The position numbers were made by a program, and so were the translations under genes. The notes beneath the pieces were generated by a model that was not told where the DNA came from, did no database searches, and was given only the letters and a program-made list of their open reading frames with translations. Shown piece after piece: positions 1 to 28,896 of a stretch of DNA of 28,896 bases; position 1 is the stretch's first letter; every line of letters starts with the position of its first letter. The stretch comes from an uncultured Candidatus Saccharibacteria bacterium (GTDB lineage Bacteria > Patescibacteriota > Saccharimonadia > Saccharimonadales > CAIOMD01), in the NCBI GenBank assembly GCA_964616505.1, contig CAZTUU010000002.1:14009-42904 (forward strand). The letters run 5' to 3'.

Positions 1-490
1 TATACTCTGCTAGTACCTCACTAATCGTAATTGGTTCGCGGATATTTGGTATATCAAACCTGCCACATTGCTCAGCGGCCTCTATAATTATTTTTTTAGC
101 TCTATCTATATCAAAACTGGTTTTCTCACTTCTGTCTGCCAATATAGGAACAAAGTTACGCACCCCAATCTCTGTAGCTTTTTGAATAACCCAATCATTT
201 TTATCTTTTTTTAGTAATGACCACATAAGATAAATGTGTTTATCTGGTAACGTTGGATCAATCTCTGTCACAAAATCCAGCTTTAAGGCACGAGGATAGT
301 CTATTTTTGTAACTTTATAAAGTCTTTCTGATTGTTCGTTAAATAAAATAAGGTCATCACCAACTTTATATCGCAAAACTTTAAGCAATTGATTAACAAG
401 ATGCTGATCGTCTAGCCATAAAGTTTGAGATAAAATTAAGTCTCCCCACTTATTATGAACTTGGCCTACGTAAAATCTATGTAATCTCAT
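1..490 (-). CDS. rsmE: 16S rRNA m3U1498 methyltransferase RsmE (partial, runs off the window edge; not in ORF track)
   Basis: Manual translation from ATG at 490: MRLHRFYVGQ...LLKVLRYKVGD...KKDKNDWVIQKATEIGVRNFVPILADRSEK...EAAEQCGR. The QKATEIGV, RSE and EAAEQ(C/S)GR motifs are typical of RsmE. Confidence 0.93.
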   Translation of the reverse strand, partial: MRLHRFYVGQVHNKWGDLILSQTLWLDDQHLVNQLLKVLRYKVGDDLILFNEQSERLYKVTKIDYPRALKLDFVTEIDPTLPDKHIYLMWSLLKKDKNDWVIQKATEIGVRNFVPILADRSEKTSFDIDRAKKIIIEAAEQCGRFDIPNIREPITISEVLAEY

Positions 491-503
491 CAATAATATT
501 ATA

Positions 504-1151
504 TCAACTTAAAATTATCATTAACCACATAAATAATGCTAATAACGGTAAAATACTGGCTATAAATATACTTTGTACCTGTTTATGGTGTGAGTTTTTA
601 TAATAAATATAGAATATAATTTGGCTACCAATAAACCAGGTAATGTAATTTATTATGTTTGGTTTTACATCTGGATAGTTCCACAACCCCACGCTCGTGG
701 CCATTTGCTCTAAAACTAAATCAAAAATTACAACTAAAGCTCCACCCAGTAAAAATTTATTAATTAAGCTTAATCTACCATAAGATCCAATCTGCCAAGC
801 CGACAAGGTAATCATTAGCCAAAGAATGCTAATTGCCACACTGACTCCCAATAGTTTATAGCCAAACTGTGGGTTGTATATGTAACCTCCAATAGTTTTA
901 TCTCCAATAAATGCGAAAATAAAACCCAAACTTAAAACTAATACTGTAGATATGAGTTTATTTTTTGGATTAACGTCCCACTGCCACAACATTAGGCTTG
1001 CGATAATAGCAAAAGCCAACGGTATAAATTTTATAGAAGCAGTTATGCCAAAAGCATATAAAACTACACTTACTAGCAACATGAAAATGCAGATTACACT
1101 TAAGATATATTGCAAATTATGATCTAAAAATTTTTGATATTTACTTTTCAT
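504..1151 (-). CDS. Carotenoid biosynthesis protein-like membrane protein (CruF/DUF422, Caroten_synth family), divergent
   Basis: About 6-7 hydrophobic helices; GGYIYNPQFGYKLLGVSVAISILW resembles the family FG.Y.Y...LG..l.gVP....W motif; FDLVLEQMA...GLWNY...PNIINYITWF resembles D..lEP.a...g.W.w...P..N..gW. Confidence 0.65.
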   Translation of the reverse strand: MKSKYQKFLDHNLQYILSVICIFMLLVSVVLYAFGITASIKFIPLAFAIIASLMLWQWDVNPKNKLISTVLVLSLGFIFAFIGDKTIGGYIYNPQFGYKLLGVSVAISILWLMITLSAWQIGSYGRLSLINKFLLGGALVVIFDLVLEQMATSVGLWNYPDVKPNIINYITWFIGSQIIFYIYYKNSHHKQVQSIFIASILPLLALFMWLMIILS

Positions 1152-1176
1152 AACTTAATAAACTTTAGCTGATATT

Positions 1177-2688
1177 CTATAAATGAAGTTCTGGGTATAT
1201 TGATTTAGTTACTTCGTCAACTTCGCTCTTTAGCTGCGGAAACGGTACACCCTCTCGTGCAGACACTCCCTCAAATATCCAAAAGACACGTTCACTGAAA
1301 CCCCAACCACATGCTGGAGGCATTCCATACTCTAACATCTCTACAAAATCTATATCTAACATCATTGCCTCATCATCACCATGATCGCGCAAACTTTGCT
1401 GTTCTACAAATCTATTAAGTTGATCTACGGGGTCATTAAGCTCACTAAATCCATTACCTAGCTCGCTACCAGCCATAATAGGCTGAAAACGTTGAACAGT
1501 ATTATCATTGCCTGGATTAGATTTTGCCAGTGGACTAATAAATTTAGGCGTGTTAATTAACCAAACAGGACCAGCCACATCTTTTCTAATGTTCTTCCAT
1601 AACTTATCTATTCCTCGAGCTTTGTTTTCTGTCTTGGCAACTTCTAACTTATTATCAGCTAAGGCTTTTTTTATTTGGTCTATTGTACAGTTATAGACGT
1701 CTATGTCATATCTTTTTTTAATGGTTTCGGCATAGTCCCATTGTGTCCATTCTTTAGACAGATCAATCTCAAACTTACCTAGCTTAAACTGCAAAGTACC
1801 AAAAGTTTTTTGCAATACATATCTATATAAATCTGTCATAAACTTCATGCCTGTTTGCCAATCCCAATATGCCGCATACCATTCCATGGCAACATGCTCT
1901 GGTAAATGCTCGTCACTATAATTCTCATTTCTAAAGCGTGGGCCAATATCAAACACCCTTTCGTAGCCTCCACCCAATAGTCGCTTTAGAGGTAGTTCGT
2001 GACTAATTCGTAAATAAAAATCTTGATCTAGGGCATCCATATGAGTTACGAATGGGTTAGCATCAGCCCCACCAGTTGTATGCTCTAAAACCGGAATATT
2101 AATCTCATAAAAATCATTTTTAAGCAGGAACTCTCTGGTTGCTTGCCAGAATTTACTACGCCTAATAAAGCGTTCGTAAACATCATTATTAACATTAGTA
2201 TCAATGTATCGTCTACGTAAACGTTCTTCTTTATTAGTAAAACCATCTTGTGTGGTTGGCATTGGCCTAAGTGATTTAGTAAGCAATCTCAGTTTTTTAA
2301 CTTCTACAGAAACCTCACCTGTTTGAGTTTTAATTACGGTTCCGGTTGCTTCTATAAAATCACCACTATCAAGTAAGTTAAGTTCTTTTAATGAAAGTTC
2401 TGAGTTGGGATAGTTAGGGTAATCATCTAAAATACCTGATTTTATAAATAGTTGAACTTGGCCACTACTATCTTTTAAGACAATAAAAGCCAGTTTTCCA
2501 AACTTTCTAATGCTTACAATCCGCCCGACAACTGTTACCTCTGTAGATTGTAAAACCTCAAAGCCACCACTAACCTCACCCGCAAATTTTGTTCTATTTG
2601 CTCCTGCTGGATAAGGATTAACACCCAATTGTTTTAAGTCATGAAGTTTGCGTAAACGCTCATCACGAAGTTCTTTTAATGTAGCCAT
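1177..2688 (-). CDS. lysS: Lysine--tRNA ligase (class II)
   Basis: N-terminal OB-fold (GRIVSIRKFGKLAF...GQVQL), GGADANPF, motif 2 FRNE...HLPEH, motif 3 EYGMPPACGWGFSERV. Confidence 0.98.
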   Translation of the reverse strand: MATLKELRDERLRKLHDLKQLGVNPYPAGANRTKFAGEVSGGFEVLQSTEVTVVGRIVSIRKFGKLAFIVLKDSSGQVQLFIKSGILDDYPNYPNSELSLKELNLLDSGDFIEATGTVIKTQTGEVSVEVKKLRLLTKSLRPMPTTQDGFTNKEERLRRRYIDTNVNNDVYERFIRRSKFWQATREFLLKNDFYEINIPVLEHTTGGADANPFVTHMDALDQDFYLRISHELPLKRLLGGGYERVFDIGPRFRNENYSDEHLPEHVAMEWYAAYWDWQTGMKFMTDLYRYVLQKTFGTLQFKLGKFEIDLSKEWTQWDYAETIKKRYDIDVYNCTIDQIKKALADNKLEVAKTENKARGIDKLWKNIRKDVAGPVWLINTPKFISPLAKSNPGNDNTVQRFQPIMAGSELGNGFSELNDPVDQLNRFVEQQSLRDHGDDEAMMLDIDFVEMLEYGMPPACGWGFSERVFWIFEGVSAREGVPFPQLKSEVDEVTKSIYPELHL

Positions 2689-2784
2689 TAGCCATTAGTA
2701 TACAGTAAACCTATAGTAGTTTACAGATCTAGCCAAATAGACATCTGACATTCTTACCTGAATTACATATTATATTCTAAAAAA

Positions 2785-3246
2785 TTAAGAGATTTCGGTA
2801 ATTTTATATGTAATGGTTTCGGCAGGAGTAATAATTTCTACTTCCTCGCCTAAATTTTTACCGACTAATGCTTGGCCAATTGGTGATTCGTCGCTGATTT
2901 TACCATTCAAAGGGTCAGCCTCTACGGTACCCACAACCTGAAATTCTTTTGCTTTGCCACCATCGGCTTTTAATTTAACAACTGAGCCTAATTGCACTTT
3001 ACTTGCACCTTTTGGCTTTTTAATAACTTCTGAATTTTTTAATATAGCTTCTATGTCGGAGATTCGGCTTTCTGCCCAATCTTGCTCTGCGCGAGCAGAT
3101 GCATATTCTGCATTTTCGCTTAAGTCACCTAGTTCTCTTGCAGATTTAATTCTTTCGGTAATCGGCCCACGTTCTAAAATAAGTTTTTCACGCTCAATAG
3201 ATAGCTCGTCTATGCCTTGTTGTGTCAATTTAAATTGTTTTTTCAT
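2785..3246 (-). CDS. greA: Transcription elongation factor GreA
   Basis: GDLSENAEY acidic finger; C-terminal ISDESPIGQALVG; SD GAGGGG upstream. Confidence 0.98.
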   Translation of the reverse strand: MKKQFKLTQQGIDELSIEREKLILERGPITERIKSARELGDLSENAEYASARAEQDWAESRISDIEAILKNSEVIKKPKGASKVQLGSVVKLKADGGKAKEFQVVGTVEADPLNGKISDESPIGQALVGKNLGEEVEIITPAETITYKITEIS

Positions 3247-3264
3247 ATTAATTATCCCCTCTGT

Positions 3265-3318
3265 AAAACAATACCGATATAGCCAACCCTTAGTCCCCGG
3301 TATTGGTATTAAATTATA
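3265..3318 (-). promoter_or_regulatory. greA leader: TATAAT box followed by a terminator-like hairpin (candidate attenuator)
   Basis: Minus strand: TATAAT (3313-3318), 8-bp stem CAAUACCG/CGGUAUUG (3298-3305 with 3269-3276), then UUUU (3265-3268), ahead of the SD. Confidence 0.5.
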
Positions 3319-3330
3319 CGATAATAATCG

Positions 3331-4581
3331 TTAAACTCCTAGCACCTTATTGAGCTGAGTTTTGTTAACTTGTTCTGATTTATCATCTGTTCTTTTCTTT
3401 AGTTCATAACAATTTTCATTAATAGTTTTTTGACTAACTATTACTCTGTATGGAAAACCATAAAGATCTGCATCTGCAAACTTATCTCCGGCTCGTGTTT
3501 TACGATCATCACAAAAAACTTTGACTCCTGAGTCATTCAAACTATCATAAATCTCTTGGCAGGCGCTTATAACCGCATCATCTTCGCCTAGTTGTACCAA
3601 ATATACCCTAAATGGTGATACAGCCTCTGGCCAGACTAAACCCTTACCATCAGAAAAATGCTCCGCTATAACACCCATTAATCGGGTAACACCAATGCCG
3701 TAAGAACCTAAAATAACTGGTTTGCGCTGACCCGTTTCATCTACATAAAAAAGATCTAATTGCTTAGACTTTACATCACCAAAACTAAAAATATTGCCCA
3801 CTTCGGCTGCTTTTAGCTCCTCTAGCTCCTCCCGTTTTACCCCAAGCTGATTCATTACATCATCTGTTAATACTTCTTGATTAATTGCCAGTTTTTTTTG
3901 CCTATGTAGGTAAATAATATCTTCGCCTGCATCAGTTATGGTCTGAAACTCATGGCTAAACTGAGTAAAAGCACCTCCTGATGCGAATGTAGTAAAAGTA
4001 TATTCACCTAAGCCAACTCTACCAAAAACCCTTAAATAGGCATCTATCACGCCATCATAAAATTTTTGATGAGATTCATCATCTAAAGAATACGAATACA
4101 TGTCTTTCATTACAAATTCACGTCCACGCATAATTCCACTTTTTGCACGTAGCTCATTACGCAACTTAGTCTGAAATTGATACACGTAAGCTGGAACGTC
4201 TTTATAACTATTAATAAACGGTTTCATCATAGCAGTAATTGGTTCTTCATGAGACCACCCAAAACCTACATCCGTACCACTTTTAAGCTTAGACTTAAAC
4301 CATACATCAACAGTTTTATCATCCCAGCGATCTGTCTTTTCCCATACTTCACGTTTTTGCAGAGCCGTCATAATTATCTCTTCACCGCCAATAGCATTCA
4401 TCTCATCACGAATAATACTTTTGATATTATCTAGCACCATTAATCCTAATGGCAAGTAGGCATAAACCCCAGCCATCTCTTTATGAATAAAGCCAGCTTT
4501 AATAAGCAGTTGCGCGTTTTTAGCAGTCTCATCTGCTGGAATAGTTTTAGTTGTCTTTGTGAATAATTGTGATGCTTTCAT
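3331..4581 (-). CDS. proS: Proline--tRNA ligase, short form without the INS editing domain
   Basis: LLIKAGFI, motif 2 KLRNELRAKSGIMRGREFVMKDMYS, motif 3 GSYGIGVTRL, anticodon-binding domain DDR..RAGDKFADADL; 416 aa versus about 570 aa for the INS-containing form. Confidence 0.97.
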   Translation of the reverse strand: MKASQLFTKTTKTIPADETAKNAQLLIKAGFIHKEMAGVYAYLPLGLMVLDNIKSIIRDEMNAIGGEEIIMTALQKREVWEKTDRWDDKTVDVWFKSKLKSGTDVGFGWSHEEPITAMMKPFINSYKDVPAYVYQFQTKLRNELRAKSGIMRGREFVMKDMYSYSLDDESHQKFYDGVIDAYLRVFGRVGLGEYTFTTFASGGAFTQFSHEFQTITDAGEDIIYLHRQKKLAINQEVLTDDVMNQLGVKREELEELKAAEVGNIFSFGDVKSKQLDLFYVDETGQRKPVILGSYGIGVTRLMGVIAEHFSDGKGLVWPEAVSPFRVYLVQLGEDDAVISACQEIYDSLNDSGVKVFCDDRKTRAGDKFADADLYGFPYRVIVSQKTINENCYELKKRTDDKSEQVNKTQLNKVLGV

Positions 4582-4598
4582 GTAACGAATTGTATCAG

Positions 4599-5345
4599 TT
4601 ATTTTATAGCAAATACAAAAAGTACTAAAAATGCCATAAAATTTTTAATTGAATGCAGTATTATACATACCCAAAGGTTCTGAGTTTTCTCTAATATAAA
4701 TATCATGACTAATGATAGTACAAATACATCTACCGCCACATTCCATTGCAAATGAACTAAGGCAAACAGGCTACTGGCTATTAATGCTGATAGAATTTTT
4801 GGCCATTTTGTAGCTAACCCTCTATATAAAAAACCTCTAAATAGCATCTCTTCGGCTACTGGTGGAATAACCACCAACCCGACAAATGCCAAAAGCAATT
4901 GCCAGCCCCTAGCCGAACCATATCCCACATTTTGAGCCTGATTAACATCAAAATTAGGGATAAAAGAAGCCGCTAGCAACGCAGTAGAAGTTAGCGCTAA
5001 GTAAATAGCTATGCCTATAATAATCCACAAAAAATCTTTTTTGATAAACTTGCTAAAACCTAATGACGAAAAGCCAGTTTTTTTATATTTTAAAAAAAGC
5101 CAAAGCACAAGAATTAATATTAATGACGAAAAGCCTGTGAGTACCAAATTAAACCATGTTGAACTGCCTATACTACTTTCTATAGGCTCGCCAGGATTAA
5201 ATACACCCCAAGCAGCCAACGGCAAAAACATACTAATCTGTGCAGCAAAGTATGCAGCAAAAGCTACGATTAGTGCTGTCCACGGACCCCAGGGCAATAC
5301 ATAATGTTTTTTATGTTGGGTAATGGTACCTGTCTTTAAAACCAT
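4599..5345 (-). CDS. CPBP/Abi (Rce1/CAAX-like) family intramembrane glutamic endopeptidase
   Basis: AEEMLFRG, FALVH and HSIKN motifs in a multi-TM protein. Confidence 0.92.
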   Translation of the reverse strand: MVLKTGTITQHKKHYVLPWGPWTALIVAFAAYFAAQISMFLPLAAWGVFNPGEPIESSIGSSTWFNLVLTGFSSLILILVLWLFLKYKKTGFSSLGFSKFIKKDFLWIIIGIAIYLALTSTALLAASFIPNFDVNQAQNVGYGSARGWQLLLAFVGLVVIPPVAEEMLFRGFLYRGLATKWPKILSALIASSLFALVHLQWNVAVDVFVLSLVMIFILEKTQNLWVCIILHSIKNFMAFLVLFVFAIK

Positions 5346-5351
5346 AATATG

Positions 5352-6509
5352 CTAAAAAAATCTCTTTATATCTACAAAGGTAATAAGAACAAACAGTAGC
5401 ATCAATGCTACAAATCCACCCCCATGTATCCATTCTTCTGTTTTAGGTAATAGTGGCTTTTTTAGAGTATGAAAGATAAATGTCACAAAGGCACGACCGC
5501 CATCAAGTGCAGGTATTGGTAATGCATTCATTATAGCCAAAGTTAGGCTAATTATAGCAATAATAAATAAAATAAATTCTATACCCAAAGTAGTACCCTG
5601 TTTTAAAATTACGAATATACCTACTGGCCCTGAGACGTTTTGGCTAGCATCACTTGCCTCTTGTTTGGCAGTTTTAGTATCGCCTACAACTGCATGCCCC
5701 AGAGCCTGTGCTAAGTTTGCAACTATTGTTGCTAAACCTTTAAGTGTAAGAACAGTAAACTGAATTGTTAACCCAACTGCTTGTATTGGTGCTGACCAAG
5801 TTGCACGTTCAACCACATAAGGTGTAGGCACAACCCCTAAATAGCCTTTTGGGCTATCAGTTTCTAAACTTGCTTCTACCTCTTGAGTCGTTAGTAAACT
5901 AACCTTAGTATTGGTCACTTTTCCCTTTAAAGAATAACTAATAGGTACAGTTTTACCAGCATTACTACTTGTAGCTACTCGTAGTTGATCTGCAGTTACT
6001 ATCGGCTGATTATTTATAGTATTAATAACTGACCCCGGAACAATACCAACGTTAGCAGCTGGTGACCCTGGGGTGACATTTGCACTTATAACTACTTCTT
6101 TAGTAATATTACTATCGCTCTTTATCTTGTATTGATTTGGCACAATTTGTGGCATCCCAATCCAAGCCAAAATAGTAAACATCACTAAAGCGACTATTAA
6201 ATTCATAGCTACACCAGCGAGCATTATGCGATATTTAGCGGGTAGACTAGCCGCCCCATAAGCACCCTTGGTTATATCAGCATCATGCTCGCCCTTAAGC
6301 TTCACAAATCCACCAAGCGGCAATAGGTTGATAGTGTAATAGCATCTAAAAATACCCTTACCTATTGTTTTACCAAATAATTTAGGCGGAAACCCAACGC
6401 CAAACTCTTCTACGTCAACTCCGTTACGTTTAGCGACTAAAAAATGGCCATACTCGTGTACTACTACTAGCAGTACAAATAAAAATAAGCCAAGAATTAG
6501 CAACCACAT
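5352..6509 (-). CDS. rseP: Site-2 (M50) zinc metalloprotease RseP/RasP with PDZ domain
   Basis: HEYGH, INLLPLGGFV, GSPAANVGI (PDZ), SGPVGI, NALPIPALDGG. Confidence 0.95.
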   Translation of the reverse strand: MWLLILGLFLFVLLVVVHEYGHFLVAKRNGVDVEEFGVGFPPKLFGKTIGKGIFRCYYTINLLPLGGFVKLKGEHDADITKGAYGAASLPAKYRIMLAGVAMNLIVALVMFTILAWIGMPQIVPNQYKIKSDSNITKEVVISANVTPGSPAANVGIVPGSVINTINNQPIVTADQLRVATSSNAGKTVPISYSLKGKVTNTKVSLLTTQEVEASLETDSPKGYLGVVPTPYVVERATWSAPIQAVGLTIQFTVLTLKGLATIVANLAQALGHAVVGDTKTAKQEASDASQNVSGPVGIFVILKQGTTLGIEFILFIIAIISLTLAIMNALPIPALDGGRAFVTFIFHTLKKPLLPKTEEWIHGGGFVALMLLFVLITFVDIKRFF

Positions 6510-6512
6510 TAC

Positions 6513-7199
6513 TTAACTCCCAAATCGCCTTTTGCGATTTGCATAATCTTTTAAAGCAAGCCCAAAGTCATCATTACTAAAATCTGGCCATAACACATCA
6601 CTAAAATACATCTCAGCATATGCTAAACGCCATAGCATAAAGTTGCTAATACGTTTTTCTCCAGAAGTTCGTATTAACAAATCAACCCGTGGTAGATCTG
6701 GAGCATACAAATTTTGCTCAATACTACCAATAGTTAATATCTCTCCAGACTCAATCACTGCCTTAGCAGAATCAACTATCTCTTGTTGGCCACCATAATT
6801 AAAACACAAACCCAAAGTACCACCGATATTATTAGCCGTTTTCTCCTCAGCATTTTTAAGAGCTTTCAATAATTTATCGTTTATTCTGTCTTTACTGCCT
6901 AGCCATAATAGTTTTATATTTTTTTTATGTAGCTCATCAAGATCTTTAGTTACCATTTTATAAGCCAAATTCATAAGATAATTAACCTCTTTTTGAGTAC
7001 GTTTCCAGTTTTCTGTACTAAATATGTAAGCGGATACATATTTAACGCCGCTATTAAATGCAAAGTCTACTATAGTTTTTAGATTATTATAGCCCTGCCT
7101 ATGACCCTCAACAGATGGTAGACCCTTAGATTTTGCCCACCTACGATTGCCATCCAAGATTATTCCAACATGTGTAGGAATTTCACTAATATTTGACAT
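6513..7199 (-). CDS. uppS: Undecaprenyl/polyprenyl diphosphate synthase (cis-prenyltransferase)
   Basis: HVGIILDGNRRWAK, FSTENWKR, YGGQQEI, DLLIRTSGEKRISNFMLW. Confidence 0.97.
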   Translation of the reverse strand: MSNISEIPTHVGIILDGNRRWAKSKGLPSVEGHRQGYNNLKTIVDFAFNSGVKYVSAYIFSTENWKRTQKEVNYLMNLAYKMVTKDLDELHKKNIKLLWLGSKDRINDKLLKALKNAEEKTANNIGGTLGLCFNYGGQQEIVDSAKAVIESGEILTIGSIEQNLYAPDLPRVDLLIRTSGEKRISNFMLWRLAYAEMYFSDVLWPDFSNDDFGLALKDYANRKRRFGS

Positions 7200-7762
7200 T
7201 ATACAGTTAAAATCTCACGTTCTTTCGTTTTGGCTAAGCCCTCAATTTCTGCCTTAGCCTTTGCCATAGATTCGTCCATTTGCTTTTCTAATCTAGAGTA
7301 ATCATCTTGGCTAATTTCTTTGTCAGATTTTAGTTTTTTGGCTGCGTCAAGCGCATCATGCCTAATATTGCGACAGACAATATGAGATTCTTCTACCTTT
7401 TCGTTCAGTTGCTTAACTATTGCTTGTCTGCGCTCTGTAGTAAGAGTTGGTATAGGAACCCTTACAACGCGCCCATCGTCAGACGGATTTAGTCCTAATG
7501 CTTGATTATTACGTATGGCGTCTGTAATAGCCTGTATATTATTAGGATCAAAAGGAGTTATTTGTAATAATTGCGCCTCTGGAGCCGTAATATTACTAAC
7601 CTGGTTAATGGGCATTGGCGTACCGTATGCAACTACCATAACTCCTTCTAGCATACTGGGGTGAGCCCTACCTGTACGAAGTTTTTTTAGCTCTTCACTA
7701 AAATGAGAACAAGCATCTTTTAATTTAAAACTTGCATCTTCAATAATTTGGTTTGGATTCAC
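7199..7762 (-). CDS. frr: Ribosome recycling factor
   Basis: LRTGRAHPSML, LNPSDDG..VRVPIPTLTTERR, RNIRHDA; GTG start with SD GAGGT; stop overlaps the uppS start (TAATG). Confidence 0.97.
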   Translation of the reverse strand: MNPNQIIEDASFKLKDACSHFSEELKKLRTGRAHPSMLEGVMVVAYGTPMPINQVSNITAPEAQLLQITPFDPNNIQAITDAIRNNQALGLNPSDDGRVVRVPIPTLTTERRQAIVKQLNEKVEESHIVCRNIRHDALDAAKKLKSDKEISQDDYSRLEKQMDESMAKAKAEIEGLAKTKEREILTV

Positions 7763-7799
7763 AATAAATTTACCTCTTATATGTATCTATTATTGTAGT

Positions 7800-7833
7800 T
7801 AAAAATAGTGGCTATTACTTGCAACTATTTTTA
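7800..7833 (-). terminator. AT-rich hairpin after tsf, possible weak intrinsic terminator
   Basis: Inverted repeat TAAAAATAGT (7800-7809) / ACTATTTTTA (7824-7833) with an inner GC/GC pair. Confidence 0.4.
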
Positions 7834-7850
7834 TTAGGTCTATTTACTTT

Positions 7851-8450
7851 TTAACTAACTTCGCCAAGAGCCTTTCTGTCAAAGCGACGTACGACTATGT
7901 TTTCACCAAGTTTAGCAATACCTTGCTTTACGTATTCTCCAACAGTAATATCTGGATTTTTAATAAAAGGTTGGTCTAGTAAGCATTTCTCTGCAAAATG
8001 TTTTTTTAACATTCCTTCTACAATTTTTGGCACCATATTAGCTGGTTTGCCATCGCCCGTAGCCTTCTCTGTAAATTCTTTTTCGACCTGAGTCTTATCT
8101 TTAGCCGGAATATCTTCTGCGCTAACATACAAAGGACTAGTGGCTGCAATATGCATAGCTAAATCCTTAACGAGTTCTTTAAATTGATCGTTACGGGCTA
8201 CAAAATCAGTCTCGCAATTTACCTCCACCAACACACCAATGCGGTTATCGTGTAAATAGCTGCCAATTACACCTTCGCGAGCCTCACGCTCACCACGCTT
8301 GTCGGCCTTGGTTAAACCTTTTTTACGCATAGCTGCCAAGGCTTTATCAAAATCTCCGCCTGAATCTACTAGGGCTTTTTTAGCATCTGTAATGCCGACA
8401 CCAGTAAGTTCACGTAATCTCTTTATTGATTCTATATCGATCTTAGACAT
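7851..8450 (-). CDS. tsf: Elongation factor Ts (short, about 200 aa form)
   Basis: IKRLRELTGVGITDAKKAL, EVNCETDFVARN, LLDQPFIKNP; follows rpsB. Confidence 0.97.
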   Translation of the reverse strand: MSKIDIESIKRLRELTGVGITDAKKALVDSGGDFDKALAAMRKKGLTKADKRGEREAREGVIGSYLHDNRIGVLVEVNCETDFVARNDQFKELVKDLAMHIAATSPLYVSAEDIPAKDKTQVEKEFTEKATGDGKPANMVPKIVEGMLKKHFAEKCLLDQPFIKNPDITVGEYVKQGIAKLGENIVVRRFDRKALGEVS

Positions 8451-8462
8451 TATTACCCCCTC

Positions 8463-9224
8463 TTAGTCCTTTTTAACTTCTTCTTTTTTAGATTCTGCTG
8501 TTTTTTCTGCTTTGTCTGCTTTTTTAGCTACCGCACTTTGACCTCTAGTCACAGCTTCTTTGACATAATCACAAACAACAATAATTGCTTTTATAGCATC
8601 ATCATTACAAGCCACAGGATGAGTAACTAAACTTGGATCAGCATTAGTATCTACTAGAGCAACTACTGGAATACCTAATTTCTTAGCTTCTTTTATAGCA
8701 TTATCTTCTTTTACAATATCTACTACAAACAAAACTCCCGGGCGACCATTCATATCTTTTATGCCACCAAATTTTTTGTTCATATCGTCTATTTGCTCTT
8801 GGAATCTTTGTACCTCTAGCTTGTTATACTTAGAGGCTAACTCACCACTAGCCATTTTAGCCTCAAGGTCTTTCAATTTCTTAACCTGAATATTCATAGT
8901 GTTAGTATTGGTAAGCATTCCACCAAGCCAACGCTCGGTGACATATGGCTGGCCCAAAGAAGTGGCAGTCTCTTTAATAATATCTTGCGCTTGACGCTTT
9001 GTACCAACAAACAAAACCTGCCTGCCCTGAGCTACAGTTTGCTCAATAAATGGCAAGTTTTTCTCTAGTTGGTCTACAGTTTTAGTTAAATCAATAATAT
9101 GATTTTCGCCCCTTTTACTATGAATAAACGGTGCCATTTTTGGATGGCGACGGCTAGTCTTGTGTCCAAAGTGAGCACCAGACTCTAGTAAAACTTTAAT
9201 ATCTACATTATATGTATCCGACAT
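8463..9224 (-). CDS. rpsB: 30S ribosomal protein S2
   Basis: GAHFGHK, LFVGTKRQA, RWLGGMLTN, DTNADP, NDDAIKAI. Confidence 0.98.
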   Translation of the reverse strand: MSDTYNVDIKVLLESGAHFGHKTSRRHPKMAPFIHSKRGENHIIDLTKTVDQLEKNLPFIEQTVAQGRQVLFVGTKRQAQDIIKETATSLGQPYVTERWLGGMLTNTNTMNIQVKKLKDLEAKMASGELASKYNKLEVQRFQEQIDDMNKKFGGIKDMNGRPGVLFVVDIVKEDNAIKEAKKLGIPVVALVDTNADPSLVTHPVACNDDAIKAIIVVCDYVKEAVTRGQSAVAKKADKAEKTAESKKEEVKKD

Positions 9225-9244
9225 ATCCTTTATCTCCTTCTTCG

Positions 9245-9344
9245 CCTATGTTTTTTGCCCCGAGCGGGGAGGATATTACACATAGGTTGATTCATTAATA
9301 ATTAATTGCCTGCATATATTAACAGATATAGATAAGATTGTCGA
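9245..9344 (-). promoter_or_regulatory. rpsB-tsf promoter and structured 5' leader
   Basis: TCGACA (9339-9344) - 17 bp - TGt-TAATAT (9316-9321); leader with outer stem CCUAUGU/ACAUAGG (9280-9286 with 9245-9251) enclosing a CCCC-GCUC-GGGG hairpin (9258-9269). Confidence 0.6.
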
Positions 9345-9355
9345 GGTTTTTGTTA

Positions 9356-9931
9356 CTAATAAAACAGTTCGATTAGATTTTTTAACAAATCAAGATCTTC
9401 TCGGTGAATAGCTTTGGATTGTTGATATTCATTGTAATAGTGATATTCCTCGGCAAGCATTTGTTCTTTTATAAAAGATGACTCAATATCGCTCAGGTTT
9501 AGGCGCATATATTCTGATTCTACTAATCCATTTACAGTTTCTACCCTACTGTATAATTCAGTTGCATCTATATCTTTTTCAAAATAAAAACTTTTTTTAT
9601 ATTCTACGGAACTATACTCCGAGACCCGTTCTTCTCTACTAAATATTGCCTTAAAATTTGAAGTCAAAATAGGTAATGATTGATCGGCATCAAGAGCAAA
9701 ACTATCATCTTGATATTCTAATGCAATGCTGCCCCAGCCTTTGTCTGAAAATCCCTTAAATAGTATGGAGTAATTATCCAAAATGATACGAAATACATGA
9801 CGATTCTTGTCATCAGTTGTAAACTCTCCCTGAGCAACAATAATTTCTATTAGCTCTTTATGGATATTAACTAAATCTTCAGATATTGTATTGCCAGATT
9901 CTGGGCTAATATTGTCAATGGATTCACCCAT
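9356..9931 (-). CDS. Hypothetical acidic protein
   Basis: 191-aa ORF filling the rpsB-rpmE gap; no motif recognised; about 38 D/E versus 18 K/R by manual count. Confidence 0.7.
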   Translation of the reverse strand: MGESIDNISPESGNTISEDLVNIHKELIEIIVAQGEFTTDDKNRHVFRIILDNYSILFKGFSDKGWGSIALEYQDDSFALDADQSLPILTSNFKAIFSREERVSEYSSVEYKKSFYFEKDIDATELYSRVETVNGLVESEYMRLNLSDIESSFIKEQMLAEEYHYYNEYQQSKAIHREDLDLLKNLIELFY

Positions 9932-9987
9932 AACTCTACCATTATCTCATAACCATAGATTTTTAGAGCTTCAACCCCTGTATATTC

Positions 9988-10016
9988 TTGACCTAACTCA
10001 CTTTTTAAAGTATACT
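9988..10016 (+). promoter_or_regulatory. Sigma70-type promoter for rpmE
   Basis: TTGACC (9988-9993) - 17 bp - TATACT (10011-10016). Confidence 0.7.
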
Positions 10017-10103
10017 TGTGCGGAACAAAGAACAAATAAACTAACTGCGGTGACTCGCCGCTAACTAGTGTTCTACAATAATTAAAGAGTTTACAGGATT
10101 TTT

Positions 10104-10301
10104 ATGAAGAAAGAATTACACCCAACAGATTATCGTACAGTTGTGTTCGAAGATCTTAACAATGGTTTTAAAATTTTAACTAAATCTACTATTAAGTCTA
10201 CCGATGTAGCTGTCTGGGAAGACGGCCAAGAATATCCAATAGTAAAAGTGCATATTAGTAGTGCTAGCCACCCCTTCTACACAGGCGACGAAAAGCTGTA
10301 A
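10104..10301 (+). CDS. rpmE: 50S ribosomal protein L31, type B (Zn-free); ends at a premature TAA
   Basis: MKKELHPTDYRTVVFED, WEDGQEYP, ISSASHPFYTG; no CxxC; stops before the conserved D..GRV.KF motif. Confidence 0.93.
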   Translation: MKKELHPTDYRTVVFEDLNNGFKILTKSTIKSTDVAVWEDGQEYPIVKVHISSASHPFYTGDEKL

Positions 10302-10469
10302 GATATACAGGCTCGTGTCGACAAATTTAAAGCTCGACAAGAAGCTGCAGCAAAAGCTAAAGCCGCCAAAACTACAAAAAGTAAAGTGACTAAAACTGTT
10401 GTAGACACAAAAAGTATAAAAGAAGATGTAGTTGAAAAATCTTCAAAAAAAACAGATAAAACTAAGTAA
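10302..10469 (+). pseudogene. rpmE: Stranded in-frame C-terminal part of L31 beyond the TAA
   Basis: The same frame continues for 55 codons: DIQARVDKFKARQEAAAKAKAAKTTKSKVTKTVVDTKSIKEDVVEKSSKKTDKTK, then TAA at 10467-10469. Confidence 0.8.
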
Positions 10470-10490
10470 TATATTAAAAAACAATCAAAT

Positions 10491-10550
10491 AAAACAGGGC
10501 TGGGCAATCACTAAATGAAATTTCAGATAGTAATTGCCACAGCCCTTTTT
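10491..10550. terminator. Long imperfect palindrome between convergent rpmE and GT2 genes, probable bidirectional terminator
   Basis: AGGGCTG-GGCAAT-ACTA-TGAAA / TTTCA-TAGT-ATTGCC-CAGCCCT, flanked by AAAA and TTTTT. Confidence 0.7.
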
Positions 10551-10562
10551 GATAGTTTGTTA

Positions 10563-10583
10563 ATCCAGTCCTATCAACTGGAT
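10563..10583. terminator. Second short hairpin 3' of the GT2 gene
   Basis: ATCCAGT (10563-10569) / ACTGGAT (10577-10583), 7-nt loop; U-tract poor. Confidence 0.35.
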
Positions 10584-10596
10584 ATTTGTTCACACT

Positions 10597-12018
10597 TCAC
10601 TTCCCTAACCAGAATGACCAACTAATAAGATACTCTGTGTAGTTATAAATAACGTTGGTAGCAAATAGCAATGCCACCGGTATAACTGACCATGGAGAAA
10701 TTATTAGCTTAAGCCACCAGGGACTATGTACATGGTCATCTGGATATTTGCCGCGCTTAAGTTTAACCAAAAACCGCCGCGTGACATATACCCTGTACGC
10801 ACACACACGAGTCAAAAAGTTGAAAAGACCATACAATGGATAAACCAACACTACCCAAAGTGGACCTTTTCTACCTATACGTACCCAAGAAATAACCTCT
10901 AAGATCGTATAAGTTCCCCATGTAATGAAAAAATACCATGGGTACAGCAACAAGATGGGCAGCGTTAACGCACGCAAAGGATCTAGAGCAAGTACCGCAA
11001 AAAGGTTATATGCGGCATCTAGCCTTAGCGATCTCCGAACTCCCTTTTTAAAAATTAACTTAAAGTAGTTCGGTATATTTGCGTACATCCCTGGCCACCA
11101 ACCAAATACCCGCTGATTCCATAATTGATTTATAGAATTTGGTGCTTCGGTTATAACTTTACTGTCAACTAATGCTACGCCTCTGGTGTTACTAAATAGA
11201 TGTAGAAGTAGTGTACGTTGCAGATCCTCACCCGGAAACTCTGTAGAGTGCATCTCTATTTGTTCGAGTAGTACCTCCCTTCGGAACAATCCAATTGCTC
11301 CAGAAATATTCTGGACCGACCCAGAACTGCCATGTGCTTGCTTTGCGGCATTTGATTTACGATACTCAAATGCCTGTAAATCAGTTAGCCAATTACGATC
11401 AGCTACCTCTACACTATAGGCTACAGCCCCATAGCCTTTATCTAGCAATTCGGTTGGGATACTCGTCTCCTTTAGCAAACAAGTATCATCATCCAAAATC
11501 AAGACATAGGGGCTTAGAACATTAATTAAGGCATTATTAATCGCCCTAACCTTACCGATTGGCTCTGGATTATTCAAATATCGAACTCCCAGATTTTTAA
11601 CTAGTTTGAGCGTTTTACCGCCATCTGTTGCACCATTAATTGATACGACGATTTGGTTAGCCGAGAATCCTTTAGCAAACAGACTATTAACCGTGTTATC
11701 AATAACTCCAGCACTATTATGAGCCGGAATTATTATGTTTACTTTTCCCAGATCCTCACTACCTGTGCGAGCCGCATTTGGTAACCGAAGTTCTATATAC
11801 CAACGTATACCGTCGATTAACCAGATTGGCATAAGCACTAATAGATATGTCCAGCTAAAGCTCTCTATAACAAAACCATTTGTTTGAATAATTGCATATG
11901 CAATAACATATGCAATTATTAAAATCAGCATCATGTCTGCTGACCATTTGTCTGAACGACTTATCAGGCATACTTCGATCCACTCTACAAATCGTCTTAT
12001 TCTTGTGGTTGTGAACAA
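10597..12018 (-). CDS. Membrane-embedded processive-type family 2 glycosyltransferase (PgaC/IcaA/cellulose-synthase-like architecture)
   Basis: IIIPAHN, GKVRAIN, LILDDD (DxD), SGAIGLFR, GED 36 residues before a QRVFGWW (QxxRW-like) motif; TM helices at both ends. Start moved from 12051 to TTG at 12018 because of a strong SD (AGGAGGTG, 12025-12032). Confidence 0.88.
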   Translation of the reverse strand: MFTTTRIRRFVEWIEVCLISRSDKWSADMMLILIIAYVIAYAIIQTNGFVIESFSWTYLLVLMPIWLIDGIRWYIELRLPNAARTGSEDLGKVNIIIPAHNSAGVIDNTVNSLFAKGFSANQIVVSINGATDGGKTLKLVKNLGVRYLNNPEPIGKVRAINNALINVLSPYVLILDDDTCLLKETSIPTELLDKGYGAVAYSVEVADRNWLTDLQAFEYRKSNAAKQAHGSSGSVQNISGAIGLFRREVLLEQIEMHSTEFPGEDLQRTLLLHLFSNTRGVALVDSKVITEAPNSINQLWNQRVFGWWPGMYANIPNYFKLIFKKGVRRSLRLDAAYNLFAVLALDPLRALTLPILLLYPWYFFITWGTYTILEVISWVRIGRKGPLWVVLVYPLYGLFNFLTRVCAYRVYVTRRFLVKLKRGKYPDDHVHSPWWLKLIISPWSVIPVALLFATNVIYNYTEYLISWSFWLGK

Positions 12019-12079
12019 ACATCCCACCTCCTTAAAAAAGTACAAATTCATAGAATAATTCCATGACTTCTAATAATAT

Positions 12080-12108
12080 ACTTTACACTTTTTTTGCTTT
12101 TAAGTCAA
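12080..12108 (-). promoter_or_regulatory. Sigma70-type promoter for the GT2 gene
   Basis: TTGACT (12103-12108) - 17 bp - TAAAGT (12080-12085). Confidence 0.6.
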
Positions 12109-12183
12109 TTATACAACAGAGGTAATTATTATTTATATAAACAACTATAAACTACGTGCTGTTATCTGTATAATTGATATATT

Positions 12184-13239
12184 ATGGATCAAAAAATATC
12201 GGCATTACAATTAGAGCTTTCTGATATTAATGATAAATTAAAGGATCCCGCTATTTTTAGTGACCCAAACTACCCAAAGCTTGCGCGAAGGCAAAGTTAT
12301 TTAAAATCTACAATCAAACTTCACTCCGATATTACCCGTTTGCAAAAACAATTAATTGGAGCTCAGGCACTATCAGAGTCTGGCGATGAACTAGCCGAAC
12401 TGGCCATTGCAGAAATTGCCGAATTAGAAGAGCAAATAAATGATCTTAATGCCAAGCTAGAAGAAGCACTTACCCCTAAAAATCCAAATGATGAACGTGA
12501 TTGTATTATAGAAATTAGAGGTGGTGCCGGTGGTGATGAGTCTAGCTTATTTGCTGGCGAATTATACAAAATGTACTTTAAATACGCCGAACTTAGTGGA
12601 TTTAAAGTAGAGATCATTGACGAATCACCAAGTGAAGTCGGTGGTTTTAAGGAGATTATTTTTGCCATCAAGGGCAATAATGCCTACCGTGCATATAAAT
12701 TTGAAGCCGGTGTTCACCGTGTACAACGAGTACCAGCCACTGAAAGCCAAGGACGGATCCATACCAGCACTGTAACAGTTGCCGTATTACCAGAAGCAGA
12801 AGAAGCTGATATAGACATTAAACCTTCAGACCTACGGATCGATACCTATAGAGCTAGCGGCCATGGTGGCCAAAGTGTTAATACTACCGACAGCGCTATT
12901 CGTATTACACATATTCCAACAGGTTTAGTTGTCACATGTCAGGATGAAAAATCTCAAATAAAAAATAAAGATAAAGCTATGAAGGTTTTAAGATCACGTT
13001 TACTACAGCAAAAAATAGATGACGAACAAAAAGCGCTCAGTGACGCTCGTAAAAAACTAATTGGTAGCGGTGACAGAAGCGAGAAAATCCGAACCTATAA
13101 CTTTCCGCAAGACCGTATTACTGACCACCGCATTGGTTATAGTCGTAGCAATATACCGGCTGCACTTACTGGTGACATTCAAGACCTCATAGACAACCTA
13201 CAATCAGCCGAACGCCATCTCATCCAAGAAGATAAATAA
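12184..13239 (+). CDS. prfA: Peptide chain release factor 1
   Basis: [13 protein letters not shown] (PxT anticodon of RF1), [22 protein letters not shown]. Confidence 0.98.
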
Positions 13240-13270
13240 ATTACCCCTGTTAGTATGATAAAATAATAGA

Positions 13271-14113
13271 ATGACTTACGGTGAGTGGCTTAATATTGCT
13301 AGTAAAGAATTTGCTGCTATTGGTATTGAATCAGCGCGACTTGATAGCTTAATGTTGCTTGAATTTGTTACAAATACTAACCGCGCATATATACTTGCCA
13401 ACCCAGAAAACCCCTTGCAAGGACAGTCACTGCAAAGACTAAACAAACTACTAGAGCGAAGAAAAAACCGAGAGCCAATTGCTTATATTATTGGTAAAAA
13501 AGAGTTTTATGGACGTCAGTTTATTGTTAACAAAAAAGTTTTAGTTCCACGGCCAGAAAGCGAAGACTTTATTAATCTTTTAAAAGATATATTATGCAAT
13601 AAAACCTCCTTTTCAGAGGTTCGAAATCTTGAGAAGAAAAGACTGATAGACGTTGGTACTGGGTCTGGTTGCTTAGCTATTACTGCCAAATTAGAGTTTC
13701 CAGATATTGAAGTCTTCGGTTCAGACAAATCAGAAAGCGCACTTTCTGTAGCCAATAGTAATTCCAAAAATCTGGATGCAGAAGTTACTTTTAAAAAATC
13801 AGATCTACTTAGTAATGAACCTGTAGGTTCAATCGATATTATTTTTGCCAACCTACCCTATGTACCTTTTGATTATATAGTATCAAAAGAGGTTATTAGT
13901 GAACCATCAGAAGCTGTTTTTGCAAATAAAAACGGCTTAGATTTAATCTTTAATCTAGCTCCTCAAGCACATAAAACGCTTAAACATAATGGCATATTAT
14001 TTATAGAATCACTGCCAGAGCAGCAGCTAATAATTAAGAATCTATACAAAAAATCTGGATTTAAATTTATTAATAAAGCTGGGTTGGTACAAGTATTTTT
14101 AAAATCTAATTAG
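13271..14113 (+). CDS. prmC: Release factor glutamine methyltransferase
   Basis: EPIAYIIGKKEFYG, VLVPRPESE, DVGTGSGC, NLPY (NPPY variant); follows prfA. Confidence 0.95.
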   Translation: MTYGEWLNIASKEFAAIGIESARLDSLMLLEFVTNTNRAYILANPENPLQGQSLQRLNKLLERRKNREPIAYIIGKKEFYGRQFIVNKKVLVPRPESEDFINLLKDILCNKTSFSEVRNLEKKRLIDVGTGSGCLAITAKLEFPDIEVFGSDKSESALSVANSNSKNLDAEVTFKKSDLLSNEPVGSIDIIFANLPYVPFDYIVSKEVISEPSEAVFANKNGLDLIFNLAPQAHKTLKHNGILFIESLPEQQLIIKNLYKKSGFKFINKAGLVQVFLKSN

Positions 14114-15284
14114 TATTTGGAGAAACTTCTAAAGTAGCTTTAACATTCTGTTCTTTGCCATCTCTATTTATGGTTAAGTCTACTACTTCTCCTACTTTAT
14201 ATTTGCCCAGCAAGCTAGCTAGCACATTTTTTTCAGTTATATCTTTGCCGTTAACTTTAACAATAATGTCTCCTTCTTTTAGACCGGCTTTATCCGCTGG
14301 GCTACCGTTTATAACGGCCAAGTTTTGGTCTGTTGCTTTAAGCCAAGCACCATTGCTAGCTGGTAAATTATACTTTGCCTGTAGTTCTGGGGTTATAATT
14401 ACGTAACGTACGCCTAAATATGGTACTTCTAACTTACCAGTATTTAAGATACTTTCTATCTGCACTTTTAGATCGTTAATTGGTATAGAAAACCCAATAT
14501 TTTGGGCTGTGCCACCAGCAACTGCTGTATTTATGCCTATAATCTCACTGTTCATGTTAACGAGTGGCCCACCAGAGTTACCTGGATTTATAGCTGCATC
14601 CGTCTGAAACAAATTAGTCAAAGCCTCGGCATTAGTTGACCCACCGCCTGCAGTAATTGGACGTCCTTGACCAGAAATTATTCCACTAGTTACTGTATTT
14701 TCGAACTCACCCAAGGCATAGCCGATTGCTACAACACCATCACCTGTTTGCATTTTAGAAGAATCACCCAATTTTGCCGGGGTTAAACCTTTTACGCCGC
14801 TAATTTTTAAAAAGGCTACATCAAAATTACTGCGTGGATCTCTTGCTAAAACCTGAACATTATCATACTTTTTTCCATCATTTGTGGTGACACTTATACT
14901 ACTAGCCGTGTTTGGTATAACGTGCTTGTTAGTCACAATAATACCATCGCTTGATAAAACAATACCTGTACCAGCACCAGTAGTGGGCTGAGTATTAGAA
15001 TCACCAAATATTGGATTTGTTGCATTGGCACTTGCTGCGCTTTCTATGTTAATCGACACCACACTAGGGCTAACATTTTTTGCGATAGAACTAATAAGCT
15101 GACTTTGACTAGATACAATCTGTTGCTGACCATTTGGAGTATTTAATGATGTTATACGAAGTGGCATTATTCTAGAGCCCAATAGCCCACCCACAAAACC
15201 AGCAATCAACGCTAAAACAATTAATATCGTAGTTGTAATTTTATGCTTATTTTTAGATGTTTCTTTTTGACTATTTGAACTCAC
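14106..15284 (-). CDS. htrA: HtrA/DegP-like serine protease with N-terminal TM anchor and one PDZ domain
   Basis: GTGIVL, TNKHV, QTDAAINPGNSGGPL, SPADKAGLKEGDII. Confidence 0.95.
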   Translation of the reverse strand: MSSNSQKETSKNKHKITTTILIVLALIAGFVGGLLGSRIMPLRITSLNTPNGQQQIVSSQSQLISSIAKNVSPSVVSINIESAASANATNPIFGDSNTQPTTGAGTGIVLSSDGIIVTNKHVIPNTASSISVTTNDGKKYDNVQVLARDPRSNFDVAFLKISGVKGLTPAKLGDSSKMQTGDGVVAIGYALGEFENTVTSGIISGQGRPITAGGGSTNAEALTNLFQTDAAINPGNSGGPLVNMNSEIIGINTAVAGGTAQNIGFSIPINDLKVQIESILNTGKLEVPYLGVRYVIITPELQAKYNLPASNGAWLKATDQNLAVINGSPADKAGLKEGDIIVKVNGKDITEKNVLASLLGKYKVGEVVDLTINRDGKEQNVKATLEVSPNTN

Positions 15285-15317
15285 AGTTGGTACTTGCTCC
15301 GATAATTACAATATTTA

Positions 15318-16067
15318 CTATACTGTTTTATCCTGCCAATCTGAGAAAATGATGATAACAAGTAACAAAATTGCCATTACGCTAATTAATTGGACTTTTA
15401 GTGCTGATTTTAGACGATTATTATCATGCAAATAATATAGCGTCGCTAGACCGTAGCCCAAAACTGTTAAAACCAGCGCTATCTGAGGTAAGAAAAGATA
15501 GTCTATCATCCAATGGCCTAATATCCAGGCCATTACAGCACCAAACCAAGCCCATATTTGTGATATAGATCTAACAAGAGGCTCCTCAAAAGCACCCAAA
15601 AAATGTCTGGCACAAGCATAGCAGATTACCCAAGTTACTACTATACCTATAAGTAGTGAGCTGCCCGGAAAGGCTCTATAAAATGCAATTAGACCAAGCG
15701 CCTGTGCTAAAAGTGCCTGAATCATAACTGGTATAGGTTTCGATTTTGGCTTTATCCATAGTAACCATGCAATATAAAAAACCATCCAAAATAGCTGCGT
15801 ATACAGTTTTGTAGTTCCTGCCATAAAGGCAACAACAGATAATCCAATAAGAATATCTACCAAATTAGCTCTAATATTTGATAGCCAGTATCTAGGTTTT
15901 ATTGCTAAGGTACGCCATTTAGATAGTAATACTAAAGCAATAGCAATTGGTACAAAGTTCATACGTACCAAACATAAAATTAGTATTGGCAGTAATGCAT
16001 TAAGTATAAAATGCAAGGCATGCGCCATACCTGATTCTGGTCTAATTTTATTAAATAATTTCTTCAT
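15318..16067 (-). CDS. Hypothetical multi-pass membrane protein
   Basis: 249 aa with about 8 hydrophobic segments; 9 bp behind the LCP gene, same strand; no family recognised. Confidence 0.8.
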   Translation of the reverse strand: MKKLFNKIRPESGMAHALHFILNALLPILILCLVRMNFVPIAIALVLLSKWRTLAIKPRYWLSNIRANLVDILIGLSVVAFMAGTTKLYTQLFWMVFYIAWLLWIKPKSKPIPVMIQALLAQALGLIAFYRAFPGSSLLIGIVVTWVICYACARHFLGAFEEPLVRSISQIWAWFGAVMAWILGHWMIDYLFLPQIALVLTVLGYGLATLYYLHDNNRLKSALKVQLISVMAILLLVIIIFSDWQDKTV

Positions 16068-16076
16068 ATTTTTTAA

Positions 16077-17702
16077 TTATTGTCCTACTACAACCACAAA
16101 GTCAGCTGAATATGGAGTTAGGTCCATCCCTTTAATACTTTTAACAGCTTTGGTGCCTAGTCGATTTTCTAGATATTTTTGAGTATATTTTTTAGACCCT
16201 TTTGTATTATCTACTAAAGTTGTTCCATACACCCCACTACTTGGAGCATCCGCCACTTGAGTAACATTATAACCGTAGCTCTTTAATTCATCAGCACGTT
16301 TTTGTGCAGCACCACTAACGCCAGAGCCGTTAAGCACAATAATGCTTGGGTTTTCTTTAATAATATATCCATCTTTTAGCTGACTACGCACAAAATTAAT
16401 AACCGCTGAATAGTTATCTATGCCCGCTACAGGTAAAACGACAGACTGGCTGCCAACATTACCGGTAGTAACCACAGCCGACTTAGGGTCTGCTAAATCT
16501 ACATGATTAATACTGCTAGAATTAATCTTTTTAGATAGATCATATAAACGCATCATATTAGTAATAGATAAGTTAGTTTTGACCCTATTACCCAGAGTAT
16601 CAAGCAACCCCGTGACTTTTACTGGGTTAGAAAAAGTACCTAGTGAAAGTACTTTATCTTTTATACCTACCATAATGGTTTGTTGGTGTTCGCCACGATC
16701 AAAATCCCCTCTTTGGGCACCATAACGAGATCTAGCATAAGCTAATGCTATGCCGCCATCTAGGTGTTGTGGACCCTTTTTAAGACTAAAATATTTTTTA
16801 CCTACAAGCATGGTTGGATCACTGTAATCTTCTGGAATATTTACATCAATACCACCAATTGCATTAACCGCATCCTGAAAAGCTGTAAAATCTACGGTTG
16901 AATAATAGTGTATGGGCACGCCCATATAATCTTCTACTACTTTTTCTATCGCCGCCTCTCCAGCTACCTCTGCCGCCACCTTATCTTTAGGATTTTTATA
17001 CAATGACTGTCCTTTGGCACTTGTATATACAGCATTAATTTTCATTGGCCAAAGACCGTCTGGTTTTACCCATAAATCACGAGGTATACTCAGTAATGTC
17101 ACACCATTATTAATGGGGTCAATGCTGGCAATCATCATGCTATCTGTCAAATCGCCGCCCTCGTGTGCTTCACCGCCCTTACCCATCAGCAAAATGTTAA
17201 CTCTACCATCACCTTCACCATTTAATTTGTTAGCGTCTACTTTGCCATTTAATGCCAGGGAATTACCTCCACCTTTTAATACTTTATGGGCATTCCACCA
17301 TGCTTTTCCAAATATCCAACCACTAACACCCAAAACCAATATCACAACAACTAGACTGCTCCGCATAAATATCTTCCAGCCTTTTGAACGTTGTTTTTTG
17401 CCTCTATTTTGTCTATTTGGTGGTAAATTAGCAGGAGATGCTAATTTACGAGCTAACCTTACGCTGTCTAAGTTTTGCTTACTGGCATTTTTATTGTTAT
17501 CTAGCGGACGAGCAACTGCTCTAGCACTAAAACCTTCCGGCTTATTAAAATTATCAAGTAATGCAGGCTTATTAGCTAAAGCCGTGGGCTGGGACTTTTC
17601 CTGAGCAGTATGTAGTCTTAATCTAGGCTGGCGTGGCCCAGTTGCCAGCATTCCATCCATTGTTCCCTTTTTATTTGGTTTATCAGATTGAAATTTATAC
17701 AT
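16077..17702 (-). CDS. LCP (LytR-CpsA-Psr) family glycopolymer transferase with C-terminal LytR_C domain
   Basis: Basic N-terminal tail, one TM helix, NILLMG, DSMMIASID, SIPRD, ALAYARSR..GDFDRG; C-terminal VLNGSGVSGAA...LKSYGY. Confidence 0.93.
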   Translation of the reverse strand: MYKFQSDKPNKKGTMDGMLATGPRQPRLRLHTAQEKSQPTALANKPALLDNFNKPEGFSARAVARPLDNNKNASKQNLDSVRLARKLASPANLPPNRQNRGKKQRSKGWKIFMRSSLVVVILVLGVSGWIFGKAWWNAHKVLKGGGNSLALNGKVDANKLNGEGDGRVNILLMGKGGEAHEGGDLTDSMMIASIDPINNGVTLLSIPRDLWVKPDGLWPMKINAVYTSAKGQSLYKNPKDKVAAEVAGEAAIEKVVEDYMGVPIHYYSTVDFTAFQDAVNAIGGIDVNIPEDYSDPTMLVGKKYFSLKKGPQHLDGGIALAYARSRYGAQRGDFDRGEHQQTIMVGIKDKVLSLGTFSNPVKVTGLLDTLGNRVKTNLSITNMMRLYDLSKKINSSSINHVDLADPKSAVVTTGNVGSQSVVLPVAGIDNYSAVINFVRSQLKDGYIIKENPSIIVLNGSGVSGAAQKRADELKSYGYNVTQVADAPSSGVYGTTLVDNTKGSKKYTQKYLENRLGTKAVKSIKGMDLTPYSADFVVVVGQ

Positions 17703-17849
17703 ACAAAAACAGCTTATATTATATCAAATTTGTGGTATCTTGCGAATAATATATGTAAAACGTGCAAACCACTGTTATGCCAATAGTTTGCCATCTAAAT
17801 TTTATAATTTTAAATCAAAATATAGTTTTTTAGTTTACAATTAATTACT

Positions 17850-18581
17850 ATGCAAGACCCAAACCAGCCAGTTCCCGTGATTAAGCCTAGTGCAGGCAAC
17901 TTAAATAATCCTGATAATAATATAAAAAAATCTAAGCATAGCAAAGGTGATATAAAAAATATCGTTTATACCATATCATTATTTGTTTTGGCACCATTAT
18001 TTGCCCTACTTATGATAATTTTTATTTTTCAAAGTTATGTAGTTGATGGTTCTAGTATGGAACCTACATTGCAAAATGGTAATAGAGTTTTTATTTTAAA
18101 ACTACCCAAGACCCTATCATCACTACAAAATAAATCTTTTATGCCAAAACAGTACGAAATTATTGTTTTTAAAAAACCCAGCGAGCCAGATGTGCAACTC
18201 ATCAAAAGAGTTATCGGTTTGCCTGGTGATCGAGTCGTGGTGCAAGATAATCATATGACAATTTATAATGCCAAACATCCTAACGGCTATAATCCAGACG
18301 AAAATACAGATTATGGACCAACGCTCGTTAAAACGACTGGTGGCAGTGTAGATATTACTGTCGGTCCAGAAGAAGTCTTTGTAGTTGGTGACAATCGTAA
18401 TCCAAGTGCTTCTTTGGATTCTAGATTTCCAGGTGTTGGATTAGTACCAGTCGAAAACATTGTGGGACGATTATGGGTAAGATACTTCCCGCTTAACGAA
18501 ATTAAATTATTCGGAACTATATCGACGATGCCTATAGAAATCAAGTCAAATTTATCAAATACAAATACTAAGCTACTCTAG
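17850..18581 (+). CDS. lepB: Signal peptidase I
   Basis: GSSMEPTL (catalytic Ser), LIKRVIGLPGD (catalytic Lys), GDNR..SLDSR; N-terminal TM helix. Confidence 0.96.
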   Translation: MQDPNQPVPVIKPSAGNLNNPDNNIKKSKHSKGDIKNIVYTISLFVLAPLFALLMIIFIFQSYVVDGSSMEPTLQNGNRVFILKLPKTLSSLQNKSFMPKQYEIIVFKKPSEPDVQLIKRVIGLPGDRVVVQDNHMTIYNAKHPNGYNPDENTDYGPTLVKTTGGSVDITVGPEEVFVVGDNRNPSASLDSRFPGVGLVPVENIVGRLWVRYFPLNEIKLFGTISTMPIEIKSNLSNTNTKLL

Positions 18582-19445
18582 GATTTGCTTTATTACATTA
18601 GATAATGCTATTTCGTTTTTGTAGTTAATAATAAGCTTCCCACTTCCCCGTACAGAATGCCTTAGTATAATTTTAGTACCTAGGCGTTTTTGCAGTTTAT
18701 CAATCTGAATATCATTCACGAGCTTGGGAGTCTCTATTTTTTTAGGTGTATCATTCTTAGCTTTTTTAACTTTTACTACAAATTGTTCTGCCTCACGTAC
18801 ACTAATATGTAATTTTAATATCTTGTTAAATAGCTCTTTCTGGCTTTCTGGAAACTGCTGCAAACTAAGTAAAGATCGTGCATGACCCTCCGATATATTA
18901 CCCTCAGCCAATGCTTTTTGCATGACAGGAGGTAAACCCAATAGTCGTACAATATTATTAATTGTTGTTCTGGCCTTACCTAGCCTTTTAGCGATTGTTT
19001 CGTATTCTTGGTTAAATTGGGTATGAAGTCTCTGAATTGTTAGAGCAAGCTCTATGGCAGTTAAATCTGCTCGCTGAACGTTTTCGAGTAATGCAAGCTC
19101 TAGGCTTTCGTGCTCGCTAGATGTTCTAATGATTGCTGGTATATCTTTTAACCCAGCAATTTGTGAAGCTCGCCATCGCCTTTCGCCAGCAATAATAGAA
19201 TAACTATTTGGTTCAACTTGGCTAACTATAATTGGCTGCAGTACCCCGTGCGACTCAATTGATTGCGCAAGTTCACGCATTGCTTCTTCATCAAAATATT
19301 GCCTAGGCTGATCATCTTTTGGTACAACAATATCTATGGCTAACTTATGAATACGCTCATTAGGAGAAGCAGTAATATCAGAAATATTTACCCCCATCGG
19401 AATTAGCTCATCAAAGCCTTTACCTAGACCCTTATTATTAACCAC
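18573..19445 (-). CDS. parB: Chromosome partitioning protein ParB/Spo0J
   Basis: GLGKGFDELI, QPRQYFD, GVLQPIIV, IIAGERRWRAS, ENVQRADL, central HTH. Confidence 0.97.
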   Translation of the reverse strand: MVNNKGLGKGFDELIPMGVNISDITASPNERIHKLAIDIVVPKDDQPRQYFDEEAMRELAQSIESHGVLQPIIVSQVEPNSYSIIAGERRWRASQIAGLKDIPAIIRTSSEHESLELALLENVQRADLTAIELALTIQRLHTQFNQEYETIAKRLGKARTTINNIVRLLGLPPVMQKALAEGNISEGHARSLLSLQQFPESQKELFNKILKLHISVREAEQFVVKVKKAKNDTPKKIETPKLVNDIQIDKLQKRLGTKIILRHSVRGSGKLIINYKNEIALSNVIKQILE

Positions 19446-20199
19446 GTTTCGTCACCTCCTTTGCCAAATTTTTATACGATCTTGCTCCTTTGGACCACTT
19501 GTCATAGTCGGCAATAGGCTTTCCGTGACTTGGAGCCTCTGCTAGCTTAATATTTCTTGGAATAACTGTGTCAAAAACCAGATCCCCAAATACGCGCTTT
19601 ACTTCATTGCTGACCTGTTCGCTCAAACTAGTACGCGAATCATACATTGTCATAACTACGCCAAGTATCTTTAAGGTTGGATTAAGTGAAACCTGAACCT
19701 GCTGCACTACCTGTAATAGTTGACTTAGGCCTTCCATAGCGTAGTATTCTGTCTGAACAGGAATCAAAACCTCAGTAGCTGCAGCTAGGGCATTGACCGT
19801 TAATAGTCCAAGACTTGGAGGGCAATCTATTAATATGTATTCATAATTAACTAAAATTTCCTTTAGTGCTATCTGTAACTTTTTTTCTCTGTTATATAAA
19901 TCCACCAGCCTCACTTCCGCTACAGCCAAGTCTGAATTAGCGGGTAAAATATCAACATTTTTTGTATTAGTATTTATGATAGCTTGGGCCGATGATACAT
20001 CCGCAACTATTACCTGCAGTGTCGTTAGACTTATAGAGTGCTTATCTATGCCTAGCCCGCTCGTTGTATTTCCCTGCGGATCAAGATCAACAACTAAAAC
20101 TTTTTTATCTTGTTTCCCAAAATATGCAGCTAAATTGATAGTAGTAGTAGTCTTCCCTACCCCACCTTTTTGGTTTAGTATTGCAATTACCCTGGTCAT
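19438..20199 (-). CDS. parA: Chromosome partitioning ATPase ParA/Soj
   Basis: NQKGGVGKTTT, DLDPQGN, IDCPPSLG, IPVQTEYYAMEG, IPRNIKLAEAPSHG. Confidence 0.97.
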   Translation of the reverse strand: MTRVIAILNQKGGVGKTTTTINLAAYFGKQDKKVLVVDLDPQGNTTSGLGIDKHSISLTTLQVIVADVSSAQAIINTNTKNVDILPANSDLAVAEVRLVDLYNREKKLQIALKEILVNYEYILIDCPPSLGLLTVNALAAATEVLIPVQTEYYAMEGLSQLLQVVQQVQVSLNPTLKILGVVMTMYDSRTSLSEQVSNEVKRVFGDLVFDTVIPRNIKLAEAPSHGKPIADYDKWSKGARSYKNLAKEVTKRG

Positions 20200-20225
20200 T
20201 ATTTTATTTTTCCCTCTTTATCATT

Positions 20226-20254
20226 AGATTACCACTTATTACGCTAAAGGTAAA
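20226..20254 (-). promoter_or_regulatory. Candidate parAB promoter
   Basis: TTTACC (20249-20254) - 17 bp - TGg-TAATCT (20226-20231). Confidence 0.45.
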
Positions 20255-20356
20255 CTATCTATCTCTTGCCTTAACTAGCCTGATAGTACTAGCCGTATTT
20301 GGATAATTACCGATGTGTGTACCAGCATACAGGAGGTTGATGGTACCGCTTAGAAT

Positions 20357-20389
20357 TTAAAATAACGCTCCTGGAGAGCGTTATTTTAA
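20357..20389 (-). terminator. Intrinsic terminator downstream of rplU
   Basis: Perfect 14-bp inverted repeat TTAAAATAACGCTC / GAGCGTTATTTTAA with a 5-nt loop. Confidence 0.8.
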
Positions 20390-20408
20390 GTAAATACTAT
20401 CTATAATT

Positions 20409-20714
20409 CTAGGAGATCTTGGTTATAGCGATCTTGGTATGCTGTTGTCGATGGCCTCTTGTGACCTTTACTCGCTTTTTTGCTTTGTATCTAATGCTTG
20501 TTACTTTATCTGCTTTTACATTTTGCGCTTCTATTTTTGCAGATACTTTGGCACCATTTACTGTTGGCTTACCAACTTGTATCTTGTCGCCATCTATTAT
20601 TAGTAACGGTTCAAAATCTACAGATTTTTCTTGTTTTAATAACTCAACCTCAATAACATCACCCTCACTTACGAGATATTGTTTGCCACCAGTTGTAATT
20701 ACGGCTTTCTTCAC
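20409..20714 (-). CDS. rplU: 50S ribosomal protein L21
   Basis: AVITTGGKQYLVSEGD, IRYKAKKR...GHRQQHTKIAITKI; GTG start. Confidence 0.97.
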   Translation of the reverse strand: MKKAVITTGGKQYLVSEGDVIEVELLKQEKSVDFEPLLIIDGDKIQVGKPTVNGAKVSAKIEAQNVKADKVTSIRYKAKKRVKVTRGHRQQHTKIAITKIS

Positions 20715-20760
20715 CTTATATTTACTTTCTTATTTAAGTAATAATTAATAGTCAGCTGAT

Positions 20761-20789
20761 ATTCTAACAGATATAATCTTATATAGCAA
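20761..20789 (-). promoter_or_regulatory. rplU promoter
   Basis: TTGCTA (20784-20789) - 17 bp - TGt-TAGAAT (20761-20766). Confidence 0.65.
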
Positions 20790-20797
20790 CTACCAGC

Positions 20798-23680
20798 TTA
20801 TTTATTTTTTATAATATTTATGTCGGCCTTTTTATTGTCAATTTTTACTTCAATACTATAACCATCTTCTACCTTGGTATATTTTGCTAAAGTTTCAAGT
20901 TCTATAATGTCTTGATACTTAGCGACGGCCCTAGCAAGCTCAGGGTCTTGAGTTACTATATTTAGACTGATTCTGTCATCTACCTCTAATCCTGCCTGTT
21001 TACGGGCATTCTGTACAGCTCTTATGACTTCTCTGGCTAGACCTTCTAGTTTTAGATCTTCGGTAATTTTTAAATCTAGTTCTATGTAGGGCTTATTGTC
21101 AATTTTTACTTCTACTTCCTTAACATTTAATTCTTCTCTTAGTATTTCACAAAGCTCTTTTTGTTCTTTTTCTGAGACACTTATACCAAAACATATAGTT
21201 GCCGTAGATAAGGGTTGCCTAACTTTAATAGCCGCAGCTGCACGTTGACTTAGGCCATCTGTGATCAGCTCTCTTGTTATTGCCATCTGAGCAATTATTA
21301 GCTCTTCTACGTGACCAGATTTTGGCCAATTTTGTAAATGCACAGATTTTTTATCTGTAAGTTTTTTGTATAATTCGTCGCTTAAAAATGGAGTAAACGG
21401 AGCCAGTACTAAAGATAGCTGAGCCAAAACATAATGTAGTGTTTTGTAGGCATCATCTTTATCGGCATCATTGTCGCTCTTCCAGAATCTTTTACGACTG
21501 CGTCTTACATACCAATTACTAGCATCTTCTATAAATGGAATTATTGGTTTTATAGCATTTGGCAAATCATACTTTTGCATATGCTCATCTACATCAGCAA
21601 TAAGTTGATGCAATCGAGATATTATCCAGATATCTAATATATTATTTAGTGTTGGTAATGGATCTTCTAGTTTGCCATCCCACCCCCAACCGTCAACATC
21701 TGCATATAGAGTAAAGAAGTCATACATATTCCACACCATGCCAAGCTTGCGAGCAATGTCTCCTACCTCTTTATCTAAAAGAGTTACGTCTTCTCCATTT
21801 AGCACTGGTGAGCTCAGCATAAAATAGCGCAGTGAATCTGCAGAATATTGATCCATTAGAATATTTGGATCTGTAAAATTATTCAGACTTTTACTTAACT
21901 TACGACCATCCGCTCCCAATAATGTACCGGTGGTAATTACATTATTATAGGCATTTTTACCAAATAGCCCGACCGATACGGCATGTACATAATAAAACCA
22001 TGCTCTTACCTGCCCAACATATTCAACAATAAAGTCACCCGGAAAGTTAGCTTCGAATTTTTCGACATTTTCGAATGGATAATGGAACTGAGCAAAGGGC
22101 ATACTACCACTCTCGAACCAACAGTCTAAAACCTTATCTATCCTCTGATACTCTACTCCATCAAGCGTGAATTTTATATCATCTACCCATGGTCGATGGT
22201 AATCTTCTAATTCTACACCGCTTAGATCTTTAAGTTCCGCATAGCTACCGACTACTTTTATACGCTCTTTGCCTTCTTTATCTACACCCTTCCAAACTGG
22301 CATAGCAGTTGCCCAGAACCTATCACGACTCAGATTCCAATCTGGGGCAGCCTGTATAGTTTTTGCAAAACGTCCATTTTTTAGGTGATCTGGAAACCAA
22401 TTAATATTACTATTTTGTTCTAGCATTTGTTGTCTCTGACTATCAATATCAAAAAACCAACTTGGCCAAGCACGATACATGAGCTTGGTTCCACATCTAT
22501 AGCAATGAGGGTAAGAATGCCTGACGTATTCTATCTTCCAAACGATTTCCTGTGCATGCAAATCTTTGGCAATTTGTTTGTTAATTTCCCAAACATTTTG
22601 GCTTATATATTCTCCCTCAATATAATTTCCATTATCATCAATTGTATTTACAAGCGGTATGCCATTTTGCTTCGCAAGCGCATAATCTTCTTCTCCAAAG
22701 GCTGGAGCAATATGTACTATACCTGTGCCGTCACTAGTACTCACATAATCAGCATGCCAGATTTTATGAGCATTTTTACCATGGTTTCCAAATAAAGGTT
22801 CGTAACTTTTGCCAACTAAATCTTTGCCCTTAATATATTTTGCAAGCTTATAATTTAGAGGCTTGTGCTTCTCGTCAGTTAAGACTTTAGCTACCAAATC
22901 TTTAGCAATAATTAGATTTTGACCATCTATTTCTACCAAACAATAAGTAACCTCACTATTAATTGCAAGTGCAGTATTTGCCGACAAAGTCCAGGGCGTA
23001 GTAGTCCAAGCAAGTAGGTACTCATTCGTACCGGCAAGCTTAAATTTTACATAAACACTAGGGTCGGTAACATCTTGGTAAGTACCCGAATCCATAGTAA
23101 CTTCTGCTTTACTTAGTGGTGTCGCATCTTGGGTACAATACATTAAAATTTTCTCACCTTCATAGATTTTGCCTTTATCATATAAGGCTTTAAAGGCCCA
23201 CCATACGCTTTCCATGTAATTCTTATCCATGGTTTTGTAGGCACCTTTAAAATCTACCCACCGCCCAATACGGTCAATTGTATCTTCCCATAAGCCACCA
23301 GTAGCTACCATATTTTCACGACAAGCAATAATATACTTTTCTAGACCATAATCTATAACTTCTGGCTTACCTTTAATTCCTAGCTTCTTCTCTGTAAAAA
23401 CCTCTGCCGGTAGTCCATGACAGTCCCAGCCCCATACACGCTCTACGTGCTTTCCTTTCATTGTCCAATATCTTGGCACTGCATCTTTTACAATACTACT
23501 CAATAAAGTTCCATGATGTGGTGAACCGGTAATAAATGGAGGTCCATCATAAAAAACATAGGCATTAGATTTTGGACGATCGTTTAAAGATTTCTCGAAA
23601 GTTTTATCTTCTTTCCATATTTGTACTAGATCTTTTTCGTATTCTAGAGCTCGGCGGCGTGTTCCTTTTTTAAATTTCAT
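20798..23680 (-). CDS. ileS: Isoleucine--tRNA ligase, type 2 (archaeal/eukaryote-like IleRS2)
   Basis: YDGPPFITGSPHHGT, GWDCHGLP, WTTTPWTL, DGTGIVHIAPAFG, DWNLSRDRFW, KLSKS; IleRS2-type C-terminus EGLAREVIRAVQNARK with no zinc finger. Confidence 0.97.
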   Translation of the reverse strand: MKFKKGTRRRALEYEKDLVQIWKEDKTFEKSLNDRPKSNAYVFYDGPPFITGSPHHGTLLSSIVKDAVPRYWTMKGKHVERVWGWDCHGLPAEVFTEKKLGIKGKPEVIDYGLEKYIIACRENMVATGGLWEDTIDRIGRWVDFKGAYKTMDKNYMESVWWAFKALYDKGKIYEGEKILMYCTQDATPLSKAEVTMDSGTYQDVTDPSVYVKFKLAGTNEYLLAWTTTPWTLSANTALAINSEVTYCLVEIDGQNLIIAKDLVAKVLTDEKHKPLNYKLAKYIKGKDLVGKSYEPLFGNHGKNAHKIWHADYVSTSDGTGIVHIAPAFGEEDYALAKQNGIPLVNTIDDNGNYIEGEYISQNVWEINKQIAKDLHAQEIVWKIEYVRHSYPHCYRCGTKLMYRAWPSWFFDIDSQRQQMLEQNSNINWFPDHLKNGRFAKTIQAAPDWNLSRDRFWATAMPVWKGVDKEGKERIKVVGSYAELKDLSGVELEDYHRPWVDDIKFTLDGVEYQRIDKVLDCWFESGSMPFAQFHYPFENVEKFEANFPGDFIVEYVGQVRAWFYYVHAVSVGLFGKNAYNNVITTGTLLGADGRKLSKSLNNFTDPNILMDQYSADSLRYFMLSSPVLNGEDVTLLDKEVGDIARKLGMVWNMYDFFTLYADVDGWGWDGKLEDPLPTLNNILDIWIISRLHQLIADVDEHMQKYDLPNAIKPIIPFIEDASNWYVRRSRKRFWKSDNDADKDDAYKTLHYVLAQLSLVLAPFTPFLSDELYKKLTDKKSVHLQNWPKSGHVEELIIAQMAITRELITDGLSQRAAAAIKVRQPLSTATICFGISVSEKEQKELCEILREELNVKEVEVKIDNKPYIELDLKITEDLKLEGLAREVIRAVQNARKQAGLEVDDRISLNIVTQDPELARAVAKYQDIIELETLAKYTKVEDGYSIEVKIDNKKADINIIKNK

Positions 23681-23705
23681 AATTTCTCCTGCTGTTATTT
23701 TACAA

Positions 23706-23935
23706 TATAAAAACCACTGGCATAACTTTCGTTATATATTCGGATCCCACCTTAGTGGGAGGTACCATCCGAATTACCAGTGGATTAAAGTCTCTTTGGT
23801 CTCTTATTTACTGCTATTTACGTAAGCATCATAACGTCGAGTTCTACTTAGACCAATAAATGGTCCGTTCTTCTCAATGTTTTCATGGCTGATAACCACT
23901 ATTCCTTTTTACAAGAAGGAGCACATCTCTCTAAT
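23706..23935 (-). promoter_or_regulatory. T-box riboswitch in the ileS leader
   Basis: Antiterminator AUUCGGA-UGGUACC-UCCCAC(UAAG)GUGGGA-UCCGAAU (bulge 23761-23767); upstream AUC in a hairpin loop (23891-23893), stem II GGACCA/UGGUCU with adjacent AGUA and GAA motifs, F-box-like CGUUAU (23831-23836); U5 tract at 23709-23713. Confidence 0.85.
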
Positions 23936-23972
23936 TTTCATTGAATAGCTAAACTTAACAAATATGGTTCTC

Positions 23973-24239
23973 TTATTTTGAATTGTCGTAATACATTACT
24001 TCGTTAATTAATGGAAGATTTTCACCGACCCATAACTGTAGCAACTGCCCGTCGTCGGCTAAAGCCAACACTGCAGGATGTTGCATGATGTCATATAACG
24101 AAGCGGTAGCATATCCATCACGTGTATTAAGATCATACATGGTGATTTTATGCCCAGTCCGACGCTCGTACTCCCTGTTATAGTCTAGCACTGACCGTTC
24201 GAACTCACTGTTACTACGATATAATATCGCAATTCTCAT
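23973..24239 (-). CDS. Small hypothetical protein, thioredoxin/glutaredoxin-like pattern without cysteines
   Basis: Strand-helix-strand pattern (MRIAILY / SEFERSV.. / ITMYDL) then YDIMQHPAVLAL..DGQLL, resembling the y.v..vPt.....G segment of Trx folds; SD AGGA; follows nrdJ. Confidence 0.7.
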   Translation of the reverse strand: MRIAILYRSNSEFERSVLDYNREYERRTGHKITMYDLNTRDGYATASLYDIMQHPAVLALADDGQLLQLWVGENLPLINEVMYYDNSK

Positions 24240-24329
24240 AGAGCTTCCTATCGTTTTTTGACGACTGCATTTTAGTTATTACAATAAAGTAACAAATTAA
24301 ATTTATACAGATCGTCCAAGTTTATTTGT

Positions 24330-27092
24330 TTAGCTACAACCCGTGGTTGAGCCGCAAGCGGTGCATACATAACAACTGCCGGCGCGCTGAGTTTGATTAC
24401 CACAGTTATAGCATAAAGGTGCAGTGGTGTCTTTGGCAACCCTTAAAGTTGATTTTGTAATATTTTCTCGATTTAAATTGGCAGCTGGCTGAATATTAGG
24501 AACCACGTCTTCTGCTTCTGTAGTGTTATCAAGCAAAGTCGTCTGTGTATCTGGCATATCATCTATGTCAGCAAGGCCAAGCTCTAGCCGATCGTCAAAA
24601 GATAAATAATCTAGTGCTAACCTACGTAAAATATAATCTGTTAAAGAGCTTGAAGTACGGATTTCTGGATCATCTGTCATGCCGGCAGGAGCAAAAGTGG
24701 TACCCTTTAGCGTTTTGACATAGCTTTTAAGAGGTACGCCATACTGCAATCCATGACTAACAGAAATCGCAAATGAGTCCATTAAACCAGATAAAGTAGA
24801 GCCTTGCTTAGCAACATTTATAAACAATTCGCCCGGAGTACCGTCTTCGAACTCGCTTACAGTAAAGAAACCTTTTAGATCAGACAGTCTAAATTCATAA
24901 GTCTTACTATTGCGACGCTTTGGTAATTCTCTACGAACAGTACTTTTTGCTGTATATGAATCTTGTGTTTGCAGCTTATCTGTAGTTTGCTTTGGATCAT
25001 CGGCTTGACCTTCTTTTTTAGCCATAGATAATGGCTGAGCAACTTTGCAATTATCACGATAAATAGCCACCGCTTTAATACCCATCTTCCAGGCATCTAT
25101 ATGAATTTGCTCTACATCTTCTACGGTTGCTTCTTCTGGCATGTTAACTGTTTTACTAATCGCGCCAGAAATAAATGGCTGTACAGCGGCCATCATTTTT
25201 ACATGACCCAAGTAATGTATAGAGTTATCGCCCATAGAGCACGCAAAAACTGGAAGATGTTCTGGTTTTAAATTAGGCGCGCCTACTATTGTTTTTTCTA
25301 CATCAATATATTCCACTATTTGATCCGTCTGAGTTTTTGTATAACCTAAAGTCCTTAAAGCACGAGGCACCGTTTGATTAACGAAACTCATAGTACCGCC
25401 GCCCACCAGTTTTTTTAGTTTAACTAAACCAAGGTCTGGCTCGAAACCGGTCGTGTCACAGTCCAGCATCAGCCCAATTGTAACTGTTGGAGCCAAGACA
25501 CTAGCCTGGCTATTTCGCACACCATTAATATCAGCAAGCTCTACTGCTTCATCCCAAGACGAAGCAGCCGCACTTAGTAAATCTTCTGGAACATAGTGAG
25601 CATTTATTTTACTAACTTCTGCACGATGCATTTTTAAAACTTTTAGCATGGCATCACGGTCTTTATGGAATCCAGCAAATGGACCAACTCTTTTGGCAAT
25701 TTTAGCACTAGTAGCATACGCCTGGCCTGTCATTAACGCTGTTATAGCACCGGCCTGGGCACGACCCTCGTCAGAATCATATGGTAGACCCTGAGCCATT
25801 AATAATGCTCCGATATTTGCATAGCCAAGTCCTAGCTCACGATAAGCTCGGGCATTCTTACCTATGCCCTCTGTTGGATAGCTAGAGTATCCTACCAAAA
25901 TTTCTTGAGCAGTAAATACTATATCTACAGTATGCTTAAAAGCTTCTATGTCAAAACTACCGTCTTTTTTAAGGTACTTAAGCAAGTTTATAGATGCTAA
26001 ATTACATGCAGAGTTATCTAGGTGCATATATTCACTACAAGGATTAGAGCCATTTATACGACCAGCATTAGGTGCGGTATGCCACTTATTAATTGTCGTA
26101 TCGTACTGCATTCCAGGATCAGCACACTCCCAAGCAGCCTGAGAAATTTGCCTAAACAGCTCCCGAGCCTTAACCGTTTTTACAGTTTCGCCAGTCTTGA
26201 TTGCTTTAAGATCCCAGTTTTTGTCGTCTTCTACAGCTTGCATAAAATCATCAGTTACACGTACCGAATTATTAGCATTTTGATACTGCACGCTAAAGTT
26301 ATCCTTACCATCTAAGCTCATATCAAAGCCATTCTCTTCTAAAACTCGAGCTTTTTTCTCTTCTAAGGCTTTGCACCAAATAAATTCTTCTATATCCGGA
26401 TGATCTACATTTAAAATAACCATTTTGGCAGCTCGTCGAGTTTTACCACCACTTTTTATAGTTCCTGCGCTCGCGTCAGCCCCACGCATAAAGCTAACTG
26501 GACCAGAAGCCTTTCCACCACTTGCGCCCAACCGCTCTAAGCTAGAGCGAATAGGGCTAAGGTTAACTCCCGATCCTGAACCACCCTTAAATATTGTGCC
26601 TTCTTCTACATACCAATTTAAGATTGAACCCATGGTGTCTTTAACACCTAAAATAAAGCAGGCACTAGCTTGCTGAGCACGACTTGATACGCCAATATTA
26701 AACCAAACAGGAGAATTAAAAGCTGCACGCTGGGTGGCTAAAATATATTTAAGCTCCTCTGTAAAAACTTCTGCTTCGGTTTCGTCAATAAAATAACCTT
26801 CTTGTAAACCATGCCTAGCAACAGTATTTACGATACGATTTATTAACGTTTTAAGAGAACTTTCTCTATCTTTTTGCCCGGGGGTACCGGCAAAATATTT
26901 TTGAGATACGATATTTATTGCATTTAGCGACCAATCTTCTGGAAACTCCACACCAAGTTGCTCAAAAACTGGCTTTGTAGTTAACGGGTTAACAATTACT
27001 GAGTCACTTTTTACCCAATTTATTTGATCATAAGCCTTTTTTCCGGTCTTTGTAAAATATCGGTTTAATCCGAGCTCTGCTGTTTGTGCCAT
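24330..27092 (-). CDS. nrdJ: Adenosylcobalamin-dependent (class II) ribonucleotide reductase with TSCPD domain and C-terminal Zn ribbon
   Basis: FNSPVWFN, QASACFI, GSNPCSEY (thiyl Cys), ACNLASINL, QPFISGAISKTVNMP, TSCPD-like PGELFI..AKQGS, terminal CYNC...CYVCTACGSTTGCS; no ATP cone and no nrdB partner. Confidence 0.95.
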   Translation of the reverse strand: MAQTAELGLNRYFTKTGKKAYDQINWVKSDSVIVNPLTTKPVFEQLGVEFPEDWSLNAINIVSQKYFAGTPGQKDRESSLKTLINRIVNTVARHGLQEGYFIDETEAEVFTEELKYILATQRAAFNSPVWFNIGVSSRAQQASACFILGVKDTMGSILNWYVEEGTIFKGGSGSGVNLSPIRSSLERLGASGGKASGPVSFMRGADASAGTIKSGGKTRRAAKMVILNVDHPDIEEFIWCKALEEKKARVLEENGFDMSLDGKDNFSVQYQNANNSVRVTDDFMQAVEDDKNWDLKAIKTGETVKTVKARELFRQISQAAWECADPGMQYDTTINKWHTAPNAGRINGSNPCSEYMHLDNSACNLASINLLKYLKKDGSFDIEAFKHTVDIVFTAQEILVGYSSYPTEGIGKNARAYRELGLGYANIGALLMAQGLPYDSDEGRAQAGAITALMTGQAYATSAKIAKRVGPFAGFHKDRDAMLKVLKMHRAEVSKINAHYVPEDLLSAAASSWDEAVELADINGVRNSQASVLAPTVTIGLMLDCDTTGFEPDLGLVKLKKLVGGGTMSFVNQTVPRALRTLGYTKTQTDQIVEYIDVEKTIVGAPNLKPEHLPVFACSMGDNSIHYLGHVKMMAAVQPFISGAISKTVNMPEEATVEDVEQIHIDAWKMGIKAVAIYRDNCKVAQPLSMAKKEGQADDPKQTTDKLQTQDSYTAKSTVRRELPKRRNSKTYEFRLSDLKGFFTVSEFEDGTPGELFINVAKQGSTLSGLMDSFAISVSHGLQYGVPLKSYVKTLKGTTFAPAGMTDDPEIRTSSSLTDYILRRLALDYLSFDDRLELGLADIDDMPDTQTTLLDNTTEAEDVVPNIQPAANLNRENITKSTLRVAKDTTAPLCYNCGNQTQRAGSCYVCTACGSTTGCS

Positions 27093-27272
27093 ATTTTTAC
27101 CCTCACTTTTTTAAATAATATTTTTTTATTGTTTATTTGAAGCTCGCTGATTAAAAATTTTGTTTAGTAACTGTCTCTCATAATTACTAATTAAATTTAC
27201 TTTAATCATTTAAGCGCGCTCTGCTCAAAAAGTTAATGCCTCACTAAGCAGAACGTACTTTACTTGCTTTTA

Positions 27273-27743
27273 TCAAGAGGAATCTTTGTTATTTTTTAAA
27301 CGAATTTTTACTAGTTCAGATTCAAAACCAGTGACATCACTAAATCTTCTATAGACACTTGCAAACCTTACATAGGCTACTTCAGAAAGTGGTGCCAAAC
27401 CTTCCATCACTAAATCTCCCACTTCTTTAGAATTAATTTCTGGCTCACCCATGTCATAAAGACCACTCTCTATGTTTGCTACGAGCGATTCTTGCTGCAT
27501 ACCAGTAACGGAAGTTTTCTCACAGGCTCGCTGTATACCAGCCAGTAGCTTAGATCTATCAAAAAGTTCCCTAGAACCGTCTTGCTTTATTACTATCAGC
27601 TGAGGACGCTCTAGACGCTCATACGTAGTAAACCGCGCCCTACAGTTACTACATTCACGTCTACGACGCGTTGATTCTCCGTCTGCAACATCACGAGATT
27701 CAATTACTTTAGTATCTTCGCATTGGCATTTATGACATTTCAT
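27273..27743 (-). CDS. nrdR: Transcriptional repressor NrdR
   Basis: MKCHKC..DTKVIESR, RRRRECSNC..RFTTYER, ATP cone KQDGSRELFDRSKL, VAYVRFASVYRRF. Confidence 0.98.
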   Translation of the reverse strand: MKCHKCQCEDTKVIESRDVADGESTRRRRECSNCRARFTTYERLERPQLIVIKQDGSRELFDRSKLLAGIQRACEKTSVTGMQQESLVANIESGLYDMGEPEINSKEVGDLVMEGLAPLSEVAYVRFASVYRRFSDVTGFESELVKIRLKNNKDSS

Positions 27744-27776
27744 TTAATATCCCCTTGATTGCTTTTAAACGTGCAA

Positions 27777-27832
27777 TCACTACATATAGTGTTCGTGATA
27801 GTTATGTTATACCCTTTATATAGCGTTTGCAA
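27777..27832 (-). promoter_or_regulatory. nrdR-nrdJ promoter with two NrdR boxes
   Basis: TCACTACATATAGTGT (27777-27792, 14/16 match to acaCwAtATaTwGtgt) and ACCCTTTATATAGCGT (27811-27826, 13/16); -35 TTGCAA (27827-27832) - 17 bp - TAACAT (27804-27809). Confidence 0.8.
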
Positions 27833-27887
27833 TAAAAAAGTGTCGTATAAATTAAAACGATTTTAGACAGTATAGCTGTTAAAAAGT

Positions 27888-28896
27888 CTACTCCTGGGAC
27901 GGAGTATCATCAGTATCTTTTTTACGGCGAGTTAAGCGGCGCAAAAAAGATGGTTTGTCTAATTTGTCCTCTTCTTTGCTAGCATCATCGGCATCAAAAG
28001 ACCAAATATTAGGAGCTGGAGATTCATCCTTAAAATCACTAGCAATTGCAGAATAGTCCTTATCGTCTTTACTCTCATACTTATTATCTACTATTTCATC
28101 ATTAGGTATTGTTTCTTGACTAGGAACTTCCACTACTTCTTCTATTTCAGTAACCTCTGGATCCTTAGGCCTGTCAATATCTTCTATTACTTCAACCTCA
28201 GCAACTATTTCTTGGATCGAAGAATCCTCTATTTTTGGCTTAACAGCAACATGACGATTAGCAAAATATGCTGTATCAAAACCAGTTGCAACTACAGTAA
28301 TGATTATCTCACCCTCTAGCTCTGGATTAATTGTAGCTCCAAAAATTATATTCGCGTCTGGATCAGCAGCGGCAGTAATTGCTTCGGCAGCAGCGTTAAT
28401 CTCATGCATAGACATATCATGCCCGCCAATAACATTAAATAAAATACCCCTAGCACCGTCTATAGATACCTCTAGTAGGGGCGATTCTATTGCTTGATGA
28501 GCCGCTTCCACAGCTCTATCATCACCGCTGGCTCGGCCAATGCCCATTAAAGCACTTCCCGCATTACTCATTACCGTTTTTACATCTGCAAAGTCAAGAT
28601 TAATTAAACCATGAACAGTAATAAGATCCGAGATACCCTGGACACCTTGACGCAAGACGTCATCTGCTACTTTAAAGGCTTCTAGAAGTGGAGTCTTACG
28701 ATCAATTGTTTGAAGTAAACGATCATTCGGTATCGTAATTAATGTATCAACATTACCCCGTAATTTATCAATTGCATATTCGGAATTTTTACGTCGTTTT
28801 TCTCCTTCAAAAGCAAAAGGTCTTGTAGCAAAGCCGACTACTAGCGCACCTTCATCCCTTGCTGCTTGGGCAACAACAAAACCCGCACCACTTCCC
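27888..28896 (-). CDS. ftsZ: Cell division protein FtsZ (5' partial; the frame stays open to the window edge, beyond the ORF-track start at 28655)
   Basis: Manual translation gives (G)[26 protein letters not shown], then [25 protein letters not shown]-like ITVVATGF, an acidic linker and the C-terminal peptide LDKPSFLRR. Confidence 0.98.

Follow-up and report, generated by a model that had tools for sequence, protein, structure and literature searches.

T-box riboswitches are textbook examples of RNAs that recognise a particular tRNA and also sense whether it is charged, and to our knowledge all described T-boxes switch by unfolding the A1/A2 hairpin that binds the tRNA 3' end. Closest to the leader analysed here are the ileS T-boxes with an ultrashort Stem I, of the M. 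tuberculosis and M. smegmatis type (Sherwood et al. 2015, as cited in PMC7583486; studied in PMC12647780 and PMC11297988). The T-boxes of ultrashort Stem I type described so far are translational (PMC7583486), with a sequestrator that replaces A1/A2 and hides the Shine-Dalgarno sequence. The canonical leaders of Firmicutes (RF00230; Bacillus subtilis tyrS and glyQS) instead have a terminator that takes the A1/A2 3' strands, the textbook design (PMC7583486), and a long Stem I with a K-turn, a specifier internal loop and distal interdigitated T-loops, features which according to a review are generally required for transcriptional T-boxes (PMC7583486). Stem III with its RRRxG and AA flanks is indispensable for binding the tRNA 3' end (PMC7583486), and in the ileS T-box of M. 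tuberculosis Stem III moves off the antisequestrator when the tRNA is charged (PMC12647780); Stem III docking therefore appears to report tRNA charging. The main sensor of the aminoacyl group, a steric one, is a G-U wobble pair that closes A2 beside the bulge (PMC7583486).

Here we compare with these systems a leader in a 28,896-nt stretch of DNA (the window) from a Saccharibacteria genome, which an earlier note, made from the sequence alone, had correctly placed in the CPR and in which it had read an ileS T-box. The leader spans positions 23929-23709 of the minus strand upstream of ileS, a gene identified by NCBIfam TIGR00392 (794.7 bits, cut-off 621.4) and by the Pfam domains tRNA-synt_1, Anticodon_1 and DUF5915 in its product. 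The search with RF00230 that the earlier note had proposed gave a divided answer: the model aligned over its full length (1-219) with a local E-value of 4.9e-5, but the score of 30.3 bits lay below the gathering cut-off of 93, and an Rfam scan of the whole window at gathering scores returned no match, the T-box surfacing only with E-value thresholds. A sigma-70 promoter scan returned no site on the leader's strand, and wastewater RNA runs contained the locus as 150-200 nt contigs at a depth of only 2-4x, too thin for 3' ends. The features of the locus, in transcript order, are as follows.

23923-23929, minus strand: leader start GAGAU with the 5' strand of the Stem I base helix, AUGU (23926-23923), whose partner is ACAU (23880-23877)
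23903-23920, minus strand: 5' hairpin inside Stem I, UCCUU/AAGGA (covariation helix 1)
23885-23899, minus strand: specifier hairpin, 4-bp stem GUGG/CCAU and 7-nt loop UUAUCAG, with AUC at 23893-23891
23837-23877, minus strand: Stem II by the RF00230 alignment, lower helix UUGAG/CUCGA, S-turn-type internal loop AGAAC opposite AGUAGAA, upper helix GGACCA/UGGUCU
23812-23837, minus strand: Stem IIA ACGU/ACGU, F-box CGUUA (23836-23832) and pseudoknot IIB, UGCU (23828-23825) with AGCA (23815-23812)
23801-23805, minus strand: purine string AAGAG, fitting the RRRxG motif 5' of Stem III (PMC7583486)
23776-23800, minus strand: Stem III by the Rfam alignment, ACCA (23800-23797) and UGGU (23779-23776) closing a 17-nt loop, then linker AA (23775-23774)
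23775-23783, minus strand: 5' strand of the predicted terminator base helix, CCACUGG, extendable to CCACUGGUA, made up of the Stem III 3' strand and the adjoining 3' portion of the loop
23738-23774, minus strand: tRNA 3'-end binding hairpin ("antiterminator"), 7-bp A1, bulge UGGUACC (23767-23761), 6-bp A2 and loop UAAG
23722-23735, minus strand: small hairpin AUAAC-GAAA-GUUAU, an insertion specific to the window
23709-23722, minus strand: 3' strand of the predicted terminator base helix, UGCCAGUGG (23722-23714) with the core CCAGUGG (23720-23714), then UUUUU (23713-23709)
20798-23690, minus strand: Shine-Dalgarno AGGAG (23690-23686) and the ileS coding sequence, AUG at 23680-23678 to 20798, 960 aa

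A custom model (R1), built from five relatives and searched against 151 genomes of the same order, found matches in 108 of them, with exactly one copy in nearly every positive genome and with IleRS downstream of the leader in 78 of 83 cases. In an alignment of 92 leaders 91.6% of cells were paired, against 62.8% in shuffles and 33-41% when the partners were slid, and all leader helices covaried. This conservation of the whole leader in the 92 relatives, together with the end-to-end if sub-threshold alignment to RF00230, bore out the reading as an ileS T-box, and on such comparative evidence the leader is a genuine tRNA-sensing T-box riboswitch. No paper on T-boxes in Saccharibacteria, Patescibacteria or the candidate phyla radiation was found in literature searches whose coverage lacks most subscription-journal papers.

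The 5' half of the leader resembled the actinobacterial ileS T-boxes: upstream of ileS a very short Stem I presents AUC in its terminal loop and has no elbow-binding distal platform, the Rfam alignment deleting 48 model positions of the distal Stem I. This tiny Stem I, with its specifier in a terminal rather than an internal loop and without distal elbow-binding T-loops, is unlike that of the canonical transcriptional leaders of Firmicutes; it also differs from the actinobacterial form by an extra hairpin on its 5' side, beneath a short base helix. GAGAU at the leader start was invariant in the five closest leaders, and the base helix showed a double compensatory change, AUGU/ACAU in the window versus AUAC/GUAU in relatives. 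All four pairs of the extra hairpin were changed on both sides, with 81.5% of cells paired over the 92 leaders. The specifier hairpin (helix 2) was 99.2% paired with compensatory changes, and AUC occurred in the loop (consensus CUAUCAA) of at least 86 of the 92 leaders while the stem covaried around it, in keeping with the terminal-loop specifier of the actinobacterial ultrashort type that had been suggested. The hairpin first drawn as GUGGU-UAUCA-GCCAU was present, although the relatives pointed to 4 bp and a 7-nt loop rather than 5 bp and 5 nt. The triplet that follows the S-turn GAA, where a classical specifier would lie, is AAC (Asn); it is not conserved in relatives and was rejected as the specifier. 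The specifier thus matches the gene, with AUC before a TIGR00392 ileS and tRNA-Ile(GAU) in seven related genomes. No tRNA-Ile(GAU) was found among the 27 tRNAs of the window genome's own assembly, which counts against the explanation that we prefer below.

Downstream of Stem I, the S-turn of Stem II, the F-box and the IIA/B pseudoknot were present as in the actinobacterial T-boxes, and the AGUA/GAA motifs and the CGUUA F-box reported earlier fell within these elements (23877-23837 and 23836-23832). In Stem II, helices 3-5 had 77-94% of their cells paired and showed double changes at 10 of 11 pairs, and helix 6, the pseudoknot helix IIB, was 85.4% paired with double changes in all of its five pairs (92 leaders). 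The segment UAGCAGU (23816-23810), formerly put forward as a strand of Stem III, was rejected in that role: it has a central G-G mismatch against ACUGGUA, its AGCA pairs with UGCU in the IIA loop, and it forms the 3' strand of the IIA/B pseudoknot, which covaries in relatives.

The hairpin that binds the tRNA 3' end was found as the earlier note had described it, with A1 formed by AUUCGGA (23774-23768) and UCCGAAU (23744-23738), the UGGUACC bulge, and a 6-bp A2, UCCCAC/GUGGGA (23760-23745). A1 and A2 (helices 9-10) were 95-100% paired with covariation in the 92 leaders, and the bulge followed UGGNACC in 83 relatives (UGGUACC 70, UGGAACC 10, UGGCACC 2, UGGGACC 1). Every tRNA-Ile(GAU) recovered from the seven related genomes carries A73, which the bulge U of the window would match. 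The leaders with UGGA (G165, G111, G059, G109, G098) and UGGC (G001) face A73 as well, so that the idea of a fourth bulge base covarying with the discriminator base of the tRNA found no support. The A2 pair next to the bulge is U23760-A23745 in the window, in place of the G-U sensor pair, and was U-A in 30, G-U in 26 and G-C in 22 of 80 relatives. Both the bulge base that does not track the discriminator and the missing G-U pair count against the preferred explanation.

Around this hairpin the leader departs from both known designs. CCACUGG (23783-23777) pairs perfectly with CCAGUGG (23720-23714), directly followed by the five U residues, and encloses the intact antiterminator. Immediately upstream of the synthetase gene the locus has a predicted intrinsic terminator that ends in a U-run, which it shares with the canonical leaders of Firmicutes, as it does the T-box bulge, F-box, S-turn motifs and discriminator motif. 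The covariation check suggested in the earlier note came out in favour of this base helix (helix 7), all 8 modelled pairs showing double changes and 90.3% of cells being paired in the 92 leaders. At least 7 contiguous pairs ending at the U-run were found in 66 of 78 relatives, by a contiguous-helix test used here because RNAduplex without length limits over-extended the helices. The sequences at this position were unrelated, including CCACUGG/CCAGUGG, CACUUCUUUUGG/UCAAAAGAAGUG, GAGUCAUCUC/GAGAUGACUU and GACGUCUCUUAUGG/UCGUAAGAGACGUU. The minimum-free-energy structure computed by RNAfold contained the long-range helix (z = -3.0; 0 of 200 shuffles folded as well), and no conventional alternative terminator, which would have spoken against the earlier proposal, was found in the window. 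The 3' strand of the base helix changed the predicted energy of the window's leader from -21.3 to -31.0 kcal/mol; the median drop in predicted energy was 8 kcal/mol, with A1/bulge/A2 unchanged. A G+C-rich stem ending 0-2 nt before the U-run, the geometry of an intrinsic terminator, was found in the window and in nearly all relatives; a simple terminator scanner misses the hairpin because the enclosed loop exceeds 8 nt. The AUAAC-GAAA-GUUAU hairpin was seen where the earlier note had it (23735-23722), but in the four closest relatives a linker of 4-5 nt takes its place. The multi-branch terminator proposed at first accordingly did not hold for the family: the branching is the window's own insertion, and the terminator of relatives is predicted to be a single long hairpin of base helix, internal loop, A1, bulge and A2. 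These results indicated that the long-range helix and U-run behave like a conserved, covarying terminator stem around an intact antiterminator, a wiring that appears to be common to about 100 related genomes. The T-box papers that could be searched gave no description of such wiring, an absence which, given the incomplete coverage, does not prove novelty.

The 5' strand of this helix lies over Stem III. The discriminator motif RRRxG-Stem III-AA 5' of A1 (PMC7583486) is represented in the window by AAGAG, ACCA...UGGU, AA and A1, again as in the actinobacterial ileS T-boxes, which likewise carry the UGGN bulge between A1 and A2. AAG-N-G was located directly 5' of Stem III in the relatives that bear it, a hairpin ended within 4 nt of A1 in 52 of 78 relatives, and AA directly preceded A1 in 71 of 80. 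In the window Stem III has only 4 bp and an enlarged loop, and it formed in the predicted fold once the terminator 3' strand was held unpaired; the A1/bulge/A2 hairpin was identical in both predicted conformers. The terminator 5' strand overlapped the Stem III hairpin in 49 of the 52 relatives with a predicted one, and because they share nucleotides the base helix and Stem III should be mutually exclusive. The core idea of the earlier note, a competition between Stem III and the long-range helix, thus fits the comparative data.

Taken together, we regard the leader as probably a transcriptional T-box riboswitch for ileS that is switched through competition between Stem III and the enclosing terminator. 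Uncharged tRNA-Ile(GAU) would be read by AUC in the 7-nt, anticodon-loop-like apical loop of the very short Stem I, with the Stem II S-turn and the IIA/B pseudoknot backing up decoding as in the actinobacterial ileS T-boxes, and the UGGU of the A1/A2 bulge would capture its 3' end by base pairing. A1/bulge/A2 would never be unfolded, the base helix, A1 and A2 forming one long intrinsic-terminator hairpin, and only one of base helix and Stem III could exist at a time. With Stem III and the AA linker docked on the tRNA-bulge duplex, Stem III would be locked and the base helix could not nucleate, so that RNA polymerase would pass the U-run and transcribe ileS. With charged tRNA, or none, Stem III would be loose, and the downstream strand would invade it from the CCAC toehold in the loop, closing the terminator and stopping transcription. 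That uncharged tRNA-Ile docks Stem III and thereby blocks the terminator is, on balance, the course we expect. The decoding and sensing halves are supported by comparison among relatives; for the expression platform comparison supports the structure, from which we infer the function. The 4 bp of Stem III in the window, set against 7-9 bp in the base helix, count against a Stem III held by tRNA, and A1 could in principle stack coaxially on the base helix in place of Stem III with the tRNA still accommodated.

The enclosing helix might also be a terminator that the tRNA blocks in another way, with docking of the purine string hiding its 5' strand, or the bulk of the tRNA sterically or kinetically hindering closure of the 60-nt loop. 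About a dozen relatives without a Stem III hairpin (AAGUCCC-AA-A1) keep the enclosing helix, its 5' strand lying over the position of the purine string; two leaders from outside the order (L159 and L162) look alike, lacking the hairpin and having the helix, and the shortness of Stem III in the window points the same way. We consider such blocking unlikely, given that the overlap of terminator strand and Stem III is nearly universal where Stem III exists and that the downstream strand, in leaders such as L012, L018 and L044, looks as if the 5' strand of Stem III had been duplicated and continued into the loop sequence, the hallmark of strand displacement. Many of the Stem III-less relatives retain a classical terminator option, and because of this group Stem III competition would not be the whole story across the family.

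Translational control as in the actinobacterial ileS T-boxes, with a U-run that is no terminator and a tRNA that governs access to the Shine-Dalgarno sequence, would agree with the mode of action of the ultrashort Stem I T-boxes and with a start codon about 30 nt past the U-run. In the minimum-free-energy fold CUCCU near the 5' end pairs with AGGAG; this anti-Shine-Dalgarno pairing is not conserved in the closest relatives and was treated as chance. No complement of the A1/A2 3' strand overlapping the Shine-Dalgarno was found in the window, and AGGAG, 18 nt beyond the U-run, has no partner in the conserved structure. In the actinobacterial T-boxes a sequestrator replaces A1/A2, whereas here nothing replaces it, the Shine-Dalgarno is free, and a helix with a U-run encloses A1/A2 and overlaps Stem III. 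Nearly all leaders retain, regardless of sequence, a G+C-rich helix that ends directly at the U-run; this is the signature of an intrinsic terminator and not of a sequestrator, and makes translational control improbable.

Classical attenuation, in which a terminator invades the A1/A2 3' strands and the long-range helix is incidental, has the textbook design on its side and a minority of relatives: in many Stem III-less leaders the same pre-U strand can pair with the A1 3' strand, for example as GAGCUCCU/AGGGGCUU over 8-9 bp; in three leaders only this canonical helix is available, and in about nine others both helices are strong. In the window the best competitor for the A1/A2 3' strand before the U-run has 4 bp, and the next 107 nt offer nothing beyond 6 G-U-rich pairs, in agreement with the earlier statement that A1 has no downstream complement; neither a classical terminator nor a sequestrator on that strand was found here. 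The classical competitor was likewise absent or at most 5 bp in 50 of 78 relatives, and the enclosing helix covaries strongly and sits in the minimum-free-energy fold. We therefore regard classical attenuation as very improbable. A non-switching relic, or a tRNA binder with another role whose hairpin and U-run are a constitutive leaky attenuator, could draw on the untracked fourth bulge base, the U-A pair in place of the sensor and an A1/A2 hairpin predicted to be unusually stable and to form without need of tRNA, yet it is just as doubtful in view of the conservation of AUC, S-turn, pseudoknot, UGG-ACC and RRRxG/AA over about 100 tiny streamlined genomes and of two valS leaders of the same design, in which the same apical loop carries GUC.

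Returning to competition between Stem III and the enclosing terminator, we lean slightly towards a distinct T-box class dominant in Saccharibacteria, with a permanent antiterminator and a terminator that invades Stem III. It would be the first transcriptional T-box without a long elbow-binding Stem I, and would coexist within the order with classical-terminator versions that document the rewiring. The Firmicutes terminator takes the A1/A2 3' strands, whereas this one would take a strand of Stem III and keep A1/A2 in both predicted states. If this is true, a family that switches at Stem III with A1/A2 kept folded would make the expression platform more modular than thought and would report directly, at the level of function, on the docking of Stem III that single-molecule work has recently observed. 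It would also run counter to the published rule by which T-boxes of the terminator type depend on a long Stem I, and would be one of the few cis-regulatory RNAs documented in Saccharibacteria, which are ultra-small and depend on a host. The compact size of the leader is attractive for engineering tRNA-responsive switches, and standard annotation by the Rfam gathering score misses the whole leader family.

On the minus strand, the ileS leader is flanked by an 88-aa ORF, for which no Pfam match was found, and by a 960-aa ORF that, judged by its sequence, is an isoleucyl-tRNA synthetase (IleRS; NCBIfam TIGR00392, 794.7 bits, cut-off 621.4; Pfam domains tRNA-synt_1, Anticodon_1 and DUF5915). The genome comprises 745 kb in 61 contigs, and since the database records of four relatives carrying a 21-base leader motif are labelled uncultured Candidatus Saccharibacteria or uncultured bacterium, the earlier guess of a CPR genome holds. 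Several metagenome and metatranscriptome runs from wastewater contained, at very low depth, DNA or RNA fragments near-identical to 23300-24300, which suggests wastewater as the habitat of the organism.

Features of the ileS leader and its flanks
24239-23973, minus: 88-aa ORF, with the leader on one side and a class II ribonucleotide reductase gene on the other
From 23929, minus: conserved leader start GAGAU
23926-23923 with 23880-23877, minus: Stem I base helix AUGU/ACAU, enclosing two hairpins
23920-23903, minus: 5' hairpin inside Stem I, covarying
23899-23885, minus: putative specifier hairpin, 4-bp stem and 7-nt loop
23877-23837, minus: Stem II, AGAAC facing AGUAGAA, covarying (92 leaders)
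Minus: Stem IIA with F-box CGUUA, covarying (92 leaders)
23828-23825 with 23815-23812, minus: pseudoknot helix IIB, UGCU/AGCA, covarying (92 leaders)
23805-23801, minus: purine string AAGAG, 5' of Stem III
23800-23776, minus: Stem III ACCA...UGGU, followed by AA and then A1
23774-23738, minus: tRNA 3'-end-binding hairpin ("antiterminator"), comprising A1 (7 bp), bulge UGGUACC and A2 (6 bp)
23783-23777 with 23720-23714, minus: base helix CCACUGG/CCAGUGG, with UUUUU (23713-23709) directly after
23680-20798, minus: 960-aa ORF

Scanning the window with Rfam at the gathering score returned no match. Under an E-value threshold, RF00230 aligned full length to 23921-23738 with 30.3 bits (cut-off 93), a score kept low mostly by the absence of 48 distal Stem I positions, and this was the only match of the model in the genome. 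Clearly homologous leaders precede the same gene in four same-family genomes, and a covariance model built from these and the window leader (R1) was applied to a sample of 151 genomes of the same order, Saccharimonadales (71 families), and matched 108 of them, almost always once per genome; in 151 genomes sampled phylum-wide it gave 11 matches, six of them outside the order, in three families. An IleRS gene follows 78 of the 83 leaders examined, usually adjoining. Across 92 aligned leaders, standard pairs filled 91.6% of base-pair cells, against 62.8% in shuffles and 33-41% when partners were slid by 1-3 columns, and 40 of 43 pairs changed on both sides, although these figures are biased in favour of the model to which the alignment was fitted. 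The full-length alignment, the distribution of R1 and the covariation uphold the earlier T-box assignment, and the leader is almost certainly a genuine T-box.

Its decoding half has the actinobacterial ultrashort-Stem-I ileS design. The Stem I base helix is AUAC/GUAU in relatives, a double compensatory change. The specifier loop has the consensus CUAUCAA in 47 of 92 leaders (UUAUCAG in the window), and AUC stands mid-loop in at least 86 of the 92, while the surrounding stem varies among GUGG/CCAC, GCGG/CCGC, GCAG/CUGC, GUAG/CUAC, AUGG/CCAU and GUGA/UCAC. R1-type leaders were also found upstream of valS (NF004349, 777 and 810 bits) in two genomes from Patescibacteria families other than the window's (L166:1501-1698, minus strand, and L169:1501-1679, plus strand; genomes G252 and G314), and there the apical loop shows GUC then A. 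This natural swap provides good sequence evidence that the apical triplet is the specifier, in agreement with the earlier reading of a terminal-loop AUC. An AAC at the classical specifier position of the window, after GAA, was rejected because it is not conserved among relatives. The valS leaders also carry a helix and U-run around A1, bulge and A2, as in the window, so this design is limited neither to ileS nor to the order.

The base helix reaches 9 bp with U-G and A-U extensions and is also predicted by RNAalifold. In the four closest relatives its 5' strand is identical and the 3' variants CCGGUGG and CUAGUGG all preserve pairing, and across the order unrelated sequences form it (CACUUCUUUUGG/UCAAAAGAAGUG, AACUUCUGGAA/UUUCGGGAGUU, GAGUCAUCUC/GAGAUGACUU, GACGUCUCUUAUGG/UCGUAAGAGACGUU and GCCACCAG/CUGGUGGU). 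In the model alignment all 8 of its pairs were doubly changed, with 90.3% of cells paired. Given the bias of that alignment, we repeated the test alignment-free, comparing the 32 nt 5' of A1 with the 18 nt 5' of the first U-run that follows A1; 66 of 78 leaders had 7 or more contiguous pairs, against 38% for non-cognate combinations, a control inflated through shared ancestry. With the downstream strand included, the predicted folds were more stable by a median of 8 kcal/mol (window: -21.3 kcal/mol without it, -31.0 kcal/mol with it), and A1, bulge and A2 were the same in both folds. The A2/A1 3' half pairs with the window's pre-U segment over at most 4 bp, and the classical alternative is absent there, as the earlier note had held. 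In the predicted fold, the base helix is joined to A1 by a small internal loop and A1 to A2 by the T-box bulge, giving one long hairpin that ends at the U-run and hence a probable intrinsic terminator with the "antiterminator" inside it. The long-range helix that the earlier note had drawn before UUUUU thus covaries in the collected leaders, and its enclosure of an intact antiterminator stands, whereas the GAAA hairpin included in that proposal is absent from the four closest relatives. We consider the enclosing helix very probably real, and it would likely function as a terminator.

UAGCAGU (23816-23810), formerly proposed as a Stem III strand, is the IIB strand and leaves a G-G mismatch against ACUGGUA. 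The window's AAGAG-Stem III-AA matches the RRRxG-Stem III-AA motif from crystal structures (PMC7583486). Stem III supplies the 5' strand of the terminator, from its own 3' strand and the 3' portion of its loop. A predicted hairpin ended within 4 nt of A1 in 52 of 78 leaders, and the terminator strand overlapped it in 49 of these 52. Many leaders have a downstream strand that effectively duplicates the Stem III 5' strand and continues into loop sequence, the classic arrangement for strand displacement starting at a toehold in the loop; L012 and L044 have a 9-bp Stem III versus a 15-bp base helix. Without Stem III, tRNA binding by the antiterminator is not appreciable, and the purines flanking Stem III latch onto the tRNA-bulge duplex with uncharged tRNA only (PMC7583486); Stem III of the M. 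tuberculosis ileS T-box moves off the antisequestrator in response to a charged-tRNA mimic (PMC12647780). These behaviours make Stem III a sensible switching point. Uncharged tRNA-Ile would lock Stem III, and the locked stem would prevent the terminator; on balance, we lean towards switching through this competition.

Firmicutes T-boxes likewise act through a terminator, but that of the Saccharibacteria leaders would be wired to Stem III. Transcriptional T-boxes generally need a long Stem I and ultrashort ones are translational (PMC7583486), a rule this family contradicts if the U-run hairpin terminates. The TBDB description of phyla does not mention Saccharibacteria, Patescibacteria or the candidate phyla radiation, its terminator finder searches downstream of the antiterminator only, and our literature search found no papers joining T-boxes with these groups.

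A G-U wobble at A2 beside the bulge has been described as the element that chiefly senses the aminoacyl group by steric means (PMC7583486). The window has U-A there (23760, 23745), and among 80 relatives U-A occurs in 30, G-U in 26 and G-C in 22. tRNA-Ile(GAU) carries A73 in one genome with a UGGC bulge (G001), in five with UGGA (G165, G111, G059, G109 and G098) and in one with UGGU; the fourth bulge position in the UGGC and UGGA leaders is thus mismatched rather than covarying. ARAGORN found 27 tRNA genes but no tRNA-Ile(GAU) in the window's assembly, probably an assembly gap (61 contigs) and not a true loss; in G001 this gene is followed, after about 90 nt, by another tRNA gene.

Expression platforms vary within the order. 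Leader counts were 34 for enclosing only, 16 for enclosing plus a competitor no longer than 5 bp, 20 for both, 3 for classical only, 5 for weak and 2 for no U-run, so the family covers classical, dual and enclosing designs, and the window leader clearly belongs with the enclosing ones. Some dozen leaders from the order (L028, L043, L045, L049, L061, L066, L068, L069, L074, L091, L099 and L100), together with the out-of-order ileS leaders L159 and L162, lack the Stem III hairpin. Their purine string reads AAGUCCC-AA-A1, and its GUCCC finds a GGGAC or GGGGC partner ahead of the U-run. That downstream strand (GGGGCUU in the L028 type, where AAGUCCC is the enclosing partner) can, in many of these leaders, instead pair with the A1 3' strand over 8-9 bp (GAGCUCCU/AGGGGCUU), giving a classical terminator; this sub-type may be an evolutionary intermediate. 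In L011 (G126) and L016 (G160), U-run and enclosing helix are both absent after A1, and L016 has the bulge UGGGACC and a start codon within about 30 nt after the A1 region; the platform of these two may be of another kind, possibly translational.
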